In this document: positions 1 through 64,000 of the stretch, piece after piece | Numbering within the stretch: position 1 is the first letter of the stretch | Layout: every line of letters starts with the position of its first letter | From: Escherichia coli | Lineage (GTDB): Bacteria > Pseudomonadota > Gammaproteobacteria > Enterobacterales > Enterobacteriaceae | DNA length: 64,000 nucleotides | Reading direction: 5' to 3' (one strand) | NCBI RefSeq assembly: GCF_024223415.1 | Contig: NZ_CP100500.1 | Made by a program: the position numbers and the translations under genes | Notes under the pieces: generated by a model | Databases searched by the model: none | The model's input: the letters and a program-made list of their open reading frames with translations, nothing else | What the model was told of the DNA's origin: nothing

Positions 1-74
1 TTTGCAGTGGCATGAGGGCACCACTTTATATGTCAGAAAAGTTTCACTCTCCCGACATATTCTTACAAAACAAA

Positions 75-1178
75 TCAGAACTGATAAGTCAAACCAACAG
101 CGACAATATCATCGGTTAATACATCAGTTCTTTCAGTGAATTGATTCTTATCAAGCAGGTTGATTTTATAGTCTACGTATGTAGACATATTTTTGTTGAA
201 GTAATAAGCAGCACCGACTTCAATGAATTTTTCAATGTATCCGTCATTATGTTTTTCAGGGATACCAGTTTTGGTGGAAAGGTCTTTGGCTTTCGACTGG
301 ATATAAGCAAGAGACGGGCGCAAACCAAAGTCGAACTGATACTGTGCAACTACAGCGAAATCTTCAGTTTTATTGGCTACACCGTTGTAGCCGCCGGGCG
401 AGTACTTGATTGCGCGGGTATTACGTGTTTCACCATAAGTGGCTGCCAGGTACAGATTATTCGCGTCATATTTTACGCTGGTAGCCCACTGTTCAGCTTT
501 TTTACCTTTACCAAAAGTCGTCGCTTCCTGTGCATTGGTGCGATCGGCTGCACCATATGCAGCTACAAAACCAAAGCCTTCATATTCATAACTGACAGAG
601 CCGCCAACACCGTCGCCGTTTGAAGTGCCTGCATTGTCACGCTCATTTTTACCCAGATACTGAACCGCAAAGTTCAGTCCATCAACCAGACCGAAGAAGT
701 CGGTATTACGGTAAGTGGCAACACCACCTACACGACCCACGAAGAAGTTATCCCCGTTAACAGAACCAGGCCCAAATTCAGGGAGGACATCAGTATAGCT
801 TAATGCGTCATACACCACGCCATAGTTACGACCATAATCCAGAGAGCCAATATTTTCTAGTTTCAGGCCAGCGTATGCCAGACGGGTTTTGTCTCCTGCA
901 GAGCCATCTTTTTCTGCCTTGTTGCCTTTGAATTCATATTCCCATTGACCAAAACCAGTTAACTGATTGTTGATTTGGGTTTCACCTTTGAATCCAAGAC
1001 GGGCATAAGTTCCATCACCTTCTTCTTTGGCGTTAGAAGAAAAGTAATGTTTACCCACTACTTTGCCATATAAATCCAGTTTATTACTGTTTTTATTATA
1101 TATTTCTGCTGCATTTGCAGACATTGCCAGAAATACTGATGCTGCTACAGCAGAAAGTGCCACTGTTAAATTTTTCAT
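75..1178 (-). CDS. Outer-membrane porin, OmpC/OmpF/PhoE family (NmpC/OmpD-like prophage moron)
   Basis: 367 aa with signal peptide [23 protein letters not shown] and C-terminal beta-barrel ending GLTYQF; SD GAGGA 5 nt upstream; sits upstream of the lysis genes as nmpC does in DLP12. Confidence 0.9.
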
Positions 1179-1776
1179 TTTTTATCCTCTGGTGGGAGTT
1201 AATTGGACGACAAAATGCTATCAGGATGAAAATTTAATTTCTGTGTATAATGTATACAAGGAAAATTAAGGAGTCCGATTCTTTATATGTGACCACCATC
1301 ACAAAATAAGAAGTCATGCAAGCTAATAAATAGATGGCTATCTTTCACTCAAAAAATTAAGATCAATCTTTTTTATTAGAAGTGCTAAATATATTTAATT
1401 ATTTGGGGTTGTGAGTTATTTATATAACCTTAATAAAGACATTACTTTTGAAGAAAAATACGTGCATAGAAGAATGCATAATCTTTAATTACATCTTGCC
1501 AAGCGTCGCAACAATCCAGAGATTGTATGTGGGGTGAATCATGCAGCATGCAGGGTATGAACAAACACTTTACGATCGTAAAAGTATGCATATCATGGTA
1601 AGAGTGGTTCCTACGCCACACAACTTAAACCCGCAGCCAGGCGGTTTTTTACATCGAAAATCTGCACCGGACATTAAGCTCTTTGGCGGACCAGATAAGA
1701 GGTGCGCTTAGTTGGGTTTGTCGGGCTTTCTCTGAGATTTGCGGTATTAATCCCGTAACGTTATTATGCTGCTCGA

Positions 1777-1852
1777 GGCCCTTTAGCTCAGTGGTGAGAG
1801 CGAGCGACTCATAATCGCAAGGGCGCTGGTTCAAATCCAGCAAGGGCCACCA
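1777..1852 (+). tRNA. tRNA-Ile2 (anticodon CAT, lysidine type; ileX/ileZ-like)
   Basis: Cloverleaf with 7-bp acceptor ggccctt/aagggcc, D stem gctc/gagc, anticodon loop ctCATaa, T loop ttcaaat, encoded CCA; close to E. coli ileX. Confidence 0.85.
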
Positions 1853-1853
1853 A

Positions 1854-1927
1854 CCGCCACTAGCTCATCAGTACAGAGCATCAGCCTTCTAAGCAGACGG
1901 TGCGGGGTTCGAGTCCTCGGTGGCGGA
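1854..1927 (+). tRNA. tRNA-Arg (anticodon TCT)
   Basis: Acceptor ccgccac/gtggcgg, D stem gctc/gagc, anticodon loop ctTCTaa, T arm cgggg-ttcgagt-cctcg; one A-A mismatch in the anticodon stem; no encoded CCA. Confidence 0.75.
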
Positions 1928-1933
1928 TATCAT

Positions 1934-2009
1934 GCCGACTTAGCTCAGCAGGCAGAGCAGTTGATTTGTAATCATCAGGTCACCAGTTCGAACCCGGTAG
2001 TCGGCACCA
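1934..2009 (+). tRNA. tRNA-Thr (anticodon TGT), thrU-like, possibly slightly degenerate
   Basis: Acceptor gccgact/agtcggc plus ACCA, D stem gctc/gagc, anticodon loop ttTGTaa, T loop ttcgaac; one mismatch each in anticodon and T stems. Confidence 0.6.
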
Positions 2010-2017
2010 TATTTTCA

Positions 2018-2040
2018 GGCTCGCATTTGCGGGCCTTTTT
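2018..2040 (+). terminator. Rho-independent terminator after the tRNA cluster
   Basis: Hairpin ggctcgc-attt-gcgggcc followed by TTTTT; a second weaker hairpin plus T7 follows at ~2059-2078. Confidence 0.5.
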
Positions 2041-2404
2041 CATATCTGAACAATACAGCCGCTTTGTGCGGTTTTTTTCATTTGCACAACAGGTAAGAGT
2101 ATTGAATCCGCAGACCTCGCGGAACTGGTGAAAGGTGCCGCGCAGTGCTCTTATCGTTGTGGTGAAGCTCAATGGCGAGCTAGCAGATAGGCGACAGTGA
2201 AAATACTAGTCATGTATCTGACCGCCGCGCGTACTGCAATCGGCAGCGCACCGATGGAAGCCGGTTCGATTCCGGCCGCCACAACCCAAACTGAGCCGTA
2301 GCCACTGGCTGTCCTGAACTCCTCAGTGATAGTTACGCTGCGGCCTTCTTTTTCCCCTTCCTAATACAAGAACTACGCAATCCGTTACTGGCGGAGGCGT
2401 TGCT

Positions 2405-2620
2405 ATGAAATCCATGGATAAGATAACAACGGGTGTCGCCTATGGCACCTCGGCAGGCAGTGCCGGGTACTGGTTTTTGCAGTGGATTGATCAGGTCAGT
2501 CCGTCACAGTGGGCTGCTATTGGTGTGCTGGGGAGTCTGGCACTGGGCTTTCTGACTTATCTGACGAATCTGTACTTCAAAATAAGAGAAGACAAGCGTA
2601 AGGCTGCACGGGGAGAGTAA
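2405..2620 (+). CDS. S: Class II holin (pinholin, phage 21 S21-like) with dual-start motif
   Basis: 71 aa, [30 protein letters not shown]... matches S21 as recalled; two TM segments; SD GGAGG upstream; M1-K-S-M4 dual start. Confidence 0.9.
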
Positions 2621-2624
2621 TTCA

Positions 2625-3176
2625 ATGACTCAAAACTATGAACTGATTGTGAAAGGGATCCGCAATTTTGAGAATAAAGTTACGGTAACTTTAGCGTTAC
2701 GGGACAAAAAACGCTTTGACGGTGAAATTTTTGACCTGGACATCTCGCTGGACCGTGTTGAAGGTGCCGCGCTGGAGTTTTATGAGTCAGCAGCCAGAAG
2801 GAGCATCAGACAGGTCTTCCTGGATGTTGTTGCCGGGTTATGTGAAGGGGATGAGCAGTCGCCGGAAAAGCGCCCCGTAATTTTAGAGGCGCAGAATGTG
2901 TGGATAACCTACAAAGGAAAGCTACCGGGAAGAATTACTGGTTCTCTGAAGACGCCACCGACGGCATTGCGGTCAGAAAAAGATGATATTGAATCGCCCA
3001 TTGAAAAACTGGAGGGCAGCGTAGCTGATCTGAATAAAAAATTGTCGGTGCTGATCCCTTCTGAAGATGAAAAAAAACGCCGCGATGAGCAGTTTGCGGC
3101 GTTTTACGATTATTGCATTGAAGTTACTCGCAGGAATTTTGTGAAGATTTTTGAGGAGGGTAAATCTCTTCAGTAA
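2625..3176 (+). CDS. Hypothetical protein (moron inserted between holin and endolysin)
   Basis: 183-aa ORF starting 4 nt after the holin stop with SD GGGGAGAG; no family recognised; AT-richer than flanking lysis genes. Confidence 0.6.
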   Translation: MTQNYELIVKGIRNFENKVTVTLALRDKKRFDGEIFDLDISLDRVEGAALEFYESAARRSIRQVFLDVVAGLCEGDEQSPEKRPVILEAQNVWITYKGKLPGRITGSLKTPPTALRSEKDDIESPIEKLEGSVADLNKKLSVLIPSEDEKKRRDEQFAAFYDYCIEVTRRNFVKIFEEGKSLQ

Positions 3177-3384
3177 GCTTAATGGCGGACGCTGCAATTA
3201 ATTCAGGAAGGTCCGCAAGGTCATCTGTCAGTGGATATGATGAAAAATCGGCGGCAGTTCTGTTAAGAATCGCTTTAACTAATTCCTTTTCCTTCTCCGG
3301 CAACAAGTTGATTAGAGCTACGACTGCTTGCCTGAGTGCGATTAAATCAGCAAAAGTTTGTTTTGGTAGATTTGTGTAATCCAT
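3124..3384 (-). CDS. Hypothetical small acidic protein, convergent with and 3'-overlapping the previous ORF
   Basis: 86 aa from ATG at 3384 (MDYTNLPKQTF...) with SD GAGGTG 3 nt upstream; the six-frame ORF extends to 3507 but that part overlaps the endolysin start and lacks an RBS. Confidence 0.5.
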   Translation of the reverse strand: MDYTNLPKQTFADLIALRQAVVALINLLPEKEKELVKAILNRTAADFSSYPLTDDLADLPELIAASAIKLTEEIYPPQKSSQNSCE

Positions 3385-3497
3385 AGTCACCTCTGTGTTT
3401 ATCAGATTGACATCCTCCTCCCGCCAGTGCCCATCACTGGTGAGGTAAGATTTAACATATCCAGGGTTCAGAAACCGATAAATCCTGATAAATATCC

Positions 3498-4031
3498 ATG
3501 AGCGCAAAAATCAAATACGGCCTGTCAGCTGCTGTTCTGGCGCTGATTGCTGCAGGCGCGTCTGCTCCTCAAATACTTGACCAGTTTCTGGATGAAAAAG
3601 AGGGTAACCACACTACGGCATACCGCGATGGTTCCGGTATATGGACCATCTGTCGTGGTGCCACAATGGTGGATGGTAAGCCCGTCATACCGGGAATGAA
3701 GCTGTCGAAGGAAAAATGCGACCAGGTTAACGCTATTGAACGTGATAAGGCGCTGGCATGGGTGGAGCGCAATATTAAAGTACCACTGACCGAACCACAA
3801 AAAGCGGGTATAGCGTCATTCTGTCCCTATAACATTGGCCCCGGTAAGTGTTTCCCGTCGACGTTTTATAAGCGGCTTAATGCCGGTGATCGTAAAGGTG
3901 CCTGTGAGTCGATTCGCTGGTGGATTAAGGACGGTGGGCGTGATTGCCGCACACGTTCAAATAACTGCTACGGACAGGTTATTCGTCGTGACCAGGAAGC
4001 AGCACTTGTGTGCTGGGATATCGACAGATGA
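3498..4031 (+). CDS. R: SAR endolysin (phage lysozyme, R21-like)
   Basis: 177 aa; N-terminal signal-anchor LSAAVLALIAAGASAP followed by lysozyme-like motifs (EGNHTTAYRDGSGIWTICRG); paired with a pinholin. Confidence 0.9.
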   Translation: MSAKIKYGLSAAVLALIAAGASAPQILDQFLDEKEGNHTTAYRDGSGIWTICRGATMVDGKPVIPGMKLSKEKCDQVNAIERDKALAWVERNIKVPLTEPQKAGIASFCPYNIGPGKCFPSTFYKRLNAGDRKGACESIRWWIKDGGRDCRTRSNNCYGQVIRRDQEAALVCWDIDR

Positions 4032-4125
4032 GCAGAATATTTTGCTGAAAAATGACGTTGGCCAACGCGGACGGATAACACGATATTCGACATAAATGAA
4101 TTTAAATAGTGAATAAAAGCAGAAA

Positions 4126-4154
4126 CCCCGATTGTTGGTCGCAATCGGGGTTTT
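4126..4154 (+). terminator. Rho-independent terminator immediately downstream of R
   Basis: 9-bp stem ccccgattg/caatcgggg, 7-nt loop, then TTTT. Confidence 0.6.
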
Positions 4155-4216
4155 GTGTTTCTGGCAGTAAGTTATGGGAGGCTGCCTTGATTAATTTTAG
4201 CGGAGGAGACTGGATT

Positions 4217-4354
4217 GTGGAAGCTCTGAAATTGCTCGAAAGAAGTCCGGTTCTGAGAAGAATGTTTTATATAGCTCTTATAGTTATCGGAGCATTCGCC
4301 GTTGCGAAATCACTTCCGGGAATAGCTGAAATCATAAAGGCGCTGAATGCATAA
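4217..4354 (+). CDS. Small membrane protein (45 aa, GTG start), part of the insertion between R and Rz
   Basis: SD GGAGGA 9 nt upstream of GTG; one predicted TM helix MFYIALIVIGAFAVA; alternative ATG start at 4262. Confidence 0.35.
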   Translation: MEALKLLERSPVLRRMFYIALIVIGAFAVAKSLPGIAEIIKALNA

Positions 4355-4520
4355 AGAATACCTGGCTGAGGCTGACAAACAGGTCTCTGAATTGAAAGCT
4401 CCGGTAACCGATGACATCAGCGGAGCGGTGGCTTTTGCCATTAAGTGGGTGGCAGTCGGCGTTGCTATATCACCGGTACTGTATGGGCTGGCAAAGCTGG
4501 TTATTGCGTTGAAATCATAA
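4347..4520 (+). CDS. Small membrane protein (57 aa), start overlaps the stop of the previous small ORF
   Basis: MHKEYLAEADKQVSELK... with C-terminal TM helix AFAIKWVAVGVAISPVLYGLAKLVIAL; below the 60-aa cutoff of the ORF track. Confidence 0.4.
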   Translation: MHKEYLAEADKQVSELKAPVTDDISGAVAFAIKWVAVGVAISPVLYGLAKLVIALKS

Positions 4521-4583
4521 CTGTTACGGCCAGGTGATTCGTCGTGACCAGGAAAGTGCATTAGCCTGTTGGGGGATAGATCA

Positions 4584-5051
4584 GTGAGCAGAGTCGCCGC
4601 GATTATTTATGCTCTGGTTATCTGCATCATCGTCTGCCTGTCGTGGGCGGTCAATCATTACCGTGATAACGCCATCGCCTACAAAGAACAGCGTGATAAA
4701 AAAGTCAGTGAGCTGAAGCAGGCGACCGCCACCATTACTGACATGCAGCAACGCCAGCGTGCTGCTGATGTACTCGATGCTAAATACACGAAGGAGTTGG
4801 CTGATGCGAAAGCTGAAAATGATGCTCTTCGGCGCAAGCTTGATAATGGTGGTCGGGTGCTCGTCAAAGGAAAATGCCCTGTGCCATCCTCAGCCGAAAC
4901 CTCCAGCGCCTCCGGCATGGGCAATGATGCCACCGTCGAACTCTCTCCAGTTGCTGGACGAAACGTTCTCGGTGTCCGGGACGGAATTATCCGCGACCAA
5001 ACAGCACTGAGAACGCTTCAGGAATACATCAGGACGCAATGCCTTCGATGA
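4584..5051 (+). CDS. Rz: Rz i-spanin
   Basis: GTG start, [40 protein letters not shown]... closely matches lambda Rz as recalled; N-terminal TM anchor. Confidence 0.85.
4804..5010 (+). CDS. Rz1: Rz1 o-spanin lipoprotein, embedded in the +1 frame of Rz
   Basis: [21 protein letters not shown]... with lipobox VVGC and proline-rich mature part; entirely inside Rz. Confidence 0.8.
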
Positions 5052-5191
5052 TAGCGATAATTTTACTCATCATCCTTCACATCTGGCTGTGTAGACAGGG
5101 TGGTGATCACTTCTGGAGTGAATCCAGATTAAACATCTCATTGCTGATGCTTGAAGTTGAGCATCTGGCGCGCGGTAAGGGGCTGCGTTGA
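5048..5191 (+). CDS. Possible small membrane protein (47 aa), ATG overlaps the Rz stop
   Basis: ATGA overlap with Rz stop; N-terminal hydrophobic [15 protein letters not shown]; followed by a terminator at 5226-5248. No homology support. Confidence 0.3.
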
Positions 5192-5225
5192 AATAAGAGC
5201 CAGTCATTAAAAATACCTGGATTTA

Positions 5226-5248
5226 GCCTCGCATTCGCGGGGCTTTTT
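5226..5248 (+). terminator. Rho-independent terminator
   Basis: Hairpin gcctcgc-attc-gcggggc followed by TTTTT. Confidence 0.5.
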
Positions 5249-5546
5249 ATTGCCATTACAAAAGCCACTCCCTACAGAGTGGCTTTGATAATGGCTTATA
5301 CCCTACACGGGATAACTTAACTGATATCCCTTTTAACGGATAAAGGTATTCAAGCCTGACACATCATGCGCTGTATCGTCGCCGTATTCCCGTATTAACA
5401 GAGACCGTAGCCCGACGGGGAACTCCTTCTGCGCGAGTGTGCGGGAATAATCAAAAACGATGCACACCGGGTTTTACTGTGCTGACAGACGCAGGGTTAC
5501 CCTCATAGTCGCTTTTCCGGTGCGATGGTGGAAGAAACCGGGATGT

Positions 5547-5741
5547 TTATTCATCATCTCTTTGGATTGATGTATATGCTCTCTTTTCTGACGTTAGTCT
5601 CCGACGGCAGGCTTCAATGACCCAGGCTGAGAAATTCCCGGACCCTTTTTGCTCAAGAGCGATGTTAATTTGTTCAATCATTTGGTTAGGAAAGCGGATG
5701 TTGCGGGTTGTTGTTCTGCGGGTTCTGTTCTTCGTTGACAT
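5547..5741 (-). CDS. YlcI/YnfO-family small protein (DUF3950, ribbon-helix-helix-like)
   Basis: 64 aa with motif NIRFP...NFSAWV..AC; paralogous to the ORF at 63486-63683; this family sits before the terminase genes in DLP12 and Qin. Confidence 0.7.
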   Translation of the reverse strand: MSTKNRTRRTTTRNIRFPNQMIEQINIALEQKGSGNFSAWVIEACRRRLTSEKRAYTSIQRDDE

Positions 5742-5899
5742 GAGGTTGCCCCGTATTCTGTGTCGCTGATTTGTATTGTCTGAAGTTGTTTTTACGTTAA
5801 GTTGATGCAGATCAATTAATACGATACCTGCGTCATAATTTATTATTTGACGTGGTTTGATGGCGTAGATGCACGTTGTGACATGTAGATGATAATTAT

Positions 5900-6060
5900 T
5901 ATCATTTTGCGGGTCCTTTCCGGCATGTGGACCCGTTACGGGGCGTCGACCTCGCGGTTTTTCGCTATTTATGAGATTTTTTGAGGGGGTGGTTGTTGTT
6001 TAATTGTTTGGTATATCTAATTGATAAGTAAGGTGAAAATAAAATAAATACAACAACCTT
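5900..6060 (+). other. cos site (cosN cohesive-end sequence at 5941-5952, flanked by cosQ and cosB regions)
   Basis: gttacg|GGGCGTCGACCT|cgcggtttttcgctatttatga matches the lambda cos sequence GGGCGGCGACCTCGCGGGTTTTCGCTATTTATGA with one mismatch in the 12-nt overhang. Confidence 0.75.
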
Positions 6061-6168
6061 ACGATGTGCTTTGATGTCATTAATGTGAAAAAATTAAATG
6101 ATATCAAATGGTTTTGTAAAAACACATGGTTGTTGTATCGCTTTTTATCGATGACTTATGGAGAGGAG

Positions 6169-6675
6169 ATGGCCTTTTTATTGAATAAAAGTGATATGGC
6201 CTCCTCCATCGGTATCTCTGTTCAGGCATTTGATAAATGGGGCGTTCCTCCTGTCGAGCGTCGGGGGAGGGAAGTTTTTTATGACGTTAAAACTGTACTG
6301 GAGATAGATCGCGAGCGGCGACAACACAATCATAGAACACCTGATGACGGGGGCGATCTGGAGGAAAGGCTGCTTCGGGCCAGAGCTGAACTGACAGAAG
6401 AACAGGCCGTAGCTCAAAAACTTAAAAATCAGGTAACCGAAGGTAAGCTCATCGATTCAGACTTCTGCGTTTTCGCCCTCAGCAAGCTGGCAATGGCGTT
6501 ATCCAGTACGCTTGATTCCATCCCTTTATCCATGCAACGACAGTTTCCTGATTTAACACCGCGCCATCTTGACCATCTGAAAACCCTTATTGCGAAGGGG
6601 GCAAATCAGTGTGCGCGGGCAGGGGATAAATTACCGGATTTACTCGATGAATATATCAGAGCAACAACTGAATAA
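6169..6675 (+). CDS. Nu1: Terminase small subunit (Nu1-like)
   Basis: N-terminal HTH region NKSDMASSIGISVQAFDKWGVPP aligns with lambda Nu1; exact start uncertain (6151, 6169 or 6196 all in frame). Confidence 0.8.
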   Translation: MAFLLNKSDMASSIGISVQAFDKWGVPPVERRGREVFYDVKTVLEIDRERRQHNHRTPDDGGDLEERLLRARAELTEEQAVAQKLKNQVTEGKLIDSDFCVFALSKLAMALSSTLDSIPLSMQRQFPDLTPRHLDHLKTLIAKGANQCARAGDKLPDLLDEYIRATTE

Positions 6676-8575
6676 TATGATGAGTGCTGTCACAACAGCA
6701 TTACAGCCCCTGATAAGGGCATTGCCGGTGACGGCAGTTGAATGGGCTGACCAGTATTATTATCTGCCTAAAGAATCCTCATACGGTGACGGCGAATGGA
6801 AAACGCTGCCGTTCCAGATCGCCATCATGAACAGTATGGGTAATGACCTGATCCGCACTGTTAATCTGATTAAATCTGCCCGTATTGGTTATACAAAGAT
6901 GTTGCTGGGGGTGGTCGGGTATTTTATTGAGCATAAATCCCGAAACAGTCTGCTTTTTCAGCCCACGGATTCTGCCGCTGAAGATTTTATGAAGTCTCAC
7001 GTGGAGACGACGATTAGGGACGTGCCATGCCTGAAAGACCTTTCCCCATGGCTGGGTCGTAAACATCGTGATAATACCCTCACGCTGAAACGCTTTTCAT
7101 CGGGCGTCGGTTTCTGGTGCCTGGGCGGCGCTGCCGCCAAAAACTACCGTGAAAAATCCGTGGACGTGGTCTGCTATGACGAACTCTCATCGTTTGAACC
7201 TGATGTTGAAAAAGAGGGCTCGCCAACCCTGCTGGGGGATAAGCGTATTGAGGGCTCTGTATGGCCAAAATCCATTCGCGGCTCGACGCCTAAAATCAAA
7301 GGCTCCTGCCAGATCGAAAAAGCCGCTAACGAGTCGGCACATTTCATGCGTTTTTATGTGCCCTGTCCGCACTGTGGGGAGGAGCAGTATCTGAAATTTG
7401 GTGATGATGCCTCGGCTTTCGGTCTTAAGTGGGAGAAGAATAAGCCAGAAAGTGTTTTCTACCTTTGTGAGCATCATGGCTGTGTGATCCATCAGTCTGA
7501 GCTTGACCAGAGTAACGGGCGGTGGATCTGTGAAAACACGGGGATGTGGACCCGTGACGGTCTGACGTTTTTCAGCGCCCGGGGTGATGAAATTCCGCCG
7601 CCGCGCTCCATCACTTTCCATATCTGGACGGCGTACAGTCCGTTCACCACCTGGGTACAGATAGTCTATGACTGGCTGGATGCACTGAAAGATCCCAACG
7701 GCCTGAAAACCTTTGTGAACACCACGCTGGGCGAGACCTGGGAAGAGGCCGTGGGCGAAAAACTCGATCACCAGGTACTGATGGATAAGGTTGTGCGTTA
7801 CACGGCGGCGGTGCCTGCCCGGGTGGTTTATCTGACGGCGGGCATTGACTCGCAGCGAAACCGTTTTGAGATGTATGTCTGGGGATGGGCTCCGGGAGAG
7901 GAAGCCTTTCTGGTGGATAAAATCATCATTATGGGACGTCCCGATGAGGAAGAGACGCTGTTACGTGTGGATGCGGCGATCAACAAAAAATACTGCCATG
8001 CAGACGGAACCGAAATGACCATTTCCCGTGTCTGCTGGGACATCGGGGGGATCGATGGCGAAATCGTTTATCAGAGGTCAAAAAAACACGGTGTTTTCCG
8101 GGTGCTGCCGGTAAAAGGCGCATCTGTCTATGGCAAGCCGGTGATCACCATGCCAAAAACCCGCAATCAGCGGGGCGTGTATCTGTGTGAAGTGGGGACG
8201 GACACCGCAAAAGAAATTCTCTATGCCCGTATGAAAGCCGCTCCCACGCCTGCGGATGAATCCACGTCGTATGCCATCCGTTTTCCTGATGATCCGGAGA
8301 TTTTTTCGCAGACAGAGGCGCAGCAACTGGTCGCGGAAGAGCTTGTGGAGAAGTGGGAAAAAGGAAAGATGCGTCTGCTGTGGGATAACAAAAAGCGGCG
8401 TAACGAAGCGCTGGACTGCCTGGTGTATGCCTACGCGGCATTACGTGTGTCCGTGCAACGCTGGCAGCTTGATCTGGCTGTACTGGCAAAATCCCGGGAA
8501 GAAGAGACGACCCGGCCAACCCTTAAAGAACTGGCAGCGAAGCTGTCCGGAGGAGTGAATGGTTACAGTCGCTGA
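6647..8575 (+). CDS. A: Terminase large subunit (gpA-like)
   Basis: 642 aa; MNISEQQLNN...TAVEWADQYYYLPKESSYGDGEWKTLPFQIAIMNSMG closely parallels lambda gpA. Confidence 0.95.
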   Translation: MNISEQQLNNMMSAVTTALQPLIRALPVTAVEWADQYYYLPKESSYGDGEWKTLPFQIAIMNSMGNDLIRTVNLIKSARIGYTKMLLGVVGYFIEHKSRNSLLFQPTDSAAEDFMKSHVETTIRDVPCLKDLSPWLGRKHRDNTLTLKRFSSGVGFWCLGGAAAKNYREKSVDVVCYDELSSFEPDVEKEGSPTLLGDKRIEGSVWPKSIRGSTPKIKGSCQIEKAANESAHFMRFYVPCPHCGEEQYLKFGDDASAFGLKWEKNKPESVFYLCEHHGCVIHQSELDQSNGRWICENTGMWTRDGLTFFSARGDEIPPPRSITFHIWTAYSPFTTWVQIVYDWLDALKDPNGLKTFVNTTLGETWEEAVGEKLDHQVLMDKVVRYTAAVPARVVYLTAGIDSQRNRFEMYVWGWAPGEEAFLVDKIIIMGRPDEEETLLRVDAAINKKYCHADGTEMTISRVCWDIGGIDGEIVYQRSKKHGVFRVLPVKGASVYGKPVITMPKTRNQRGVYLCEVGTDTAKEILYARMKAAPTPADESTSYAIRFPDDPEIFSQTEAQQLVAEELVEKWEKGKMRLLWDNKKRRNEALDCLVYAYAALRVSVQRWQLDLAVLAKSREEETTRPTLKELAAKLSGGVNGYSR

Positions 8576-8765
8576 ACTGCAGGCGCTGCGTCAGGCGCGC
8601 CTTGATTTATTAACCGGTAAACGGGTGGTGTCTGTCCAGAAAGATGGTCGCAGAATTGAATATACGGCGGCTTCTCTGGATGAGCTTAACCGGGCGATCA
8701 ATGATGCGGAGTCGGTACTGGGGACAACCCGACGTCGCCGTCGTCCGCTGGGAGTGAGGTTATGA
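8559..8765 (+). CDS. W: Head-tail joining protein W
   Basis: 68 aa, ...LTGKRVVSVQKDGRRIEYTAASLDEL... resembles lambda gpW; SD GGAGG. Confidence 0.9.
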   Translation: MVTVAELQALRQARLDLLTGKRVVSVQKDGRRIEYTAASLDELNRAINDAESVLGTTRRRRRPLGVRL

Positions 8766-10354
8766 AAAGAACGCCTGTCCTGATTGATGTGAACGGCGTT
8801 CCGCTTCGTGAGAGTCTCAGCTACAACGGGGGCGGCGCAGGATTTGGCGGGCAAATGGCGGAGTGGTTGCCACCGGCGCAGAGTGTCGATGCGGCCCTGC
8901 TGCCCGCGTTGCGTCTGGGGAATGCCCGGGCAGATGATCTGGTGCGCAATAACGGAATAGCGGCTAATGCGGTGGCCCTGCATAAGGATCACATAGTCGG
9001 GCATATGTTTCTGATCAGCTACCGTCCGAACTGGCGCTGGCTGGGGATGCGGGAGACCGCAGCAAAAAGCTTTGTCGATGAGGTGGAGGCGGCCTGGTCG
9101 GAATACGCCGAAGGGATGTCTGGCGAGATCGACGTGGAAGGAAAACGCACGTTCACGGAATTTATCCGGGAAGGCGTGGGCGTTCATGCGTTTAACGGCG
9201 AAATCTTTGTGCAGCCGGTCTGGGATGCGGAGACTACGCAGCTGTTTCGTACGCGTTTTAAAGCCGTGAGTCCGAAACGGGTGGACACGCCAGGATACGG
9301 TTTGGGGAACCGCTTTCTGCGGGCCGGGGTGGAGGTCGATCGGCATGGACGGGCCGTTGCGTACCATATCTGTGAGGATGATTTTCCGCTCTCTGGTAGT
9401 GGACGATGGGAACGGATCCCGCGTGAACTTCCCACCGGGCGTCCGGCCATGCTGCATATTTTCGAGCCGGTTGAGGACGGGCAGACCCGTGGGGCTAATC
9501 AGTTTTACAGCGTCATGGAACGGCTGAAAATGCTCGATTCCCTGCAGGCAACACAGCTTCAGTCAGCCATAGTGAAGGCGATGTATGCAGCGACGATTGA
9601 AAGTGAACTTGATACCGAAAAGGCCTTTGAATATATCGCCGGTGCGCCGGAGGGGCAGAAGGATAATCCGCTTATTAATATTCTGGAGAAGTTCTCCAGC
9701 TGGTATGACACGAATAACGTGACACTGGGCGGTGTCAAAATTCCGCACCTTTTCCCCGGTGATGATCTGAAACTACAGACTGCGCAGGATTCAGACAATG
9801 GATTTTCTGCGCTTGAACAGGCGCTGCTGCGGTATATCGCCGCCGGTCTTGGCGTTTCCTACGAACAGTTGTCCCGTGATTACTCGAAGGTCAGCTATTC
9901 AAGTGCCCGCGCCTCCGCCAATGAGTCGTGGCGCTATTTTATGGGGCGGCGAAAATTTATTGCGGCCCGGCTGGCCACGCAGATGTTTTCCTGCTGGCTG
10001 GAAGAGGCTCTTCTGCGGGGGATTATTCGTCCGCCACGGGCGCGTTTTGATTTTTATCAGGCGCGTTCATCCTGGTCACGGGCAGAGTGGATTGGAGCCG
10101 GAAGAATGGCCATTGACGGGCTCAAGGAGGTCCAGGAATCGGTGATGCGCATTGAGGCCGGACTGAGCACGTATGAGAAAGAGCTGGCGCTGATGGGTGA
10201 GGATTATCAGGACATTTTCCGCCAGCAGGTCAGGGAATCTGCAGAGCGGGAAAAAGCCGGACTCTCACGTCCGGTGTGGATAGCGCAGGCGTATCAGCAG
10301 CAGATAGCGGCGAGTCGCAGGCCGGAAGAGGAGACAACACCACGTGAGACGTAA
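8762..10354 (+). CDS. B: Portal protein (gpB-like)
   Basis: 530 aa, lambda-B length and position; start overlaps the W stop. Confidence 0.9.
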   Translation: MKRTPVLIDVNGVPLRESLSYNGGGAGFGGQMAEWLPPAQSVDAALLPALRLGNARADDLVRNNGIAANAVALHKDHIVGHMFLISYRPNWRWLGMRETAAKSFVDEVEAAWSEYAEGMSGEIDVEGKRTFTEFIREGVGVHAFNGEIFVQPVWDAETTQLFRTRFKAVSPKRVDTPGYGLGNRFLRAGVEVDRHGRAVAYHICEDDFPLSGSGRWERIPRELPTGRPAMLHIFEPVEDGQTRGANQFYSVMERLKMLDSLQATQLQSAIVKAMYAATIESELDTEKAFEYIAGAPEGQKDNPLINILEKFSSWYDTNNVTLGGVKIPHLFPGDDLKLQTAQDSDNGFSALEQALLRYIAAGLGVSYEQLSRDYSKVSYSSARASANESWRYFMGRRKFIAARLATQMFSCWLEEALLRGIIRPPRARFDFYQARSSWSRAEWIGAGRMAIDGLKEVQESVMRIEAGLSTYEKELALMGEDYQDIFRQQVRESAEREKAGLSRPVWIAQAYQQQIAASRRPEEETTPRET

Positions 10355-11849
10355 TCTTTCACACATTATTGCCGCAGCATTCAATGAACCGCTGCTTCTG
10401 GAGCCCGCCTATGCGCGGGTTTTCTTTTGCGCGCTCGGGCGCGAGATGGGGGCAGCAAGTCTTTCGGTACCACAACAGCAGGTACAGCTTGATGCTCCCG
10501 GAATGCTGGCTGAAACGGACGAGTACATGGCCGGAGGTAAACGACCGGCCCGTGTTTACCGGGTGGTGAACGGTATTGCTGTACTGCCGGTGACCGGCAT
10601 GCTGGTGCACCGGCTGGGTGGTATGCGGCCATTTTCCGGAATGACAGGCTATGACGGCATTGTCGCCTGTCTTCAGCAGGCAATGGCGGACACCGCTGTC
10701 CGGGGCGTACTGCTGGACATTGACAGTCCGGGCGGGCAGGTCGCAGGCGCGTTTGACTGCGCTGACATGATTTACCGCCTCCGTCAGCAGAAGCCGGTCT
10801 GGGCACTGTGCAATGACACGGCCTGTTCTGCAGCCATGCTGCTGGCGTCGGCCTGCTCCCGACGGCTGGTTACCCAGACATCCCGTATCGGCTCCATTGG
10901 CGTGATGATGAGCCATCTCAGCTATGCCGGTCATCTGGCGCAGGCCGGTGTGGATATCACGCTGATTTATGCCGGGGCGCACAAGGTGGATGGCAATCAG
11001 TTTGAAGCCTTACCGGAAGAGGTGCGTCAGGACATGCAGCAGCGCATTGATGCGGCACACCGGATGTTTGCCGAAAAAGTGGCGATGTATACCGGGCTGT
11101 CTGTGGATGTGGTCACGGGAACAGAGGCCGCCGTTTTTGAAGGTCAGTCCGGCATTGAGGCCGGGCTGGCGGATGAATTAGTCAATGCGTCGGATGCCAT
11201 CAGTGTGATGACCACGGCGCTGTACACACATGATACAGGAGGCACTATGCCGCAATTAACTGCAACGGAAGCCGCCGCGCAGGAGAACCAGCGAGTGATG
11301 GGGATCCTGACGAGTAAGGAAGCGAAAGGACGTGAACAGCTTGCCACGATGCTGGCGGGACAACAGGGCATGAGCGTTGAACAGGCCCGGGAGATCCTGG
11401 CCGCGGCGGCACCACAGCAGCCGGTGGCATCCGCGCAGAGTGAAGCCGATCGCATTATGGCGTGTGAAGAGGCGAAAGGTCGTGAACAACTGGCGGCAAC
11501 GCTGGCGGCGATGCCGGAGATGACGGTGGAAAAAGCCCGCCCGATCCTGGCAGCTTCACCGCAGGCGGATGCCGGACCATCACTCCGTGATCAGATCATG
11601 GCCCTGGATGAGGCAAAAGGGGCTGAGGCGCAGGCTGAACAGCTGGCTGCCTGCCCGGGAATGACCGTGGAGAACGCCCGGGCTGTGCTGGCTGCGGGAT
11701 CAGGTAAGGCAGAACCGGTCTCTGCATCCACAACCGCCATGTTTGAACATTTCATGGCGAACCATTCACCGGCAGCGGTACAGGGTGGCGTGCCACAGAC
11801 GTCAGCAGACGGTGATGCGGACGTGAAAATGCTCATGGCCATGCCATGA
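10344..11849 (+). CDS. C: Head maturation protease / scaffold (gpC with nested Nu3-like region)
   Basis: N-terminal half aligns with lambda C (ClpP-like protease); C-terminal part has three tandem ~40-aa EAKGREQLA repeats. Confidence 0.85.
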   Translation: MRRNLSHIIAAAFNEPLLLEPAYARVFFCALGREMGAASLSVPQQQVQLDAPGMLAETDEYMAGGKRPARVYRVVNGIAVLPVTGMLVHRLGGMRPFSGMTGYDGIVACLQQAMADTAVRGVLLDIDSPGGQVAGAFDCADMIYRLRQQKPVWALCNDTACSAAMLLASACSRRLVTQTSRIGSIGVMMSHLSYAGHLAQAGVDITLIYAGAHKVDGNQFEALPEEVRQDMQQRIDAAHRMFAEKVAMYTGLSVDVVTGTEAAVFEGQSGIEAGLADELVNASDAISVMTTALYTHDTGGTMPQLTATEAAAQENQRVMGILTSKEAKGREQLATMLAGQQGMSVEQAREILAAAAPQQPVASAQSEADRIMACEEAKGREQLAATLAAMPEMTVEKARPILAASPQADAGPSLRDQIMALDEAKGAEAQAEQLAACPGMTVENARAVLAAGSGKAEPVSASTTAMFEHFMANHSPAAVQGGVPQTSADGDADVKMLMAMP

Positions 11850-11885
11850 AGCCAGTGCTGACCATCAATAGGAGGTTTTTACAAT

Positions 11886-12233
11886 ATGGTAACGAAAACC
11901 ATCACTGAACAGCGTGCGGAAGTACGTATTTTTGCCGGTAATGATCCGGCTCATACCGCCACAGGCAGCAGCGGGATTTCCTCGCCAACACCGGCACTGA
12001 CGCCCCTGATGCTGGATGAAGCCACCGGGAAACTGGTGGTCTGGGACGGACAGAAAGCCGGTAGTGCGGTTGGCATACTGGTACTGCCGCTTGAAGGCAC
12101 AGAGACGGTGCTGACGTATTACAAGTCGGGAACCTTTGCGACGGAGGCAATCCGCTGGCCTGACAGTGTGGATGAACACAAAAAGGCCAACGCCTTTGCC
12201 GGTAGTGCCCTGAGTCACGCGGCGCTGCCGTAA
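11886..12233 (+). CDS. D: Head decoration protein D
   Basis: 115 aa; NDPAHTATGSSGIS...PLMLDEATGKLVVWDG...YKSGTF matches lambda gpD; strong SD. Confidence 0.9.
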   Translation: MVTKTITEQRAEVRIFAGNDPAHTATGSSGISSPTPALTPLMLDEATGKLVVWDGQKAGSAVGILVLPLEGTETVLTYYKSGTFATEAIRWPDSVDEHKKANAFAGSALSHAALP

Positions 12234-12290
12234 CACGTTATCAGGCCACCGCGGTGGCCTGACTGATTTCTGAATGAAAGGAACTGATTT

Positions 12291-13220
12291 ATGGGATTGT
12301 TTACGACCCGCCAGTTACTCGGTTATACCGAACAAAAAGTGAAATTTCGTGCGCTGTTTCTGGAGCTGTTTTTCCGTCGTACGGTGAATTTCCATACCGA
12401 AGAGGTGATGCTGGACAAAATTACCGGAAAAACGCCGGTGGCGGCCTATGTCTCCCCGGTTGTTGAAGGAAAAGTGCTGCGTCATCGTGGTGGTGAAACC
12501 CGCGTGTTGCGTCCGGGCTACGTCAAGCCGAAACACGAATTTAATTCCCGGCAGGCGGTTGAGCGCCTTCCTGGTGAAGATCCGGCTCAACTGAACGATC
12601 CGGCTTACCGCCGTCTGCGTATCATTACCGATAACCTCAAACAGGAAGAGCACGCGATTGTCCAGGTGGAAGAAATGCAGGCGGTAAATGCCGTGCTGTA
12701 TGGCAAATACACCATGGAAGGAGACCAGTTCGAGAAAATTGAGGTCGATTTTGGCAGGTCGACGAAGAATAACATTACGCAGGCCAGTGGTAAAAAATGG
12801 TCTGAGCACGATCGTGACACGTTCGATCCTGCGCATGATATTGACCTCTACTGCGACCAGGCCAGCGGCCTTGTGAATATTGCCATTATGGACGGTACCG
12901 TCTGGCGTCTGCTGAATGGTTTTAAGCTGTTCCGCGAAAAACTGGATACCCGTCGCGGTTCAAATTCGCAACTCGAAACGGCAGTGAAAGACCTGGGGGC
13001 GGTGGTGTCTTTCAAAGGGTATTACGGTGATCTGGCCATTGTGGTGGCGAAAACGTCTTATGTGGCAGAGGACGGTACCGAAAAACGTTATCTGCCAGAC
13101 GGCACGCTGGTCCTGGGGAATACTGCTGCAGATGGGATCCGTTGTTACGGTGCCATTCAGGATGCACAGGCGTTGTCTGAAGGAGTGGTGCCTCTTCCCG
13201 TTATCCGAAACACTGGCTGA
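12291..13220 (+). CDS. E: Major capsid protein E, apparently frameshifted near 13186 (C-terminal 44 codons continue in another frame to 13318)
   Basis: N-terminal 300 aa align with lambda gpE; after ...QALSEGV the frame reaches a stop, while frame +2 encodes ASSRYPKHWLTVGDPAREFTMTQSAPLMVLPDPDEFVVVQVK, the expected gpE C-terminus. Confidence 0.75.
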   Translation: MGLFTTRQLLGYTEQKVKFRALFLELFFRRTVNFHTEEVMLDKITGKTPVAAYVSPVVEGKVLRHRGGETRVLRPGYVKPKHEFNSRQAVERLPGEDPAQLNDPAYRRLRIITDNLKQEEHAIVQVEEMQAVNAVLYGKYTMEGDQFEKIEVDFGRSTKNNITQASGKKWSEHDRDTFDPAHDIDLYCDQASGLVNIAIMDGTVWRLLNGFKLFREKLDTRRGSNSQLETAVKDLGAVVSFKGYYGDLAIVVAKTSYVAEDGTEKRYLPDGTLVLGNTAADGIRCYGAIQDAQALSEGVVPLPVIRNTG

Positions 13221-13327
13221 CGGTGGGGGATCCCGCCCGTGAATTTACCATGACGCAGTCCGCGCCGCTGATGGTGTTGCCGGACCCGGATGAGTTTGTG
13301 GTGGTACAGGTGAAATAATCCGTGAGC

Positions 13328-13355
13328 GGGGGCGAAATGCCCCCGTGTCTTTTTT
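13328..13355 (+). terminator. Hairpin plus T-run between capsid gene E and FI
   Basis: gggggc-gaaat-gccccc, 5 nt, then TTTTTT. Confidence 0.5.
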
Positions 13356-13369
13356 CACAGGGGGCTGAT

Positions 13370-13732
13370 ATGGCAACGAAAGAGCAAAATCTGAAACGGC
13401 TTGATGAACTGGCCCTGATTCTGGGGCGTGAGCCGGATATATCCGGGAGTGCCGCAGAGATAGCGCAGCGGGTGGCGGAATGGGAAGAGGAAGCAGAGGA
13501 CAAAAACCAGGAGAGTGATGAGAACGAAAGGCATTTGATGACGTATAGCCACTCCACTGGCGGGGATGAAATGAGCACTGTTCGTGTACTCAAAACCCTG
13601 CATGTGGCGGGAAAACATCCGCATGATGACAGTGATATGGAGATTGTTGTTACAGGTATGACTGTCAGAGTTGATCCAGTGAATGTTGCGGAACTTGTCC
13701 TGGAGGGGCTTGTTACAGATGAAAGTTATTAA
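13370..13732 (+). CDS. FI: DNA-packaging protein FI-like
   Basis: Position after E, lambda FI-like size, acidic; SD AGGGGG. Confidence 0.7.
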   Translation: MATKEQNLKRLDELALILGREPDISGSAAEIAQRVAEWEEEAEDKNQESDENERHLMTYSHSTGGDEMSTVRVLKTLHVAGKHPHDDSDMEIVVTGMTVRVDPVNVAELVLEGLVTDESY

Positions 13733-14081
13733 TATCAGGGATAACGGTTTTGATACAGCCATTGCCCGGGCTGATGAAACGATACGCGGGCATATGGGAA
13801 CGTCAGCCACCATTACATCCGGTGAGCAGCCCGGCGCAGTAATACGTGGTGTTTTTGATGACCCTGAAAATATCAGCTATGCCGGACAGGGCGTGCGCGT
13901 TGAAGGCTCCAGCCCGTCCCTGTTTGTCCGGACTGATGATGTGCGGCAACTGCGGCGTGGAGACACGCTGACCATCGGTGAGGAAAACTTCTGGATAGAC
14001 CGGGTTTCGCCGGATGATGGCGGAAGCTGTCATCTCTGGCTTGGGCGGGGCGTACCGCCTGCCGTTAATCGTCGCCGCTGA
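13719..14081 (+). CDS. FII: Head completion protein FII
   Basis: ...FDTAIARADETIRGHMGTSATITSGEQPGAVIRGVFDDPENISYAGQGVRVEGSSPSLFVRTDDVRQLRRGDTLTIGEENFW... near-identical to lambda FII as recalled. Confidence 0.9.
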   Translation: MKVINIRDNGFDTAIARADETIRGHMGTSATITSGEQPGAVIRGVFDDPENISYAGQGVRVEGSSPSLFVRTDDVRQLRRGDTLTIGEENFWIDRVSPDDGGSCHLWLGRGVPPAVNRRR

Positions 14082-14092
14082 AAGGGGGATGT

Positions 14093-14668
14093 ATGGCCAT
14101 ACAGGGTCTTGAGCAGGCCGTTGAAAACCTCAGCCGTATCAGCAGAACGGCGGTGCCTGGTGCCGCCGCAATGGCCATTAACCGCGTGGCCACAACGGCG
14201 ATTAATCAGTCTTCGTCTCAGGTCGCCCGTGAAACCCGGGTGCCGAGAAAACTTGTTAAAGAGCGATCCAGACTGAAACGGGCTACGGTCAGAAATCCGA
14301 ACGCAAAAATTATCGTTAACCGCGGCGATCTTCCTGTGATTAAGCTGGGGATCAGGATGCTGGGACGTCGCCCGAACAGCATACTCAAAGCCGGTCAGCA
14401 TCGTTATCAGCGGGCATTCATCCAGCGACTGAATAATGGGCGCTGGCATGTTATGCAACGTCTGCCAGAAGCCAGGTATGCGAAGGGCAATGACGATAAG
14501 GGAAGGAAAAAGCGTAATCGTCTTCCCATTCAGGTGGTGAAAATTCCGATGTCGGCCCCACTGAAACAGGCTTTTGATGAGAACGTTAACCGTATCCGAC
14601 GCGAACGTCTGCCAAAAGAACTGAGCTATGCGCTGAAACAACAACTGAGGATTGTGATAAAGCGATGA
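14093..14668 (+). CDS. Z: Minor tail protein Z
   Basis: 191 aa, lambda Z position and size. Confidence 0.85.
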   Translation: MAIQGLEQAVENLSRISRTAVPGAAAMAINRVATTAINQSSSQVARETRVPRKLVKERSRLKRATVRNPNAKIIVNRGDLPVIKLGIRMLGRRPNSILKAGQHRYQRAFIQRLNNGRWHVMQRLPEARYAKGNDDKGRKKRNRLPIQVVKIPMSAPLKQAFDENVNRIRRERLPKELSYALKQQLRIVIKR

Positions 14669-15060
14669 AAAATACTGATATCCGTACAGCCGTACTGGAT
14701 GCACTGGAGAAGCATGACACCGGGGCGACGTTTTTTGATGGTCGCCCCGCTGTTTTTGATGAGGCGGATTTTCCGGCAGTTGCCGTTTATCTCACCGGCG
14801 CTGAATACACGGGCGAAGAGCTGGACAGCGATACCTGGCAGGCGGAGCTGCATATTGAAGTTTTCCTGCCTGCTCAGGTGCCGGATTCAGAGCTGGATTC
14901 GTGGATGGAGTCCCGGATTTATCCGGTGATGAGCGATATCCCGGCACTGTCAGATTTGATCACCAGTATGGTGGCCAGTGGCTATGACTACCGGCGCGAC
15001 GATGATGCGGGCCTGTGGAGTTCAGCCGATCTGACTTATGTCATTACCTATGAAATGTGA
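14665..15060 (+). CDS. U: Minor tail protein U (tail terminator)
   Basis: 131 aa, near-identical to lambda gpU (…[46 protein letters not shown]…). Confidence 0.95.
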
Positions 15061-15067
15061 GGACGAT

Positions 15068-15808
15068 ATGCCAACACCAAATCCTCTGGCACCGGTGAAA
15101 GGGGCCGGGACCACACTGTGGGTTTATAAGGGGAACGGTGACCCTTATGCGAACCCGCTTTCAGACAATGACTGGTCGCGTCTGGCTAAAGTTAAAGACC
15201 TGACGCCCGGCGAACTGACCGCAGATTTCTATGACGACAGCTATCTCGATGATGAAGATTCGGACTGGGCCGCGACCGGACAGGGGCAGAAATCCGCCGG
15301 AGATACCAGCTTCACGCTGGCGTGGATGCCCGGAGAGCAGGGGCAGCAGGCGCTGCTGGCGTGGTTTAATGAAGGTGATACCCGTGCCTATAAAATCCGC
15401 TTCCCGAACGGCACGGTCGATGTGTTCCGCGGCTGGGTCAGCAGCATCGGTAAGGCGGTGACAGCGAAGGAAGTGATCACCCGCACGGTGAAAGTCACCA
15501 ACGTGGGACGTCCGTCGATGGCAGAAGATCGCAGCACGCTAACAGCGGCAACCGGCATGACCGTGACGCCTGCCAGCACCTCGGTGGTGAAAGGGCAGAG
15601 CACCACGCTGACCGTGGCATTCCAGCCGGAAGGCGCAACCGACAAGAGCTTCCGTGCGGTGTCTGCGGATAAAACAAAAGCCACCGTGTCGGTCAGTGGT
15701 ATGACCATCACCGTGAAGGGCGTTGCTGCAGGCAGGGTCAACATTCCGGTCGTATCCGGTAATGGTGAACTTGCTGCGGTTGCAGAAATCAACGTCACCG
15801 CCAGTTAA
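15068..15808 (+). CDS. V: Major tail protein V
   Basis: 246 aa, lambda V length; C-terminal Ig-like region. Confidence 0.9.
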
Positions 15809-15823
15809 TCCGGAGAGTCAGCG

Positions 15824-16246
15824 ATGTTCCTGAAAAACGAATCATTTGAACATAACGGCGTGACCGTCACGCTTTCTGAACTGTCAGCCCTGCAGCGTAT
15901 TGAGCATCTTGCCTGGTTGAAAGAGCAGGAAAAAAAGGCTGAATCCAGTGGCAACCTGCAGGTGTCTGTAGAGGATCTTATCAGAGGCGGGGCGTTTCTG
16001 GTGGCGATGTCTCTGTGGCATAACCATCCGCAGAAGACAAAGCTGCTGCCCATGAATGAAGCCATTACGCAGATTGAGCAGGAAGTGCTTACCACCTGGC
16101 CCACGGAGGCAATTGCTCAGGCTGAAAACGTGGTGTTACGTCTGTCCGGAATGTCTGAGTTTGTTGTGAATAATGCCCCTGAACAGGCAGATGACGCCGG
16201 GCCTGCAGAGCCTGTTTCTGCGGGAAAGTGTTCGACGGTGAGCTGA
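15824..16246 (+). CDS. G: Tail assembly chaperone G
   Basis: 140 aa; ends just after the slippery heptamer GGGAAAG. Confidence 0.9.
   Translation: MFLKNESFEHNGVTVTLSELSALQRIEHLAWLKEQEKKAESSGNLQVSVEDLIRGGAFLVAMSLWHNHPQKTKLLPMNEAITQIEQEVLTTWPTEAIAQAENVVLRLSGMSEFVVNNAPEQADDAGPAEPVSAGKCSTVS
16222..16228 (+). promoter_or_regulatory. Programmed -1 ribosomal frameshift slippery site (G GGA AAG) producing the G-T fusion
   Basis: Exact lambda G/GT heptamer located 6 codons before the G stop; the T frame opens here. Confidence 0.8.
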
Positions 16247-16662
16247 GTTTTGCCCTGAAACTGGCGCGTGAGATGGGGCGACCCGACTGGCGCGCCATGC
16301 TTGCCGGGATGTCATCCACGGAGTATGCCGACTGGCACCGCTTTTACAGTACCCATTATTTTCATGATGTTCTGCTGGATATGCACTTTTCCGGGCTGAC
16401 GTACACCGTGCTCAGCCTGTTTTTCAGCGATCCGGATATGCATCCGCTGGATTTCAGTCTGCTGAACCGGCGCGAGGCTGACGAAGAGCCTGAAGATGAT
16501 GTGCTGATGCAGAAAGCGGCAGGGCTTGCCGGAGGCGTCCGCTTTGGCCCGGACGGGAATGAAGTTATCCCTGCATCCCCGGATGTGGCGGACATGACGG
16601 AGGATGACGTAATGCTGATGACAGTATCAGAAGGGATCGCAGGAGGAGTCCGGTATGGCTGA
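16228..16662 (+). CDS. T: Tail assembly protein T (made only as a G-T fusion by -1 frameshift)
   Basis: -1 frame ORF extending from the slippery site to the start of H. Confidence 0.8.
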   Translation: MFDGELSFALKLAREMGRPDWRAMLAGMSSTEYADWHRFYSTHYFHDVLLDMHFSGLTYTVLSLFFSDPDMHPLDFSLLNRREADEEPEDDVLMQKAAGLAGGVRFGPDGNEVIPASPDVADMTEDDVMLMTVSEGIAGGVRYG

Positions 16663-19216
16663 ACCGGTAGGCGATCTGGTCGTTGATTTAAGTCTGGATG
16701 CGGCCAGGTTTGACGAGCAGATGGCCAGAGTCAGGCGTCATTTTTCCGGTACGGAAAGTGATGCGAAAAAAACAGCGGCAGTCGTTGAACAGTCAATGAA
16801 CCGGCAGGCGCTGGCTGCACAGAAAGCGGGGATTTCCGTCGGACAGTATAAAGCCGCCATGCGTATGCTGCCTGCACAGTTCACCGACGTGGCCACACAG
16901 CTTGCAGGCGGGCAGAGTCCGTGGCTGATCCTGCTGCAACAGGGTGGTCAGGTGAAGGACTCCTTCGGCGGGATGATCCCCATGTTCAGGGGGCTTGCCG
17001 GTGCGATCACCCTGCCGATGGTCGGGGCCACCTCGCTGGCGGTGGCGACCGGTGCGCTGGCGTATGCCTGGTATCAGGGCAACTCAACCCTGTCCGATTT
17101 CAACAAAACGCTGGTCCTTTCCGGCAATCAGGCGGGACTGACGGCAGATCGTATGCTGGTCCTGTCCAGAGCCGGGCAGGCGGCAGGGCTGACGTTTAAC
17201 CAGACCAGCGAGTCACTCAGCGCACTGGTTAAGGCGGGGGTAAGCGGTGAGGCTCAGATTGCGTCCATCAGCCAGAGTGTGGCGCGTTTCTCCTCTGCAT
17301 CCGGCGTGGAGGTGGACAAGGTCGCTGAAGCCTTCGGGAAGCTGACCACAGACCCGACGTCGGGGCTGACGGCGATGGCGCGCCAGTTCCATAACGTGAC
17401 GGCGGAGCAGATTGCGTATGTTGCTCAGTTGCAGCGTTCCGGCGATGAGGCAGGGGCATTGCAGGCGGCGAACGAGGCCGCAACGAAAGGGTTTGATGAC
17501 CAGACCCGCCGCCTGAAAGAGAACATGGGCACGCTGGAAACCTGGGCAGACAGGACAGCACGGGCATTCAAATCCATGTGGGATGCGGTGCTGGATACTG
17601 GTCGTCCTGATACCGCGCAGGAGATGCTGATTAAGGCAGAGGCCGCGTTTAAGAAAGCGGACGATATCTGGAATCTGCGCAAGGATGATTATTTTGTTAA
17701 CGATGAAGCGCGGGCGCGTTACTGGGATGATCGTGAAAAGGCCCGTCTTGCGCTTGAAGCCGCCCGAAAGAAGGCTGAGCAGCAGAGTCAACAGGACAAA
17801 AATGCGCAGCAGCAGAGCGATACCGAAGCGTCACGGCTGAAATATACCGAAGAGGCGCAGAAGGCTTACGAACGCCTGCAGACACCGCTGGAGAAATATA
17901 CCGCCCGTCAGGAAGAACTGAACAAGGCACTGAAAGACGGAAAAATCCTGCAGGCAGATTACAACACGCTGATGGCGGCGGCGAAAAAGGATTATGAAGC
18001 GACGCTGAAAAAGCCGAAACAGTCCGGCGTGAAGGTGTCTGCGGGCGATCGTCAGGAAGACAGTGCTCATGCCGCCCTGCTGACGCTTCAGGCAGAACTC
18101 CGGACGCTGGAGAAGCATGCCGGAGCAAATGAGAAAATCAGCCAGCAGCGCCGGGATTTGTGGAAGGCGGAGAGTCAGTTCGCGGTACTGGAGGAGGCGG
18201 CGCAACGTCGCCAGCTGTCTGCACAGGAGAAATCCCTGCTGGCGCATAAAGATGAGACGCTGGAGTACAAACGCCAGCTGGCTGCACTTGGCGACAAGGT
18301 TACGTATCAGGAGCGCCTGAACGCGCTGGCGCAGCAGGCGGATAAATTCGCACAGCAGCAACGGGCAAAACGGGCCGCCATTGATGCGAAAAGCCGGGGG
18401 CTGACTGACCGGCAGACAGAACGGGAAGCCACGGAACAGCGCCTGAAGGAACAGTATGGCGATAATCCGCTGGCGCTGAATAACGTCATGTCAGAGCAGA
18501 AAAAGACCTGGGCGGCTGAAGACCAGCTTCGCGGGAACTGGATGGCAGGCCTGAAGTCCGGCTGGAGTGAGTGGGAAGAGAGCGCCACGGACAGTATGTC
18601 GCAGGTAAAAAGTGCAGCCACGCAGACCTTTGATGGAATTGCACAGAATATGGCGGCGATGCTGACCGGCAGTGAGCAGAACTGGCGCAGCTTCACCCGT
18701 TCCGTGCTGTCCATGATGACAGAAATTCTGCTTAAGCAGGCAATGGTGGGGATTGTCGGGAGTATCGGCAGCGTCATTGGCGGTGCTGCCGGTGGTGGCG
18801 CATCAGTGTCAGGCGGTACAGCCATTCAGGCTGCTGCGGCAAAATTCCATTTTGCGACCGGGGGATTTACGGGAACCGGCGGCAAATATGAGCCAGCGGG
18901 GATTGTTCACCGTGGTGAGTTTGTCTTCACGAAGGAGGCAACCAGCCGGATTGGCGTGGGAAATCTCTACCGGCTGATGCGCGGCTATGCCACTGGTGGT
19001 TATGTCGGTGGCACCGGAAGTCCGGCACAAATGCGGCGTTCAGAGGGTATCAGGTTTGAGCAGAACAACAACGTGGTGATTCAGAACGACGGTACGAATG
19101 GTCTGCCAGGTCCACAGATGCTGAAGGCGGTGTATGACATGGCCCGCAAGGGTGCCCGTGATGAAATTCAGACACAGATGCGTGATGGTGGTCTGTTCTC
19201 CGGAGGTGGACGATGA
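16655..19216 (+). CDS. H: Tail tape measure protein H
   Basis: 853 aa, the same length as lambda H; coiled-coil-rich with a Gly-rich C-terminal region. Confidence 0.9.
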   Translation: MAEPVGDLVVDLSLDAARFDEQMARVRRHFSGTESDAKKTAAVVEQSMNRQALAAQKAGISVGQYKAAMRMLPAQFTDVATQLAGGQSPWLILLQQGGQVKDSFGGMIPMFRGLAGAITLPMVGATSLAVATGALAYAWYQGNSTLSDFNKTLVLSGNQAGLTADRMLVLSRAGQAAGLTFNQTSESLSALVKAGVSGEAQIASISQSVARFSSASGVEVDKVAEAFGKLTTDPTSGLTAMARQFHNVTAEQIAYVAQLQRSGDEAGALQAANEAATKGFDDQTRRLKENMGTLETWADRTARAFKSMWDAVLDTGRPDTAQEMLIKAEAAFKKADDIWNLRKDDYFVNDEARARYWDDREKARLALEAARKKAEQQSQQDKNAQQQSDTEASRLKYTEEAQKAYERLQTPLEKYTARQEELNKALKDGKILQADYNTLMAAAKKDYEATLKKPKQSGVKVSAGDRQEDSAHAALLTLQAELRTLEKHAGANEKISQQRRDLWKAESQFAVLEEAAQRRQLSAQEKSLLAHKDETLEYKRQLAALGDKVTYQERLNALAQQADKFAQQQRAKRAAIDAKSRGLTDRQTEREATEQRLKEQYGDNPLALNNVMSEQKKTWAAEDQLRGNWMAGLKSGWSEWEESATDSMSQVKSAATQTFDGIAQNMAAMLTGSEQNWRSFTRSVLSMMTEILLKQAMVGIVGSIGSVIGGAAGGGASVSGGTAIQAAAAKFHFATGGFTGTGGKYEPAGIVHRGEFVFTKEATSRIGVGNLYRLMRGYATGGYVGGTGSPAQMRRSEGIRFEQNNNVVIQNDGTNGLPGPQMLKAVYDMARKGARDEIQTQMRDGGLFSGGGR

Positions 19217-19542
19217 AAACCTTCCGCTGGAAAGTGAAACCCGGTATGGATGTGGCTTCGGTCCCTTCTGTAAGAAAGGTGCGCTTTGGTGATGGCTATT
19301 CCCAGCGAGCGCCTGCCGGGCTGAATGCCAACCTGAAAACGTACAGCGTGACGCTTTCTGTCCCCCGTGAGGAGGCCACGGTACTGGAGTCGTTTCTGGA
19401 AGAGCACGGGGGCTGGAAATCCTTTCTGTGGACGCCGCCTTATGAGTGGCGGCAGATAAAGGTGACCTGCGCAAAATGGTCGTCGCGGGTCAGTATGCTG
19501 CGTGTTGAGTTCAGCGCAGAGTTTGAACAGGTGGTGAACTGA
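19213..19542 (+). CDS. M: Minor tail protein M
   Basis: 109 aa, lambda M size and position. Confidence 0.9.
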   Translation: MKTFRWKVKPGMDVASVPSVRKVRFGDGYSQRAPAGLNANLKTYSVTLSVPREEATVLESFLEEHGGWKSFLWTPPYEWRQIKVTCAKWSSRVSMLRVEFSAEFEQVVN

Positions 19543-20240
19543 TGCAGGATATCCGGCAGGAAACACTGAATGAATGCACCCGTGCGGAGCAGTCGGCCAG
19601 CGTGGTGCTCTGGGAAATCGATCTGACAGAGGTCGGTGGAGAACGTTATTTTTTCTGTAATGAGCAGAACGAAAAAGGTGAGCCGGTCACCTGGCAGGGG
19701 CGACAGTATCAGCCGTATCCCATTCAGGGGAGTGGTTTTGAACTGAATGGCAAAGGCACCAGTACGCGCCCCACGCTGACGGTTTCTAACCTGTACGGTA
19801 TGGTCACCGGTATGGTGGAAGATATGCAGAGTCTGGTCGGCGGAACGGTGGTCCGGCGTAAAGTTTATGCCCGTTTTCTGGATGCGGTGAACTTCGTCAA
19901 CGGAAACAGTGACGCCGATCCGGAGCAGGAGGTTATCAGCCGCTGGCGCATCGAGCAGTGCAGTGATTTGACAGCGGTCAGCGCGACCTTTGTACTGGCC
20001 ACGCCGACGGAAACGGACGGCGCTGTTTTTCCGGGACGTATCATGCTGGCCAACACCTGCACCTGGACCTATCGCGGCGATGAGTGCGGTTATAGCGGTC
20101 CGGCTGTCGCGGATGAATATGACCAGCCAACGTCCGATATCACGAAGGATAAATGCAGCAAATGCCTGAGTGGCTGTAAGTTCCGCAATAACGTCGGCAA
20201 CTTTGGCGGTTTTCTTTCCATTCACAAACTTTCGCAGTAA
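19542..20240 (+). CDS. L: Minor tail protein L
   Basis: 232 aa, lambda L size; C-terminal Cys cluster. Confidence 0.9.
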   Translation: MQDIRQETLNECTRAEQSASVVLWEIDLTEVGGERYFFCNEQNEKGEPVTWQGRQYQPYPIQGSGFELNGKGTSTRPTLTVSNLYGMVTGMVEDMQSLVGGTVVRRKVYARFLDAVNFVNGNSDADPEQEVISRWRIEQCSDLTAVSATFVLATPTETDGAVFPGRIMLANTCTWTYRGDECGYSGPAVADEYDQPTSDITKDKCSKCLSGCKFRNNVGNFGGFLSIHKLSQ

Positions 20241-20244
20241 TTCC

Positions 20245-20988
20245 ATGACAGAGACAGAATCAGCGATTCTGGCGCACGCCCGGCGATGTGCGCCAGCGGA
20301 GTCGTGCGGCTTCGTGGTGAGAGCGCCGGAGGGGGAAAGATATTTCCCCTGCGTGAATATCTCCGGTGAGCCGGAGGCGTATTTCCGGATGTCGCCGGAG
20401 GACTGGCTGCAGGCAGAGATGCAGGGTGAGATTGTGGCGCTGGTCCACAGTCACCCCGGTGGTCTGCCCTGGCTGAGTGAGGCCGACCGGCGGCTGCAGG
20501 TGCAGAGTGATTTGCCGTGGTGGCTGGTCTGCCGGGGGGCGATTCACAAGTTCCGCTGTGTGCCGCATCTCACCGGGCGGTGCTTTGAGCACGGGGTGAC
20601 GGACTGTTACACGCTGTTCCGGGATGCTTACCATCTGGCGGGAATTGAGATGCCGGATTTTCATCGCGGGGATGACTGGTGGCGTAACGGTCAGAATCTC
20701 TATCTTGACAATATGGAGGCGACTGGTTTTTACCGTGTCGCACTGACAGAGGCGCAGCCCGGCGACGTGCTGCTGTGCTGTTTTGGTTCATCGGTGCCGA
20801 ATCATGCCGCCATTTACTGCGGCGACGGCGGGCTGCTGCACCATATTCCTGAACAACTGAGCAAACGAGAGAGGTATACCGACAAATGGCAGCGACGCAC
20901 ACACTCCCTCTGGCGTCACCGGGCATGGCACGCATCTGCCTTTACGGGGATTTGCAACGATTTGGCCGCCGCATCGACCTTCGTGTGA
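20245..20988 (+). CDS. K: Tail assembly protein K (NlpC/P60 plus JAB-like domains)
   Basis: MTETESAILAHARRCAPAESCGFVV... matches lambda K as recalled. Confidence 0.9.
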   Translation: MTETESAILAHARRCAPAESCGFVVRAPEGERYFPCVNISGEPEAYFRMSPEDWLQAEMQGEIVALVHSHPGGLPWLSEADRRLQVQSDLPWWLVCRGAIHKFRCVPHLTGRCFEHGVTDCYTLFRDAYHLAGIEMPDFHRGDDWWRNGQNLYLDNMEATGFYRVALTEAQPGDVLLCCFGSSVPNHAAIYCGDGGLLHHIPEQLSKRERYTDKWQRRTHSLWRHRAWHASAFTGICNDLAAASTFV

Positions 20989-21533
20989 AAACGGGAGCCG
21001 AAGCCATCCGGGCGCTGGCCACGCAGCTCCCTGCGTTTCGTCAGAAACTGAGCGACGGCTGGTATCAGGTGCGTATTGCCGGGCGTGATACAGGCGAAAA
21101 CGAATTATCAGCCCGTCTTAATGAACCGCTGGCAAATGGTGCCGTGATCCACATCGTGCCGCGTCTGGCGGGAGCCAAACGTGGTGGTGTGTTTCAGGCA
21201 GTGCTGGGCGCGGCGCTGATTGCGGTGGCATGGTGGAACCCTGCAGGCTGGCTGGGGGCTGCGGCTTTATCGGGCATGTATGCGGCAGGGGCCAGTATGG
21301 TGCTCGGTGGTGTGGCGCAGATGCTGGCACCGAAAGCCAAAACCCCCCGCACACAGACAACGGATAACGGCAAACAGAACACCTATTTTTCTTCACTGGA
21401 TAACATGGTTGCCCAGGGGAATGCTCTGCCCGTTCTGTACGGTGAAATGCGCGTGGGGTCACGGGTAATTTCGCAGGAGATCAGCACAGCGGATGAGGGG
21501 GATGGCGTCCGGGTTGTGGTGATTGGTCGCTGA
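20886..21533 (+). CDS. I: Tail assembly protein I
   Basis: MAATHTLPLASPGMARICLYGDLQRFGRR... lambda I-like; overlaps the K 3' end. Confidence 0.85.
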   Translation: MAATHTLPLASPGMARICLYGDLQRFGRRIDLRVKTGAEAIRALATQLPAFRQKLSDGWYQVRIAGRDTGENELSARLNEPLANGAVIHIVPRLAGAKRGGVFQAVLGAALIAVAWWNPAGWLGAAALSGMYAAGASMVLGGVAQMLAPKAKTPRTQTTDNGKQNTYFSSLDNMVAQGNALPVLYGEMRVGSRVISQEISTADEGDGVRVVVIGR

Positions 21534-21593
21534 TGAAAAACGTTTTATGTGAAACCGCCTCCGGGCGGTTTTGTCGTTTATGGAGCGTGAGGA

Positions 21594-24500
21594 ATGGGTA
21601 AAGGCAGCAGTAAGGGGCATACCCCGCGCGAAGCGAAGGACAACCTGAAGTCCACGCAGTTGCTGAGTGTGATCGATGTCATCAGCGAAGGGCCGATACA
21701 AGGACCGGTGGATGGATTAAAAAGCGTGCTGCTGAACGGTACGCCGGTGCTGGACAGTGAGGGGAATACCAATATATCCGGCGTCACGGTGGTATTCCGG
21801 GCCGGTGAGCAGGAGCAGACGCCGCCGGAGGGATTTGAATCCTCCGGCTCCGAGACGGTGCTGGGTACGGAAGTGAAGTACGACACGCCGATTACCCGGA
21901 CCATCACGTCGGCAAACATCGACCGTCTGCGCCTGACCTTCGGTGTGCAGGCACTGGTGGAAACCACCTCAAAGGGGGACCGGAATCCGTCGGAAGTCCG
22001 CCTGCTGGTTCAGATACAGCGTAACGGTCGCTGGTTAACGGAAAAAGACATCACCATTAAGGGCAAAACCACTTCACAGTATCTGGCTTCGGTGGTGGTG
22101 GATAACCTGCCGCCGCGCCCGTTCAGTATCCGGATGCGCAGGATGACACCGGACAGCACCACAGACCAGCTGCAGAACAAAACGCTCTGGTCGTCATACA
22201 CCGAAATCATCGATGTGAAACAGTGCTACCCGAACACGGCACTGGTCGGTGTGCAGGTGGATTCGGAGGAGTTCGGCAGCCAGCAGGTGAGCCGTAATTA
22301 TCATTTTCGCGGGCGCATTCTGCAGGTGCCGTCGAACTATAACCCGCAGACGCGGCAATACAGCGGTATCTGGGACGGAACGTTTAAACCGGCATACAGC
22401 GATAACCCGGCCTGGTGTCTGTGGGATATGCTGACCCACCCGCGCTACGGCATGGGGAAACGTGTTGGCGCAGCGGATGTGGACAAATGGGCGCTGTATG
22501 TCATCGGCCAGTACTGCGACCAGTCGGTGCCGGACGGCTCTGGTGGCACGGAGCCGCGCATCACCTGTAATGCCTGGCTGACCAGGCAGCGTAAGGCGTG
22601 GGATGTGCTCAGTGATTTCTGCTCGGCGATGCGCTGTATGCCGGTATGGAACGGGCAGACGCTGACGTTCGTGCAGGACCGACCGTCGGATAAGGTGTGG
22701 ACCTATAACCGCAGTAATGTGGTGATGCCGGATGATGGCGCGCCGTTCCGCTACAGCTTCAGCGCCCTGAAGGACCGCCATAATGCCGTTGAGGTGAACT
22801 GGAGTGACCCGGATAACGGCCAGGAGACGGCGACAGAGCTTGTGGAGGACACGCAGGCCATTGCCCGTTACGGTCGTAACGTCACGAAGATGGATGCCTT
22901 TGGCTGTACCAGCCGGGGGCAGGCACACCGCGCCGGGCTGTGGCTGATTAAAACGGAGCTGCTGGAAACGCAGACCGTGGACTTCAGCGTGGGTGCCGAA
23001 GGGCTTCGCCATGTGCCGGGCGATGTCATTGAAATCTGTGATGATGACTATGCCGGTATCAGCACCGGTGGGCGCGTGCTGGCGGTGAACAGCCAGACCC
23101 GGACGCTGACGCTCGATCGTGAAATCACGCTGCCATCCTCCGGTACCACGCTGATAAGCCTGGTTGACGGAAGTGGCAATCCGGTCAGCGTGGAGGTTCA
23201 GTCCGTCACTGACGGCGTGAAGGTGAAAGTGAGCAGTGTTCCTGACGGCGTTGCTGAATACAGCGTGTGGGGGCTGAAGCTGCCGACGCTGCGCCAGCGC
23301 CTGTTCCGCTGCGTGAGTATCCGTGAGAACGACGACGGCACGTATGCCATCACTGCCGTGCAGCATGTACCGGAAAAAGAGGCCATCGTGGATAACGGGG
23401 CGCACTTTGACGGCGACCAGAGCGGAACGGTGAATGGTGTCACGCCGCCAGCGGTGCAGCACCTGACCGCAGAAGTCACCGCAGACAGCGGGGAATATCA
23501 GGTGCTGGCGCGCTGGGACACGCCGAAGGTGGTGAAGGGCGTGAGCTTCCTGCTTCGCCTGACCGTGGCAGCGGATGACGGCAGTGAGCGGCTGGTCAGC
23601 ACGGCCCGGACGACGGAAACCACATACCGCTTCAGGCAACTGGCGCTGGGGCGTTACACGCTGACGGTCCGGGCGGTAAATGCCCGGGGGCAGCAGGGAG
23701 ACCCGGCGTCGGTATCGTTCCGGATTGCCGCACCGGCAGCGCCGTCGCGGATTGAGCTGACGCCGGGCTATTTTCAGATAACCGCCACGCCGCATCTTGC
23801 GGTTTACGATCCGACGGTACAGTTTGAGTTCTGGTTTTCGGAAAAGCGGATTACCGATATCAGGCAGGTTGAAACCACAGCCCGTTATCTTGGTACCGGA
23901 AGGCAGTGGCTTGTCTCCGGCCAGAATATTAAACCTGGCCATGATTATTACTTTTATATCCGCAGTGTTAACACTGTCGGTAAATCGGCATTCGTGGAGG
24001 CAGTCGGTCGGGCGAGTAATGATCCTGCCGGTTACCTTAATTTTTTCAGGGGGGCGATAAATAAAACGCATCTGGGACGGGAGATCAATGAACGCATTGA
24101 TGCCTCTGCACGGCGCACTGAAGTTGAGCAACTGGAGAATGCGATTAACCGCGAAATGACGCAGCTGGAGAAAGATGTGAGGCAGCGTGCGGAGCGTGAT
24201 ATCGCAGAGGTGACGAAAAAAATCACGGCGTCTGAAAACAGCATAACGGAACTGGTGGCGAAAAAGAGCGGTGAACAGTCAATGGCCATTGCGGAAGTTG
24301 ACAGAAAAGTTGACAGGATGGGAAGCGAAATCCGGCAGACAGTAAGCAGGAGCACGGAGGAGAACAGCCGACAGATAGCGCAGATCAGACAGTATGTTGA
24401 TGATAAGGGAAGTCAGATCACACAGAGCACGGATAAAAAACTGGGATCCTGGAATGCCAGCATTGAGCAGATACAGAAAGTTCAGGAGGACACGCGCCGG

Positions 24501-25325
24501 AACCTGAACAGCATGTGGGCTGTGAAGCTGCAGCAGACACGGGATGGACGTCTCTATATTGCAGGTATTGGTGCCGGAATCGAAAATACGTCTGACGGAA
24601 TTCAGAGTCAGATCCTGATGCAGGCAGATCGTATTGCGATGATTAACCCGGAAAATGGCAATACAACACCTTTGTTTGTAGCTCAGGGTGATCAGCTGTT
24701 CATGAATGATGTTTTCATGAAGCGACTGTTTGCGGTGAGTATCACCTCATCCGGCAATCCCCCGGCATTTTCCCTGACACCGGACGGGCGTCTGACGGCG
24801 AAAAATGTCGATATCAGTGGTAACGTGAATGCGAATTCGGGCTCGCTCAACAACGTCACGATTAACGAGAACTGTCGGGTTCTGGGAAAACTGTCTGCAA
24901 ACCAGATTGAAGGCGATCTCGTTAAAACAGTGGGTAAGGCTTTCCCCCGTGACTCCCGTGCACCGGAGACGTGGCCATCAGGGACCATTACCGTCAGGGT
25001 TTATGACGATCAGCCGTTTGACCGGCAAATTGTTATTCCAGCGGTGGCTTTCAGGGGGGCCAGACATCCGCGGAAGGATAAGGAGCCTTATTCGTCATGC
25101 CGCCTGATAGTGAAGAAAAACGGGGCTGAAATTTATAACCGAACGGCTCTGGATAATACGCTGATATACACGGGTGTTATTGATATGCCTGCAGGCAGTG
25201 GCGTAATGACACTGGAGTTTTCGGTATCAGCATGGTGGGTAAATGGCTGGTATCCCTCAGCAAGTATCAGCGATTTGCTGGTTGTTGTGATGAAGAAAGC
25301 CACTGCAGGCATCACGATTAGCTGA
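21594..25325 (+). CDS. J: Central tail fibre / host specificity protein J
   Basis: 1243 aa with conserved J N-terminal domains; C-terminal ~350 aa is the receptor-binding region. Confidence 0.9.
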
Positions 25326-25343
25326 ATTTTATAACCCAGATAC

Positions 25344-25368
25344 GGGCGCCAGAAATGGCGCCTTTTTT
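25344..25368 (+). terminator. Rho-independent terminator after J
   Basis: ggcgcc-agaaat-ggcgcc followed by TTTTTT. Confidence 0.6.
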
Positions 25369-25383
25369 ATTTGTGGAGCGAGT

Positions 25384-27198
25384 ATGGCGGCTGTAAAAAT
25401 TTCAGGCGTGCTGAGGGACGGAACCGGAAAACCGGTACCGGGATGCATTATTGAGCTGAAAGCGAAGAGAACCAGCGAGACAGTCATCGCCACGACAGTG
25501 GCTTATGGCATGCCGGAAGAGACGGGGAGTTACAGTATGGATGTGGAGCCAGGAATATACAGGGTGACACTCAATACAGAAGGTTACCGTCCTTCGTATG
25601 TGGGAGATATCGTGGTCAGGGAGGATTCTTCACCGGGAACACTGAATAAATTTCTGATGGAGATGGAAGATGCTCCTTATTATCCGAAGGCGTTGTCAGA
25701 GCTGGAGGCTGTGGTGCAGTCCATACTGCACAGAGCAGAGTCCGCGGCATCTGAGGCGGAGGAAGCCCGGAAACGAGCTGCATCTGCCCGGGGACCACGA
25801 GGAGAGAAAGGGGATACTGGTGCTCGTGGTGAAAGAGGCATTACCGGGCCACAGGGGCCAAAAGGTGAAACAGGAGCACGTGGCCCGGCAGGACCACAGG
25901 GACCAAAAGGTGAAACAGGTGAACGCGGTCCGGCAGGTCCACAGGGACTAAAGGGCGATACAGGTGAACGCGGCCCGGCAGGTCCACAGGGACCAAAGGG
26001 TGAAACAGGTGCACGCGGCCCGGCAGGTCCACAGGGAGCAAAGGGCGAAACAGGTGAACGCGGCCCGGCAGGTCCACAGGGAGCAAAGGGCGAAACAGGT
26101 GCACGTGGTCCGGAAGGCCCTCAGGGTCTGAAGGGAGAAAAGGGTGAGCGAGGAGAAAAAGGCCCTAAGGGGGATAAAGGAGATCCGGGAGGTCCACAGG
26201 GACCAAAGGGGGATACAGGTGAACGCGGCCCGGCAGGTCCACAGGGATCAAAGGGCGATACAGGTGAACGTGGCCCGGCAGGTCCTCAGGGACCAAAGGG
26301 GGATACAGGTGAACGTGGCCCGGAAGGTCCACAGGGAGCAAAGGGTGAAACAGGTGAACGCGGCCCGGCAGGACCACAGGGACCAAAAGGTGAAACAGGT
26401 GAACGCGGTCCGACAGGTCCACAGGGAGCAAAAGGTGAAACAGGAGCACGCGGTCCGGCAGGTCCTCAGGGACCAAGAGGAGAGTCAGCCCGTGGACAAC
26501 TGCTGAATGGTGATCTGAACCGACTGGGACGAGTGACCGATCAGGGTGATTATTATCAGCCATCAGACAGTGGGGCTACACGAGAAAATAATTATCCGAT
26601 TCAGAGAGCGGGTTATCTTCAGGTAAGAGTTGGTGCATGGGGATATTGCCAGCATGAATATACAACCTGGAACCCACCACGAAAGTTCGTAAGAACTGTT
26701 ACTGGTAATTTTACCGGTAATGGCCCCTGGTCTGAATGGAAAGAGCTGGGAGCCCAGGGGGAGCGTGGTCCACAGGGACCAAAAGGTGAAACAGGTGCAC
26801 GCGGTCCGGCAGGTCCACAGGGGCCAAGAGGGTATACAGGTGAACGCGGGCAGACAGGTCTACAGGGGCCAAGAGGGTATACAGGTGAACGCGGTCCGGC
26901 AGGTCCACAGGGGCCAAGAGGAGAAGCGGGGCGGCCAGCGAGCGTCGGAAGTGTTTATTCCGTGGGGTCTTATGTTCTGGGGATCATAGAACGAAATCAT
27001 GAGATAACAAATACCCGTCAAATACCCGGGTATCGTATCAGACAGGCCGTTATTGTGTCGTCGTCATCGGATAAACTTACAGATATCCGCTTTTTATTTG
27101 GCAATCCTATGCTTGGTACATGGATGTTATGCACAACTAACATGACGGTGAATAATATCATTGGGACGATTTGGGGCCTGTTTCAGAGAATACGGTGA
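25384..27198 (+). CDS. stf: Side tail fibre protein with collagen-like Gly-X-Y repeats (Stf N-terminus)
   Basis: N-terminus [29 protein letters not shown] resembles lambda Stf; then long runs of [16 protein letters not shown]. Confidence 0.85.
25790..26490 (+). repeat. Collagen-like (Gly-X-Y)n coding repeats inside stf; second block at ~26750-26935
   Basis: Tandem 27-bp units encoding [16 protein letters not shown] and variants; these create spurious ORFs in other frames. Confidence 0.85.
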
Positions 27199-27212
27199 CA
27201 GGGGAGAAATGA

Positions 27213-27788
27213 ATGAAGGTCGATAAAATCACGTCACCAGTGTGGGCTGACAGGGGTCATACGACCATAAACTGTATAGTGAAGTTTTCAGACGCGGAAA
27301 CAGAATGTGTATTTACAGCAAGTGCGGATGATCCTGAGTCTTACGGTCGTGAAATATTTGAAGCCTGCATAAGAGGTGATGCAGGGCCGGTAGGTGAGTA
27401 CCGGGCAAATGATGATATGGCTGTGGAAGAAGCACGCAGGATGAAAAACGCGGAGATAAATGCCTGGCGTGATGCGATGGAGGCGTCAGGGTATGTTTTT
27501 GAGCACAGAGGACGGAAATGGGATTATGGAAAGGAAACCATGACACGTCTTGGAATGTCGGCATCAGCGGCCAGAGGCGGTGTGTTGCCGGAAGGATTTT
27601 TCTGGACGGACGCAGAGAATAATGATGTACCGATGACGGCAGATGAACTGATATCCCTGAGTGATGCTGCTGGTAAAGCGATGTTCAGGAAAGGCCTTGA
27701 AATACATATAAGGCAAAGGGAGATGAAAAAGGCAATAGCAGAACTGAGTGACAGTGAAACCATTCTGGCGTACAGGGTTGGATGGTGA
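27213..27788 (+). CDS. Hypothetical protein downstream of stf (possible tail-fibre assembly or accessory protein; not lambda Tfa-like)
   Basis: 191 aa with SD GGGGAG; sits where tfa would be but lacks the Tfa sequence pattern. Confidence 0.6.
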   Translation: MKVDKITSPVWADRGHTTINCIVKFSDAETECVFTASADDPESYGREIFEACIRGDAGPVGEYRANDDMAVEEARRMKNAEINAWRDAMEASGYVFEHRGRKWDYGKETMTRLGMSASAARGGVLPEGFFWTDAENNDVPMTADELISLSDAAGKAMFRKGLEIHIRQREMKKAIAELSDSETILAYRVGW

Positions 27789-28534
27789 AACTGATAAAAA
27801 AACCCCTCTGAAAATTCTGTCAGAGGGGGGCAAGGATCTATATTTATTATGCAGTAATGCTTTCACTCCGGTAATTAATTTCCGTGATTAACTGCTTTCG
27901 ATCAATAAAGGAATTGCAAAAAGGTGATCTTGTTCACGACATCGTGGATGATAATATGCCTGATGTCTGAATCCGGAAACAGTGATCTGGCGGGTTTCAT
28001 GTGAAGTTGACGGATAAAAAAATCCGCACGACCAGACAGACGTGCGGTTTACGAAATTCGTAACAAGAGGCTTTTCTACGGATCACGTGGTGCGTGCCAC
28101 GTGAAATTTTTGTAGCGCAAAATGTGTAATGTGTAAATACAAGGAAGGAAAAAGTTAAATCGGTGGAAGTCCATGCCTGCCACATGTATGTCTGCATTCC
28201 TCGTTTTGAACAGAATTCTCACCAGACATCGTGAATTTCTCATTCAATCATCAGAGATATTAACCAGGATTTTTATTGTTTTGTGATATCAGCAGTGCAG
28301 GTATACAGACATTAAAGTAATCAGGTTTATTATAACCACCTTTACAAAGTTGTATGTGTTTATAATTTAAGGATTTTAATCCCAGTCGTTTTCTGCTGCT
28401 TAAATTGAGGGCGCATATTATACACAATAATATTCCTGGCATTATTAAATTAATAAAAGAGGATTCTTATCACTGTATTTTTGCTCCGCACTACCGTTCT
28501 GGCTGGTGAAGTAATAATACAGGAGAATAACAGA

Positions 28535-29644
28535 ATGCTTAAAAGACGTGATGCTTTTTTAAAGAAAAGCGCGCTGGCAGTGAGTGTGGCCCTGCTGCTC
28601 TCATCTCAGGCTTCGGCTCATAAAACAATTACTGATTCAACGGCGGGTATTATCTGGATTGATGGTGGCGGTCAGTCACTTGAAAAAGTAGCTGTGATTG
28701 ACCGTCAACTAAATGATACAGGATATAATTTTGCCGTAGGTAGTGGTGCAGCAATTCTGGATGCGGATAAATCCATGGCAACAGGAAATAATACAGCTGT
28801 TTTTAATGCAGACAACAGTGTCGCTCTGGGGTATGGCTCTCAGGTGAATGGAGAAAGCAATGTACTTTCTGTAGGGGCCGGTCCTTCAGGATATGGATTT
28901 TCAGTTGATGGTGCACCGGAAACCCGCCGGATTATAAATGTTTCAGATGGTGTTAAGGATAGTGATGCGGCCACAAAAGGACAGATGGACAACGCCATTG
29001 CAGATGCTGTACGGGAGTCGGGGGATGCCCTGCGCGGTGAGATAGGAGCTGTCTACCGTGATGCTGTTGCTGATGCTAAGAGTCGAGTGGAATCGGCAGA
29101 AAACAGACTTAACGGTAATATTACAGCTGCCAGGGCTTCTGCGCAGGAATACACGGATGCGGTGAAGTCGGATGTTCTGGACGAGACGCGTACATATACA
29201 GACAGCAGTGTGCGTACTGTCCGTAACGAGGTGAAAAGCCAGGCAGAACATCTCAGCGATGTGCTTGTGAAGAACAGGGCGCAGACGGATGCAGCAATAG
29301 CCTCAAATACAGCAGCGATAAGGAATAACAGTCATCGTCTGGATTTGACGGAAGCCTGGCAGAAGATGGCGACAGAGAGAATGAATAATATGCAGGAGCA
29401 GATTAAAGAGAACCGGAAGGAGTTAAGGGAGAGTGCAGCCCAGAGCGCGGCACTGGCCGGTCTTTTCCAGCCATACAGTGTTGGAAAATTTAACGCGACA
29501 GCAGCCGTTGGTGGTTACCGTGATGAGCAGGCCATTGCGGTGGGCGTGGGCTACCGTTTCACAGAGAATGTGGCAGGAAAAGTTGCAGTTGCTGCAGGTG
29601 GGTCATCCGCATCGTGGAATGCTGGTGTGAATTTTGAGTTCTGA
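28535..29644 (+). CDS. Trimeric autotransporter adhesin, YadA-like (Eib-family-like)
   Basis: Signal peptide, head/neck motifs (INVSDGVKDSDAATKGQMDNAIAD), coiled-coil stalk and C-terminal anchor ending AGVNFEF; SD AGGAGA. Confidence 0.8.
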   Translation: MLKRRDAFLKKSALAVSVALLLSSQASAHKTITDSTAGIIWIDGGGQSLEKVAVIDRQLNDTGYNFAVGSGAAILDADKSMATGNNTAVFNADNSVALGYGSQVNGESNVLSVGAGPSGYGFSVDGAPETRRIINVSDGVKDSDAATKGQMDNAIADAVRESGDALRGEIGAVYRDAVADAKSRVESAENRLNGNITAARASAQEYTDAVKSDVLDETRTYTDSSVRTVRNEVKSQAEHLSDVLVKNRAQTDAAIASNTAAIRNNSHRLDLTEAWQKMATERMNNMQEQIKENRKELRESAAQSAALAGLFQPYSVGKFNATAAVGGYRDEQAIAVGVGYRFTENVAGKVAVAAGGSSASWNAGVNFEF

Positions 29645-29704
29645 CAGGTCAGGATTTAGATATCTGTCCCGGGGGAGTCCCCCGGGATATAATGAGGTAC
29701 AGAG

Positions 29705-30160
29705 ATGCTGGATATAATCCTGGCGACGAGAGATATTTATTTTGAAAAAGCCCTGCGAGAGATATTTGGAACCGTAAGCAGTCGAATCAGATATATAGAA
29801 GATGCCATATCAGACAGAAGAAGGGTGCAGTCAGGCAGGTCATTCAGATATTATTTTGTATTCTGTGATGATGAGTATACAGATATTGTTCGTATTCTTT
29901 TTACCGGAGAGGCCTGCTGTATTCTGAATAAGTCGATGCTGAATCTGAGAGCGGCCGGAGGTGTGTTGACGCTGGAAGAGCGCAGAGCGGTACTGAACCG
30001 GTATTACAGAGGTTTAAGTATTGCGGAGATTACAGAAGAGACGGGGCAGAATGACAAGACGGTATACGGTCATCTTCGTCGTGCACTGCAGCGGTCTGGA
30101 TTCCGGAAGGGGCGTTTTATAAAGGGGAGAGAAGCTGCGGGGGATTCAGGTGTTGAATAA
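29705..30160 (+). CDS. Putative transcriptional regulator with sigma-70 region-4/LuxR-type HTH
   Basis: C-terminal LTLEERRAVLNRYYRGLSIAEITEETGQNDKTVYGHLRRALQR; preceded by palindrome cccgggggagtcccccggg. Confidence 0.6.
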   Translation: MLDIILATRDIYFEKALREIFGTVSSRIRYIEDAISDRRRVQSGRSFRYYFVFCDDEYTDIVRILFTGEACCILNKSMLNLRAAGGVLTLEERRAVLNRYYRGLSIAEITEETGQNDKTVYGHLRRALQRSGFRKGRFIKGREAAGDSGVE

Positions 30161-30543
30161 TGTATCTTATATTGTGATATCGGTGCTGCTGCTGTTATTT
30201 TTTGTTGTATTTGTGACGAATGGTTAAGAATAAAACATGAGCTGGTGATTATCAGGACAGGTTGCTTGTATATGAAGATAACAAAGGCGGCATTTATTTT
30301 TGCGCTGTCAGTGTGGAGTGTTGCTGTGATATGTCTTTTATTATTTGTACTGGTTGTTCTGGGATAGCTATAGTGGAATTATTATTTTTTTAAGACTATG
30401 GTTTATATTTTTATTCGGCAATATTTCTGTAAACAATTAAATATCAGAAAGGCGTGTTGTATGCGTGAACACGCCTGAGTATGTATACAGAGATTGTTAA
30501 TTTGGAGAGAATAATTACAGTTGTTATTTATTTGACGTCCTGA

Positions 30544-30792
30544 TTAGTGAAAAAACCAGTCATCAGCAGTTTCCCAGACTTCCTGCAGCGTTTCCTGTAT
30601 GAACTTCTGAGCGTTTTCTTTATCTACGGCTCTTAAAATGGTCAGTCCGTCATTACTGGCGGATTTTACTATAACCTCCACATCGTCATATCGTTTTCTG
30701 ATACGGCGAGACATTTCCTGTTGTAGAGCAGGTACAGAGCCTTTTGGCATTTTGCTGAATTTTTCTTTAGCGATACAGATCTCAACACGCAT
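30544..30792 (-). CDS. DinI-like protein
   Basis: 82 aa [16 protein letters not shown]...[14 protein letters not shown] resembles DinI; SD GGAGGG. Confidence 0.85.
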
Positions 30793-31005
30793 AACCCCCT
30801 CCTGTAACTGTAGTTATGTACAGGTGTTATTTTTAGCTGTGTGGATAACCAGTGTCAATTGGTAATATTGCCTATGGGGCATGTATGGGACACTTTTTAT
30901 CGGCGAAATCCGTCGAAGTTCGTCGACATCGAAAACGAATCATCTGTCCAACCCTTGAAAAATGGCGCTCCTGGACGATCTTCGTCGATTTTTAAAAATG
31001 TTGCG

Positions 31006-31074
31006 TCACGCGCGTAACGTGACAGGATTAATATCACAAAGCAACGCCACTTCACCAATTGTGTAAAGCGCCAT
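31006..31074 (-). pseudogene. mlrA: mlrA (yehV) 5' fragment, truncated after codon 23 by prophage insertion
   Basis: Minus-strand ATG at 31074 encodes MALYTIGEVALLCDINPVTLRA then a stop; this matches the MerR-type MlrA N-terminus as recalled, and the sequence to the left is phage. Confidence 0.7.
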
Positions 31075-31295
31075 CGTCTCACCCTTGCTCGCGAGGTCCC
31101 GGTTTAACTTTAGACGCAGTTTTGCGAACCAGGTAGTTTTGCCCGTTTTTTGTGCATCTATAGGGTGATTTTATTTTTGCCAGGCGATTTTGAGTGATCG
31201 TACTCACGAATTCTCATTTTTCTGCAAGAGTTCAAAGAAAGTTAAACGCAGGCAATGTATGTTACGCGTTTTAAAGGGAAGTGTGGTTTGCGGGT

Positions 31296-32981
31296 ATGTA
31301 CGATTTTAATCTGGTGTTGCTGCTGCTTCAGCAGATGTGCGTTTTTTTAGTCATTGCATGGTTAATGAGTAAAACGCCATTATTCATACCGTTAATGCAG
31401 GTCACGGTTCGTCTGCCGCATAAATTTCTCTGCTACATCGTCTTTTCCATCTTCTGCATCATGGGCACCTGGTTTGGGTTGCACATTGACGATTCTATTG
31501 CCAATACCCGTGCGATAGGCGCGGTAATGGGCGGCTTACTCGGCGGTCCGGTCGTCGGTGGGCTGGTTGGGCTGACCGGCGGCTTACATCGATATTCGAT
31601 GGGGGGCATGACCGCGTTAAGTTGCATGATCTCGACCATCGTTGAAGGATTACTCGGTGGCCTGGTACACAGCATCCTGATCCGCCGCGGGCGCACTGAT
31701 AAAGTCTTTAACCCCATTACCGCCGGTGCCGTCACGTTCGTCGCTGAAATGGTGCAAATGCTGATCATCCTTGCGATCGCCCGACCTTATGAAGATGCGG
31801 TGCGTCTGGTGAGTAATATTGCTGCGCCAATGATGGTCACCAATACCGTCGGCGCGGCGCTGTTTATGCGTATATTGCTCGATAAACGCGCGATGTTTGA
31901 AAAATACACTTCGGCTTTTTCTGCCACTGCGCTGAAAGTGGCAGCCTCGACGGAAGGCATTTTGCGCCAGGGGTTTAACGAAGTGAACAGCATGAAAGTG
32001 GCTCAGGTGCTGTATCAGGAACTGGATATTGGTGCAGTCGCGATTACCGATCGAGAGAAATTGCTGGCCTTTACCGGAATTGGTGACGACCACCATTTAC
32101 CCGGCAAACCGATTTCTTCAACTTATACTTTAAAAGCGATTGAAACCGGTGAAGTGGTCTACGCTGATGGCAACGAAGTACCTTACCGTTGCTCTTTGCA
32201 TCCGCAATGCAAACTGGGGTCGACGCTGGTAATTCCGTTGCGTGGTGAAAATCAGCGGGTGATGGGCACCATCAAATTGTATGAAGCCAAAAACCGTTTA
32301 TTCAGTTCAATCAACCGCACGTTGGGTGAGGGGATTGCGCAATTGCTTTCGGCGCAGATCCTTGCCGGGCAATATGAGCGGCAAAAAGCGATGCTCACCC
32401 AGTCAGAGATCAAACTGCTTCACGCCCAGGTGAATCCCCATTTTTTGTTTAATGCGCTTAACACCATTAAAGCGGTGATCCGCCGCGACAGCGAACAGGC
32501 CAGCCAGCTGGTGCAGTATCTTTCCACTTTTTTCCGCAAAAACTTAAAGCGGCCTTCGGAGTTTGTTACTCTCGCCGACGAAATTGAACATGTGAATGCT
32601 TATCTGCAAATTGAAAAGGCGCGCTTCCAGTCGCGGTTGCAGGTCAACATTGCTATTCCGCAAGAATTATCCCAGCAGCAATTGCCCGCGTTTACCCTGC
32701 AACCGATAGTGGAAAACGCCATTAAACATGGGACATCACAACTGCTGGATACAGGGCGAGTGGCAATCAGCGCCCGACGTGAGGGGCAACATTTGATGCT
32801 GGAGATCGAAGACAATGCCGGTTTGTATCAACCGGTAACCAATGCCAGTGGGCTGGGGATGAATCTGGTGGATAAGCGTTTACGTGAACGGTTTGGCGAT
32901 GACTATGGAATAAGCGTCGCCTGTGAGCCTGATAGTTACACCCGAATAACGTTACGACTACCATGGAGGGACGAGGCATGA
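31296..32981 (+). CDS. btsS: Sensor histidine kinase BtsS (YehU), LytS family
   Basis: 561 aa; 5TM-LytS, GAF and HisKA_3/HATPase domains; followed by a LytTR regulator. Confidence 0.95.
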
Positions 32982-33697
32982 TTAAAGTCTTAATTGTCGA
33001 TGATGAACCGTTAGCACGGGATAACCTGCGTGTATTTTTGCAGGAGCAGAGCGATATTGAAATCGTTGGAGAGTGTTCAAACGCCGTGGAAGGGATCGGC
33101 GCGGTGCATAAACTGCGCCCGGATGTGCTGTTTCTCGATATCCAGATGCCGCGCATCAGTGGTCTGGAAATGGTGGGGATGCTTGACCCGGAACATCGCC
33201 CGTATATTGTTTTTCTCACTGCGTTTGACGAATACGCAATTAAAGCCTTTGAAGAACATGCCTTTGATTATCTGCTGAAGCCAATTGATGAAGCGCGACT
33301 GGAGAAAACGCTGGCGCGATTGCGTCAGGAGCGCAGCAAGCAGGATGTTTCGCTGTTACCGGAAAATCAACAGGCGCTGAAATTTATCCCTTGTACGGGG
33401 CATAGTCGGATTTATTTGCTGCAAATGAAAGATGTGGCATTTGTCAGCAGTCGGATGAGCGGTGTCTACGTTACCAGCCACGAAGGGAAAGAGGGCTTTA
33501 CCGAATTGACATTACGTACCCTGGAAAGTCGTACACCACTACTGCGCTGCCATCGTCAGTATCTGGTTAACCTCGCGCATTTACAGGAGATTCGTCTGGA
33601 AGATAACGGCCAGGCCGAGTTGATTTTGCGTAATGGCTTAACCGTGCCGGTCAGCCGCCGTTATCTGAAAAGCTTAAAAGAGGCGATTGGCCTGTAA
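32978..33697 (+). CDS. btsR: Response regulator BtsR (YehT), LytTR family
   Basis: 239 aa; receiver domain [18 protein letters not shown] plus LytTR DNA-binding domain. Confidence 0.95.
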
Positions 33698-33743
33698 AAG
33701 ACTGCTAAAATGGCTTTTTGCCTCATCAACACCTGAAGGCCTC

Positions 33744-34214
33744 ATGCTAAGTAACGATATTCTGCGCAGCGTGCGCTACATTTTGAAAGCCAATAATAAT
33801 GACCTGGTGCGTATTCTGGCGCTGGGTAATGTCGAAGCCACCGCGGAACAGATCGCCGTCTGGCTACGTAAAGAAGACGAAGAGGGTTTTCAGCGTTGTC
33901 CGGACATTGTTTTGTCGTCATTCCTCAATGGCCTGATTTATGAAAAACGCGGCAAGGATGAGTCTGCTCCGGCACTGGAGCCGGAACGTCGCATTAATAA
34001 CAACATCGTGCTGAAAAAATTACGCATCGCGTTTTCGCTGAAAACCGATGACATTCTGGCTATCCTCACCGAACAGCAGTTCCGCGTTTCGATGCCGGAA
34101 ATTACAGCGATGATGCGCGCACCGGATCATAAAAACTTCCGCGAATGCGGCGATCAATTTTTACGTTATTTTCTGCGTGGACTGGCAGCGCGCCAGCATG
34201 TGAAAAAAGGCTAA
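33744..34214 (+). CDS. yehS: YehS (DUF1456)
   Basis: 156 aa; conserved position after btsR. Confidence 0.85.
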   Translation: MLSNDILRSVRYILKANNNDLVRILALGNVEATAEQIAVWLRKEDEEGFQRCPDIVLSSFLNGLIYEKRGKDESAPALEPERRINNNIVLKKLRIAFSLKTDDILAILTEQQFRVSMPEITAMMRAPDHKNFRECGDQFLRYFLRGLAARQHVKKG

Positions 34215-34220
34215 AAAATT

Positions 34221-34247
34221 GGCGGTCATGTTTAGAGCATGACCGCC
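34221..34247. terminator. Bidirectional terminator hairpin between yehS and yehR
   Basis: ggcggtcatg-tttagag-catgaccgcc flanked by A-run and T-run. Confidence 0.55.
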
Positions 34248-34253
34248 AACCGA

Positions 34254-34715
34254 TTATTTCACTTCTTTAAAACCAGCGGCTTTCATCACCAGTTCCATTT
34301 GCGCCATAGTGATACCTTTTTTGGCATCTTCAGCAGAAACGTTGATTCCTGAAATACCCTGCAGGGCTTTAAAATCCACTTTTTCCATATCGATAGTCAC
34401 GTTTTCCTGCGCGTAGGTATCGGTATAGGTTAATTTTTCTTCAACACCCGCGATGTTTTTGTATTTGGCGCTTAACGGCTCAAGTGTCTTGGCAGCATCT
34501 TCTTTGGTGGTTGCACCAATGGAGGCAAATTGAATTTTGGTTTCAGAAGATTGCTTAAGCACCTTGTCACCTTTGTAGACATAGGTAATGGCAATTTCAG
34601 TGCCGTTCAGATTGGCGCTGAATTTCTTCGATTCTTCTTTGTCACCGCAGCCAGCAAGAGAGAAAACCAGAACAGATGCAACAACGAGGGAAAACAGCTT
34701 ATTGAAAGCCTTCAT
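34254..34715 (-). CDS. yehR: Lipoprotein YehR (DUF1307)
   Basis: 153 aa with lipobox LAGC. Confidence 0.85.
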   Translation of the reverse strand: MKAFNKLFSLVVASVLVFSLAGCGDKEESKKFSANLNGTEIAITYVYKGDKVLKQSSETKIQFASIGATTKEDAAKTLEPLSAKYKNIAGVEEKLTYTDTYAQENVTIDMEKVDFKALQGISGINVSAEDAKKGITMAQMELVMKAAGFKEVK

Positions 34716-34839
34716 GTAAAACTCCATTTTATTTAATCAAGGAACTGGTGACTCTCACCAGGGGCTATATAGGATATGCCTAATACCGTGGCGTGAGCAG
34801 TCCGGAACTGGAGTAGAACTCTTAGTAAAAAGCACTATT

Positions 34840-36840
34840 TCATCCTTGTTGCTGAAGCATGGGGAATAATTGTTCGCAAAGCAAAACACCGTTATTCATT
34901 GCTTCTACCCGTGCCTCGCTTTCTGTATTACGAAATTGTCCCAACACATGTGCCAGCCGATAAAAACCCACCGCGGTGAGGTCATTCGCCAGCAACTCTG
35001 CCTGACCAATAGCACTCTGTTCCTGATAGCGCCAGCCGTTATGGAGCAGTTGAATAAGTAACGCCTGGCAGCGTATCAGCAACTGATGAGCAGTAGACGG
35101 CACAGGCAAAACGCTGGCAGAAGGTAGCGGTGCCACAGGCGTAGTTTCTGCGTCCAGCGCCCAGGCACGGGTTTTTGTCATCATCACCCGTGGTTCCAGT
35201 GTCAATTGCCCTTCAACAAAACTGACAAAGCCAGAAACCAGACACACGGGGTCGTCTGTTTGTTGCAAAAGCGCCGCCATGCGTTCAACGGCATAAGGTG
35301 CGCTGGCTGAGGCTGGTAATGATAACGTCAGCACATTATCTTCCCCTTCGCCGCTAATGACCTGCGCATCCAGCGTCTGGCGGCTGCTGTCCCAACCGAG
35401 CGAAATACACTCAGCGACCGGCAGAATAAATAAGTTATCGACCTGATTAAGAGGCCGTATGCAGGCGGGGGGACGCTGGCGTAAATATTCCCGCAAAGCC
35501 ACAATGCCCGGCTGGCGTAACGGCGCGCTCAACATTTGCCAGGCATCAGGCGACAGCGGCACAACGCTGCTTAAGCGGTTGCGGGTAGCTAACAGCAGCT
35601 CGCCATCGGCACTGCGTTTTGCTGCTTGTGAAACAATTTGCCCGCCCGCCAGTGCGCCAGCCTGAAAACTAAACAGCCGACGCGTAGCTGCCGGTGAGTT
35701 TTCCTGTTCACTTCGCGGCCAACTGCGCGAAAGGTGCAAAATACTGCCGGTGTCGGGATCGGTAAACCAGATGCGTAAACCATAATGCTCAATATCCTGC
35801 CAGCAACGCATACCTAAAGACACCAGCCGCAGATGATCAAGCTTTGCTTCTCCGGCAATGCCAGAGCCAACGACCGTGCGCCACGGCACAGGAGGAACTT
35901 CACCAATACTGTCGCGCCGGGCCATCTCTTGTGCGCAATTTAATCGACTGTTTAATGCCGCAAGCTGATGTAAGCATTCTCCGGCATTATAGTGGCTGGC
36001 GCGGGCGTGGAAGGCATCAACGCTGGCGCGCAGTTGCCGTAGCGATTCACTCACCCAGCGCCAGTTGCAGGTCTCTGCCGCCTGCAATGCGCGGTTGAAT
36101 GCTGCCTCGTAATGGATGAGCGGCTGGCTGATGCCGCCAAGCCATAATGTCTGGCTTAATTGCTGAACATATTGACGACACGCGTTGCCTTCTTCGCTGG
36201 CAAACGGATCGTCAGATGATGTGACGTGTTCGCTGCGCATCTGCCAGATTAAATGGTTAAATTCTGCTTGCTGCGCTTTGGCCTCGACGAAGGCCTGTAC
36301 CGCCAGTACGACATGTTCGCAAAGTGTGCCTTCAATACAATCACAACGGGCGAAACGAATACTGCTGCGGGAATAAAAACGCACATCGCTCATCGGTAAG
36401 CGGGCAGAGGGAATTTCACCCGGCGCACAGAACAACTCAATGGTGATGCCTTTAGCGACCAGCGCCTGTGCGCGTTTGCGGGTAGCATCGGGAAGGGTAG
36501 CCAGTTCTTCCAGCCAGATTGCCGGATCCCACTCTTCTTCTTTTTCCGTAGACTGAGTGGTGGCACAAAGTCGTTGATAACTTAACACCAGCATCACGCG
36601 ATGACGGCACATACCGTTGGCCCCGCAACTGCACTGAGCCTCTTTCAGTGCCTGGCCGTTCGCCAGCTGGGTACGGACACCGTCACTGAAGGTGGCGATT
36701 AAAGCGTCGTTCTCATGGCTGATCTCCGGGACGTTGCCATTTTCCAGTTCCTTAAGACTGCGCTTAACAAAACCGGCATTGCTTAACGCCGTCAGGGCCT
36801 GCGGTGTCAGTTCTAATAATTCCGGACGTAGTGAATTCAT
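34840..36840 (-). CDS. yehQ: YehQ (SWIM zinc-finger protein), last gene of yehLMPQ
   Basis: Start overlaps the yehP stop (ATGA); SWIM-like Cys/His motif CSCGANGMCRH. Confidence 0.8.
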   Translation of the reverse strand: MNSLRPELLELTPQALTALSNAGFVKRSLKELENGNVPEISHENDALIATFSDGVRTQLANGQALKEAQCSCGANGMCRHRVMLVLSYQRLCATTQSTEKEEEWDPAIWLEELATLPDATRKRAQALVAKGITIELFCAPGEIPSARLPMSDVRFYSRSSIRFARCDCIEGTLCEHVVLAVQAFVEAKAQQAEFNHLIWQMRSEHVTSSDDPFASEEGNACRQYVQQLSQTLWLGGISQPLIHYEAAFNRALQAAETCNWRWVSESLRQLRASVDAFHARASHYNAGECLHQLAALNSRLNCAQEMARRDSIGEVPPVPWRTVVGSGIAGEAKLDHLRLVSLGMRCWQDIEHYGLRIWFTDPDTGSILHLSRSWPRSEQENSPAATRRLFSFQAGALAGGQIVSQAAKRSADGELLLATRNRLSSVVPLSPDAWQMLSAPLRQPGIVALREYLRQRPPACIRPLNQVDNLFILPVAECISLGWDSSRQTLDAQVISGEGEDNVLTLSLPASASAPYAVERMAALLQQTDDPVCLVSGFVSFVEGQLTLEPRVMMTKTRAWALDAETTPVAPLPSASVLPVPSTAHQLLIRCQALLIQLLHNGWRYQEQSAIGQAELLANDLTAVGFYRLAHVLGQFRNTESEARVEAMNNGVLLCEQLFPMLQQQG

Positions 36841-37973
36841 GACTGAAGATTCTCCGCAAGCCATGATGCCAGCTCGCCCGGCGTCATGGCGGCTATTTGT
36901 GCGCCGACATTAACCAGCGCCTGGGCCGTATCGCGGTCATAGCAAGGTGTTGCGGTGCTATCGAGCGCTGCCAGTCCCAGCACTTTGATGCCGCTCTGGA
37001 CACACTTTTTCACCTGATGCGTCAGTAATGATGATGAACCCCCTTCGTAAAAATCGCTCACGAGGATAATGACGCTTTTCGCTGGTTGTTCAATAAGTTG
37101 CCGACCATACTCCACGGCACTGGCGATATTGGTCCCGCCGCCCAACTGTACTTTCATTAATAACTCTACCGGATCGGCAACGTCTGCCGTGAGATCAACG
37201 ACGCTTGTGTCAAACGCCACCAGATGGGTACGAATGCCGGGTAACTGCCACAAACAGGCCGCCATCACCGCAGAGTGGATCACCGAATCGACCATCGATC
37301 CGCTTTGATCAACCAGTAAGACCAGTTGCCATTGTTCGCTTTGGCGTTTAATGCGGCTGTTAAAGCGGGGGGATTCGATATACAACTTGCCGTGTTGCGG
37401 GTGCCAGTGTTGCAGGTTGGCGCGCAGAGTACTTTTGAAATCAAAGTTTCGCGCCAGTGGAATAAATGAACGGCGACGGCGATCGCGGACACCAGAAAAA
37501 GCCTGACGAACTTCCTTTGCCAGTCGAGCCATAATTTCTTCAACAACCTGGCACACTATCCGGCGGGCGGCAGCCAGTACTTCGGGGTTCATCAGATGTT
37601 TGGTGTGCAAAACAGCGCGTAGCAGGCTTTCAGAAGGCTGCATACGTTCCAGCACGTCGAGATTCGTCACCACATCTTCAATGCCGTAGCGCAGCACGGC
37701 ATCGCTTTCCAGCCGCTCAATCACCTGCTGCGGAAACAGCGTGTGAATACTGTTGATCCACTCAGGGGTGGTGAGATTTGAGCCACCTAATCCACCGGAA
37801 CGTTCACCACGCTGGAGCCGTTCAGGATCGCGCCCATACAGCCACTCCAGCGCGTGGTCTATCTGCCGGGCGTTGTCATCCAGCCCACAAAGCGTCGTTT
37901 CTGCCGCTTCGCCAAGAATTAATCGCCAGCGTTGTAGCTCACGGGTGGTCAGAAGATCGTTCAGTTCAGACAT
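36837..37973 (-). CDS. yehP: YehP (von Willebrand factor A domain protein)
   Basis: 378 aa; VWA motif LLVDQSGSM. Confidence 0.85.
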   Translation of the reverse strand: MSELNDLLTTRELQRWRLILGEAAETTLCGLDDNARQIDHALEWLYGRDPERLQRGERSGGLGGSNLTTPEWINSIHTLFPQQVIERLESDAVLRYGIEDVVTNLDVLERMQPSESLLRAVLHTKHLMNPEVLAAARRIVCQVVEEIMARLAKEVRQAFSGVRDRRRRSFIPLARNFDFKSTLRANLQHWHPQHGKLYIESPRFNSRIKRQSEQWQLVLLVDQSGSMVDSVIHSAVMAACLWQLPGIRTHLVAFDTSVVDLTADVADPVELLMKVQLGGGTNIASAVEYGRQLIEQPAKSVIILVSDFYEGGSSSLLTHQVKKCVQSGIKVLGLAALDSTATPCYDRDTAQALVNVGAQIAAMTPGELASWLAENLQS

Positions 37974-40245
37974 GGAAAACTCCCCAGTTTTGCAGCGATG
38001 CCAGTGCCTGCTGTTCGAGTTGTTGATGATGTGCAATGGCCTGTGGTGGACAATGCAACGGCATTTGCAGCGCCGAAACGGGAAGTTGCGCCAGTTGATA
38101 ATGCTCAAGCACCTGATGCGCCAGCGTCCCGCGTTCTCGTGGTGGTAGCCAGGCCATCGCCGCGCGTAAATCGGGCAGGGCGTTAATAAAATCGGCTTCA
38201 CTCAGTTGATTTAAATGACTGCTGAAACCAGCGATAAATGCCGGCTGACAGGCCAGTTGATGGCGGGCCAGCGCCAGCAAACCGTGCAGCGCCTCACCAG
38301 ATTGTGCCGGGGATAACTGCGCCAGCATCGTCAGCGCCGCTTCGGCACTGGCGTTGGGATGTTCCAGACGCATTAGTGCGCCAAGAGCCGCGCCGCGATC
38401 CAGCGCCGGGGCATGAATTGCCTGACTGCGTCGCTCCAGTAAGGCTACCGCCGCAGAAAGAGAAACGCCGGGTAAATTAACGCCGCTATGTAGATCGCGC
38501 AGAATATGGCAAAGCGCTTGCCAGCTATGCAGGTGAGCGTGAAACTCCTTTTCATCCGGTCTGCCGTTAGATTCACACAGCCACAGCGTGCGATCGATAG
38601 TCGCGCATAACGTCGTTTGTAATATCTGCGCGCCTTGCATACCGCTAATTTCATCCAGCCGCCATAAGGCATAAAGCACTTCCAGCGCCTGGCCCATTTC
38701 GGCAAATTGATTTTCCTGGGCGATTAATAGTGTGAGTTGCTCCAGTAATTGTTGACTGAAGGACGCCAGACCCGCTAACGCCGCCTGGCTAAGACATGTG
38801 GTGATACTGCCGATTCCGCCCGCGTCCAGCATATCGGCTTCTAATTTATTGCGTGCGGCTTCCTGGAGTGTGGCACCAAAACAGGCGGCCTCAATCAATG
38901 CCGCATGCTGGCTAAGCGGGCGGGTTAATTTCCAGCGTTCTTCACCGTTGCCTGCAAGTGTCAGTGTACTTCCCTGCTGGCGTACAATCCCAGGGATCTC
39001 CAGTATTGCCAGCCGATGTAACACCTGACTTTGCGCCAGCCCATCGGGGGTAAAGCGATTTAAGGTAAGCTCCGCCGGAAGGGAGATTGCGGTACGTTCC
39101 AGTTCGCAGGTGACATCTTTTGGCAGAGGCGGTTGTGGCGTAGAAGGGGCAAGTTTACCGAATCCGTCACCCGCTAATGTGTCTATCAACGTTAGCAGAA
39201 TCGGATCGGTATCGGGATGAATAACGCCGCGATAGCTCCACGGCAACGGCGCGTTCAGGGCTTCTTTAATCAGCGAGCCTGCTATGGCATCCAGCCAGTC
39301 AGTGCGTAACGGTAGTGTATGACCGCGCAACTGTGCCAGCGCCATCGCATGCAGATGAGCGGCAGCCATATCCGCGGTAGAAGCGGGCAATTTGTGCTGG
39401 CGCAAACGGGTAAGGATAGTTTTTAGCAGTTGTTCACCGGCCTTCTGCAAGCCCCACTGCCAGCACCAGTTTTGCCATACCGGGGCAGGCATTCCTGAAA
39501 GGTATCCTGCCAGCACATCAAGGCGCTTTTCACTGTAGGGTGTGAGATAACAACCTGTAACGGCATCTGCCAGCGAGGGCAATTCTGGCTTGTTAATTTT
39601 CTGAGGGCATTCGCGCCACATCTTTGCCAGTGCCGGAGCGTGCCAGCCACCGCAGACAACTAACACGTCGCCATTATTTTGCTGCATCGCCCATCCAATC
39701 CAGCGGGCCATAAAGGCTTCGCGCTGACGATTGAGCGCATCGCCGGAGGCGTCGCCCCGCAGTTGGGCAAAATAGTGCGCCAGCGCAGAGGGTAATGCAG
39801 TTTGCTGGCTTTCATCTTCGAACAAGTGATCCCACAGGGTATCGCTGTTATCCATGCGGGTGGCACGCAGCAGTAAGGCCTGGCTTTCATCTTGCGTATC
39901 AGGCGAATCGTCCTCTTCTTCACTCTGCGCCCAGCAAGGCAAATCGATGAAGTAAGTTTGTGCCTGAATGCGACGTGCGGCTTGTAGCGCCTGCCACTCC
40001 GGCGAAAATTCAGCAAATGGCGTCCAGGCACCACGCCCGGGGGCTGCACCGTCCTGATACTGGCAATAACTGTAAATAGCTACCGGAAGCTGGTGGGCTA
40101 AAAACAGTTCGTCTACCCGGTCATTAAAATCAGCCGGGCCTTCAATCAACACGTATCGTGGCCGCTGGCTTTCGATTAACGATTTCACCAGCCGGGCGCA
40201 GGCCGGACTATGATGCCGGATGCCGACAATTAACGGCTCGCTCAT
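37966..40245 (-). CDS. yehM: YehM
   Basis: 759 aa from MSEPLIVGIRHH...; operon context. Confidence 0.85.
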   Translation of the reverse strand: MSEPLIVGIRHHSPACARLVKSLIESQRPRYVLIEGPADFNDRVDELFLAHQLPVAIYSYCQYQDGAAPGRGAWTPFAEFSPEWQALQAARRIQAQTYFIDLPCWAQSEEEDDSPDTQDESQALLLRATRMDNSDTLWDHLFEDESQQTALPSALAHYFAQLRGDASGDALNRQREAFMARWIGWAMQQNNGDVLVVCGGWHAPALAKMWRECPQKINKPELPSLADAVTGCYLTPYSEKRLDVLAGYLSGMPAPVWQNWCWQWGLQKAGEQLLKTILTRLRQHKLPASTADMAAAHLHAMALAQLRGHTLPLRTDWLDAIAGSLIKEALNAPLPWSYRGVIHPDTDPILLTLIDTLAGDGFGKLAPSTPQPPLPKDVTCELERTAISLPAELTLNRFTPDGLAQSQVLHRLAILEIPGIVRQQGSTLTLAGNGEERWKLTRPLSQHAALIEAACFGATLQEAARNKLEADMLDAGGIGSITTCLSQAALAGLASFSQQLLEQLTLLIAQENQFAEMGQALEVLYALWRLDEISGMQGAQILQTTLCATIDRTLWLCESNGRPDEKEFHAHLHSWQALCHILRDLHSGVNLPGVSLSAAVALLERRSQAIHAPALDRGAALGALMRLEHPNASAEAALTMLAQLSPAQSGEALHGLLALARHQLACQPAFIAGFSSHLNQLSEADFINALPDLRAAMAWLPPRERGTLAHQVLEHYQLAQLPVSALQMPLHCPPQAIAHHQQLEQQALASLQNWGVFHV

Positions 40246-40255
40246 GCATCTTTCC

Positions 40256-41344
40256 TCACGGCAGGCGGTGGCGGGCTTGATAATAAGCCTGCCAGTGAGC
40301 TTCTTTATGTGTGGCGACACGCTGTTCGAAGTAACGGCGCAGACGCGCGCGATCTTCTTCGTTATCTTTGACGATGGTTCCGGCAATACATTCCACCAGG
40401 TCGGCAGGCTCCCCCGCGCGATTCGCTAAAAACCAGGCGCGGACGCCCACAGCATGGGCCACGTTCACGGCTTCAGCGGTGGACATAATCGCTGTCAGTG
40501 TATCCATTGACGTTTTCTTTTCGCCGTTGGCACGCAGATCGCGGAAGGTGCGGACCAGTAATTCCAGTACCGCGTCAGGCACTTTATGCGGAATACCGCT
40601 ATGGGCCAGCAAACGCGCCGAAGCACTGGCGACCAGTTCCAACTCCTGGGCGAAATCCATAATCGGAAAAACCGTTTCAAAATCGAAGCGACGCTTTAGC
40701 GCAGCACTCATTTCATTGACGCCGCGATCGCGGGTATTGGCAGTGGCAATAATATTAAAGCCTTCTCGCGCATAGAGCTGACTGGCTTCACCAGTGAGTT
40801 CCGGCACCGTCATCACCCTGTCAGAAAGCATACCTAACAGACAGTCCTGCACTTCCAGCGGTGTACGCGTTATCTCTTCGAAACGGACGATTTTGCCGTC
40901 GCGCATTCCCTGATAAAGCGGGGCAGGGACCAGCGCTTCCGTTGACGGACCATGATTGATAAGCAAGGCGTAGTTCCAGCCATACTTGATTTGATCTTCG
41001 GTGGTAGATGCCCCGCCCTGGATGGTTAACCCGGCATCGCCGCTAATAGCGGTTGCCAGTAATTCAGAAAGAAGAGATTTTGCGGTACCCGGTTCCCCCA
41101 CCAACATCAAACCGCGGCCGGTAGCAAGAGTGACTAACATACGTTCGACAGCGGAGGGGCTAATCACCACTTTACGGCTGATATTTTGCGCTTCGTCGCC
41201 AAGGATAAAAGCACGGGCCGCAGGCAAACTTAACTGCCAACCGGGCGGGCAAGGTGCGTTATCATTTTGTTTTAATTTTGCCAGTTCATCGGCGTATAAC
41301 ACAGCAGCAGGCGGACGCTGCAGATGATTATTCTGCGGTGACAT
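40256..41344 (-). CDS. yehL: YehL, MoxR-like AAA+ ATPase
   Basis: 362 aa; Walker A GEPGTAKS. Confidence 0.85.
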   Translation of the reverse strand: MSPQNNHLQRPPAAVLYADELAKLKQNDNAPCPPGWQLSLPAARAFILGDEAQNISRKVVISPSAVERMLVTLATGRGLMLVGEPGTAKSLLSELLATAISGDAGLTIQGGASTTEDQIKYGWNYALLINHGPSTEALVPAPLYQGMRDGKIVRFEEITRTPLEVQDCLLGMLSDRVMTVPELTGEASQLYAREGFNIIATANTRDRGVNEMSAALKRRFDFETVFPIMDFAQELELVASASARLLAHSGIPHKVPDAVLELLVRTFRDLRANGEKKTSMDTLTAIMSTAEAVNVAHAVGVRAWFLANRAGEPADLVECIAGTIVKDNEEDRARLRRYFEQRVATHKEAHWQAYYQARHRLP

Positions 41345-41650
41345 ATATTCATCCCTGAAATGTATTAATGAAATAAACGATATTTTACGCGCAATAAATG
41401 TTTGGCGCATTAGTTGTTTGAGCGAAAAATATCTGGAAAGCAGATCACAGTAAATAAAAAAACCTGCTGGTGAGGCAGGTTCTTTTATTTACTATTTTCA
41501 GGCCTAACACCACAGCCTGTGCAACATCGTGTTCCAACGAACGAATTATAACCACGGCTGGACCCCGTTGCAATTAAGATAATGAGATTTATAATCCAGG
41601 CCATTGGGACGTTGCGCCGGATCGGACCAATTTGAATTATTTAGAGTATA

Positions 41651-41968
41651 TTATTCTATTTCTTGGTTGAATATATTCTGTAGTTCACGATTAAAAATTG
41701 CTATTACAGTTTCAGGTGATTCACCTCGTAATTTCCGCTCATCAATACACTCATCTCTTATATAAATCAACGCATCATTTATTAGCGGGTCAGCATCTTC
41801 TCGATCACGTTGATGAAATGTTGGACGTAGCCGGAATCGCTCCAGTCGATAGACGGAACCTGTAAATAATTCAGAGCATTTATGGATCTCAAGTCTGAAG
41901 GAAAACGGATCTTCAGGTACAGGGACCTCATAATCGTAAATAGCAACCAGCTCTTTTTGCACGATCAT
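41651..41968 (-). CDS. yehK: YehK
   Basis: 105-aa conserved small protein. Confidence 0.8.
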   Translation of the reverse strand: MIVQKELVAIYDYEVPVPEDPFSFRLEIHKCSELFTGSVYRLERFRLRPTFHQRDREDADPLINDALIYIRDECIDERKLRGESPETVIAIFNRELQNIFNQEIE

Positions 41969-42028
41969 CGCTTTCCCCGCTGGTAAGTCGTGTTGATAAC
42001 GGGCAGTTGCATCACTGCCCGCTGTGTT

Positions 42029-45000
42029 TTAATGGAAAATGACGTCAGGTGCGCTTAACGCCTCACTCAAATCAAACACATCAAGTTCGGCAAAGGTGAC
42101 GGATTTATTGTCACGGTACACTCGAAGAGAACGGAAGCTCATTAGCGCTTTGCTATCAACATTGTAGTGGTTAAAACCGGGTGAAAACTTAAGGACCAGC
42201 CGGTACTCACCCAGGTTATAGACAAATGCGTCCTCATAGCCTGACTCCCAGCCTTTGTATCGCATTCCCATAAGTTGCCCAACGGTAGCGGATTTACCTT
42301 CCCAGCGAGTCAGGCTGTTACTGGTTGACTCGTCAGGTGTGAGCAGCACCGTGCGGCGCGACAACTGGCGAAAAGGCGGCATAATTTCGTAATCGGCAAA
42401 AAGCTGTGCAAATTCACTGCGCATTTCTGCTGTCATTTCTAACGGGTGGGCAATGCCAATCAGAGCGTCCGCAGGCAGGTCAATTGGCTCATCTTGCGCA
42501 TTGCAGAACTCCCCCTCTGCGGCCACACGAAAGGCTTTGAGTAAACAACGCGGTTCATTTGCCGGATAAACCCCCCATATTAATCGCTGGGTAACCAGAC
42601 GGGTAAAGGGATGATTAACAAACAGAGAATGAAAATCTGCCAGCGACCAGCGTCGGGTGGTACGTAGGGCCGTTTCAAGACGCGGGAGCAGGTTTTTGCT
42701 CACCTGAGTAGCATCTTTTTTTAGCCCTTTTAGTCGGGCCAGTGCCTCGGGCGCTTTCAGTTGATCGTCATCGGCGCGCAAACGGGGAACGCTTTTCTGG
42801 CGAACGTTTTGCTGATCAAAGATAACCGGGTTGAGATTTTCATCGAAGCGAACGGTAAACTGCCGGGGACCAAAATCAAAACTCAACGCCTGCGGATCAT
42901 CAAGGCCCAGGGTTGGGACTAATCTGTCCGCTAGCTCTTCCTGGCTTAGCCCGCGATTTTCTGCGACCACCTGAAGAAATTCCGCCGCGTTATCACGTAA
43001 GGGGCGGGATTTAGCCCGTTGCGATATATGATGCAGCTGTATCAGCGCCATATCATTATTCATCAGGGTAAGGATGTTCAGGCCGCTGACAGCACGGGCA
43101 GATTTGCCTTCTTGTGGCCAGGCGAGGATCTGTGTCGTCAGATCCCGTGCCGTGCTTTCGTCACCAAAGAGACTTAACGCCAGAAATGCCCAGTTGTCTT
43201 TTGCGGGGGCACCAGCTTGTTGCCACGCAGTGAAGAGATCCCAAGCAAAAGCTGCCAGCGTTTGTGGCTGGCAGAACGTTTTCAGTTGTTCCAGCCCGCT
43301 ATAAAAACGTCCCCCCTGGGTAAAGCGCAGCATTTCGCCGATAATTTCCAGAGCGTCATTGGTAACAGTTTGATTATTAGTGATAAGGCGCGGCCTGGAC
43401 CACATTTGCGGATGCCAGAAATCAGGGGCTTTTGGAATGCGTGCCGGGTAAATGTCCATTGGACCCTGTTTAAGCAACTGCTCCAGGGCAGACCATACAT
43501 CTGTACGCTGCCAGCGGTTTGCCACGGTTTGTAGCAATTCGCCATGTCCCTGTTCGTACAGTAAACGCAGGGCAAGTAATGCGGCTTCGCTATTATCGCT
43601 GGGTTTGGTAAAGACAAGAGGGATAAGTGCACTAGCCGTATGTTCCGGCCATTGTAAAATCCACTGGCGAGCCAGATCACGCTGCGCCGCGAAACGTCGC
43701 CAGACGTGGGCAACAGGCAGCGCCAGTTCTGTTGCGCCAAAATTTAAAATTAACGGAAATGTTTCTTTTGGACGATGTGAAAAAGCCAACAGCAGACCTG
43801 GTAGCGCATCCAATCCGAGGATACTGAGAAAATAGTCCTCACCCGCGAACAGATGCTTTTTCTCATTGATACGCAGCCAGAAGGTCAAAGCCATCTCACG
43901 CGGCAACTGTGCCAATAAATACAGGTTCCAGACACTCTTTTCCGGACGATAATGTGAGTAGTTGTCATTTTCCCATATGTTAATTAACGCTTCTATGTGA
44001 CCGCTGCGGAGCGCCTGTTCTGCTAATTGTGCTTCCGGGGAGTTCCAGCCATTCAGGATCTCTTCAACCCGCCCCTGGTAGTAATGCCACTGAACAAAGA
44101 GTGAATTGCGTGCAGCATCCAGTTTTCCGGGGAGTATATAATTCAGAAACAGCCATACATCATCCCCAAAACCCAGTTCCTGTAATACAACTCGTCCACT
44201 TTTTTGTTCCATGCGTTGCGCAAGAGATTCCGTGCTGAAATAACGGGCAGGCTCAGTGGCGGCAAGCCTCTCTTGTTCGCCTGGTTGCCAGTAAACTTGC
44301 GGAGTTAATTCGAGCGGTGCCAAATCAAGACGTGGAGCTGTCATTTTTTTCTTACTACGCCACGGTGGTGAAACGAGGATTTCTGGCAGATTGCTGTTAT
44401 CGGTGCCATCAATAACCGGTTTGGGCGGTGCCGATAAATAACTCTTCAGCACTGACTGGGGTTGAGTACTTAACCACGGCATCACTTCTGCTGCCAGTTG
44501 TGGCTGCGATGCCATCAGCGTTTGTAACAGCGCACGCCAGTATTCATCGCGTGCTTTTTGCTGTGCAGGCAGCTTTTTGTCTTCGATGATTGGATAACCA
44601 GGGCGGGCTGGTGGTTCTGTTAACGCCAGCAGTTCTGCCAGTGCGGCGAGCGTCGCATGGGGGAAGTTTTTATGGTATTTAGCTACACGTTGCAGGCTGG
44701 GTTTGTTTTTATCAGCCACCAGTAGCAAGGTGCGGATGACTTGCGGATGGTTAATTTGTACCAGCAGACTGCCGCAATCTTCTTTATGGGCATACATCGC
44801 GAGGCGCGGAATGGCTGCCAGTCCTTGTTCGCGCAAAAGGGCGGCGCAGGCCGCGTAGCCGAAGTGGTTTTCATGCGACATGTAGCTGGCTTCTCGATCG
44901 CTAAATATATCCTGGCTCCAGTAGTGTTCGAGTTTTCTCACCGCTGTGGGGTCATTAGCAACAACTTTTAACCACTCCTTAGAATGAAAATGAGTTCGCG

Positions 45001-45661
45001 GGCATTCAAGGCCTACCAACTCATTGGCTATTTCTGGTTTTTCCGGGAGGATCAGCGCAATAAAAGGGCGGCGAACTTTGGTTATTCCTGGTAGTGCGGC
45101 AATGAGTTTGTCGGCGCAACGCTGCCAGCAGCTTTCCTCTGCCAGAGAGAGATGCTTACGCAGTCGGAGATCGAATTCGTTATAGGTTTCTGAGCGATAA
45201 CCATAGCCATAATCCTCGTCCTGATACTGCAATGTCACTACCAGAGGATCACTCTCATAACACCGCGCAATAAACTGGCGTGCAATCACCACCTCAGTCG
45301 CATATTCCAGCCCCTCTTGTTGGACGATTTCGTCGAGCAACTGTTGGCTGTCATTTTGCGCGATACAGGCTAGCGCCGCCATTGTCCGGTCCGGGATTGA
45401 GGGTTTGTGTTCGCCGATCAAGTTGATGGCCTGCGTGATGGCGGACTGCCACTCCAGTGAAAAATTCTCATAACGCCAGACAATGTTTTTTTTCTTCTCA
45501 GCTTTTTGTAGCAATTCATCACCCAATGTCTGGATGAGACTTCCAGTGATAACGGACACTGGTTCGCCCGGCCAGCGACGATGACTGAGCGGCGTTTTGC
45601 CTTTTTTATATTTCAGTTCCAGTTGGGCGTTATCCGCCAGCCACGGTAATTCCTTGTCCAT
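42029..45661 (-). CDS. yehI: YehI (DUF4132 protein)
   Basis: 1210 aa; paralogous to MolR over much of its length. Confidence 0.85.
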   Translation of the reverse strand: MDKELPWLADNAQLELKYKKGKTPLSHRRWPGEPVSVITGSLIQTLGDELLQKAEKKKNIVWRYENFSLEWQSAITQAINLIGEHKPSIPDRTMAALACIAQNDSQQLLDEIVQQEGLEYATEVVIARQFIARCYESDPLVVTLQYQDEDYGYGYRSETYNEFDLRLRKHLSLAEESCWQRCADKLIAALPGITKVRRPFIALILPEKPEIANELVGLECPRTHFHSKEWLKVVANDPTAVRKLEHYWSQDIFSDREASYMSHENHFGYAACAALLREQGLAAIPRLAMYAHKEDCGSLLVQINHPQVIRTLLLVADKNKPSLQRVAKYHKNFPHATLAALAELLALTEPPARPGYPIIEDKKLPAQQKARDEYWRALLQTLMASQPQLAAEVMPWLSTQPQSVLKSYLSAPPKPVIDGTDNSNLPEILVSPPWRSKKKMTAPRLDLAPLELTPQVYWQPGEQERLAATEPARYFSTESLAQRMEQKSGRVVLQELGFGDDVWLFLNYILPGKLDAARNSLFVQWHYYQGRVEEILNGWNSPEAQLAEQALRSGHIEALINIWENDNYSHYRPEKSVWNLYLLAQLPREMALTFWLRINEKKHLFAGEDYFLSILGLDALPGLLLAFSHRPKETFPLILNFGATELALPVAHVWRRFAAQRDLARQWILQWPEHTASALIPLVFTKPSDNSEAALLALRLLYEQGHGELLQTVANRWQRTDVWSALEQLLKQGPMDIYPARIPKAPDFWHPQMWSRPRLITNNQTVTNDALEIIGEMLRFTQGGRFYSGLEQLKTFCQPQTLAAFAWDLFTAWQQAGAPAKDNWAFLALSLFGDESTARDLTTQILAWPQEGKSARAVSGLNILTLMNNDMALIQLHHISQRAKSRPLRDNAAEFLQVVAENRGLSQEELADRLVPTLGLDDPQALSFDFGPRQFTVRFDENLNPVIFDQQNVRQKSVPRLRADDDQLKAPEALARLKGLKKDATQVSKNLLPRLETALRTTRRWSLADFHSLFVNHPFTRLVTQRLIWGVYPANEPRCLLKAFRVAAEGEFCNAQDEPIDLPADALIGIAHPLEMTAEMRSEFAQLFADYEIMPPFRQLSRRTVLLTPDESTSNSLTRWEGKSATVGQLMGMRYKGWESGYEDAFVYNLGEYRLVLKFSPGFNHYNVDSKALMSFRSLRVYRDNKSVTFAELDVFDLSEALSAPDVIFH

Positions 45662-45670
45662 GCTCTTTCC

Positions 45671-48600
45671 TTATTCAAACAGGGCTTCAATATCGTTAAT
45701 TAGCTCGCTGGCGGTGATGGCATCGATTACGGAGAACTGCGCTTCCTGTGTTGAATTACTCCCCCAGCCATATCTTTCTGCTTTGCCTTCCCATAGCCAC
45801 AGCTTGCTTAAGAGCTGCTCAGCGCTGAGTTCGGCTGGCGACATGCCTACCGCAAAGCCTTCATCGATTTCCATGATTAACGACCAGCGACCCAAAGGTT
45901 TGATCATCCATCCGATCCAGCCTCCATCCTGTGGTTCGCCCTTTATCCAGCCTTTATTCGCCAGCCCCATGACCCGACCACTCGGGCATTTTCTGCCTGC
46001 CCAGCGGGTCAGTTCACTGGCATTGCGCTCGGCTTCTGTCAGGGCGTAGCTGTTACGGTCGATCTGGCGGAACGGTGGTAGCAGTTCGTAGTCGGCAAAA
46101 AGCTGACCAAAGGCGGCAGCATCCGTTGGTGATATTTCCAGAACGTGAGGAGTGCCGATAGAGATATCGCCTTCCGGCAGGGTGAAAAGATCATCGTCAG
46201 CGGTGCTGGAGCTGTTATCTTCTGCTACGCGAAAGCAAGCCAGTAGCTGGTTTTCGGCGCTATAAACGCCCCAAATCAGACGGCGGGTTAAGTGACGAAC
46301 CAGCGGATGCTCAACCAGGAAGAGCTGGAAGTTTTCCAGCGACCAGCGGCGGCGCAGGCACATGGCGGATTCCAGCCTTGCTACCTGCTGGGCGGCGATG
46401 GTACGCGCATCTTTTTTCAGCAATTTGTAGCGGTTAACCGCATCGTTCGCCCGCGTTTCATCATCGCTTTTGTTCGGTTTGGGCAGGTCTTTCAGGCGGC
46501 TGCCGGAAACATCACGCACAAACGGTTTTAAGGTTTCATCAAAGCTGACGGTGAACTGCCGTGGGCCAAAATCCAGCAGCAGCGAACCGTTATCATCCAG
46601 ACCGAGATCCGGTGCTAACCGATCTTCAAGCTCCGCCACCGTGAGTTCGCGGCTCTCGGCAATGTCGGCAATTTTTTCTTTTGCCCGCTCCTGTAATGCT
46701 TTGAATTTCAGTTTCTGGGCGATGCCGTTAAGCTGCATAAGGGCGATATCACTACCGATAGCAGCGAGAATATCCAACCCAACGGTGGCGCGTTTATGCT
46801 GGGATTCACCAGGCCAGGCGCGTATTAATGGCGTCAGTTTGCGGGCGGTGTCATCGTTACCGAGAACGCCTAACGCAGTGAACGCCCAACTCTCTTTCGA
46901 CGGCGCGCCAGCGGTCTGCCAGGCGGTAAACAGATCCCAGGCAAATCCCGCCAGTGAGTCGGCGGAACAGACGTCTTTCACCTGCAATAATCCCGGATAC
47001 AGAGCCTCTTCCTGAGGGAAGCGGAGCATTTCACCGAGGTGGAGGAGGGCGCTATCTGGCAGTGATTGGGCATTTGCTTTTAATACCGGGCGCGTCCAGA
47101 GCGATGGCTGATAAAAGGCCGGAAGAGTGGGGATTTTTGTCGGGTGATTATCTAAGGGATCGAGCGCAAGCAGAGCGTTCACCGCATCGGTTACTTCCGG
47201 CTGGTTATAACGTCGGGCGATTTCTTGCAGTAATGGCTGATGACCGTTTTCGGTAAGCATACGCAAGGCAGCGCGGGCGTTATCCTGGGCTTCACCGGCT
47301 TTGCCGAGCGCCGCAGGCAGCAGGCCGGTAAGGGCATGTTCCGGGTATTTCAACAGCCAGCTACGGGCGTTTTCGCGTAGCGTTTTCAGTTTGTTGAAGG
47401 CACGGGCGACGGCAGGAGCCAGCTCACTCGCTGCGAAGTAATTCGTGATGGGCAAGGCTTCTTGTGGATAGCGTGCAAGTGAGTTTACTAACCCAGGTAA
47501 CCCTTTGAGTCCAAAATGTAACATGGAGTATTCGGTATCGGTATGTGGAGATAGGGTAAGGGCATTCCATGCTTTTACTGCTTTCTCCAGCGGCAATGTT
47601 GTCAAAATCCCCAACTGCCAATAATGCCCGGTAGGTGAATGAAACACCTTAAATTCACTTAGTAAGGTTGAATAATCTTCATTTAGCCATGCCTCAACTA
47701 CCGCTTCGGGAGCTTTAATATATGTACCAGCGATCCGTCGTTGAAAACCCATCCTTGCCAACAGGTTGGTAGTACTTTCTTCATGGCTAACCGTGATGTG
47801 TTTTGAATACCAGATATATTTCGCCAAAAGTTGATTACTGATTTCTTCTGTCAGATAACAGATTGGCTCAATGCCTAATGGCGCTAAATCCAGCACCGGA
47901 ATCGGCGATTTTTTCTTTTTCGAAAGCCAGGGAGGGGAGACTACTACGGCTGGCAGTAGATCGGCGCTGGCATGGTTTGAGGGCTGTGTCAGTTGTTGCT
48001 GGCATGATTTCAGTACGGCAACTGCGGGTGTCGAGAGCCAGGGAATGACCTGTTCTGCCAGTGCTGGTTGTGAGATAAGCATTGTCATTAGCATAATGCG
48101 CCAACTGTTCTCTTCTTTTTGCCCAAGAAGTTCCGTCAGTGCCGCCATTGCTGCATGTGGGAACGCAGCAATGGCTTTCGTCATCCGATCGTGACAGCGT
48201 TTAGTTTGCCCGGCTACACGTATAAGCAGTGTCAATGCGAACGGATGATTGATATGACGCAACACATCGGCGCAGTAGTCACTTGCGGCATAGGGAGCAA
48301 ATCGGGGCAGGGCTGCAACACCTTGCTCCTGTAATACGGTGGCTGACCATATCGCACCACAATAGTAATCATCAAAAATGGCATATGGTTCGTGATATTT
48401 TTCTAATGAGGCAAGAATGTGCTCATCAGTCGCCACTATTTTTAACCACTCAAGCGAGGGTAATTTTTTTTGCCCCAGTAGACGCTGGGCAATTTCATGT
48501 GCAATTTCTGGTTTTTCGGGTAATAACAAAGCAATTAATGGTTGCCGCCATTCTGGAATATGTGGAATTGCTGCAATAAGTTTTTGTGCACATTTTTGCC

Positions 48601-49465
48601 AGAGAGACTCTTCCGTCAGTGATAAATGTTTACGTAGGCGTAATTCAAATCTGGAATATTGCTCCAAGTAGCTAGGTGCAATGCCAGACGGCAGAATAAT
48701 AATGACATTATTCGCATAATCCCATTCAATATCAATCTGTTGAAGGTGTGTTATTACATCAGTAGCATATTCCAGACCGCCTTCCTGGACGATCTGATCC
48801 ATAACATCCTCACGCACTTTATATCTTGTGCATTTCATTTCAAGTGCCGTGAGTACAGCCATTACTGGTGATGGTAACTGTGTTGTTTTCAGGCCGTCGA
48901 TCTGACTGATCGCCTGGGCGACGGTGTTTTGCCATTCTAAAGAACAGGCGCTGAAGTCAAATGTGGCTGTTTTATTATCCCGTTGCGACACACTACAGGC
49001 TAAGCGACGTAATTGGGTCAATTTGTCTGCTTGCTGAACAGGAACTCCGGGAAAGCGGCGATGACTTAACGTGGTGTGTACAACTTCGGGCGGAAAAACG
49101 ACAGCAATATCTTTCGCCAGCCACGGTAAAACAGCATCTGTATTTTTGTCAGGCGCACGGGTTTCTGCTACGAAAGAGGGTTGTTCCTGAATAATGGTGG
49201 ATAAGTCCGCTACCTTGAGAGAGCCCGTTACCGTTTGGGAAGGTTGCAAAGAATTATCCTTCGCTTGCTCCACATACCCCTTCTTCACCTTCTCCGCAAT
49301 CAGCTTAAGTTCCGCTTTTTCCGCTGCCGCAGCATCTGAAAAACTTTTTATCTGACTTTGCCCTTTGGTGCCAACTTTTCCCCAACTGATATGCAACTCG
49401 TTTCCCTGTTGCTCCACCGCCCAGAATTTATGTGATTTTTCGTCCTGATAGATAAAGTGTCTCAT
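45671..49465 (-). CDS. molR: MolR, intact (WGR domain N-terminus plus DUF4132)
   Basis: Single 1264-aa ORF; N-terminal WGR-like HKFWAVEQQGNELHISWGKVGTKGQ. Confidence 0.8.
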   Translation of the reverse strand: MRHFIYQDEKSHKFWAVEQQGNELHISWGKVGTKGQSQIKSFSDAAAAEKAELKLIAEKVKKGYVEQAKDNSLQPSQTVTGSLKVADLSTIIQEQPSFVAETRAPDKNTDAVLPWLAKDIAVVFPPEVVHTTLSHRRFPGVPVQQADKLTQLRRLACSVSQRDNKTATFDFSACSLEWQNTVAQAISQIDGLKTTQLPSPVMAVLTALEMKCTRYKVREDVMDQIVQEGGLEYATDVITHLQQIDIEWDYANNVIIILPSGIAPSYLEQYSRFELRLRKHLSLTEESLWQKCAQKLIAAIPHIPEWRQPLIALLLPEKPEIAHEIAQRLLGQKKLPSLEWLKIVATDEHILASLEKYHEPYAIFDDYYCGAIWSATVLQEQGVAALPRFAPYAASDYCADVLRHINHPFALTLLIRVAGQTKRCHDRMTKAIAAFPHAAMAALTELLGQKEENSWRIMLMTMLISQPALAEQVIPWLSTPAVAVLKSCQQQLTQPSNHASADLLPAVVVSPPWLSKKKKSPIPVLDLAPLGIEPICYLTEEISNQLLAKYIWYSKHITVSHEESTTNLLARMGFQRRIAGTYIKAPEAVVEAWLNEDYSTLLSEFKVFHSPTGHYWQLGILTTLPLEKAVKAWNALTLSPHTDTEYSMLHFGLKGLPGLVNSLARYPQEALPITNYFAASELAPAVARAFNKLKTLRENARSWLLKYPEHALTGLLPAALGKAGEAQDNARAALRMLTENGHQPLLQEIARRYNQPEVTDAVNALLALDPLDNHPTKIPTLPAFYQPSLWTRPVLKANAQSLPDSALLHLGEMLRFPQEEALYPGLLQVKDVCSADSLAGFAWDLFTAWQTAGAPSKESWAFTALGVLGNDDTARKLTPLIRAWPGESQHKRATVGLDILAAIGSDIALMQLNGIAQKLKFKALQERAKEKIADIAESRELTVAELEDRLAPDLGLDDNGSLLLDFGPRQFTVSFDETLKPFVRDVSGSRLKDLPKPNKSDDETRANDAVNRYKLLKKDARTIAAQQVARLESAMCLRRRWSLENFQLFLVEHPLVRHLTRRLIWGVYSAENQLLACFRVAEDNSSSTADDDLFTLPEGDISIGTPHVLEISPTDAAAFGQLFADYELLPPFRQIDRNSYALTEAERNASELTRWAGRKCPSGRVMGLANKGWIKGEPQDGGWIGWMIKPLGRWSLIMEIDEGFAVGMSPAELSAEQLLSKLWLWEGKAERYGWGSNSTQEAQFSVIDAITASELINDIEALFE

Positions 49466-49605
49466 TCTGCATCCCTGTAATTTTATCCAGTTGAATGCAG
49501 ATGCTACCAGTATTTATGCGGGTTAGAGAGAGACAAAATCGCAAGAAAACAACTTTAGGAATTTATAAAGAAAAGGCGCTGTCGATGCAGCGCCTTGAAG
49601 GGGGA

Positions 49606-51639
49606 TTATTTCACCTGATGACCCGGTTTAGCACCAGCATCCGGGCTTAGCAGGAAGATATCTTTCCCGCCTGGACCGGCAGCCATCACCATGCCTTCGG
49701 AGATTCCAAAGCGCATTTTACGTGGTGCCAGGTTAGCCACCATAATGGTGTGACGACCAATCAGTGCCTGCGGATCCGGGTAGGCAGAACGAATACCGGA
49801 GAAGACATTGCGTTTTTCACCGCCGAGATCCAGTGTCAGGCGCAGCAGTTTGTCAGAACCTTCAACAAACTCTGCGTTTTCGATCAGCGCTACGCGCAGG
49901 TCAACTTTGGCGAAGTCGTCAAAGGTGATGGTTTCCTGAATCGGATCATCTGCCAGTGGGCCAGTAACTGGCGCGGCAGCTGCTTTCACTTCTTCTTTAG
50001 AGGCTTCCACCAGAGCTTCAACCTGTTTCATATCGATGCGGTTATACAGCGCCTTGAACGGATTCACTTTGTGGCCCAGCAGCGGTTGCTGGATACCATC
50101 CCAGGTCAGTTCCGTATTGAGGAAGGCTTCTGCACGCTCGGTCAGTTTCGGCAGTACCGGCTTCAGGTAAGTCATCAGCACGCGGAACAGGTTGATGCCC
50201 ATTGAGCAAATCGCCTGCAGGTCAGCATCGCGACCTTCCTGTTTTGCGACTACCCACGGAGCCTGTTCATCGACATAGCGGTTAGCCAGATCAGCCAGCG
50301 CCATGATTTCGCGCACAGCTTTACCAAATTCACGGCTTTCCCACGCTTCACCAATCACTTCAGCGGCATCAGTGAAGGTTTTGTACAACTGCGGGTCAGC
50401 CAGTTCGTTTGCCAGCACGCCGTCAAAACGTTTGTTGATAAAGCCCGCGTTACGGGAGGCCAGGTTAACCACTTTGTTAACGATATCGGCATTCACGCGC
50501 TGAACGAAATCCTCCAGGTTGAGATCGATATCATCAATGCGCGAAGAGAGTTTCGCAGTGTAGTAGTAACGCAGGCTGTCAGCGTCAAAATGATTCAGCC
50601 AGGTGCTGGCTTTAATAAAGGTGCCGCGAGACTTGGACATCTTCGCGCCGTTCACCGTCACATAGCCATGAACAAACAGGTTGGTCGGCTTGCGGAAGTT
50701 GCTGCCTTCCAGCATGGCAGGCCAGAACAGGCTGTGGAAGTAAACGATATCTTTACCGATGAAGTGGTACAGCTCGGCGGTGGAGTCTTTCTTCCAGTAT
50801 TCATCGAAGCTTACGCTGTCGCCGCGCTTGTCGCACAGATTCTTGAAAGAACCCATGTAGCCAATCGGTGCGTCCAGCCAGACGTAGAAATATTTGCCCG
50901 GCGCGTTCGGAATTTCAAAACCGAAGTAAGGGGCGTCGCGGGAGATATCCCACTGTTGCAGGCCAGATTCAAACCACTCCTGCATTTTATTTGCCACCTG
51001 CTCCTGCAACGCACCGCTGCGGGTCCATGCCTGCAACATTTCGCTGAAAGAGGGCAGATCAAAGAAGAAGTGTTCAGAATCACGCATTACCGGCGTAGCG
51101 CCAGAAACCACCGATTTCGGCTCGATCAATTCAGTCGGGCTGTAGGTCGCGCCGCAGACTTCGCAGTTATCGCCGTATTGATCCGGGGATTTACATTTCG
51201 GGCAGGTGCCTTTCACAAAACGGTCCGGCAGGAACATGCCTTTTTCCGGATCGTACAGCTGAGAGATGGTGCGGTTTTTAATAAAACCGTTTTCTTTCAG
51301 GCGAGAGTAGATAAGTTCTGACAACTGGCGGTTCTCTTCGCTGTGCGTCGAGTGATAGTTGTCATAGCTGATGTTAAAGCCTGCGAAATCAGTCTGATGC
51401 TCCTGACTCATTTCGCCAATCATCTGCTCCGGTGTGATACCAAGCTGCTGAGCTTTCAGCATGATCGGTGTACCGTGGGCATCGTCGGCGCAGATGAAGT
51501 TGACCTCGTGGCCGCGCATTCGCTGGTAACGGACCCAGACATCAGCCTGGATGTGCTCCAGCATATGGCCGAGGTGGATTGAGCCGTTAGCGTACGGCAG
51601 TGCGCACGTCACCAGAATTTTCTTCGCGACTTGAGTCAT
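49606..51639 (-). CDS. metG: Methionine--tRNA ligase
   Basis: 677 aa; HIGH motif (ANGSIHLGH), KMSKS, Zn knuckles CPKC/CEVC. Confidence 0.97.
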
Positions 51640-51770
51640 AGTAGGCATTACTTCTTAATAGTGAAAAGGGGTTAGATAGTACCAAATGGGAAAATGTTAA
51701 GTAAGTACTTCTCTATATTCTTCAGGTAAACTATCAGCTGATGGTTTATCTATACAAAAAAGGAGTCGGG

Positions 51771-52880
51771 ATGAACGAACAATCCCAGGCCAAATCACCA
51801 GAAGCCTTGCGCGCAATGGTCGCCGGGACACTGGCCAATTTTCAGCACCCAACCCTGAAGCATAACCTCACCACGCTGAAAGCGTTGCACCATGTCGCCT
51901 GGATGGACGACACGTTGCATGTGGAACTGGTTATGCCATTCGTCTGGCATAGCGCGTTTGAAGAGTTAAAAGAGCAATGTAGCGCCGAACTGCTGCGTAT
52001 CACCGGGGCGAAAGCTATCGACTGGAAACTGTCGCACAATATCGCCACCTTAAAACGCGTGAAGAATCAGCCGGGTATTAATGGCGTGAAGAACATCATT
52101 GCGGTCAGTTCCGGTAAAGGCGGCGTGGGTAAATCCTCCACGGCGGTAAACCTGGCACTGGCGCTGGCGGCAGAAGGGGCGAAAGTCGGCATTCTGGACG
52201 CCGATATCTACGGCCCATCAATCCCAACAATGTTGGGCGCAGAAAATCAGCGTCCAACTTCGCCGGACGGTACCCATATGGCACCGATTATGTCTCATGG
52301 CCTGGCAACCAATTCAATTGGTTATCTGGTCACTGACGACAATGCGATGGTGTGGCGTGGACCGATGGCGAGCAAGGCGTTAATGCAGATGTTGCAGGAA
52401 ACCTTGTGGCCGGATCTCGACTATCTGGTGCTTGATATGCCGCCAGGCACCGGTGACATTCAATTGACGCTTGCGCAAAACATTCCAGTAACTGGTGCAG
52501 TCGTGGTCACCACCCCGCAGGACATCGCGTTGATCGATGCGAAAAAAGGCATTGTGATGTTCGAGAAAGTCGAGGTTCCGGTGCTTGGTATTGTCGAGAA
52601 CATGAGTGTGCATATTTGCAGTAACTGTGGTCACCATGAACCGATTTTCGGTACCGGTGGTGCAGAGAAACTGGCTGAAAAATACCACACACAGCTGCTG
52701 GGGCAGATGCCGTTACACATCTCCTTACGTGAGGATCTCGATAAAGGCACGCCAACGGTTATCAGCCGTCCGGAGAGCGAATTTACCGCTATCTACCGCC
52801 AGCTGGCTGACCGCGTTGCAGCTCAGCTCTACTGGCAGGGTGAAGTCATTCCAGGCGAGATTTCCTTCCGCGCGGTCTAA
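51771..52880 (+). CDS. apbC: Fe-S cluster carrier ATPase ApbC (Mrp)
   Basis: 369 aa; P-loop GKGGVGKS, CxxC motif; divergent from metG. Confidence 0.95.
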   Translation: MNEQSQAKSPEALRAMVAGTLANFQHPTLKHNLTTLKALHHVAWMDDTLHVELVMPFVWHSAFEELKEQCSAELLRITGAKAIDWKLSHNIATLKRVKNQPGINGVKNIIAVSSGKGGVGKSSTAVNLALALAAEGAKVGILDADIYGPSIPTMLGAENQRPTSPDGTHMAPIMSHGLATNSIGYLVTDDNAMVWRGPMASKALMQMLQETLWPDLDYLVLDMPPGTGDIQLTLAQNIPVTGAVVVTTPQDIALIDAKKGIVMFEKVEVPVLGIVENMSVHICSNCGHHEPIFGTGGAEKLAEKYHTQLLGQMPLHISLREDLDKGTPTVISRPESEFTAIYRQLADRVAAQLYWQGEVIPGEISFRAV

Positions 52881-53142
52881 CGCCTATTAACCATTCTGGT
52901 TATTCTTCATACACCGCAGAGATGTTACATTGATGCGGTGTATTAGTTTTTGCCGCATTAATGAACACTTATTTAATACTGCGAATATTCTGCGGACCTT
53001 CGTCCGAAACTCTACAAAGTCGATTGATCATACAGGCAATGCTTCATTATCATCCTTCGTGGCTGTGTAGTGGATGTACAGCTATAGTTTGTTATGCACT
53101 CATTCTATCCAGGCATAACCTTTACTACAGGGATAACGTTCA

Positions 53143-53424
53143 ATGAATAAGTATTGGCTGTCAGGAATTATTTTTCTTGCCTATGGATTGGCTTCTCCCG
53201 CATTCTCTTCAGAGACTGCCACATTAGCGATTAATGGCAGGATCAGTCCCCCAACATGCAGTATGGCTATGGTTAATGGTCAACCTCAACAGCATTGTGG
53301 TCAGTTAACGTATAATGTTGACACCCGTCATCTGTTTTCTTCGCCCGTCAAAGGTGTAACGACAGAAGTGGTTGTTGCAGGTAGCGATAGCAAACGTCGA
53401 ATCGTGTTAAATCGCTACGATTAA
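53143..53424 (+). CDS. yehE: YehE (DUF2574)
   Basis: 93 aa with signal peptide; upstream of the yeh fimbrial operon. Confidence 0.8.
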   Translation: MNKYWLSGIIFLAYGLASPAFSSETATLAINGRISPPTCSMAMVNGQPQQHCGQLTYNVDTRHLFSSPVKGVTTEVVVAGSDSKRRIVLNRYD

Positions 53425-53716
53425 TTTGGCAACCTGATTTTAATTGCATTTAGAAAGCCGAAATCATTTATATAAATGATTTCGGCTTTTTTATTGATAT
53501 CAACAATACCATTTACATAAATCTACATTAATTGATAGATGCGATAAATAGTTAATACTCTTAAATATTTGTTGTATTTATATTGCAATGGTTAATTTGT
53601 TTTAAATCAATAAAACAATGTGTTTACATTGCGGCAACTTTTTTGATGTGAGAAATTTGTTTCCAAGAGATACAGACTCTTAACAACCAAAAATAAATTT
53701 TATTAAGGAACATATT

Positions 53717-54259
53717 ATGAAACGTTCAATTATTGCTGCCGCTGTCTTTTCTTCTTTTTTTATGAGCACTGGAGTATTTTCTGCAGACGTTGATACCGGA
53801 ACATTAACTATTAAGGGGAATATTGCAGAATCTCCGTGTAAATTCGAAGCGGGTGGTGATTCAGTAAGTATTAATATGCCGACTGTACCAACCACTGTCT
53901 TTGAAGGTAAAGCTAAATATTCTACCTATGATGATGCAGTCGGTGTAACCAGCAGCATGTTAAAAATTAGCTGCCCGAAAGAAGTTGCTGGTGTAAAACT
54001 CTCGTTGATTACCAACGATAAAATAACCGGTAACGATAAGGCGATAGCCAGTAGCAACGATACCGTGGGGTACTATCTCTATTTAGGTGATAACAGCGAT
54101 GTCCTGGATGTTTCTGCACCTTTTAACATTGAGAGTTATAAAACAGCGGAAGGTCAATATGCTATTCCGTTTAAAGCAAAATACCTGAAACTGACAGATA
54201 ACTCAGTGCAATCAGGTGATGTGTTATCTTCTCTGGTTATGCGTGTGGCGCAGGATTAA
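53717..54259 (+). CDS. yehD: Fimbrial major subunit YehD
   Basis: 180 aa; signal peptide, conserved Cys pair, fimbrial C-terminal strand. Confidence 0.9.
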   Translation: MKRSIIAAAVFSSFFMSTGVFSADVDTGTLTIKGNIAESPCKFEAGGDSVSINMPTVPTTVFEGKAKYSTYDDAVGVTSSMLKISCPKEVAGVKLSLITNDKITGNDKAIASSNDTVGYYLYLGDNSDVLDVSAPFNIESYKTAEGQYAIPFKAKYLKLTDNSVQSGDVLSSLVMRVAQD

Positions 54260-54338
54260 TAAATAAAATTGTAAGTTTCTCCAGGTAATAAACATGGCCG
54301 CTATCCCATGGCGGCCTTTTAATTTAAGAGGCATTAAA

Positions 54339-55013
54339 ATGAAAGGATTATTATCTTTACTCATTTTTTCTATGGTCCTTCCTGCACATGCCGGAATTGT
54401 TATCTACGGGACGCGCATTATTTACCCGGCAGAAAATAAAGAAGTGATGGTGCAGTTGATGAACCAGGGAAACCGTTCTTCGCTGCTGCAGGCGTGGATT
54501 GATGATGGCGATACGTCATTACCACCAGAAAAAATTCAGGTTCCTTTCATGTTAACGCCACCAGTGGCAAAAATAGGGGCAAATTCCGGGCAGCAAGTAA
54601 AAATCAAAATTATGCCGAATAAACTGCCCACTAATAAAGAAAGCATTTTTTATCTGAATGTTCTGGATATTCCACCAAATAGTCCAGAGCAAGAAGGTAA
54701 GAATGCACTGAAGTTTGCGATGCAAAACAGAATTAAGTTGTTTTACCGGCCAGCGGGTATTGCTCCGGTAAATAAAGCGACATTTAAAAAATTGCTGGTA
54801 AATCGCAGTGGCAATGGTTTGGTGATAAAAAATGACTCAGCTAATTGGGTGACGATTTCGGATGTCAAAGCTAATAATGTTAAAGTCAATTATGAAACTA
54901 TTATGATTGCCCCCTTAGAAAGTCAGAGTGTTAATGTCAAAAGTAATAATGCAAATAACTGGTATCTGACCATTATCGATGACCACGGCAACTATATTAG
55001 TGACAAAATTTAA
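54339..55013 (+). CDS. yehC: Fimbrial periplasmic chaperone YehC
   Basis: PapD-like; start at MKGLLSLL with SD AAGAGG. Confidence 0.85.
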   Translation: MKGLLSLLIFSMVLPAHAGIVIYGTRIIYPAENKEVMVQLMNQGNRSSLLQAWIDDGDTSLPPEKIQVPFMLTPPVAKIGANSGQQVKIKIMPNKLPTNKESIFYLNVLDIPPNSPEQEGKNALKFAMQNRIKLFYRPAGIAPVNKATFKKLLVNRSGNGLVIKNDSANWVTISDVKANNVKVNYETIMIAPLESQSVNVKSNNANNWYLTIIDDHGNYISDKI

Positions 55014-55028
55014 TTGCAGGAGCTGCCT

Positions 55029-57509
55029 ATGTTGAGAATGACCCCACTTGCATCAGCAATCGTAGCGTTATTGCTCGGCATTGAAGCTTATGCAGCTGAA
55101 GAAACCTTTGATACCCATTTTATGATAGGTGGAATGAAAGACCAGCAGGTTGCAAATATTCGTCTTGATGATAATCAACCCTTGCCGGGGCAGTATGACA
55201 TCGATATTTATGTCAATAAGCAATGGCGCGGGAAATATGAGATCATTGTTAAAGACAACCCGCAAGAAACATGTTTATCAAGAGAAGTTATCAAGCGGTT
55301 AGGCATTAATAGCGATAACTTCGCCAGCGGTAAGCAATGTTTAACATTTGAGCAACTTGTTCAGGGGGGGAGCTATAGCTGGGATATCGGGGTTTTTCGT
55401 CTCGATTTCAGTGTCCCGCAGGCTTGGGTGGAAGAACTGGAAAGTGGCTATGTTCCACCGGAAAACTGGGAGCGGGGTATTAATGCGTTTTATACCTCTT
55501 ATTATGTGAGTCAGTATTACAGCGACTATAAAGCGTCGGGTAATAACAAGAGTACATATGTACGTTTTAACAGCGGGTTAAATTTACTGGGGTGGCAACT
55601 GCATTCTGATGCCAGTTTCAGTAAAACAAATAACAATCCAGGGGTGTGGAAAAGCAATACCCTGTATCTGGAACGTGGATTTGCCCAACTTCTCGGCACG
55701 CTTCGCGTGGGTGATATGTACACATCAAGCGATATTTTTGATTCTGTTCGCTTCAGCGGTGTGCGGTTGTTTCGTGATATGCAGATGTTGCCTAACTCGA
55801 AACAAAATTTTACGCCACGGGTGCAGGGGATTGCTCAGAGTAACGCGCTGGTAACTATTGAACAGAATGGTTTTGTGGTTTATCAGAAAGAGGTTCCTCC
55901 TGGCCCGTTTGCGATTACAGATTTGCAGTTGGCCGGTGGTGGAGCGGATCTTGATGTCAGCGTGAAAGAGGCGGACGGTTCGGTAACCACCTATCTGGTG
56001 CCTTATGCAGCGGTGCCAAATATGCTGCAACCCGGCGTGTCGAAATATGATTTTGCGGCGGGTCGTAGCCATATTGAAGGGGCGAGCAAACAAAGTGATT
56101 TTGTCCAGGCGGGTTATCAGTATGGTTTTAATAACTTATTGACGCTGTATGGTGGCTCGATGGTTGCTAATAATTACTATGCCTTTACTTTGGGGACTGG
56201 CTGGAATACACGCATTGGTGCCATTTCCGTCGATGCCACGAAGTCGCATAGTAAACAAGACAACGGCGATGTGTTTGACGGGCAAAGTTATCAAATTGCC
56301 TACAACAAATTTGTGAGCCAAACGTCGACGCGTTTTGGTCTGGCGGCCTGGCGTTATTCGTCGCGTGATTACCGGACATTTAACGATCACGTTTGGGCAA
56401 ACAATAAAGATAATTATCGCCGTGATGAAAACGATGTCTATGACATTGCCGATTATTACCAGAATGATTTTGGTCGCAAAAATAGCTTTTCCGCCAATAT
56501 GAGCCAGTCATTGCCAGAAGGTTGGGGGTCTGTGTCATTAAGTACGTTATGGCGAGATTACTGGGGGCGTAGCGGCAGTAGTAAGGATTATCAGTTGAGT
56601 TATTCCAACAACCTGCGACGGATAAGCTATACCCTCGCGGCAAGCCAGGCTTATGACGAGAATCATCATGAAGAGAAACGTTTTAATATTTTTATATCGA
56701 TTCCCTTTGATTGGGGTGATGACGTTTCGACGCCTCGTCGGCAAATATATATGTCTAACTCAACGACGTTTGATGATCAGGGGTTTGCCTCAAATAATAC
56801 GGGATTATCAGGAACAGTAGGGAGTCGGGATCAGTTCAATTATGGTGTCAACCTGAGTCATCAACATCAGGGAAATGAAACGACAGCTGGGGCGAATTTG
56901 ACCTGGAACGCGCCGGTTGCGACAGTGAATGGCAGTTATAGTCAGTCGAGTACTTATCGACAGGCTGGAGCCAGTGTTTCAGGGGGCATTGTCGCCTGGT
57001 CGGGTGGCGTTAATCTGGCGAACCGTCTTTCCGAAACGTTTGCTGTGATGAATGCGCCAGGAATTAAAGATGCTTATGTCAATGGGCAAAAATATCGCAC
57101 AACAAACCGTAATGGAGTGGTGATATACGACGGAATGACACCTTATCGGGAAAATCACCTGATGCTGGATGTGTCGCAAAGCGATAGCGAAGCAGAATTA
57201 CGTGGCAACCGGAAAATTGCCGCCCCTTATCGCGGCGCGGTTGTACTGGTTAATTTTGATACCGATCAGCGCAAGCCCTGGTTTATTAAAGCGTTAAGAG
57301 CGGATGGTCAACCATTAATGTTTGGTTATGAAGTCAATGATATCCATGGTCATAATATTGGCGTTGTCGGCCAGGGAAGCCAGTTATTTATTCGCACCAA
57401 TGAAGTACCGCCATCGGTTAATGTGGCAATTGATAAGCAACAAGGACTTTCATGCACAATCACCTTCGGTAAAGAGATTGATGAAAGTAGAAATTATATT
57501 TGCCAGTAA
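55029..57509 (+). CDS. yehB: Fimbrial outer-membrane usher YehB
   Basis: 826 aa usher-family protein; SD AGGAG. Confidence 0.9.
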   Translation: MLRMTPLASAIVALLLGIEAYAAEETFDTHFMIGGMKDQQVANIRLDDNQPLPGQYDIDIYVNKQWRGKYEIIVKDNPQETCLSREVIKRLGINSDNFASGKQCLTFEQLVQGGSYSWDIGVFRLDFSVPQAWVEELESGYVPPENWERGINAFYTSYYVSQYYSDYKASGNNKSTYVRFNSGLNLLGWQLHSDASFSKTNNNPGVWKSNTLYLERGFAQLLGTLRVGDMYTSSDIFDSVRFSGVRLFRDMQMLPNSKQNFTPRVQGIAQSNALVTIEQNGFVVYQKEVPPGPFAITDLQLAGGGADLDVSVKEADGSVTTYLVPYAAVPNMLQPGVSKYDFAAGRSHIEGASKQSDFVQAGYQYGFNNLLTLYGGSMVANNYYAFTLGTGWNTRIGAISVDATKSHSKQDNGDVFDGQSYQIAYNKFVSQTSTRFGLAAWRYSSRDYRTFNDHVWANNKDNYRRDENDVYDIADYYQNDFGRKNSFSANMSQSLPEGWGSVSLSTLWRDYWGRSGSSKDYQLSYSNNLRRISYTLAASQAYDENHHEEKRFNIFISIPFDWGDDVSTPRRQIYMSNSTTFDDQGFASNNTGLSGTVGSRDQFNYGVNLSHQHQGNETTAGANLTWNAPVATVNGSYSQSSTYRQAGASVSGGIVAWSGGVNLANRLSETFAVMNAPGIKDAYVNGQKYRTTNRNGVVIYDGMTPYRENHLMLDVSQSDSEAELRGNRKIAAPYRGAVVLVNFDTDQRKPWFIKALRADGQPLMFGYEVNDIHGHNIGVVGQGSQLFIRTNEVPPSVNVAIDKQQGLSCTITFGKEIDESRNYICQ

Positions 57510-57524
57510 TAGTCAGGTGGTTCT

Positions 57525-58559
57525 ATGGAAATTCGCATAATGCTATTTATATTAATGATGATGGTTATGCCTGTGAGCTATGCGGCATGTTATAGTGAGT
57601 TATCTGTTCAGCACAATTTGGTTGTTCAGGGGGATTTTGCACTTACTCAAACACAAATGGCGACATATGAGCATAATTTTAATGATTCGTCATGCGTGAG
57701 TACAAATACTATCACCCCTATGAGCCCGTCGGATATTATTGTTGGACTTTATAACGATACCATTAAATTAAATTTACATTTTGAATGGACCAATAAAAAC
57801 AACATCACGTTGTCAAATAATCAGACCAGTTTCACCAGTGGTTATTCAGTTACGGTGACACCTGCGGCCAGTAATGCAAAAGTGAATGTTTCTGCGGGGG
57901 GCGGCGGTTCAGTGATGATTAATGGTGTTGCGACATTATCCAGTGCTTCATCATCGACACGCGGGAGTGCCGCAGTACAATTTCTACTGTGTTTATTAGG
58001 TGGCAAGTCATGGGATGCATGTGTAAATAGCTACAGAAATGCATTGGCACAAAATGCAGGTGTCTATTCCTTTAATCTGACATTGTCATACAACCCGATA
58101 ACCACAACCTGCAAACCGGACGATTTATTAATTACTTTAGACAGTATTCCCGTTTCACAATTACCAGCCACAGGTAACAAAGCAACAATAAATAGTAAAA
58201 AAGAGGATATTATTCTGCGTTGTAAAAATTTATTAGGTCAACAAAATCAAACATCACGGAAAATGCAGGTGTATTTATCAAGTTCTGACTTGTTAACCAA
58301 CAGCAACACAATACTGAAAGGTGCGGAAGATAATGGCGTAGGATTTATTCTTGAAAGTAATGGTTCGCCAGTCACACTTTTAAATATCACTAACAGCAGT
58401 AAAGGATACACAAATTTAAAAGAAATTGCGGCAAAGTCAAAACTTACAGATACAACGGTTTCAATTCCGATAACAGCCAGTTACTACGTCTACGATACAA
58501 ATAAAATTAAATCTGGCGCACTGGAGGCAACCGCATTAATCAACGTGAAATACGACTAA
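57525..58559 (+). CDS. yehA: Fimbrial adhesin-like protein YehA
   Basis: 344 aa; last gene of the chaperone-usher operon. Confidence 0.85.
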   Translation: MEIRIMLFILMMMVMPVSYAACYSELSVQHNLVVQGDFALTQTQMATYEHNFNDSSCVSTNTITPMSPSDIIVGLYNDTIKLNLHFEWTNKNNITLSNNQTSFTSGYSVTVTPAASNAKVNVSAGGGGSVMINGVATLSSASSSTRGSAAVQFLLCLLGGKSWDACVNSYRNALAQNAGVYSFNLTLSYNPITTTCKPDDLLITLDSIPVSQLPATGNKATINSKKEDIILRCKNLLGQQNQTSRKMQVYLSSSDLLTNSNTILKGAEDNGVGFILESNGSPVTLLNITNSSKGYTNLKEIAAKSKLTDTTVSIPITASYYVYDTNKIKSGALEATALINVKYD

Positions 58560-58640
58560 TAACAAGCAAGACGAGCAAGTGGCTAATAATAAAAAATAAC
58601 AAGGTGTCTGCATTTCCCCCTCATGATGAGGGGGCTTTTT

Positions 58641-58979
58641 TTAGCGATGATAAAAAATCTCACCGTCGTAGGCTTTAATGATTTTACCGTCGGTGTCGCT
58701 GATCAACACGTACGCGCCACCCATATAGGTCCAGTGCGTCCCGGCATCAGGCGCGGGCAGGTTACGTAACTGCCACTGCTTAATGTTGTACTCATCGGTG
58801 CGGTACATCTCTGGGACGGTATCACCTGGTTTGAAATGCTTAAAGTCAGCAATGAAACTACTTAACTCATACTTAGAAATTCCCGAGGTATTGGTCGAAC
58901 CCGCGGTGGCTGGTGCGGCCCAGGCGGCACTGGTAACCAGCAAAAGCACACCCAGCAACATCTTATTTTTAATGGTCAT
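58641..58979 (-). CDS. rcnB: Periplasmic Ni/Co homeostasis protein RcnB (YohN)
   Basis: 112 aa from MTIKNKMLLGVLLL; downstream of rcnA. Confidence 0.9.
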   Translation of the reverse strand: MTIKNKMLLGVLLLVTSAAWAAPATAGSTNTSGISKYELSSFIADFKHFKPGDTVPEMYRTDEYNIKQWQLRNLPAPDAGTHWTYMGGAYVLISDTDGKIIKAYDGEIFYHR

Positions 58980-59197
58980 AAACTCTCCACTTTGGGGATC
59001 TGTAATATCAGTCGCATATCTTTCCTGCCATACAATATAACTGACAAGCGATATTTTGTTAGTGATCCCATGATTTCGTAAAAAGTGTAAATGAAAGGAT
59101 GCCCTAAAAGCATCCTTAGCGAGCAGAGAGTCAGCGGAAATAGCTGATTTAAGAATCATCCTGGGCTGAAGATAACATGCAAGCCTAAAGGATTGAG

Positions 59198-60022
59198 TTA
59201 TCGCATTATGCCCATGAAGCCATGTACGCCCATATACACACCGACTAAGCCAATCAACAGACTGGAAAAATAGGGGGCGCGTTTAGCGAGAGTGTTAAAT
59301 CCGCTCCAGCGTTTTGCGACCTGCTGAACGCTGATTGCTGCGCCAACGCCTACGGTGACAAGCGTTAACGCCAGGCCAATGCTGAAACTGACGACCAGTG
59401 TTGCGCCCAGTGTCAGGGCTTTCAACTGAATGCAAATCAACAGCACGGTAATTGCTGCCGGACAGGGGATAAGACCACCTGTTAAGCCAAATAACAAAAT
59501 TTGCCAGTTGGTGACCTCTCTACCATCAAAGCGTCGTTTAATATCATTGGCATGGGCTCGTGCATGGGCATCCTGATACTCGCCATGTTCGTGATGGTGA
59601 TGATGTCCATGGTCGTGGTGATCTTCGTGATCGTGGTGATGATGTTCATGATCATACTCGTGCATATTCTCCAGCCAGTTGCGTTCGCCGCGCCAGGTAC
59701 GCCAGAACATCCAGAACGCGGTGCCAATAATGATCACTGCGGAAATCAGCTGGAGCCACGGTTCTGCTGATTGAGCAGTAAAGCGCTTGCTGATCACCAT
59801 CCCGCCAAAGGCAATTAACCAGACCACTGCGGTATGCGAAATAGTTGCTGCCAGTCCGAGCATCACCGCCTGTTTAATGGTGCCTTTGATGGCGATGATA
59901 AACGCCGCCATCATCGTTTTTGAGTGCCCTGGTTCCAGGCCATGAAGCGCACCAAGTAAGATGGCGCTGGGGATGAAGAACCAGGCGTTTCCTTGCTGAA
60001 GAAGAGTTGTAAATTCGGTCAT
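59198..60022 (-). CDS. rcnA: Nickel/cobalt efflux permease RcnA
   Basis: 274 aa with His-rich loop (HEYDHEHHHHDHEDHHDHGHHHHHEHGEYQDAH). Confidence 0.95.
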   Translation of the reverse strand: MTEFTTLLQQGNAWFFIPSAILLGALHGLEPGHSKTMMAAFIIAIKGTIKQAVMLGLAATISHTAVVWLIAFGGMVISKRFTAQSAEPWLQLISAVIIIGTAFWMFWRTWRGERNWLENMHEYDHEHHHHDHEDHHDHGHHHHHEHGEYQDAHARAHANDIKRRFDGREVTNWQILLFGLTGGLIPCPAAITVLLICIQLKALTLGATLVVSFSIGLALTLVTVGVGAAISVQQVAKRWSGFNTLAKRAPYFSSLLIGLVGVYMGVHGFMGIMR

Positions 60023-60143
60023 GATAATAATTCTTAGTATTAATTCGGCAATCTGATTCTACTCCCCCCCCAGTACCTGATACTACCCCCCAGTAGATTA
60101 ATAGTGCTATGATTTTTCATATTCTTGTTAACCAGGTGTTGCC

Positions 60144-60416
60144 ATGTCTCATACAATCCGTGATAAACAGAAACTGAAAGCGCGTGCCAGTAAGATTCAG
60201 GGCCAGGTCGTGGCGCTCAAGAAAATGCTCGACGAGCCGCACGAATGCGCTGCAGTTTTACAACAGATTGCTGCTATCCGTGGCGCGGTAAACGGTCTGA
60301 TGCGGGAAGTGATTAAAGGTCATCTGACGGAACACATCGTTCACCAGGGGGATGAGCTAAAACGTGAAGAAGATCTGGATGTCGTTCTGAAGGTGCTGGA
60401 TTCATATATCAAATAA
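60144..60416 (+). CDS. rcnR: Metal-responsive repressor RcnR (CsoR/RcnR family)
   Basis: 90 aa; divergent from rcnA. Confidence 0.95.
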
Positions 60417-60505
60417 TTTATTAACGCGATTGTAAAACTGCCGTTTTTCCTCGTTTACAACGCGTGCGCTGGACATTACCATCCTCCTCTGCGATTTATC
60501 ATCGC

Positions 60506-60557
60506 AACCAAACGACTCGGGGTGCCCTTCTGCGTGAAGGCTGAGAAATACCCGTAT
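60506..60557 (+). promoter_or_regulatory. thiM TPP riboswitch aptamer, 5' portion only, truncated by insertion
   Basis: AACCAAACGACTCGGGGTGCCCTTCTGCGTGAAGGCTGAGAAATACCCGTAT matches the E. coli thiM leader as recalled, then diverges (expected CACCTGATCTGG..., found TTTCTCATTTAG...). Confidence 0.75.
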
Positions 60558-60745
60558 TTTCTCATTTAGTGTTTTTTGTGGTTCGGGGTTGTTCGTGGTT
60601 GTTTGTGTATGTGTTTGATATATATTGAATTATTGTGTTTTCTTGTTTGTTGTTGTTCGTCGTTGTTCGTAGAGCTTCAACAAAATGTGTGGTCAGTTGT
60701 GTGGTCAGTTTTTTGAGGCTGGAGGACTGAAAAGAGGATCTGATA

Positions 60746-61969
60746 GTGGGAAAAGCACTAAACAAACTGAGCGATTCGACGTTAAAAAAATTGGCGTCTG
60801 TCCAAGCAGAAAAAGAGCGTTTTTACTCCGACGGGGGCGGGCTGGAGATTAAACACTCAAAGGGCGGCAAATTAACCTGGTATTTCCGGTACCGAACGGG
60901 AGGCCGTGAGGTTGCCGCAGAGCGGTTAAAGCTGGGGGCTTACCCTGAATTGTCGCTGAAAGCTGCAAGGGAAAAACGCGCACAGTGCCGGGCATGGCTG
61001 GCTGAGGGTAAAAACCCCCGTTATGAGTTGTGCGCCACAGTACAGGAAGCGCTAAAACCCGTTACGGTGAAGGAGGCGATTAACTACTGGCTGGATGAAT
61101 ATGCGAAGGATAACCGCAAAGACTACATAAAGCTGGTGCAACGTATGGATAAGCACATCATTTGCCATATAGGGGCAATTCCCCTTGATAAGTGTGATAC
61201 AAGGCAGTGGATCGCATGTTTTGACCGTGTACGAAAAAAAGCACCAGTAGCAGCAGGGCACGTCATGCAAACCTGCAAACAGGCGCTAAAGTTCTGCCGC
61301 AGGAGACGCTACGCGTTCAGTAATGCCCTGGACGATTTGATCGTCAGCGATGTGGGTAAGAGAGCAGAAATTCGCGAGAGGGTGCACAGCAACAGCGAAT
61401 TAAAGGAAATTTTACGCGCTATTGATGGTGATGTGTTCGCGCCTTACTACAGCGCGTTAATGCGCTTGCTGATTGTGTTCGGGTGCAGAACGGCAGAGGT
61501 CAGACTTTCAGAGATCAAAGAATGGGATCTGAAAGAAATGTTGTGGACAGTGCCAAAAGAGCATAGCAAAACGAAGGTAACGATATTCAGGCCAATCCCC
61601 GATGGCATTTTGCCGTTCATTCAGAAGCTGGTGGAGCAGAACCGGCATACAGGGTTATTACTCGGAGAACTGAAAAAAGATACCACGGTAGCGCAATATG
61701 GGCGAAATGCGCATAAGCGGCTTAACCAGGAACACTGGACGCTGCATGACTTTCGCCACACGTTTACAACGATGCTGAACGATTTAGGTGTCGATCCGCA
61801 TATCGTGGAGCACATCACAGCGCATCAGATGCCCGGTCAGCAAAAAACCTATAACCATTCACGCTATTTACAGGCGAAGCGAGACGCTCTGAATCTGTGG
61901 GTTGAGCGCCTCGATGTGCTGGCTGGAAATCATGAAAATATTGTCATATTAAGGGCTGAAAATGAATAA
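60746..61969 (+). CDS. int: Tyrosine recombinase, P4/CP4-57-type integrase
   Basis: 407 aa; C-terminal catalytic motifs (HDFRHTF...HITAH...Y); GTG start. Confidence 0.9.
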   Translation: MGKALNKLSDSTLKKLASVQAEKERFYSDGGGLEIKHSKGGKLTWYFRYRTGGREVAAERLKLGAYPELSLKAAREKRAQCRAWLAEGKNPRYELCATVQEALKPVTVKEAINYWLDEYAKDNRKDYIKLVQRMDKHIICHIGAIPLDKCDTRQWIACFDRVRKKAPVAAGHVMQTCKQALKFCRRRRYAFSNALDDLIVSDVGKRAEIRERVHSNSELKEILRAIDGDVFAPYYSALMRLLIVFGCRTAEVRLSEIKEWDLKEMLWTVPKEHSKTKVTIFRPIPDGILPFIQKLVEQNRHTGLLLGELKKDTTVAQYGRNAHKRLNQEHWTLHDFRHTFTTMLNDLGVDPHIVEHITAHQMPGQQKTYNHSRYLQAKRDALNLWVERLDVLAGNHENIVILRAENE

Positions 61970-62747
61970 TCTGGGCCGTGTATATCATACGCTGCCAATG
62001 GCAGCTAAAAAAATGGGATGTACTGTAGAGGATATTCTACATTTTGGTGCAACTAACCGACTTGAAATATGTGCGTATATTGATGATATTGAACAGAGAA
62101 AAGATTATTGCACTTTTAATGTGTTTTTTGATAATGAAGATAGCGAGAATAGTTTTTCTAAAACTATAAATAAATATAATTCCATATTTACTGACATGTA
62201 TGAAATATCATTGTTTAATTATAATGATGAGTTTTGTGTTGATGATGAGCGTATGGTTATTGAAGGTTTGTATGCTAATCATATGAAAGGCTTTTTTGCA
62301 ATACCATCTGAATTTCTTGTCGAAGTTGAATTGTCAAGTGCCTGTGAAATCATAAATCTATCGCCTCGTTATTTATATACACCGAAAGGTTATGGTGATT
62401 ATATTCGGTTGGATAGTATAGAAGGTCTTTCTATTCCAGAAAACAGGCTCGTGATATTCGATAGTGAGATATCGGGTTTTAATTATCAAAAGAAACCTAA
62501 ATATGCCGGAGGTGAAAGAGAATCACCTAAAACCAGAGCTAAAAAAGCCGAGATAATACCTGCTCTCATAAAACTGATCCCTGAGATGCAAGATGTGGAT
62601 TTGGAGGATACACCCGTATCCAAAATTGCAGAAATGATAGAGGTTATTGCTGCACAAAGAGGGGTTGAGTTACCTAGCACTCACAGGCAGACATGGCAGA
62701 AATATTTAGGGCGTGATGCTGGTGACGTTCCAAAACGTCAAAAGTGA
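61962..62747 (+). CDS. Hypothetical protein, low GC, start overlaps the integrase stop
   Basis: 261-aa ORF overlapping the int stop (ATGAATAA); AT-rich codon usage; no family recognised. Confidence 0.6.
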   Translation: MNNLGRVYHTLPMAAKKMGCTVEDILHFGATNRLEICAYIDDIEQRKDYCTFNVFFDNEDSENSFSKTINKYNSIFTDMYEISLFNYNDEFCVDDERMVIEGLYANHMKGFFAIPSEFLVEVELSSACEIINLSPRYLYTPKGYGDYIRLDSIEGLSIPENRLVIFDSEISGFNYQKKPKYAGGERESPKTRAKKAEIIPALIKLIPEMQDVDLEDTPVSKIAEMIEVIAAQRGVELPSTHRQTWQKYLGRDAGDVPKRQK

Positions 62748-62837
62748 TATCACGTACAGATAGTGTGATATCACACAAACGGCATTTTACCACCGCCTAG
62801 AATCGTCCTCGTTCGGCAACGTTCGAGGACGTTTTTT

Positions 62838-63062
62838 ATGAATCAAAATACACAATTTCAATCACTATCAGATCGCGTAATCCGTGAGGATGAATGCCGT
62901 AAGTTAACAGGAGTGTGCCGCACTACACGCTACGAACTGGAGAAAAAAGGGAGCTTTCCGTCTCGCCGTAATCTTGGTGGGCGTTCTGTAGGTTGGCTGC
63001 TGTCCGAGGTTATGGAATGGGTTAAAAGCCGGGATCGCATTAATTCAGGCAAGGCAGCGTAA
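62838..63062 (+). CDS. alpA: AlpA-family phage transcriptional regulator
   Basis: 74 aa; HTH region RKLTGVCRTTRYELEKKGSFPSRRNLGGRSVGWLLSEVMEWV typical of AlpA. Confidence 0.85.
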   Translation: MNQNTQFQSLSDRVIREDECRKLTGVCRTTRYELEKKGSFPSRRNLGGRSVGWLLSEVMEWVKSRDRINSGKAA

Positions 63063-63200
63063 AGGGGAGTATATGACACATAAAACAAAGGCGACCGGGG
63101 GCGGTCGCCAATGGGAAAACACTAAACATAAGCCCGGCCATCATAGCGATTTGCTGGCTGGTGGGCAATGTGTCCAGTGTGGTGGCTTGCTGGTGGATTG

Positions 63201-63428
63201 TCAGCCAGGCGGTCGGTTTTTGCCGGATTTAAGCCGCCGTGGGTATTTATCGACAAAATCTTCAAGGGCAAATTTTTCTGGTGGCACTAAGCGCGGCGCT
63301 GGTGGTGGTATTTTTGTTCTGGTTAGTTCTTCCTCAAGTCTGGCGCAGGCTTCTGACTGCCTTTGCCGGATGATTTCATCATCTTGCGTTTGCGTGTCTT
63401 GTATTGGTGATAGTGTGTTGTTGGTCAT
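63201..63428 (-). CDS. Hypothetical protein
   Basis: 75-aa ORF downstream of the RHH-like gene on the same strand. Confidence 0.45.
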   Translation of the reverse strand: MTNNTLSPIQDTQTQDDEIIRQRQSEACARLEEELTRTKIPPPAPRLVPPEKFALEDFVDKYPRRLKSGKNRPPG

Positions 63429-63485
63429 GATACTGCCCTGTAAAGCAATGCGCCGTAGTACCTCACACCACGGCGCTGATAGTGA

Positions 63486-63683
63486 TTATTCTGATTCTTT
63501 GGCCTTGCGGCGCTGTTCATATTTTAATTTGCGTCCACAGGCATCTAAGACCCATGCGGAAAAATTAGCACTAGGATTAGTTAATTTTTCTTGTTCAACG
63601 CTGGCATCAATCCCATCTATAAGCTCATGTGGGAATCGAATATTTTTCTTTGCTGATTTGTTGTTTGTGTTACCACTAGACAT
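63486..63683 (-). CDS. YlcI/YnfO-family ribbon-helix-helix-like small protein, candidate repressor
   Basis: 65 aa with NIRFP...NFSAWV..AC motif; SD GAGGTG; divergent from an operator-containing promoter. Confidence 0.7.
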   Translation of the reverse strand: MSSGNTNNKSAKKNIRFPHELIDGIDASVEQEKLTNPSANFSAWVLDACGRKLKYEQRRKAKESE

Positions 63684-63751
63684 TGATGCACCTCACTTAA
63701 ATGGACTTTATGGGCGCACACAATACAGCAAAAAAAGTGAGAAGTTAAGTA

Positions 63752-63790
63752 TTGACATGTGCGCACACATGATTCTAATCTGTGCGCACA
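63752..63790 (+). promoter_or_regulatory. Sigma-70-type promoter (TTGACA, 16 nt, TCTAAT) overlapped by two TGTGCGCACA palindromic operators
   Basis: -35 at 63752-63757, -10 at 63774-63779; perfect 10-bp palindromes at 63758-63767 and 63781-63790; related half-sites at ~63711-63720 and 63911-63920. Confidence 0.55.
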
Positions 63791-63883
63791 GTTTGGGTTG
63801 CATTGCTCAAATTAAGCAACGCCCCGCAGTGCTCGCAACACATGCAGGGCGTCTAACCAAACCGTTAATAGGAGTAACGATTA

Positions 63884-64000
63884 TGGCTGGAACACAGCAT
63901 ACCCCACGCCTTGCGCACACACAAACCGCCTTTGTGTGGCGTTTTCTGGCACTGAGTGCCGGAGAATCTCAAATTATCCACGTAACCGCCTGGACGGAAC
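63884..64000 (+). CDS. Hypothetical protein, 5' end only (runs off the window)
   Basis: ATG with SD AGGAG downstream of the operator-controlled promoter. Confidence 0.5.

Follow-up and report, generated by a model that had tools for sequence, protein, structure and literature searches.

The left edge of the 64,000-nucleotide stretch of Escherichia coli DNA analysed here (contig NZ_CP100500.1; hereafter the window) carries a porin gene on the minus strand, next to the tRNA and lysis genes of a prophage. The locus raises the question of whether this gene is phage cargo that modifies the outer membrane of the lysogen, and of how it relates to the chromosomal and phage-borne porins already known. 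The reading that we favor, with a probability of about 0.72, is that it encodes a lysogenic-conversion porin of the Lc/NmpC class and is moron cargo, located in a complete lambda-like prophage of E. coli between the antiterminator gene Q and the late promoter pR'.

Identity and integrity of the porin gene

The open reading frame list of the window contains an intact porin frame of 367 codons at 75-1178, on the minus strand and with an ATG start. It matches the Pfam profile Porin_1 (PF00267) over positions 1-337 of 337 (E 2.7e-127; 425.3 bits against a cut-off of 23.7), and with such a match the frame is not a chance one. The closest solved structure is E. coli OmpF, aligned end to end with 68% identity (E 1.5e-143). 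The features of the gene are as follows.

75..1178, minus strand: porin coding sequence, 367 amino acids including a 23-residue signal peptide, stop codon at 75-77 (profile and structure matches)
1110..1178, minus strand: signal peptide, codons 1-23, with cleavage before AEIYNK (alignment to the OmpF, OmpC and Lc precursors)
1185..1190, minus strand: Shine-Dalgarno sequence AGAGGA, 7 nt 5' of the ATG
28..60, minus strand: 15-bp stem-loop lacking a U-run, in the porin 3' UTR (fold of positions 5872-6050 of the overlapping contig L016, z-score -4.5)

The N-terminus is a standard porin signal peptide, 83% identical to that of Lc and 43% to that of OmpF, the C-terminal residues are YQF, and the coding sequence is nucleotide-identical to that of WP_089580980.1 from E. 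coli GF60. The likely terminator, a hairpin followed by a U-run, is not in the window but some 70-85 bp left of position 1, and a terminator-like site is found in GF60 (contig L001, 11931-11915, minus strand). The window itself begins 74 bp past the stop codon and thus cuts the 3' flank of the gene.

The sequence-only reading of this DNA had described a complete OmpC-family porin with its own Shine-Dalgarno sequence. The frame, its coordinates and strand and its ribosome binding site are all borne out, and the family name is correct in the broad sense of Porin_1 but not in the sense of an OmpC ortholog. The protein scored 460.9 bits with the NCBIfam OmpC subfamily model NF007841 (cut-off 484; 60% identity to K-12 OmpC) and 519.6 bits with the OmpF equivalog NF007446 (cut-off 583), and it likewise fell below the PhoE cut-off.

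Location of the porin inside a prophage, between Q and pR'

Contig L016, which is 100% identical to window positions 1-5945, extends to the left into the antiterminator gene Q, which ends 109 bp beyond the window edge; the region to the left of the porin in this contig comprises Q, replication genes of the primase/helicase type and a CI-like repressor gene. The same order of Q, opposite-strand porin, tRNA genes and lysis genes was found in GF60, ECCNB12-2, Ch1 and TUM1886, as well as in the six places examined that encode the exact protein (P0001). The earlier proposal that the gene occupies, on the opposite strand and just before the late tRNA and lysis region, the slot of nmpC in DLP12 is thus supported by the gene order in relatives, and its own proviso, that the gene might be chromosomal sequence flanking a prophage end, is answered by the presence of Q directly to the left. 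On the other side of the porin, the window contains the following elements.

1569..1651, plus strand: late promoter module, with pR' (TTTACG-16-TATCAT) at 1569-1596, qut at about 1610-1617 and the tR' hairpin and T-run at 1629-1651
1777..2009, plus strand: three tRNA genes 3' of pR', with anticodons CAT, TCT and TGT
2405..5051, plus strand: lysis cassette, with a P21-type holin (2405-2620), a DUF1327 protein (2625-3176), lysozyme (3498-4031) and Rz (4569-5051)
6064..8575: Nu1/terminase, after the lysis cassette

The CAT-anticodon tRNA is a tRNA-Ile in the annotation of the GF60 homolog, and the others are Arg-TCT and Thr-TGT. The pR'/qut/tR' module, which is divergent from the porin gene, was located by alignment to VT1-Sakai, in which late promoter, Q-utilization site and terminator are annotated, and it is the sole non-coding block conserved with DLP12 and PA-2. 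Because the porin sits between Q and this module, it lies outside the late transcript. In VT1-Sakai and HK75, pR' directly adjoins the 3' end of Q or overlaps it, whereas here the two are separated by 1.7 kb, and the homology of the Q protein stops at the residues DRYV, at the junction. The porin is thus placed between elements that are neighbors in related phages, as expected of a moron, and it also has a terminator-like hairpin of its own and a deviant composition (43% GC and 36% GC3, against 51-56% GC in the phage genes), with a promoter that is suggested by a CRP site and weak hexamers.

No target-site duplication was found around the porin cassette, since a repeat search of positions 1-2700 returned only short matches at chance level. 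An Rfam scan of positions 1-6000 gave the three tRNAs and sub-threshold matches, and it returned no known sRNA upstream of the porin; the prophage sRNA svsR, also considered, is not related to the porin locus.

In DLP12 the order is quuD, opposite-strand nmpC (K-12 b0553), the pR' block and essD-rrrD-rzpD, so that the slot is the same as here; Q and QuuD share 79% identity, and the pR'/tR' blocks 76%. The two loci differ in that K-12 nmpC is broken by IS5 while the porin here is intact, in that the interval from pR' to the holin gene of DLP12 lacks tRNA genes, and in the core of the porin, which diverges from NmpC as it does from Lc. Morons such as Stx of 933W and VT1-Sakai offer a further comparison: these phages share the same Q family (73% identical) and pR' module and, as here, carry cargo and tRNA genes in the Q-to-S interval, but stx lies 3' of pR' on the late strand and is Q-dependent, whereas the porin, placed 5' of pR' and on the opposite strand, should not depend on Q.

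Mosaic structure of the porin gene

Overall, the porin is 68% identical both to OmpF and to Lc, and the two likenesses are distributed in segments, the breakpoint between the 5' and central ones being placed by a maximum chi-square test.

891..1178, minus strand: 5' segment, codons 1-96 (signal peptide, strands b1-b3, loops L1 and L2), Lc/NmpC-like
360..884, minus strand: central segment, codons 99-273 (strands b4-b12, loops L3-L6), OmpF-like
246..317, minus strand: loop L7 region, codons 288-311, lineage-specific in the alignment to reference porins
78..233, minus strand: 3' segment, codons 316-367 (strands b14-b16, loop L8, terminal YQF), Lc/NmpC-like

The 5' segment is 72-93% identical to Lc in amino acids and 83-87% in nucleotides, against 43-80% amino acid identity to OmpF, and in the 3' segment the identity to Lc is 76% and that to OmpF 40-67%. 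The homology with the PA-2 lc record continues beyond the stop codon down to window position 6; in all, Lc-like sequence makes up the first 290 nt and the last 160 nt of the gene and extends into its 3' flank. The central core is about 74% identical to the E. coli OmpF protein and 30-77% to Lc, and over codons 162-200 its nucleotides match K-12 ompF at up to 90-91%, as against 44-82% for lc. Informative sites of OmpF and Lc type are in a ratio of 37:7 within the central segment and 9:38 outside it, and the maximum chi-square of 38.3 was matched in 0 of 500 permutations. Loop L7, which lies between strands 286-298 and 312-326 in the AF2 model, is 9 residues longer in the alignment than that of OmpF or Lc and is 29-39% identical to every reference porin, only P0002 matching across it (70%). 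The gene is thus an Lc/OmpF mosaic that is nearest overall to OmpF, and over its whole length its relationship to Lc/NmpC is one of Lc-like residues 1-96 and 316-367 around an OmpF-like core.

Rather unlikely, in our assessment, is that this pattern arose without recombination with ompF, in an old and separate porin lineage whose ends and core drifted at unequal rates. The identity of the core to the E. coli OmpF protein is only about 74%, no closer chromosomal donor was present among the best 120 database matches, and the apparently recent NmpC::OmpF chimeras may be assembly artefacts, all of which would fit such a lineage; however, the sharp clustering of the informative sites, the near-ompF stretch at codons 162-200 and the lc/nmpC-like flanks and slot argue against it. 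In two of these chimeras, P0008 and P0014, phage lysis genes flank the 5' end and aspC-mukB the 3' end; because they may be mis-joins, we dropped them as proof of ongoing recombination. A contiguous junction of their type occurs in 0 of 5426 complete E. coli genomes, and its other carriers are short-read drafts or contigs with 1.5-5x coverage.

Given the Lc-like ends and 3' flank, the similarity of Q to QuuD and the pR' block held in common with DLP12 and PA-2, the mosaic porin has probably descended in place from a gene of the lc/nmpC type. The closest parallel is lc of phage PA-2 (GenBank J02580), which occupies the same slot in the same orientation, pointing away from the holin and lysis genes, beside the common pR' block. 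The signal peptide, the N-terminal 93 and the C-terminal 52 residues are 76-93% identical between the two, the 3' flanks are homologous and both have one or more putative CRP sites upstream, but identity is 68% overall, the core here is OmpF-like, L7 is longer and the upstream promoter regions are unrelated. With OmpF (PDB 2OMF/3HW9) the porin shares L3, L4, L5 and strands b4-b12, and it differs in its Lc-type L1, L2 and L8, in the absence of the ompF upstream region, in GC3 (49% in ompF, 36% here) and in its locus, the asnS-ompF-aspC arrangement not being shared. OmpD of Salmonella and the "OmpD/NmpC" porins of coliphages ev207, 2G7b, 4A7, the PhiR series, 434 and P1/P7-like phages are about 58-64% identical.

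Predicted properties of the protein

The AF2 model of the porin has 16 strands and a 29-residue L3 (120-148) at a mean pLDDT of 69.8, a value of moderate confidence, and points to a 16-strand barrel of the OmpF type. Among the pore residues, the basic K16, R42, R82 and R132 (also K80 and R100) and the acidic D113 and E117 of L3 are conserved, as are the L2 latch residue E71 and the C-terminal phenylalanine F340. The differences from OmpF include G120P, D121G, R167G and R168T, the first two of which change the PEFGG motif to PEFGPG. The net charge of the mature protein is -6, compared with -12 for OmpF and -17 for Lc.

Upstream region and predicted regulation

Two features were defined between the porin and the late promoter module.

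1179..1568, minus strand: AT-rich upstream control region of the porin, 28-34% GC (base composition)
1288..1303, strand not assigned: perfect CRP-type palindrome TGTGAccaccaTCACA, a predicted site lying 110 bp 5' of the ATG, with its centre at 117 bp

Positions 1179-1568 gave no match to PA-2 or DLP12 and are not homologous to the regions upstream of lc or nmpC. Regulation known for lc or nmpC could not be carried over by homology, the upstream regions aligning in the pR' block only. The upstream region is present in only 4 of 5426 genomes, with 97-100% identity and always beside this porin lineage; an outside donor was sought, and the occurrences next to this lineage, in the same 4 genomes, were the only ones. 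The palindrome is the single match in the 64-kb window, where 0.08 would be expected, and both of its half-sites are retained in TUM1886; the PA-2 lc record annotates two CRP sites 5' of lc. A sigma-70 scan upstream of the porin gave 9-of-12 matches at best, no commoner than in shuffled sequence.

Selection and distribution

Compared with an 80%-identical allele (dS 0.70), the porin has an overall dN/dS of 0.19, and selection on it is purifying. The barrel alone gives 0.09 and the external loops, which evolve about 3.5x faster, 0.32. Among 5426 complete E. coli genomes the allele occurs in 4, whereas 45% have Lc-type porins, and chicken is the source of all three complete genomes with a stated source. 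The exact protein is indexed in 373 blocks and was intact in all 24 of the contigs examined from these. Porins of this class are carried by 42 sequenced phages and 322 IMG/VR contigs, but the allele with the OmpF-like core is absent from the INPHARED phage collection, in which no phage record (n=42) exceeds 64% identity. A 68%-identical protein of 383 amino acids (P0006) was considered as a sign of a wider prophage family and ruled out, its context being a non-phage island. In ECCNB12-2 an IS5-family element lies about 100 bp 5' of the porin ATG, and the phage 434 porin is, like K-12 nmpC, disrupted by IS5; because such insertions recur in or beside its members, the class is often dispensable.

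Proposed function

We propose that the porin would be transcribed leftward from its own promoter within 1179-1568, with CRP aiding at 1288-1303, and that this transcription would be independent of prophage induction, because the gene is upstream of and divergent from pR'. The product would be exported, assembled by BAM into trimers and would join or displace OmpF and OmpC in the outer membrane; from this export and assembly the lysogen would gain an OmpF-like channel with a less acidic constriction and other surface loops. Permeability and the docking of phages, colicins and antibodies may thereby be altered, by analogy with PA-2 Lc. On induction, antiterminated early transcription passing Q would enter the porin gene in antisense and should shut it off. 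In the literature of the 1970s-80s, Lc of PA-2 lowers OmpC and OmpF and shields the lysogen from porin-dependent phages. For the present prophage, no receptor could be assigned from the C-terminus of J, and since this region is only 83% identical to J proteins of the VT1-Sakai type, in whose records no receptor is named, a benefit by exclusion is not anchored.

DNA of 28-34% GC is of the kind often silenced by H-NS, and the gene could instead be cargo that is kept silent, or almost so, in the lysogen (for example through H-NS), hitch-hiking in a conserved slot or used rarely. The AT-rich upstream region, the weakness of the promoter-like matches and the recurrent IS5-family insertions would agree with this, as would the finding that inactivation of nmpC in K-12 has no growth consequence (PMC11677980). 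Nevertheless, we judge it unlikely: a barrel dN/dS of 0.09 across a dS of 0.70 signifies long-term selection on the protein, the faster evolution of the loops is expected of a surface-exposed product, the exact protein is intact in all 24 contigs examined, and the predicted CRP-type site is perfect. Members of the class are also expressed, the nmpC promoter being active in K-12 (PMC11677980) and two prophage nmpC genes of the uropathogenic strain CFT073 being expressed as RNA and protein (PMC12890032).

Much less probable is that the porin serves the phage in lytic growth, as a late outer-membrane aid to lysis or release or as a decoy on debris or vesicles. The gene does adjoin the lysis cassette and the late promoter, but since it is on the opposite strand and 5' of pR', Q-dependent late transcription would not read it in sense, and early transcripts continuing beyond Q would cross the gene in antisense; moreover, no lytic-cycle role is given for Lc/NmpC in the DLP12 and PA-2 records, PMC11677980 or PMC12890032. 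The idea of a chromosomal ompF/ompC paralog merely flanking the prophage end, which the OmpF-like core and a left side invisible from the window alone might suggest, is of negligible probability, being refuted by the phage genes to the left in L016 and in four complete genomes, by neighbors (Q, pR', tRNAs and holin) in place of asnS-ompF-aspC, by a right prophage end about 30 kb away beside btsS/btsR, and by NCBIfam scores under the OmpF and OmpC cut-offs.

Implications

Porins set the rate of entry of antibiotics and nutrients, and phages, colicins, CDI toxins and antibodies use them for docking. By installing an OmpF-like channel whose surface loops are foreign, a prophage could alter uptake and docking in a single step that is transferable between strains, and the placement between Q and pR' would explain how the lysogen might express such a channel apart from the late operon. 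The kind of gene, a lysogen-modifying porin, is already known; what the sequence points to here is a rare allele in which phage-porin ends stand on an OmpF-like core, and because of this rarity its practical weight is small. The mosaic is nevertheless a clear natural case of a phage-borne porin gene with OmpF-like sequence. We tentatively suggest, as a possibility we hold with low confidence, that the Q-to-pR' porin slot is a mobile exchange site, in which a resident lc/nmpC gene gained an ompF-derived core by gene conversion and later a new L7, and is now spreading in E. coli as an "alternative OmpF". If this were true, the allele would combine Lc-type L1, L2 and L8 with an altered constriction (G120P, D121G), and prophages would shuffle and spread receptor, antigen and permeability variants of a main porin rather than just a spare copy of it.

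Porin gene and its location in the prophage

The gene had been read from the sequence as a complete porin gene with its own Shine-Dalgarno sequence, lying on the opposite strand just before the late tRNA cluster, and each of these points was upheld by the ORF call, a full-length profile match and the tRNA search. The features of the region are as follows.

Features of the porin cassette and adjoining late region (window coordinates)
28-60, minus strand: 15-bp stem-loop in the porin 3' UTR (fold)
75-1178, minus strand: porin ORF, 367 codons, ATG start (ORF call)
7 nt 5' of the porin ATG, minus strand: AGAGGA Shine-Dalgarno sequence (sequence)
1288-1303: perfect TGTGA-N6-TCACA palindrome, putative CRP site, centred 117 bp 5' of the ATG
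1569-1596, plus strand: pR' (TTTACG-16-TATCAT; VT1-Sakai alignment, also promoter scan)
about 1610-1617, plus strand: qut (VT1-Sakai alignment)
1629-1651, plus strand: tR' (VT1-Sakai alignment)
1777-2009, plus strand: three tRNA genes, anticodons CAT, TCT and TGT (tRNA search)
2625-3176, plus strand: DUF1327 protein, 183 aa, inserted between holin and lysozyme
3124-3507, minus strand: antisense ORF, 127 aa, overlapping the DUF1327 gene, without family match

The product matches the Pfam Porin_1 profile over its full length (E 2.7e-127), aligns end to end with the solved E. coli OmpF (E 1.5e-143), and has a porin-type signal peptide and a C-terminal YQF. Its coding sequence is nucleotide-identical to that of GF60, and 373 blocks of the assembly collection list the exact protein (P0001).

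Because the window starts only 74 bp past the porin stop codon, it does not by itself decide between prophage interior and chromosomal flank. A contig from GCA_047683815.1 (L016), 100% identical to window 1-5945, extends left into a gene for a Q antiterminator of 141 aa (PF06530), which stops 109 bp before window position 1 and is followed further left by primase/helicase-type replication genes and CI-like repressors. The order Q, porin (opposite strand), lysis genes is found in all four complete E. coli carriers (GF60, ECCNB12-2, Ch1 and TUM1886), three of which have tRNA genes in the porin-lysis interval (none is annotated there in TUM1886), and P0001 adjoins Q in 6/6 places shown. The right prophage end lies about 30 kb away, beside chromosomal btsS/btsR (yehU/T), and the chromosome past it is that of E. 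coli (97.5-98.3% identity). Therefore, the scenario that the sequence-only reading had named as its refutation, a porin gene in chromosomal sequence flanking the prophage, is excluded by Q directly left of the porin in all these outside sequences, and the porin is inside the prophage.

At the right end, just before btsS/btsR, the same prophage carries a second outer-membrane cargo gene, encoding a trimeric autotransporter of 387 aa that has a coiled stalk and a YadA-type membrane anchor (28481-29644, plus strand). After it comes a gene for a small protein whose HTH resembles sigma-70 region 4 (29705-30160, plus strand).

Downstream of the tRNA genes come, in order, a P21-type holin, the DUF1327 protein, lysozyme, Rz, Nu1 and the large terminase subunit, and the remaining lambda-like structural gene set extends to about 27.8 kb. 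In GF60, the homologue of the CAT-anticodon gene carries the annotation tRNA-Ile. The second tRNA (window 1854-1927; 13854-13930 of the GF60 locus, L001) varies between otherwise 98%-identical prophages: the window has Arg(TCT) and then Thr(TGT), GF60 and Ch1 have tRNA-Lys without a third tRNA, and homology with GF60 stops at window 2023. Between the tRNAs and the holin, a non-coding block (2072-2349) is shared, with 96% conservation, by HK75, Salmonella phage S.Inf 5-2 and other phages; within it lies a fragment similar to the 3' half of a tRNA or tmRNA (2229-2287, plus strand; GGTTCGATTCCGGCCGCCACAACCCA), and in this block the Rfam tmRNA match is sub-threshold (20 bits) and ARAGORN calls no gene. 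The holin-lysozyme interval is unlike that of GF60, which has annotated pseudogene fragments.

A porin slot between Q and its target promoter

Window 1569-1654 is the only non-coding block common to this region, the DLP12 prophage of K-12 and phage PA-2, and the 3' end of Q in hundreds of Stx and related phages has a match to it as well. The VT1-Sakai annotation gives the corresponding bases as late promoter, Q-utilization site and pR' terminator, and from it the window positions of pR', qut and tR' were transferred. The porin-bearing prophages have a Q that shares 79% identity with DLP12 QuuD and 73% with VT1-Sakai Q, and homology with the latter stops at 'DRYV', where the VT1-Sakai promoter starts. 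Given the position of the pR' block and the end of the Q homology, the alignments place the porin cassette between Q and Q's own target promoter, two elements that adjoin each other in phages lacking the cassette. The porin is oriented away from pR' and is not part of the late transcript. In DLP12 and PA-2, nmpC and lc occupy the same gap in the same orientation, so that the likeness to nmpC in DLP12 drawn from the sequence holds and extends to PA-2.

In ECCNB12-2 an IS5-family element, ISKpn26 (7287-8458 of locus L009), lies about 100 bp 5' of the ATG of an 80%-identical sister allele. Since IS5 also hits K-12 nmpC and the phage 434 porin, the slot attracts IS5 repeatedly.

Mosaic structure of the porin

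One part of the sequence-only reading, the OmpC-family label, has to be replaced. The porin is not an OmpC orthologue and scores below all the curated NCBIfam cut-offs (OmpF 519.6 vs 583, OmpC 460.9 vs 484, PhoE 437.2 vs 599); it is 68% identical to K-12 OmpF, 68% to PA-2 Lc, 60% to OmpC, 58% to PhoE and 57% to OmpN. Aligned by segments, it is an OmpF/Lc mosaic rather than OmpC-like.

Segments of the porin (residues; alignment)
1 to about 93: signal peptide, b1-b3, L1 and L2; Lc-like, 72-93%
about 94-285: b4-b12, L3-L6; mostly 70-100% OmpF-like, about 50% around L6
288-311: L7; resembles the sister allele only, 9 residues longer than OmpF in the alignment
316-367: b14-b16, L8; about 76-80% Lc-like

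The porin agrees with only one of OmpF and Lc at 91 sites. In the inner block (99-273), 37 of them side with OmpF and 7 with Lc, and in the outer blocks 9 and 38, respectively; the two-breakpoint maximum chi-square of 38.3 was reached by none of 500 permutations. Over codons 1-75 the gene shares 83-87% of its nucleotides with lc, over codons 162-200 its identity to K-12 ompF rises to 90-91%, and homology with the lc record spans the ATG through the stop codon and on into the 3' flank. The simplest reading is that a slot-resident lc/nmpC gene had its centre replaced by ompF-like sequence, L7 diverging afterwards. The core shares no more than about 74% identity with E. coli OmpF, and therefore the replacement would not be recent or its donor is unsampled; that this distance reflects an independent old lineage with no ompF-like replacement seems unlikely beside the clustering of the 91 sites.

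Porin genes with an NmpC-type 5' end and an exact E. coli OmpF 3' end occur on draft contigs (proteins P0008 and P0014, at L019 6001-7074 and L022 and L023 6001-7077; P0003 on L107). They lie between phage genes (holin, lysozyme, terminase) and aspC-ycbL-mepK-ldtD-mukB, an arrangement that a chromosomal rearrangement by nmpC x ompF recombination would produce. The junction is absent from complete E. coli genomes (0/5426), and since its carriers are short-read drafts or low-coverage contigs, these chimeras may be assembly mis-joins.

Moron features and predicted regulation

The cassette bears moron hallmarks in its base composition (GC 43%, GC3 36%; adjoining phage genes 51-56%), AT-rich 5' region (28-34% GC) and 3' hairpins: the 3' UTR folds strongly (z-score -4.5), and a GGGCGC-UUU-GCGCCC hairpin with a U-run follows its stem-loop just beyond the window edge.

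Neither lc nor nmpC has an upstream region related to the 390 bp that precede this gene, and these occur beside this porin lineage only. The two alleles share 96-100% identity across window 1179-1585 and the first ~25 codons, in contrast to 72-86% for the rest of the coding region and 85-93% on the Q side (loci L016 and L011), which suggests a recent exchange of either the promoter-proximal or the coding part. The putative CRP site is the sole perfect palindrome of its kind in the 64-kb window (0.08 expected by chance), and CRP sites are likewise annotated 5' of lc in the PA-2 record. A sigma-70 hexamer scan of the upstream region gave weak matches, not more frequent than in shuffled sequence.

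With the porin upstream of pR' and on the strand opposite to it, Q should have no bearing on whether the gene is expressed or silenced; after induction, early transcription past Q would run antisense to it.

Distribution and signs of function

Of 5426 complete E. coli genomes, 2465 have Lc-type porin DNA (at least 80% of lc covered), and a porin is carried by 42 sequenced phages and 322 IMG/VR contigs. The mosaic lineage was detected in four of these genomes, three of the IMG/VR contigs (one at 100%, two at 79% identity) and none of the 42 phage records (best identity 64%). The database name is simply 'porin' (WP_089580980.1), and our literature search found no paper describing it; the mosaic porin itself is thus new and rare, its kind long known. 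The lineage may be associated with poultry, since all three complete carriers with a stated source (of n=4) are of chicken or chicken-meat origin (Switzerland, China, Russia).

All the OmpF pore residues (K16, R42, K80, R82, R132, D113 and E117) are kept, as are the L2 latch E71, R100 and the terminal Phe; changes from OmpF include G120P and D121G at the L3 tip and R167G and R168T at the pore mouth, and the mature protein is less acidic (charge -6 vs -12). AlphaFold2 (42-sequence alignment) predicts 16 strands with moderate confidence (mean pLDDT 69.8). Against the sister allele of ECCNB12-2, Ch1 and TUM1886, dS is 0.70 and dN/dS 0.19 (barrel 0.09, external loops 0.32), and a slow barrel with faster external loops is what a working porin exposed at the surface usually shows.

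Expression is documented for members of the Lc/NmpC class: the nmpC promoter is transcriptionally active in K-12 (PMC11677980), and in UPEC CFT073 two prophage nmpC genes are expressed as RNA and protein and are thermoregulated (PMC12890032).

By analogy, the porin may give its lysogen a superinfection-exclusion benefit. In the work of Schnaitman and Pugsley (1975-1986), PA-2 lysogens reportedly make Lc as a major porin, with OmpC reduced, and are said to resist OmpC-dependent phages as a result.

Follow-up and report, generated by a model that had tools for sequence, protein, structure and literature searches.

The bacteriophage T4 species 1 and 2 RNAs (rnaC, rnaD) are stable molecules of 120-140 nt that are co-transcribed with the phage tRNA cluster, have ends resembling those of tRNAs and undergo processing by the tRNA enzymes of the host. 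The Ro60 partner YrlA reportedly mimics a tRNA; its D-arm/T-arm elbow is recognised by tRNA enzymes, and it occurs in some phages too. In the tRNA-miRNA TMERs of MHV68 and in engineered tRNA scaffolds, a tRNA-shaped module is combined with a hairpin whose ends are set by tRNA-processing enzymes. RNase III is known to act on the N-leader hairpin of lambda (Steege et al. 1987, as cited in PMC5371410), and the lambda late leader is likewise reported to contain sites for this enzyme (Daniels et al. 1988). For the RNAs OLE and GOLLD, kissing loops were inferred from palindromes that change yet stay palindromic, and this covarying-palindrome argument for symmetric kissing loops was validated by cryo-EM for both (PMC12286853).

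Here we analysed a stretch of 64,000 nucleotides from Escherichia coli (contig NZ_CP100500.1), hereafter the window, in which a late-region tRNA cluster is followed by terminator hairpins and the holin gene S. The original prediction for this locus was that the usual stx slot is empty and holds an orphan tRNA-like 3' fragment. The slot proved to be occupied by a structured RNA of 133 nt, preceded by a 5' hairpin of 64 nt.

Results

ARAGORN and Rfam agree on the three predicted tRNAs for Ile (CAT), Arg (TCT) and Thr (TGT) (Table 1). The first of them is named Met by ARAGORN, on the anticodon alone; its counterpart in a 98%-identical segment of E. coli GF60 is named tRNA-Ile by PGAP, and its Stx-phage homologues are annotated as ileZ. 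The predicted order of two terminator hairpins and then S was likewise recovered, the former by the terminator scan and the latter by Pfam, in a region with 5 terminator-like sites compared to 1.2 expected from shuffles. Toxin genes are missing as predicted, the ORF list of the window having no toxin-sized entry in the interval from the tRNAs to the holin gene. A hairpin proposed as a possible tR' at 1631-1650 exists with a stem of only 4 bp (ccgc/gcgg plus T6), and was not called by the terminator scan. For the related GF60 prophage, the end of Q lies ~110 nt left of the window start; if tR' directly follows Q, as in HK75, its position would fall outside the window. The RNA element of HK75 begins directly past the annotated tR', as it does in the window past terminator-like hairpin 2, from which it is separated by ~5 nt. 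The suspected recombination hotspot is borne out by a mosaic junction at ~2024-2083: the part to its left is 98% identical to E. coli GF60, the part to its right shares 99.5% identity with E. coli F1022, and none of the complete E. coli genomes joins both sides. The hairpin H3 downstream of the element is nearly invariant across lambda, HK75, SPN9CC and the window.

Table 1. Features of the interval between the tRNA cluster and the holin gene (window coordinates).
Feature	Position	Strand	Evidence
tRNA, anticodon CAT (Ile2/ileZ-like)	1777..1852	+	ARAGORN; Rfam tRNA, 73.6 bits
tRNA-Arg (TCT)	1854..1927	+	ARAGORN; Rfam, 49.8 bits
tRNA-Thr (TGT)	1934..2009	+	ARAGORN; Rfam, 61.9 bits
Terminator-like hairpin 1, 8-bp stem, T run	2017..2041 (hairpin 2017-2036)	+	terminator scan
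Terminator-like hairpin 2, 6-bp stem, T7	2057..2080 (hairpin 2057-2073)	+	terminator scan
Leader CACAAC	2085..2090	+	folds of all variants
5' long-stem hairpin H1, 64 nt	2092..2155	+	fold; stem GGTAAGAGTATTG / CAGTGCTCTTATC
tRNA-shaped core, 133 nt	2156..2288	+	fold; covariation (n = 38); own covariance model
Acceptor stem, 9 bp	2156-2164 with 2277-2285	+	fold
D arm GCTC-AATGGC-GAGC	2167-2180	+	fold
Anticodon-like stem, 4 bp	2183-2186 with 2234-2237	+	fold, covariation
Inserted hairpin, 37 nt	2190-2226	+	fold, covariation
Loop palindrome ACTAGT, proposed intermolecular kissing site	2205..2210	+	covariation, comparison of versions
Variable-arm hairpin, 5 bp	2239-2255	+	fold, covariation
T arm gccgg-ttcgatt-ccggc	2260-2276	+	read in sequence; fold
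CCA	2286-2288	+	part of the core
Conserved two-tier hairpin H3, between RNA element and holin gene	2295..2344	+	fold, z = -4.98
P21-type holin S, first lysis gene downstream	2405..2620	+	Pfam PF04971, 119.9 bits

The T arm and the adjoining cgccaca (2277-2283), from which the tRNA-like fragment had been deduced, are present in the sequence. The claim that they have no matching 5' half was mistaken: TGTGGTG at 2158-2164 pairs with CGCCACA within a stem of 9 bp, the D arm comes next, and the minimum-free-energy structure calculated for 2150-2295 has exactly this acceptor stem as its closing helix (z = -3.2). The anticodon-like stem opens to a 3 x 7 internal loop and then to a hairpin with a 20-nt loop, and this inserted hairpin takes the place of the anticodon loop, with 47 nt in total (2187-2233). 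An initial fold-based version of the hairpin, CAGATA/TATCTG, was abandoned as homologues favour GGCG.CAG/CUG..CGCC and the stem GCAG/CUGC. The CCA 3' of the acceptor stem is encoded in some lineages only. Our own covariance model of the family detected a single copy in the window, scoring 154.9 bits on the core, and gave 33 bits to a real tRNA. ORF callers label the element 'hypothetical protein' or even 'polyubiquitin-A'; a coding reading was rejected, as both candidate ORFs (37 aa on the - strand, 34 aa on the + strand) would be disrupted by 1-nt indels in the loops of homologues, which would break any ORF.

The proposed helices were evaluated in an alignment of 38 distinct sequences. Pairing was observed in 95.2% of helix cells, and both partners have changed in 22 of 39 pairs, compared to 5-9 doubly changed pairs and 30-46% pairing in slid controls; the observed covariation was reached by none of 500 shuffles. 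Compensatory changes were seen in every helix of the core. The covariation is largely split between two main haplotypes, so that cell counts overstate the number of independent events; the same two haplotypes dominate the mutual-information signal computed for tertiary pairs. G-U combinations (73 cells in 18 pairs) far outnumber A-C combinations (10 cells in 5 pairs), indicating that the + strand is the RNA strand. The elbow nucleotides, i.e. the GG of the D loop and the UUCGA of the T loop, are the same in all 38 sequences. A pseudoknot was considered in which CAGCGCA of the variable-arm loop would pair with GCGCGUA of the internal loop; both loops are almost invariant, with few variants (L008, L009, L043) that change without compensation.

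The loop hexamer of the inserted hairpin is self-complementary in 38/38 aligned sequences, with both-side changes at two of its three pairs. The 35 distinct hairpin versions contain six hexamers (ACUAGU, UCUAGA, UCGCGA, ACCGGU, GCUAGC and UCUGGA), each of them self-complementary. A loop that changes yet remains self-complementary is the signature expected of an intermolecular kissing loop, and judged by its sequence the RNA appears to be built for pairing with another copy of itself. Since the data support a single self-complementary site, the simplest reading is a dimer and not a cage.

The stems of the 5' hairpin H1 covary among homologues (GGTAATGGCACTG/CAGTGCCATTACC; GGAAATCGCTTTG/CAAAGCGATCCCC; GGAGAGAGTATTT/AAGTACTCTCTTC), while the apex (~2105-2142) is hypervariable, with at least 10 unrelated apices found between conserved stems. 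The leader CACAAC repeats the sequence of the 3' acceptor strand in direct orientation; in the folds of all variants it can pair with GTTGTG (2156-2161), which extends the 5' hairpin to ~19-20 bp, and this pairing and the acceptor stem compete with each other. In the L121 type the leader changes together with both of its partners (CACAAT / ATTGTG / CACAAT), and the centroid fold of lambda uses the leader pairing. Two further readings of H1 were discarded. An antisense role of the apex found no complementarity of at least 13 nt elsewhere in the 64-kb window, 11-12-mer matches being at chance level. The sequence TGCTCTTA in the 3' strand resembles lambda boxA, but in the L068, L035, L093 and L095 types the stem in which it lies has been replaced, with pairing maintained, by unrelated sequences.

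Lambda itself possesses this scaffold. At lambda positions 44,787-44,941, right after tR', we found the same CACAAC leader, the same 5' hairpin (counterpart of H1: 44,787-44,865) and a covarying closing stem, GTTGTGCTG/CAGCACAAC; the apex of this late-leader hairpin differs by one base from that of the Skatevirus INT59. Phages with lambda immunity carry the element in their N leader, where it stands in place of the hairpin apex on top of the same lower stem as in lambda, GGCTTTGGGGTGTG / CACACCACCAAAGC, between flanks identical to those of lambda. The element thus occupies the same genomic positions as the N and late leaders of lambda and has a homologous closing stem and 5' hairpin, whereas the lambda interiors are shorter (~90 nt for the N leader and 67 nt for the late one) and, unlike the element, have no D or T arm. 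The family model matched neither the lambda leaders nor the CUS-3-type interior. One scaffold is found with three unrelated interiors, of the lambda, tRNA-like and CUS-3 types.

Among complete E. coli genomes, 157 contain a highly conserved copy of the element (counted at coverage of at least 80%), as do 92 phage records; none of the 25 E. coli matches inspected had an annotated feature at this position. A scan of species-representative genomes gave matches only in Klebsiella pneumoniae, Superficieibacter electus and one mis-binned MAG. Carriers include HK75, P22-like and lambda-like phages, and Skatevirus, and the contexts comprise late-operon leaders, the lambda N-leader RNase III hairpin and stand-alone genes in Skatevirus. 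Identity between unrelated phages amounts to 94-99%; the cores of the E. coli prophage and of Salmonella siphoviruses are 94-96% identical, while the flanks are unrelated. In the Skatevirus INT59 the element lies on the strand opposite to its neighbours, with a predicted promoter (TTGACA-17-TAGATT) upstream and a GC hairpin plus T run downstream, and in the L093 type terminator hairpins stand on both sides; these arrangements indicate an RNA product rather than a mere mRNA signal. The orientation of the element always agrees with local transcription signals. None of the contexts read contained a co-occurring gene for a partner protein. No database record annotates the element as an RNA, searches of the literature with its sequence strings and by concept gave no match, and its sequence is absent from the Pas sRNA supplement.

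Next we compared the element with known RNA families. ARAGORN, with introns allowed, reported only the three upstream tRNAs in the window and no tmRNA. No match of the Rfam tRNA model (RF00005) to 2156-2288 was listed at E up to 10 in a search that keeps only the best match within a clan, here tmRNA. The latter (RF00023) was the only Rfam family matching the core, with 20.2 bits (E = 7e-6) against a gathering score of 47; two divergent members scored 10.1 and 7.8 bits, also sub-threshold, and these sub-threshold matches arise through the T arm. The element has an acceptor stem and a T arm with canonical T loop in common with tmRNA, but is 133 nt rather than ~360 nt long, has neither a tag ORF nor pseudoknots, and has a complete D arm. 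The G3-U70 pair of tmRNA is absent: the third stem pair (columns 6/133) is U-A, or A-U and once U-G, in 38/38 sequences, and if the acceptor is read as 7 bp the third pair (columns 8/131) is still U-A or A-U. With canonical tRNAs the element shares acceptor stem, D arm, T arm and the conserved elbow (G18 G19; T54 Psi55 C56); it differs by an acceptor of 9 instead of 7 bp and has neither the 5-bp anticodon stem nor the 7-nt anticodon loop.

Like the element, ROOL and GOLLD are carried by phages and prophages and often located near tRNA islands, and the palindromic loop of the element is of the kind seen in OLE and GOLLD. This likeness does not amount to membership: ROOL, GOLLD and OLE are 4-6 times larger, are not tRNA-shaped and have no sequence or secondary structure in common with the element, and their Rfam models gave no match at E up to 10 (window) or 5 (two divergent members). 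YrlA has its ends at the anticodon side, where they form a Ro-binding stem, and thus a permuted topology, whereas the element ends at the acceptor stem; YrlA is encoded next to rsr, and no rsr/Ro60-like ORF was seen among the neighbours of the element read by eye, nor did YrlA give an Rfam match at the element. For T4 species 1 and 2, whose likeness to the element is one of description, neither dimerisation nor a 5' long-stem hairpin is known. TMERs and tRNA scaffolds are eukaryotic viral or synthetic, and their hairpin is 3' of the tRNA part and released by RNase Z, whereas that of the element is 5'. Finally, Hfq-type prophage sRNAs (Pas, STnc100, IsrK) end in a 3' terminator with a U tail, whereas the core in the window is not directly followed by a terminator; the IsrK model matched the upstream terminators only (Rfam, 18.7 bits).

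Discussion

The reading that we favour, at slightly better than even chances, is that the late (lysis) operon leader of the prophage contains an RNA gene cassette at positions 2085-2288, encoding a host-processed, self-associating tRNA mimic rather than the remnant of a tRNA. The RNA would be made only when Q-modified polymerase passes the upstream terminators. Host RNase III, for which sites are reported in both lambda leaders, would cut the long 5' hairpin, and RNase P together with 3' trimming would cut the tRNA-like ends; a 9-bp acceptor plus 5-bp T stem exceeds any known tRNA substrate, and cleavage by RNase P is not assured. The product would be a stable tRNA mimic with a T loop that may be a substrate for tRNA-modifying enzymes, and two copies would join head to head via the palindromic loop. 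Excision would at the same time process the leader of the late mRNA. Most likely the RNA would act in trans by occupying or titrating one of the host factors for which tRNA shape is the recognition signal; candidates are tRNA-directed nucleases, processing enzymes and synthetases.

A possible but clearly less probable explanation is that the element acts purely in cis. The 5' hairpin and closing stem would then be RNase III and RNase P signals that detach the promoter-proximal leader (qut/tR' in the late operon, nutL in the early one) and thereby set the stability or translation of S or N, and the tRNA-like interior would be functionless, interchangeable filler. This would account for the conservation of the scaffold with three unrelated interiors and for a position that is exactly that of the RNase III-processed N-leader hairpin of lambda; in SPN9CC real tRNAs fill the same slot, and they would be cut out too. 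Such a module would, however, hardly need the nearly invariant loops or the covarying palindrome, which are dispensable for a cleavage signal, nor does it explain cores that stay so similar across phage families despite unrelated flanks, or stand-alone copies with their own promoter and terminator and no downstream gene. Nevertheless, the scaffold rather than its tRNA-like cargo could be what selection keeps in late leaders.

The RNA cassette reading can be extended, doubtfully, to a more specific one: a new class of phage non-coding RNA, a small tRNA mimic, would form a symmetric dimer by its covarying kissing loop and be freed by RNase III and RNase P from 'docking' hairpins in leaders, of which the N- and late-leader sites of lambda would be empty or alternative versions. 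In trans it would then serve to decoy or inhibit a host factor recognising tRNAs, e.g. a tRNA-cleaving defence nuclease.

Very unlikely is a role at the DNA level, in which inverted repeats, the CACAAC direct repeat and the palindrome form a site for recombination or protein binding (an attC-like hairpin or an operator). CACAAC direct repeats do bound both ends of the unit common to the different contexts, interiors are exchanged in a cassette-like manner, and the AAC...GTT at the base of the long hairpin is reminiscent of integron attC cores. We reject this reading on the asymmetry between G-U and A-C, which implies that pairing is kept on one strand only; moreover, an RNA elbow is the only setting in which conservation of the D-loop GG and of the T-loop UUCGA makes sense, the orientation follows transcription signals throughout, and no recombinase gene was associated with the element in the contexts read.

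Even harder to sustain is the view that the element is a functionless leftover, either a decaying earlier tRNA gene or a recombination scar at a tRNA/att hotspot. The failure of ARAGORN and of the Rfam tRNA model to call it, its location at the mosaic junction, and the isolated T-arm plus acceptor fragments inside the H1 apices of some relatives (L075, L014) would fit such an origin. A tRNA pseudogene or att-site fragment is however a partial tRNA with unselected pairing, whereas here both halves are present and compensatory changes affect every helix; conservation in that many phages and genomes and independent transcription signals in some phages are equally at odds with decay. The sequence is thus tRNA-like as originally predicted, yet it is a complete element, 94-99% identical in unrelated phages, and not an orphan 3' fragment. 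Conservation of the spacer in homologues, which the original prediction had set as its own refutation, was indeed observed, although the conserved sequence is no ordinary spacer.

Least credible of all is a tRNA that actually decodes, interrupted by an intron or fitted with an aberrant anticodon arm. The element does have the acceptor stem, the D and T arms and a variable arm of class-II-like type, and several lineages have CCA after the stem. There is, however, no 7-nt anticodon loop, and once the 48 columns between the anticodon-like strands are deleted (columns 36-83, equal to 47 nt of the window) nothing is left to form one. A geometry of 9 acceptor and 5 T-stem pairs is unsuited to elongation factors, and ARAGORN finds nothing at the element even with introns allowed.

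For annotation, the element is to be described as an RNA instead of under the protein labels it now carries. Its 133 nt with one covarying palindromic loop would rank it among the smallest natural RNAs with evolutionary evidence of homodimerisation, and this size suits NMR, crystallography and, with scaffolds, cryo-EM; its presence in HK75 and lambda-like phages makes genetic testing easy. The best-studied group of phages would gain a structured RNA family whose scaffold lambda itself has, and the RNase III hairpins of the lambda N and late leaders can be read as sites for exchangeable RNA cargo. If the RNA is a true tRNA mimic directed towards a host factor, it would bear on how phages counter defence systems that target tRNAs.

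A closed four-arm structure in the late leader

The leader of the prophage late (lysis) operon carries, at window 2085-2288, an element composed of the short leader CACAAC, a long 5' hairpin and a 133-nt tRNA-shaped core (2156-2288; see table). The original prediction had described tRNAs and terminator hairpins followed by a holin in the absence of toxin genes, all of which was borne out; no toxin-sized ORF was found between the tRNAs and the holin gene. It had further described an orphan T arm with an acceptor 3' strand. The T arm gccgg-ttcgatt-ccggc and the adjoining cgccaca (2277-2283) are both present, but the arm is not an orphan: TGTGGTG at 2158-2164 complements CGCCACA with one U-G pair, and the acceptor helix reaches 9 bp. 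After the 5' strand of this helix come AA and the D arm GCTC-AATGGC-GAGC (2167-2180). When 2150-2295 was folded, the minimum-free-energy structure closed precisely this 9-bp stem around four arms (z = -3.2), and one of 200 shuffles folded equally well. ARAGORN made no call on the element, and Rfam returned solely a local tmRNA match via the T arm, with 20.2 bits versus a gathering score of 47.

Features of the window from the porin to the lysis genes, and parts of the RNA element
Feature	Position	Strand	Remarks
Gram-negative porin, complete gene	75-1178	-	Pfam Porin_1, 425 bits
AT-rich spacer			600 bp, after porin, before tRNAs
tRNA (CAT)	1777-1852
tRNA-Arg (TCT)	1854-1927
tRNA-Thr (TGT)	1934-2009
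Terminator-like hairpin 1	2017-2036
Terminator-like hairpin 2	2057-2073
5' hairpin	2092-2155		13-bp stem, directly 5' of acceptor stem
Acceptor stem	2156-2164 with 2277-2285		9 bp (alignment A1)
D stem			4 bp (alignment A1)
Anticodon-like stem			4 bp; variants GCAG/CUGC, GCGA/UCGC, GCAA/UUGC, GGG/CCC
Hairpin stem			9 positions; variants GGC-GACAG/CUGACCGCC, UUCACGG/CCGUGAG, UUUUGCGG/CCGCAAAA, others
Loop palindrome ACUAGU	2205-2210		centre of 20-nt loop
Variable-arm hairpin			AUCGG-CAGCGCA-CCGAU
T arm	2260-2276		alignment A1
Two-tier hairpin	2295-2344		very stable, fold z = -4.98
P21-type holin	2405-2620	+	followed by DUF1327 protein, then phage lysozyme

The porin gene separates the Q region from the late tRNAs and is oriented against them, so that the late transcript must run through it in antisense. 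The end of the Q gene lies approximately 180 nt past the porin stop in E. coli GF60. A mosaic junction is located at window ~2024-2083: to its left, bases 1-2023 match E. coli GF60 at 98% identity, and to its right, bases 2084-2700 match E. coli F1022 at 99.5%; no complete E. coli genome contains both sides joined. Window 2010-2080, from the 3' end of tRNA-Thr through both terminators, gave weak matches to IsrK (18.7 bits) and the rimP leader (21.9 bits) and could represent an Hfq-type sRNA derived from a tRNA trailer, comparable to the Pas sRNAs near prophage tRNAs. Further downstream, a 127-aa ORF without Pfam family (3124-3507, minus strand) lies opposite, between the DUF1327 and lysozyme genes; the homologous position in F1022 is annotated as a hypothetical protein.

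Covariation supports a tRNA-shaped RNA

The structure was named from the variants of 38 distinct core sequences (alignment A1), not from the fold. Across these cores 95.2% of cells were paired, versus 82% after shuffling, and 22 of the 39 pairs had changed on both sides, a level reached by none of 500 shuffles. When the 3' partners were slid as a control, 5 to 9 pairs were changed on both sides and pairing was 30-46%. The middle of the core comprises two main haplotypes, so that independent events are fewer than the cell counts suggest; despite this, many pairs display three to five pair types. The D-loop GG and the T-loop UUCGA are invariant. The family covariance model found a single copy of the element in the window (154.9 bits) and also detected the genuine tRNA at 1773-1853 (33 bits). 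Judged by eye on the alignment, not computationally, column 21 (U/C; the D-loop base preceding GG) and column 120 (U/C; T-loop position 59/60) covary in most of the 38 sequences and in more than one context, with homologous locus L099 as an exception; the tRNA 'variable pocket', or simple linkage, could account for this.

A DNA cruciform is ruled out: G-U occupies 73 cells in 18 pairs versus 10 A-C cells in 5 pairs, and pairing that is kept only on the + strand, that of the holin gene, identifies the element as RNA. A decoding tRNA was likewise rejected. At the place of the anticodon loop, the 4-bp stem leads into an internal loop of 3 x 7 nt (AUA / GCGCGUA, almost invariant) followed by a hairpin with a 20-nt loop, and the 9/5 acceptor/T geometry exceeds the length of any tRNA. 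A CCA is found behind the stem in the window (2286-2288) and the N-leader subfamily, and is absent from some lineages.

The hexamer at the loop centre is self-complementary in each of the 38 sequences of the alignment and in all 35 distinct versions of the hairpin, occurring as ACUAGU, UCUAGA, UCGCGA, ACCGGU, GCUAGC or, with wobble pairs, UCUGGA. Neighbouring nucleotides within one loop are unable to pair within a chain. A palindrome that changes yet stays palindromic thus points to pairing between two copies, and we infer a head-to-head dimer via the loop palindrome as the simplest reading. The same argument applies to OLE and GOLLD, for which symmetric kissing loops were seen by cryo-EM (PMC12286853).

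The element is sporadic and phage-borne

Window 2072-2349 is 96-97% identical to phage HK75, in which the homologous stretch starts directly after the annotated tR', and to several further phages. Window 2143-2285 alone recurs with 94-96% identity in the Salmonella Skatevirus phages Skate, seszw, INT55/59 and Akira, where it is flanked by the tail-tube gene and a hypothetical gene and lies on the opposite strand. IMG/VR, scanned twice with exact words, yielded approximately 140 loci; 72 distinct core segments were extracted from them, and 67 remained distinct once trimmed to the core. A near-full-length copy is present in 157 of 5426 complete E. coli genomes, and none of 25 inspected E. coli matches has an annotated feature at the element. 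In the phage collection the core occurs in 92 records, either unannotated or under spurious ORFs. Overlays of a 37-aa 'hypothetical protein' by ORF callers were seen at L003 1527-1640, ON470589.1 20017-20149 and Skate 22273-22401, and one overlaid record names the product 'polyubiquitin-A'. Species-representative genomes gave only Klebsiella pneumoniae, Superficieibacter electus and one probably mis-binned contig. This distribution indicates a sporadic, phage-borne, enterobacterial element. Contig L147 (JAUVQU010000080.1), binned as a Cellvibrionaceae MAG, is identical to a P22/HK75-like enterobacterial phage late leader over the ~340 nt compared and is probably mis-binned or a contaminant.

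A scaffold with differing interiors and putative RNase III stems

The stem of the 5' hairpin is conserved, or covaries as a whole, and its apex (30-90 nt) is wholly different in at least 10 lineages. The leader CACAAC (2085-2090) is a repeat of the acceptor's 3' strand and is able to base-pair with GTTGTG (2156-2161), by which the hairpin is lengthened to ~19-20 bp and the acceptor stem is lost in exchange; the lengthened hairpin is a perfect 20 bp in locus L068, and in loci of the L121 type all three partners co-change (CACAAT / ATTGTG / CACAAT). The apices of L075, L014 and L005 include T-arm-like hairpins with an acceptor-like 3' strand after them (AGCGGTTCGATTCCGCT-TGTTTGG; GCAGAGTTCGATTCTCTGC-CGGGCGT); these are genuine orphan 3' halves of tRNAs, such as were first envisaged for the window.

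The late leader of lambda contains the same scaffold directly after tR' (44,787-44,941; L151 288-442), with the same CACAAC leader and long 5' hairpin, an apex one base off that of INT59, and a covarying 9-bp closing stem (GTTGTGCTG/CAGCACAAC), whereas the 67-nt interior is unrelated. CUS-3, IME10, Huey and E. coli STEC711 (L144 1284-1478) hold a third, unrelated interior of ~190 nt, which has no Rfam match and too few variants for a structure test, and in SPN9CC two real tRNAs occupy the slot. The two-tier hairpin downstream is common to the lambda, CUS-3-type, SPN9CC and HK75 leaders and almost invariant among lambda (~44,949-45,001), HK75, SPN9CC and the window, and adds a third conserved structure to the late leader.

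In the lambda-immunity phages L114, L130 and L131 the N-leader hairpin, which lies between nutL and N, has the tRNA-shaped core in place of its apex, with flanks identical to lambda and the lower stem in common. The lambda N-leader hairpin is a well-known site of RNase III cleavage (Steege et al. 1987, cited in PMC5371410), and RNase III sites were reported in the lambda late leader (Daniels et al. 1988), to which the scaffold at 44,787-44,941 may correspond. By analogy with these sites, we infer that the long stems of the element would be RNase III substrates.

The RNA as product and its proposed role

In INT59 a predicted promoter (TTGACA-17-TAGATT) lies ~90 nt upstream of the element and a GC hairpin with a T run ~100 nt downstream, the adjoining genes being on the other strand. 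Loci of the L093 type carry the element between Q/HNH and the holin with terminators on both sides, and in those of the L021/L017 type terminase and portal are encoded on the other strand. Promoter, terminators and strand placement suggest that the product is the RNA itself. The element is retained in every listed genome-reduced mutant of seszw, down to 36 kb, and the deleted genes seszw_29 and seszw_26 are each one gene beyond the flanking seszw_28 and seszw_27; since only annotated genes were targeted (PMC9825161), this retention is weak evidence. Immediately after the element with its terminator, and ahead of the holin, L093 contains an STnc100-like RNA (5205-5314, minus strand; 46.3 bits versus a gathering score of 47), and the late leader serves generally as a docking place for small RNAs.

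Most likely, the element would be transcribed solely by Q-modified polymerase passing the upstream terminators, and host RNases would excise the cassette: RNase III would cut the long 5' hairpin, and RNase P together with 3' trimming would make the tRNA-like ends. The released product would have a normal tRNA elbow and base-pair with another copy via the palindromic loop hexamer. The main rival is a purely cis-acting role in leader maturation, which is compatible with our preferred guess, namely that the product serves as a tRNA-shaped decoy for a host tRNA-binding factor.

No Rfam family covers the element, and no inspected E. coli match or phage-collection record annotates it as RNA. In a literature set with few subscription journals, its sequence occurs in no paper and concept searches were empty; an older description may exist. 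The element is grouped with the tRNA mimics and phage-borne structured RNAs.

What the first reader, a model, noticed from the sequence alone, without database searches (positions are those of the whole stretch)
3966..4592. Second insertion between R and Rz, flanked by a duplicated R 3' end, carrying a terminator and small membrane-protein genes
The last ~70 bp of R (3966-4038, including a remnant Rz start ATGAGCAGA reading MSRIFC-stop) recur imperfectly at 4521-4592 just before the real Rz start. Between the copies are a strong terminator hairpin (4126-4154) and two overlapping small ORFs (45 aa from GTG 4217, and 57 aa at 4347-4520), each with one predicted TM helix. The duplication marks a recombination-mediated insertion. 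Small paired membrane peptides in a lysis cassette could be lysis modulators, a type I toxin-like pair or an exclusion function.
Basis: seen in the sequence. Interest (0 to 1): 0.6.

Follow-up and report, generated by a model that had tools for sequence, protein, structure and literature searches.

The report
Lysis-cassette insert with small membrane genes
The cell-bursting gene set of an E. coli prophage carries a 0.5-kb recombined-in block, versions of which occur in about a third of E. coli genomes, holding a transcription stop signal and two genuine but uncharacterised genes for tiny membrane proteins. This is ordinary phage mosaicism, although what the tiny proteins do is still unknown.

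Summary
The last ~76 nt of the endolysin gene R (3961-4036) recur at 4517-4592. Between the copies lie an intrinsic terminator (4122-4160) and two overlapping small ORFs, each predicted as one long hydrophobic helix.

Relative to phage Perceval, where R and Rz overlap directly, 3999-4516 is an insertion. Its left crossover lies in a 38-nt block shared by two R alleles. Its right joint is non-homologous and keeps the recipient's R 3' end, which carries the Rz start.

The inserted content is not unusual:
- The spacer and terminator occur downstream of R in about 2,035 of 5,426 complete E. coli genomes.
- The ORF B core (PHROG 1115) occurs in 1,593 of them.
- Only 4 of about 90 loci examined carry the repeat.

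Both ORFs are under strong purifying selection (dN/dS 0.05-0.22). ORF A always has a terminator just upstream. The terminator-leader sequence that precedes it beside baseplate genes also precedes ORF B relatives in the R-Rz slot. The module occurs in several late-operon slots, including outside lysis cassettes. No + strand promoter was found.

Best reading: a moron-like cassette expressed late by antiterminated read-through, encoding accessory inner-membrane proteins. A role in lysis is inferred, not shown. Rivals are an exclusion moron, a type I toxin-like pair and junk; junk is rejected.

The parts
2405..2620 (+). Context: S, a class II (phage 21-type) holin with an M1-K2-S3-M4 dual start
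   Evidence: PHROG holin families phrog_9876 and phrog_20. Relatives are annotated as class II holin.
3498..4031 (+). R, an endolysin with a hydrophobic N-terminus (SAR-type lysozyme). The body up to 3998 is Perceval-like; the last 33 nt are Stx-prophage-like.
   Evidence: phrog_7 endolysin, E 1.8e-62. The body is 92.9% identical to Perceval R, with the crossover at 3961-3998.
3961..4036 (+). Repeat copy 1: the R 3' end plus TGAGCAGA
4028..4048 (+). Mini-ORF MSRIFC*. The first 9 nt match a lambda-type Rz start, suggesting a remnant.
   Evidence: Read from the sequence. Homology beyond about 9-12 nt is not significant.
4032..4121 (+). AT-rich spacer (36% GC). The first 52 nt (4032-4083, including the palindrome CGTTGGCCAACG at 4056-4067) are 90.6-100% identical to prophages whose R bodies are only 82-90% identical.
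   Evidence: No Rfam family.
4122..4160 (+). Intrinsic terminator hairpin plus T tract. It also scores as a terminator on the - strand.
   Evidence: An upstream terminator is present in every ORF A context, and the type I hairpin-leader recurs in the baseplate context.
4165..4216 (+). Leader: hairpin GGCAG...CTGCC carrying SD1 (GGGAGG 4176-4181), upstream start TTG 4187, and SD2 (GGAGGAG 4202-4208)
   Evidence: The upstream start position is TTG, GTG or ATG in different relatives.
4187..4354 (+). ORF A: a small single-pass membrane protein, 45 aa from GTG 4217 and possibly also 55 aa from TTG 4187
   Evidence: 14 homologues in E. coli and Salmonella. dN/dS 0.08-0.22. The 5' 26 nt are invariant. 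PGAP starts a homologue at the equivalent GTG. Helix model.
4347..4520 (+). ORF B: a 57-aa small membrane protein of PHROG 1115. Its start overlaps the ORF A stop (ATGCATAA).
   Evidence: phrog_1115, E 1.1e-26. 90 homologues. dN/dS 0.05-0.17. The core is in 1,593 of 5,426 E. coli genomes. Helix model.
4517..4592 (+). Repeat copy 2: an untranslated remnant of a Perceval-like R 3' end that supplies the native Shine-Dalgarno-like GGGGGA (4571-4576) and the GTG start of Rz
   Evidence: 94% identical to the intact R 3' end of Perceval
4584..5051 (+). Rz i-spanin (155 aa), lambda-like N-terminus
   Evidence: phrog_13, E 1.1e-72. The gene call in L004 is PF03245.
4804..5010 (+). Rz1 o-spanin embedded in the +1 frame, with lipobox VVGC
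   Evidence: Translation
4194..4221 (-). Promoter-like site TCCACA-16-TAAAAT on the - strand, facing the bidirectional terminator; a candidate antisense RNA promoter
   Evidence: 9 of 12 matches, but the number of hits in the region equals chance. The sequence is conserved in E. coli contexts but the -10 is lost in Salmonella.

Best explanation
This is a mosaic joint in the lysis cassette of a lambdoid E. coli prophage.

How it formed. A module of about 520 bp (3999-4516) was recombined into a Perceval/lambda-like cassette in which R and Rz normally overlap. The module comprises the last 33 nt of a Stx-prophage-type R, a conserved AT-rich spacer, an intrinsic terminator and a translationally coupled pair of genes for small single-pass membrane proteins. 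The left crossover fell in a 38-nt stretch conserved between the two R alleles. The right joint is non-homologous and lies immediately after the ORF B stop. It kept the recipient's last 69 nt of R, which carry the ribosome-binding site and GTG start of Rz. That is why an imperfect direct repeat flanks the block.

How it is probably expressed. The two small genes are real. No recognisable promoter of their own was found, an intrinsic terminator lies just upstream of ORF A wherever it occurs, and they lie co-directionally with lysis or virion structural genes. Most likely they are silent in the lysogen and are made only when Q-modified, terminator-resistant polymerase reads through from the late promoter. 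They would then appear together with holin, endolysin and spanin.

What the proteins probably do. Their most probable role is as accessory inner-membrane proteins acting at the membrane step at the end of the lytic cycle, as holin- or antiholin-like modulators of timing.

What is shown and what is inferred. Shown: the anatomy, the recombination history, and that the ORFs code for protein. Inferred: the mode of expression, and especially the function.
For: Structure:
- Perceval has an uninterrupted R-Rz junction. Its nt 1212-1249 align to both 3961-3998 and 4517-4554.
- Segment identities show a Perceval-like R body (93%) and R' remnant (94%) around an interior that matches Stx-type prophages: spacer 98-100%, ORF B core 96% to L001.
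- The same arrangement occurs in two E. coli draft assemblies with a different R body (92%) but an essentially identical interior.
- L001 shares the ORF B / R-remnant joint.
- The insert is 45% GC against 51-53% for R and Rz.

Real genes:
- dN/dS is 0.05-0.17 for ORF B and 0.08-0.22 for ORF A across E. coli and Salmonella homologues.
- ORF B matches phrog_1115 at E 1e-26.
- Both have strong Shine-Dalgarno sequences, and the ATGnnTAA/TAG overlap is conserved in most contexts where a downstream partner ORF is present.

Module with its own 5' terminator:
- ORF A is preceded by an intrinsic, bidirectional terminator in the R-Rz slot, after an M15-peptidase endolysin, after baseplate genes, and at a prophage end.
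- The same hairpin-leader sequence (CTGACCTTGAATAAGGCAAGGGA) occurs in the R-Rz slot ahead of ORF B relatives and in the baseplate slot ahead of ORF A.

Expression:
- No + strand sigma-70-like promoter was found in 2300-5400.
- Q-modified polymerase reading through intrinsic terminators is established lambda biology.

Lysis link:
- The R-Rz slot holds related small membrane genes (phrog_1115, 4906, 6632) in most of the 77 viral contigs examined, and in Salmonella.
- The ORF A + ORF B pair also follows an unrelated endolysin.
- Sequence features resemble holin dual starts: two in-frame starts, each with a Shine-Dalgarno sequence, in ORF A, and a basic 12-aa N-terminal extension in long forms of ORF B.
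Against: - There are no expression data of any kind.
- ORF A is more often found outside lysis cassettes than inside. Of 15 viral contigs, 9 have it after baseplate genes, 1 after a methylase-like ORF and 5 in Salmonella lysis cassettes. It also sits at decayed prophage ends next to host genes. The position beside R and Rz is therefore weak evidence for a lysis role.
- The same slot holds an unrelated Rha/antirepressor gene in 933W-like phages.
- There is no match to any holin, antiholin, releasin or defence family.
- Similarity of the ORF B helix to the second transmembrane domain of the phage-21-type holin is not significant (E 0.03-0.06).
- The late promoter and Q lie outside the window, so antiterminated read-through is assumed, not seen.
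Confidence: 0.5

Rival explanations
1. Lysogenic-conversion or exclusion moron. The small membrane proteins are expressed from the prophage and benefit the lysogen, for example by blocking DNA entry of superinfecting phages at the inner membrane. The upstream terminator merely insulates them from the late operon.
For: - The module moves between unrelated slots and prophage types.
- It persists at the edges of degraded prophages beside host genes.
- Its GC content is lower than its flanks.
- The same slot carries a non-lysis gene (Rha/antirepressor) in other phages.
Against: - No + strand promoter was found. Only 25-45 nt separate the terminator from the ribosome-binding site in all contexts, and no promoter motif is conserved there.
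- There is no PADLOC match.
- All occurrences are co-oriented with the adjacent lysis or structural genes.
Confidence: 0.25
2. Type I toxin-antitoxin-like pair. ORF A and/or ORF B is a membrane-depolarising toxin. Its translation start region is covered by a short antisense RNA that starts at the - strand promoter-like site (4221-4194) and ends at the - strand face of the bidirectional terminator (4153-4123).
For: - These are small hydrophobic single-helix proteins.
- The terminator scores on both strands, and a two-faced terminator accompanies ORF A in every context.
- TCCACA-16-TAAAAT is conserved in the E. coli contexts shown.
- The predicted RNA would carry CCUCC opposite the upstream Shine-Dalgarno sequence.
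- Synonymous sites in the first ~12 codons of ORF A are frozen: 6 of 69 pairs differ against 70 of 183 elsewhere, Fisher p 2e-6.
- ORF B occurs in up to 7 copies per genome and is retained in decaying prophages.
Against: - Promoter-like hits in the region are at chance level (4 found, 4.2 expected).
- In Salmonella the -10 becomes TATGCG while the ORF and its ribosome-binding site stay invariant. The frozen segment is therefore better explained as the translation-initiation region of the internal GTG.
- No promoter for the toxin mRNA was found.
- There is no Rfam hit to Sok or other antitoxin RNAs.
- The predicted RNA would not cover SD2 or GTG 4217.
Confidence: 0.1
3. The functional element is RNA rather than the small proteins. 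The conserved spacer plus terminator (4032-4160) would form the 3' end of the S-R message, or a 3'-UTR-derived small RNA. This is not exclusive of the other readings.
For: - The first 52 nt after the R stop are 90.6-100% identical in prophages whose R bodies are 82-90% identical. They are recognisable even in Salmonella.
- They contain two small hairpins and are followed by a strong terminator. The fold z-score is -2.8.
- Two different hairpin types follow the same spacer.
Against: - No Rfam family matches. AgvB, AsxR, Esr41 and the other prophage sRNA models do not hit.
- The Pas sRNAs of E. coli prophages map upstream of the holin gene, not here.
- The conserved part does not vary, so there is no covariation evidence.
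- High conservation could equally reflect a recombination linker between modules.
- Part of the sample was selected with a 24-nt pattern from this very spacer.
Confidence: 0.1
4. Non-functional filler: a decaying spacer with chance ORFs left by recombination.
For: - The R' remnant and the MSRIFC mini-ORF are indeed relics.
- Some relatives carry frameshifted or fused copies of ORF B (L006; P0108 and P0111).
Against: - dN/dS is 0.05-0.22 with dS up to 0.7-2.
- Ribosome-binding sites and start/stop overlaps are conserved.
- The genes are present in 29% of complete E. coli genomes and in inducible phages.
Confidence: 0.03

Closest known systems
Morons of lambdoid phages (as defined in PMC2629481 and the work it cites)
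   Same: A gene block that appears inserted into a late operon when relatives are compared (Perceval lacks it). It has lower GC than its flanks, sharp mosaic boundaries, its own transcription signal, and moves between slots.
   Different: The transcription signal is a terminator on the 5' side and no promoter is detectable. Independent expression, usual for morons, is therefore not supported.
The R-ant-Rz arrangement of 933W-like Stx phages
   Same: Same slot and the same conserved spacer after the R stop, followed by a terminator and then cargo.
   Different: The cargo there is a 189-aa Rha/antirepressor-like protein behind a different hairpin. Here it is two small membrane proteins.
PHROG 1115 (with 4493 and 3246), and the neighbouring small-protein PHROGs 6632 and 4906
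   Same: ORF B is a clear member (E 1e-26). Family members sit between R and Rz in E. coli and Salmonella prophages, including phage H-19B for phrog_6632.
   Different: The window's ORF B has a different N-terminus (MHKEYLAEADKQVS) and is coupled to ORF A. ORF A belongs to no PHROG, Pfam or NCBIfam family.
Holin/antiholin dual-start pairs (lambda S107/S105, phage 21 S71/S68)
   Same: Small late membrane proteins. Two in-frame starts, each with a Shine-Dalgarno sequence. In long ORF B forms a basic N-terminal extension would change the charge balance across the helix.
   Different: No sequence-family match, one helix instead of two or three, use of both starts unproven, and ORF A often lies outside lysis cassettes.
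Type I toxin-antitoxin loci (hok/sok, ibs/sib, zor/orz)
   Same: Hydrophobic peptides under 60 aa in prophages, coupled reading frames, and a possible antisense promoter facing a bidirectional terminator.
   Different: No toxin promoter, the antisense promoter is not conserved in Salmonella, there is no Rfam match, and toxicity is untested.
Mu releasin gp25 (DUF2730; PMC9239132)
   Same: A membrane-tethered accessory protein encoded near a SAR endolysin. It shows that lysis cassettes can hold unrecognised membrane regulators.
   Different: No DUF2730 match, a much smaller protein, and no cytoplasmic domain.

Membership tests
PHROG 1115 (ORF B) | Significant match to the family profile | tested here: met
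   E 1.1e-26, residues 11-57 on profile positions 21-67 of 67
PHROG / Pfam / NCBIfam family for ORF A | Significant match to any profile | tested here: not met
   No hit in PHROGs, NCBIfam or Pfam. Only 14 homologues were found in 5.8 billion proteins.
Intrinsic (Rho-independent) terminator | G+C-rich stem-loop followed by a T tract | tested here: met
   14-pair stem with 6 G-C pairs, then TTTTGTGTTT. It is in the minimum-free-energy structure.
Intrinsic (Rho-independent) terminator | Structure kept among relatives | tested here: met
   95.8% of cells paired across 13 variants, one pair with A-U/U-A exchange. Slid controls give 39-61%.
Intrinsic (Rho-independent) terminator | Terminates transcription in vivo | not testable with these tools
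   Needs Term-seq or a reporter assay
Moron | Absent from the same junction in related phages | tested here: met
   Perceval and K-12 Qin have R overlapping Rz or RzpQ directly
Moron | Own promoter (independent expression) | tested here: not met
   No + strand promoter-like site in 2300-5400. No conserved motif in the 25-45 nt between terminator and ribosome-binding site.
Moron | Own terminator and a composition different from the flanks | tested here: met
   A terminator is present in every context, but at the 5' end. GC is 0.45 against 0.51-0.53.
Holin / antiholin | Match to a known holin family | tested here: not met
   No holin PHROG or Pfam hit for ORF A or ORF B. Similarity of ORF B to the second helix of the phage-21-type holin has E 0.03-0.06.
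Holin / antiholin | At least one transmembrane domain, encoded in a lysis cassette | tested here: met
   One hydrophobic helix each, between R and Rz. The location is not exclusive, however.
Holin / antiholin | Dual-start motif giving two isoforms | tested here: inconclusive
   ORF A has SD1 + TTG/GTG/ATG and SD2 + an invariant GTG ten codons apart. ORF B relatives have 60-aa and 48-aa forms. Use of both starts is not shown.
Holin / antiholin | Forms membrane lesions or controls lysis timing | not testable with these tools
   Needs genetics and physiology
Type I toxin-antitoxin | Small hydrophobic toxin peptide | tested here: met
   45-57 aa, single helix
Type I toxin-antitoxin | Antisense or divergent antitoxin RNA gene with promoter and terminator | tested here: inconclusive
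   A - strand promoter-like site (9 of 12) faces a - strand terminator. It is conserved in E. coli contexts, the -10 is lost in Salmonella, the hit count equals chance, and there is no Rfam match.
Type I toxin-antitoxin | Toxicity on overexpression, neutralised by the RNA | not testable with these tools
   Experiment needed
Releasin (DUF2730) | DUF2730 domain | tested here: not met
   No Pfam match even at E <= 10
Known anti-phage defence proteins (PADLOC) | Match to a defence-system model | tested here: not met
   No hit at E <= 1 for ORF A, ORF B or the related small proteins
Known prophage sRNA families (Rfam: AgvB, AsxR, Esr41, Sok, DicF and others) | Covariance-model match in 3966-4592 | tested here: not met
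   Only a sub-threshold BSnc120 hit on the terminator (23.5 bits against 114 needed)

The most novel reading that the evidence does not exclude
ORF A, ORF B (PHROG 1115) and the '...IRWW' peptides (PHROG 6632) would form one unrecognised superfamily of minimal, single-helix lysis-timing proteins of enterobacterial temperate phages. They would be holin- or antiholin-like, made in two isoforms from dual starts whose N-terminal extension flips or blocks membrane insertion. They would be kept strictly late by a terminator carried at their own 5' end, so that only antiterminated polymerase expresses them.
Probability: 0.12. Interest if true: 0.6.

Novelty: new member of a known kind. Interest (0 to 1): 0.33.

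Why it matters
The finding itself is a textbook-style example of lambdoid mosaicism and needs no new concept.

Its value is as a pointer. Homologues of ORF B lie in about 29% of complete E. coli genomes, including O157:H7 strains. Related peptides occur in classic Stx phages such as H-19B, usually unannotated. All are under strong purifying selection and have no known function.

If they modulate lysis they would affect the timing of phage and Shiga-toxin release. If they are exclusion factors or toxins they would affect prophage maintenance.

The retained R remnant also illustrates how recombination must preserve the translation start of an overlapping downstream gene.

Tried and rejected
1. 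The spacer 4029-4125 as a decayed copy of the Rz 5' third. The local alignment score was reached by 377 of 1000 dinucleotide shuffles (709 of 1000 for the E. coli consensus spacer). Rejected beyond the first ~9 nt.
2. ORF A and ORF B as detectable paralogues. hhalign aligns their C-terminal halves, but at E 0.023 and probability 2%. Shared C-terminal motifs (..A[IL]K[SG]..IRWW) across families remain only suggestive.
3. ORF B as homologous to the second helix of the phage-21-type holin. E 0.03-0.06. The S::ORF B hybrid P0090 is a single 554-nt metagenome scaffold and may be an assembly chimera.
4. A known sRNA in the spacer. No Rfam hit. The Pas sRNAs lie elsewhere. The supplement of the EHEC Hfq-CRAC paper gave nothing mappable.
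5. Published translation evidence. The peptides were not found in the supplements of the Sakai Ribo-seq small-gene paper. The Enterobacteriaceae microproteome preprint does not mention prophage lysis genes.
6. A K-12 counterpart. In Qin, rrrQ overlaps rzpQ and there is no spacer.
7. Defence, PDB and NCBIfam matches. None.
8. A conserved + strand promoter in the leader. Not found.
Full report
SETTING

The window is from E. coli: host genes at 46-48.5 kb are 100% identical to E. coli chromosomes. Its left end is the late region of a lambdoid prophage. In order it holds:
- a porin gene on the - strand (75-1178);
- three tRNA genes (1777-2009);
- a phage-21-type class II holin S (2405-2620);
- a first insertion (a 183-aa ORF and an antisense ORF);
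- the endolysin R (3498-4031);
- the region under study;
- Rz (GTG 4584-5051) with Rz1 embedded (4804-5010, lipobox VVGC);
- then the terminase genes.

CHECKING THE OBSERVATION

The repeat. The R 3' end (3961-4036) recurs at 4517-4592. The first 38 nt are 92% identical, and this is the only significant second match of that sequence in the 64 kb (E 1.7e-10). Ungapped, 51 of 69 nt match, followed by a shared TGAGCAGA. Copy 2 still reads in frame as a complete R C-terminus with its stop codon. It differs from copy 1 mostly at synonymous positions (7 synonymous against 4 non-synonymous codons). It therefore diverged while it was still coding, so it comes from a second R allele and not from a recent local copy. 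The GTG of Rz overlaps the TGA of this remnant.

The terminator. The hairpin at 4122-4154 with its T tract is called as a terminator on both strands. It dominates the predicted fold. It is conserved in 13 sequence variants, with 95.8% of cells paired and one A-U/U-A exchange. Controls with the partner slid by 1-3 columns give 39-61%.

The small ORFs. ORF A (to 4354) and ORF B (4347-4520) overlap by ATGCATAA. Each is predicted as one long helix with a hydrophobic core of about 19 residues.

HOW THE ARRANGEMENT AROSE

Phage Perceval has R and Rz overlapping with nothing in between. When it is aligned to the window, its R matches 3452-3998 (94%) and its R 3' end plus Rz matches 4517-4828 (86.5%). 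The two alignments share Perceval nt 1212-1249, which is exactly the repeated block. Relative to such a backbone, 3999-4516 is an insertion.

Segment-by-segment identities show three things:
- The interior comes from a different lineage. The last 33 nt of R and the first 52 nt of the spacer are 98-100% identical to Stx-type prophages whose R bodies are only 82-90% identical.
- The ORF B core is 96% identical to E. coli E7-1N7 (L001).
- The R' remnant is 94% identical to Perceval's intact R end.

The left crossover therefore lies in the 38-nt block conserved between the R alleles.

The right joint follows the ORF B stop directly (GTTGAAATCATAA|CTGTTACGG). Only a few bases resemble the corresponding point in R (GTTCAAATAA|CTGCTACGG), so it is an illegitimate or microhomology joint.

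Three further observations bear on age and spread:
- L001 has the same joint with a more decayed remnant, so the joint is older than this prophage.
- Two E. coli draft assemblies (L004, L005) have the identical interior behind a different R body (92%). The block is therefore now spreading by homologous exchange.
- Of about 90 loci examined, only these four carry a second copy of the R end.

The remnant contains the native GGGGGA-N7-GTG initiation region of Rz. I infer that this is why it was kept.

HOW TYPICAL THE CONTENT IS

The content is very typical.
- Some part of the query occurs in 2,035 of 5,426 complete E. coli genomes, mostly the R end, spacer and terminator. None has the whole arrangement.
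- 77 viral contigs share a 24-nt spacer motif.
- In all of them a conserved spacer of about 85 nt ending in GTGAATAAA follows the R stop. One of two terminator hairpins comes next.
- The first hairpin is followed by small membrane-protein genes: PHROG 6632 alone, or PHROG 1115 plus PHROG 4906. The second is followed by a Rha/antirepressor-like gene, as in 933W-type phages. Rz comes after either.
- The ORF B core alone occurs in 1,593 genomes, with up to 7 copies each, including O157:H7. It is present in a few isolated phages.
- PHROG 6632 peptides occur in 46 phage records including H-19B, mostly unannotated.
- K-12 Qin lacks the slot.
- ORF A is rare: 29 full-length copies in complete genomes, unannotated, and 14 protein clusters in total.

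ARE THE SMALL ORFS GENES?

Yes.
- Nei-Gojobori estimates give dN/dS of 0.05-0.17 for the ORF B core at dS about 0.5-0.7.
- For ORF A they give 0.08-0.22 at dS 0.7-2.3, between E. coli contexts and Salmonella.
- ORF B matches phrog_1115 at E 1e-26.
- The family is narrow: 16 cluster representatives among 1.8 billion proteins.

ORF A start sites:
- The 26 nt AGCGGAGGAGACTGGATTGTGGAAGC are invariant from E. coli to Salmonella.
- Synonymous differences in codons 2-13 are 6 of 69 pairs, against 70 of 183 in the rest (Fisher p 2e-6; the pairs are not independent).
- This fits the translation-initiation region of GTG 4217, which is the start NCBI's pipeline uses for a homologue.
- In E. coli contexts there is also an upstream Shine-Dalgarno sequence (GGAGG-N5-6) ahead of a codon that is TTG, GTG or ATG in different relatives. 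A second, longer isoform of 55 aa is therefore plausible.

ORF B forms:
- Relatives come in a 48-aa form (MKNG...) and a 60-aa form with a conserved basic extension (MxKYKRILLRLT).
- The extension changes the N-flank charge from about -2 to +4.

WHAT TRAVELS WITH THEM

ORF A is followed by a partner ORF whose ATG overlaps its stop (ATGnnTAA or TAG) in most contexts. It is always preceded by an intrinsic terminator with U/A tracts on both sides. The contexts are:
- the window;
- Salmonella R-Rz slots;
- a cassette with holin_8, holin_3_7 and an M15-peptidase endolysin, where the partner is a full ORF B homologue;
- prophage ends next to host sugar-transport genes;
- after a baseplate gene in another prophage type, where up to four such small genes form an array.

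The hairpin-leader sequence ahead of ORF A in the baseplate context is the same one that precedes ORF B relatives in the R-Rz slot. The mobile unit therefore appears to be terminator, leader and small gene(s). Some ORF A and ORF B relatives end in ...IRWW like PHROG 6632, which suggests module shuffling within a loose superfamily. Profile comparison does not establish homology, however.

MECHANISM

No + strand promoter-like site exists in 2300-5400. The 25-45 nt between terminator and ribosome-binding site hold no conserved promoter motif. In every context I examined, the module is co-directional with adjacent lysis or virion structural genes.

In lambdoid phages the late operon is transcribed by Q-modified polymerase, which ignores intrinsic terminators (established knowledge). 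The simplest reading follows:
- The terminator blocks any unmodified read-through in the lysogen.
- The small proteins are made only late, together with S, R and Rz/Rz1.
- Small inner-membrane proteins gated so tightly and encoded next to holin, endolysin and spanin genes are most plausibly accessory modulators of the membrane step of lysis.

I hold the functional step at about 0.3, because ORF A is more often outside lysis cassettes and there is no family match. The anatomy and history I hold at 0.85 or above.

RIVALS

- A lysogen-expressed exclusion or fitness moron. It is favoured by the module's mobility and by its retention in decayed prophages. It is weakened by the lack of a promoter and of any PADLOC hit.
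- A type I toxin-like locus. A - strand promoter-like site (4221-4194) faces the - strand terminator, and the predicted RNA would carry an anti-Shine-Dalgarno sequence. But the promoter count is at chance, the -10 is lost in Salmonella, and no toxin promoter or Rfam match exists.
- An RNA function for the unusually conserved first 52 nt of the spacer. It is open but unsupported by covariation or Rfam.
- Junk. Excluded by the substitution pattern.

COMPARISON AND NOVELTY

The feature is a moron-like insertion in the sense used for lambdoid and P22-like phages (PMC2629481). It occupies the same slot as the antirepressor gene of 933W-like phages. ORF B is a member of PHROG 1115. ORF A has no family.

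It is not a member of the holin, releasin (DUF2730; PMC9239132), defence or known sRNA families. Each of these was tested and not met.

It is a new member of a known kind. Interest is modest and lies mainly in the uncharacterised, widespread small membrane proteins.

Noticed in passing
window 2625-3176 (+) and 3127-3384 (-): A first insertion lies between S and R. It comprises a 183-aa ORF (phrog_2091, E 7e-110, unknown function) and a convergent 86-aa ORF (phrog_2572). Relatives hold a YdfR-family gene or other ORFs in this slot. There is no NCBIfam or PADLOC match.
   Followed up: partly
window 5039-5191 (+), terminator 5225-5244: A 50-aa ORF with a hydrophobic N-terminus ([18 protein letters not shown]...) starts just before the Rz stop codon and is followed by a strong terminator. 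It is conserved in L004/L005 and was called as a gene there. It is another unannotated small membrane protein at the end of the lysis cassette, in the place where bor sits in lambda and Perceval.
   Followed up: no
window 4032-4083 (palindrome CGTTGGCCAACG at 4056-4067): The first 52 nt after the R stop are 90.6-100% identical in prophages whose R coding regions are only 82-90% identical, and are recognisable in Salmonella. The segment is more conserved than the gene it follows. The cause is unknown: an RNA element, a binding site or a recombination linker.
   Followed up: partly
window 4187-4245; L085-L110: The first ~12 codons of ORF A show almost no synonymous change across contexts. They contain a perfect internal Shine-Dalgarno sequence plus GTG. 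The upstream in-frame start position is TTG, GTG or ATG in different relatives. This is a possible dual-start gene.
   Followed up: partly
L094 2500-3205; L106: In another prophage type, an array of four consecutive small membrane-protein genes sits right after a baseplate gene. The array is an ORF A homologue, an overlapping 54-aa ORF, and two PHROG 6632-like '...IRWR/IRWW' peptides. It is unannotated in RefSeq.
   Followed up: partly
L089 1230-2854: A different lysis cassette (Phage_holin_8, Phage_holin_3_7, M15 peptidase) carries the same ORF A + ORF B pair. It is followed by a 60-aa predicted lipoprotein (lipobox LAGC), possibly an o-spanin or u-spanin-like protein.
   Followed up: no
L085 1557-1667 (Salmonella prophage): A 36-aa hydrophobic ORF (VSKRDVSALCFLMAAAVAIS...) starts with a GTG overlapping the R stop, as Rz does elsewhere. 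It may be a longer remnant of an Rz 5' end ahead of the spacer.
   Followed up: no
P0090 / L093 (554-nt metagenome scaffold): A hybrid ORF joins the N-terminal half of a phage-21-type holin to the C-terminal 23 residues of ORF B at the shared motif W-[VA]-A-[VI]-G-V. It is either a natural deletion between similar helices or an assembly chimera.
   Followed up: partly
window 2229-2287 (+): A sub-threshold Rfam match to tmRNA (20 bits, E 4.5e-5) lies just downstream of the tRNA-Met/Arg/Thr cluster (1777-2009) and upstream of S. It is possibly a fragment of an ssrA-like or tRNA-like sequence.
   Followed up: no
phage H-19B AF034975 17590-17685 and 45 other phage records: The 32-aa PHROG 6632 peptide gene directly upstream of Rz is present in classic Stx phages but is unannotated in most records.
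   Followed up: partly

Follow-up and report, generated by a model that had tools for sequence, protein, structure and literature searches.

On the evidence of sequence comparison, the 47-codon reading frame that overlaps the stop codon of the i-spanin gene Rz (5048..5191, + strand) is a genuine, conserved protein-coding gene. The assignment draws on its translation, its match to phrog_11822, alignments of homologues, tests of reading frame and of dN/dS, and an AlphaFold2 model. We tentatively favour, with a little less than even confidence, the interpretation that this is a late-expressed gene coupled to its upstream neighbour, encoding a real peptide of 44-47 residues, and that the product would be a dispensable accessory or modulating factor of the membrane at envelope disruption. 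The original prediction had proposed a possible membrane peptide translationally coupled to Rz, followed by a terminator and perhaps forming an additional component of the lysis cassette. It held for the reality of the gene, the start at 5048, the tight joining to Rz and the hairpin or terminator behind it, whereas the proposed part in lysis is a reading of position.

The window, i.e. the whole 64,000 nt stretch of DNA that was analysed, includes the late genes of an enterobacterial (pro)phage of the lambdoid type. A minus-strand porin gene (75-1178) comes first, three tRNA genes (1777-2009) follow, and next are the genes for an S21-like pinholin (2405-2620) and the SAR-type lysozyme R (3498-4031, PF00959). 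Rz, encoding a 155-aa i-spanin, extends from a GTG start at 4584 to 5051 on the + strand (4584..5051; PF03245 with E=9.6e-29, phrog_13 with E=1.1e-72) and ends with TGA at 5049-5051. The o-spanin lipoprotein gene Rz1 is located in the +1 frame inside Rz (4804..5010, + strand), within an ORF at 4759-5010 that contains a lipobox and corresponds to Rz1 in the epsilon34 annotation; its start may be 4804 or 4816, and its end precedes the start of the small gene. Further downstream follow a minus-strand DUF3950/YlcI-like gene (5547-5741) and lambda-type terminase genes from 6064. The prophage DLP12 of E. coli K-12 has a similar gene layout, but at the DLP12 locus examined borD comes directly after rzpD and the small ORF is absent.

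The small gene is already known, although annotated only as "hypothetical protein": it is Sf6 gene 65, epsilon34 gp67, mEp460 gp58 and phrog_11822. These phage genes belong to the same protein family and show no sequence difference from the window. The 50-aa form of the peptide matched phrog_11822 ('unknown function') with E=8.6e-38, residues 1-50 aligning with profile positions 1-50 of 50. Megablast against phage records detected the region at 95-99% identity in many temperate phages of Escherichia, Shigella and Salmonella. A 153-nt ORF is listed as 'hypothetical protein' in Ayreon, mEp460 (gp58), epsilon34 (gp67, 'similar to Sf6 gene 65') and others, and in the annotated records of Ayreon, mEp460, epsilon34 and Sf6 it occupies the same place after Rz/Rz1 on the same strand. 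An identical protein is present on at least 1000 contigs, with UniRef names that include 'Bacteriophage protein (Gene 65)'. Of 5426 complete E. coli genomes, 1954 (36%) contain the locus, among them O157:H7 and CFT073, and the matches listed all fall under 'hypothetical protein | lysis protein'. Model phages carrying the gene are Sf6, HK620, epsilon34 and CUS-3. Thus, a very common gene stands in the databases without a function. Pfam, NCBIfam, PADLOC and PDB sequence searches with the peptide gave no match, and our literature search retrieved neither a functional or experimental study nor any report of a lysis function.

Database annotations, among them those of Sf6 gene 65, epsilon34 gp67 and mEp460 gp58, start this gene three codons before 5048, at another in-frame ATG (5039), yielding the 50-aa form; the original prediction did not mention this codon. 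Comparison across genera favours 5048. Every divergent relative begins at an ATG equivalent to 5048, and several have an in-frame stop immediately upstream of it, which makes a longer form impossible there. Since ATG 5039 lies within the Rz codons CAA-TGC, its conservation in E. coli-type copies is explicable by Rz. The conserved start is therefore better supported as ATG 5048, in line with the predicted 47-aa product and correcting the likely start of the annotated 50-aa protein, while E. coli-type phages may still use 5039.

From this start, the frame comprises 47 codons, ATG 5048-5050 to TGA 5189-5191. As had been predicted, its ATG overlaps the Rz stop in the tetranucleotide ATGA (5048..5051, + strand), the end of Rz reading cgATGAta, which is a signal of translational coupling. 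Nearly all E. coli-type junction haplotypes contain this overlap, with a few single-base variants, e.g. ccttcaATGATA in locus L096 and its relatives. In other types the ATG is situated 0-7 nt after the upstream stop or overlaps it (TAATG, ATGA); the exception is the type represented by L086 and L095, in which an Rz 3' remnant of ~35 nt separates the o-spanin stop from the ATG. In these other types GAGG or GGTGA often occurs 5-8 nt before the ATG, within the end of the preceding gene, and translation may initiate from such Shine-Dalgarno (SD)-like sequences in the upstream gene's 3' end. In the window the sole SD-like element is AGGA (5031-5034), 13 nt before ATG 5048, and its distance makes termination at Rz followed by reinitiation at the ATGA the likeliest route of translation.

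Directly after the stop codon, divergent relatives share the motif (G/A)ATAAGAGCC, located at 5192..5201 (+ strand) in the window; a 17-nt post-stop pattern also has a few chance matches where the small gene is absent. Next comes a predicted intrinsic terminator, T (5225..5251, + strand), composed of a stem-loop at 5225-5244 with 8 pairs (6 G-C) and a following TTTTATT. It begins 33 nt past the stop codon, so that the terminator expected within 35 bp is in place. T has the sequence features of a Rho-independent terminator and is predicted to fold with -14.7 kcal/mol (z = -2.9); it is annotated in the Ayreon and epsilon34 records and present in 65 of 130 distinct haplotypes. Adjacent to it is a second hairpin element, H (5252..5295, core 5254-5293, + strand), which in the window consists of CATTACA, a 10-bp stem, a 6-nt loop and then TTGATAATG. 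The general form of H is CATTACA, a stem of 9-10 bp, a loop of 3-6 nt and (T/C)GATAATG, with the outer CATTA and TAATG also pairing. A hairpin begins 12-35 nt past the small-gene stop in 122 of the 130 distinct haplotypes: T only in 39, H in 57 (one of them further off, at +62), and T then H, as in the window, in 26. Across 184 distinct loci (1.4 Mb), 173 of 173 such H copies are on the late strand and 3' of the small gene, and more copies immediately follow the stop codons of the unrelated accessory genes that separate lysis from terminase genes. Relatives near the detection limit (L218-L220) retain the arrangement of small gene and H.

Homology breakpoints at query positions 117-120, corresponding to window positions 5016-5019, define the left edge of a co-inherited module. 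This edge lies ~32 nt before the ATG, within the last 11 Rz codons, and the last ~35 nt of Rz travel with the small gene. The right edge was located at about 5213, at about 5250 (past the terminator), or later. A module this short leaves no possibility for a promoter of its own, and a consensus scan of the locus gave no + strand promoter-like site near the module or the small gene.

In 16 diverse contexts the small gene was always found on the late strand, 3' of the holin and endolysin genes and 5' of the terminase. These cassettes encode holins of the types Phage_holin_2, 3_1, 3_3, 3_7 and 8, endolysins of the PF00959 lysozyme, GH19 and CHAP types, and spanins assigned to PF03245, to DUF2514, or to phrog_13, 214, 1026, 1275, 2536 and 5672 (six or more PHROG spanin families besides DUF2514). 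On the late strand it forms a continuous block with holin, endolysin and spanin genes in cassettes that are otherwise unrelated, and with so many unrelated holin and endolysin types alongside, no specific partner is evident for the peptide. The immediate upstream gene is a spanin gene in about 12 of the 16 contexts and another small gene in about 4. Three loci (L217, L089, L090) have small non-spanin genes as upstream neighbours (phrog_9518, 3909 and 8494), and in L111, where the locus ends within the upstream ORF, that ORF is a phrog_717 fragment and not a recognised spanin. Where the upstream ORF belongs to the Rz-type cluster, every junction examined shows the small gene closely abutting the upstream stop. 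The gene is optional, as only 47 of 159 phage records matching a query that contains the Rz 3' end also matched the core of the peptide gene. It is from this position that an additional component of the lysis cassette may be proposed, and the intervening non-spanin genes and the presence in only part of the records call for caution in doing so.

The same observations bear on the main rival explanation, which we regard as a real possibility: the small gene may be an accessory cassette unrelated to lysis, the first of several optional late-strand small genes that are each bounded by H at the 3' end. It would then serve another late function, e.g. modulation of the host membrane or stress state, or a block to superinfection in the lytic cycle, and its adjacency to Rz would only mark the beginning of the variable stretch that separates lysis from packaging genes. 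The occurrence of the same H after unrelated downstream accessory genes suggests that the small gene is one more cassette of this kind. Its sporadic presence among phages with this Rz type, the small non-spanin genes that sometimes lie between spanin and small gene, a deletion fusion with one such neighbour (P0106) and the neutral evolution of the middle of the protein (see below) fit this explanation as well. However, in the contexts examined the small gene is almost always the first in the region, with an upstream ORF of the Rz-type cluster at 176 of 201 loci, and it was found nowhere else in the 1.4 Mb of related loci. It also lacks an own promoter, unlike classical morons, and small late-expressed membrane peptides encoded beside lysis genes are typically lysis regulators.

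Whether 47 codons remain open is by itself a poor indicator of coding. By our own arithmetic the chance is (61/64)^47, or ~0.10, and as this is not rare, the case for a gene depends on comparison with relatives. The E. coli copies are >94% identical and thus too alike to be informative, for which reason divergent relatives were sought. Klebsiella phage ST16-OXA48phi5.2 carries a 45-codon ORF two bases past the Rz stop (MLILFILLSIWLCRLSEKPGWFKVSHIISMLALEDEHPARGKGLR). Protein searches starting from this ORF, together with a profile search of 1.84 billion cluster representatives, identified 28 family representatives at E up to 1e-3 in Klebsiella, Raoultella, Kluyvera and metagenomes. They share 40-60% amino-acid identity with the window peptide and, fusions and fragments aside, measure 44-47 residues; the length differences among them are whole codons. 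W23 and G45 are invariant across the family alignment, and IWLCR at the helix end, S31 and A41-R42-x-K44-G45-L46-R47 are nearly so.

Conservation of the frame was assessed in a resample of viral contigs, recovered independently of gene calls by the downstream DNA motif GATAAGAGCC-N2-5-CATTACA. An earlier viral-contig sample had been ranked by protein identity, which biased it towards intact ORFs, and it was left out of the selection tests. In the resample, 58 of 64 distinct 138-nt upstream haplotypes are open in the frame of the small gene, compared to 0-13 of 64 in the other five frames. The closed-frame exceptions comprise chance motif matches, an IS-type insertion and a few truncations; two families with the motif pattern proved to be chance matches without the small gene. 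Some natural copies of the gene are frameshifted, truncated or IS-disrupted.

Selection was estimated as dN/dS (omega) by the Nei-Gojobori method, either pairwise between clades or from substitutions counted on a minimum spanning tree that joined 70 haplotypes. For the whole gene in the annotated frame dN/dS was 0.55-0.58 pairwise and 0.60 on the tree (p=2e-5). The two shifted frames gave 0.63-1.9 pairwise (0.8-1.06 between clades and within the divergent set) and 0.76 and 0.91 on the tree. The constraint is unevenly distributed. The hydrophobic segment gave 0.09-0.20 pairwise and 0.25 on the tree (p=4e-9), with omega of about 1 or more for the same segment in the shifted frames, the middle 20 codons 0.87-1.06 and 0.91, and the C-terminal 11 codons 0.4-0.9 and 0.62 (p=0.04). 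In this tree count, changes within the first 13 aligned codons lean strongly towards synonymous ones (p=4e-9). The shifted-frame control showed an unexpected 'synonymous' excess for the middle region when read in frame +2 (omega 0.59, p=0.001), which we treated as a composition artefact because that frame has stops in most haplotypes. Altogether, the maintained open frame and the pattern of dN/dS imply that the frame is conserved and the gene real, and thus the conservation in relatives that the original prediction had named as a check was found. Most of the selection falls on the N-terminal helix and the C-terminal motif, the middle behaves like a linker that evolves freely, and overall constraint is weak.

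Translation itself, rather than the peptide, might be what is selected. Ribosomes kept on the distal lysis mRNA could prevent Rho-dependent polarity or nuclease attack, or influence formation of the T and H hairpins. We consider this minor rival improbable. In its favour, the start is closely coupled to the upstream stop in almost every context examined, the distance from stop to hairpin is short and fixed, and synonymous divergence is reduced in the 3' third of the small gene, which the conserved post-stop motif follows. RNAalifold additionally predicted a structure within the ORF, in which ATCTCA pairs with TGAGAT around the stop codon and two inner helices are formed. This structure was not adopted: its pairs are invariant and thus non-covarying, the single-sequence fold is no better than that of shuffles (z = -1.45), and the A at position 5192 of the window disrupts one pair of ATCTCA/TGAGAT. 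Selection for translation as such does not account for the strong purifying selection on the amino acids of the hydrophobic segment (omega 0.09-0.25), nor for the invariance of W23 and the C-terminal motif.

An Rfam scan of the locus matched no family. The STnc560 (MgrR) sRNA scored 18.7 bits against a threshold of 55 and belongs to the unrelated Salmonella ydeI/ydeE region, so this was discarded as a chance match. The other minor rival, that the ORF is spurious and its open frame incidental to a non-coding 3' UTR or RNA element that is conserved at the nucleotide level or recently spread, is very improbable: the chance openness, the uninformative E. coli copies, the omega of 0.6 overall and about 1 in the middle, and the disrupted natural copies are compatible with it, but frame, length and start codon are kept across genera at 40-60% protein identity, the first 13 aligned codons change mostly synonymously, most haplotypes have stops in the other five frames, and the locus lacks a credible Rfam match.

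The peptide begins with a hydrophobic helix, continues through a variable middle part and closes with a conserved basic tail, ARGKGLR, within the motif EH-x-AR-(G/S)-KGLR. AlphaFold2, run on a 38-sequence alignment, predicted helices at residues 2-17 and 22-43 with a short turn between them, at modest confidence (pLDDT 67). Residues 1-15 are hydrophobic, with a Kyte-Doolittle mean of 2.95, as foreseen in the original prediction. The hydrophobic run of 13-15 residues is short for a membrane-spanning helix, and in the Klebsiella and Kluyvera types the 19-residue Kyte-Doolittle window stays below the usual threshold of 1.6. Because of this short run, the designation as a membrane peptide, i.e. 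one that spans or inserts into the membrane, is plausible only. No charge occurs before R16 and the tail is net basic; read with the positive-inside rule, this charge distribution suggests an N-out, C-in topology.

A lipoprotein, o-spanin, u-spanin or signal-peptide reading of IWLC was considered and rejected, as the sequence has no lipobox [LVI][ASTVI][GAS]C, with Leu at -1, and relatives carry Y, F, W or D in place of its Cys. The small gene resembles the small membrane regulators of lysis, which include the antiholins lambda S107 and P2 LysC, proteins of the T4 RI type and the Mu gp25 'releasin'. Like these, it is short, combines a hydrophobic helix with a charged tail, is located on the late strand in or at the edge of the lysis cluster, and is dispensable for the core holin-endolysin-spanin pathway. 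In contrast to the holin and antiholin families, it has no Pfam, NCBIfam or PHROG holin or other lysis match and a hydrophobic run of just 13-15 residues, and unlike antiholins it is placed after the spanin genes and not beside the holin gene.

Morons of lambdoid phages, e.g. bor, lom and HK97 gp15, share with the small gene that they are optional, small, mosaically distributed in a variable region and directly followed by a terminator or hairpin. The small-gene module differs from them in that it starts ~32 nt before the ATG and has no + strand promoter-like site. As its translation is linked to that of the late gene before it, on the same strand, the small gene is expected to be expressed late and not in the prophage. 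Type I toxin peptides of the Hok, Ldr and TisB class are similar in size (about 45-50 aa), in the N-terminal hydrophobic helix and in the polar, charged C-terminus. Unlike them, the small gene is part of a phage late operon; it shows no sequence similarity to these toxins, and a scan for the sigma-70 consensus gave no suitable promoter of its own or antisense promoter on either strand at the locus.

For the favoured interpretation, a coupled gene for a dispensable membrane factor, we propose the following course of events. As the module is without an own promoter, transcription of the small gene would depend on the late (Q-dependent) lysis transcript, whose distal end it forms, and would probably occur only late. 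In the window, translation would be coupled to that of Rz by termination and reinitiation at the ATGA, and the transcript would next reach a hairpin, T and/or H, 12-35 nt past the stop codon. The peptide may enter the inner membrane late in infection, anchored by its N-terminal helix (about residues 1-15) and with the net-basic tail facing the cytoplasm. There it would tune the timing of lysis or the behaviour of spanin or holin and would not act as a core lysis protein. Lysis in phages lambda, 21 and P22 is not known to involve a gene of this kind.

A more far-reaching proposal, which we judge unlikely, is that the peptide gene and H together form an unrecognised conserved terminal module of the lysis cassettes of enterobacterial temperate phages. 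The peptide would then be a fifth lysis-associated inner-membrane factor tuning spanins, holin or timing, and the H copies could act in the late transcript as RNase III-type processing sites, 3'-stabilising sites or linkers at cassette boundaries. As an annotation the gene is an ordinary finding, since the ORF is already called in most records. Its conserved residues are now defined by the hydrophobic helix, W23 and the C-terminal ARGKGLR, and should the peptide modulate lysis, it would be a new component of one of the best-studied phage pathways that is easily testable in model phages.

The more unusual by-product of the analysis is H itself, a strand-specific hairpin after the small gene and neighbouring accessory genes that appears to be uncatalogued. 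A mir-458 match on the minus strand was rejected as reflecting only the long H hairpin. The window copy of H is predicted to fold with -26.8 kcal/mol (z = -8.1). In 21 distinct versions of H, 98.7% of cells are paired and 8 of 15 pairs have changed on both sides; none of 500 shuffles was as good, and slid controls pair at 34-48%, indicating that the hairpin covaries.

The small gene, the 47-aa frame overlapping the Rz stop, is followed on the late strand by a hairpin element, H (window 5252-5295, core 5254-5293), whose stem shows covariation. The element comprises CATTACA, a covarying stem of 9-10 bp and (T/C)GATAATG, in total about 37-40 nt. It was also found in L085, L088-L095 and L218-L220, and related loci hold about 170 more copies, located 3' of the small gene and also after the stop codons of nearby accessory genes in the lysis-terminase interval. 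Stem pairing was preserved in 98.7% of cells, and both sides of the stem were altered in 8 of 15 pairs; none of 500 shuffles did as well. The element is strand-specific, with 173 of 173 copies on the late strand, downstream of the small gene. No Rfam family matched it. H may serve in RNase III-type processing or in stabilisation, or else be a linker at cassette boundaries.

Within the small gene, the 3' third together with the 10 nt past the stop (window 5150-5201) showed higher nucleotide conservation than the 5' part in an alignment of the region across relatives, in which pS was 0.24-0.26 in the 3' third versus 0.33-0.69 in the 5' part. RNAalifold paired an invariant ATCTCA, encoding Ile-Ser, with TGAGAT at the stop codon. 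No covariation was detected in this pairing, and the single-sequence fold of the region was not significant.

The small gene is adjoined by phrog_9518, a family of soluble proteins of 60-67 aa (L217 2822-3004; L111 777-980), which precedes it in one phage and lies downstream of it in a second. In the database protein P0106, a deletion has fused the small-peptide N-terminus to the phrog_9518 protein.

Upstream of Rz, an insertion of about 550 bp (window 4032-4583) separates it from the lysozyme gene R. It is bordered by a direct repeat of 76 nt with 76% identity (copies 3961-4036 and 4517-4592), the repeat unit being the junction at which the 3' end of R meets the start of Rz. A vestigial ATGA and an Rz stub of 6 codons remain in the first copy. 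The insertion contains two small ORFs, each with a C-terminal hydrophobic segment (4109-4354 and 4347-4520), the second of which matches phrog_1115, as well as a hairpin resembling a bidirectional terminator (4122-4154). The insertion was not found at full length in the phage records and complete E. coli genomes searched. The interval from the S21-like pinholin (2405-2620) to the SAR lysozyme, which starts at 3498, holds ORFs of 183 aa (2625-3176, plus strand) and 127 aa (3124-3507, minus strand); therefore, inserted material parts the holin and endolysin genes too. Just upstream of the lysis genes are three tRNA genes, Met(CAT), Arg(TCT) and Thr(TGT) (1777-2009), and a porin gene on the minus strand (75-1178) resembles nmpC of DLP12.
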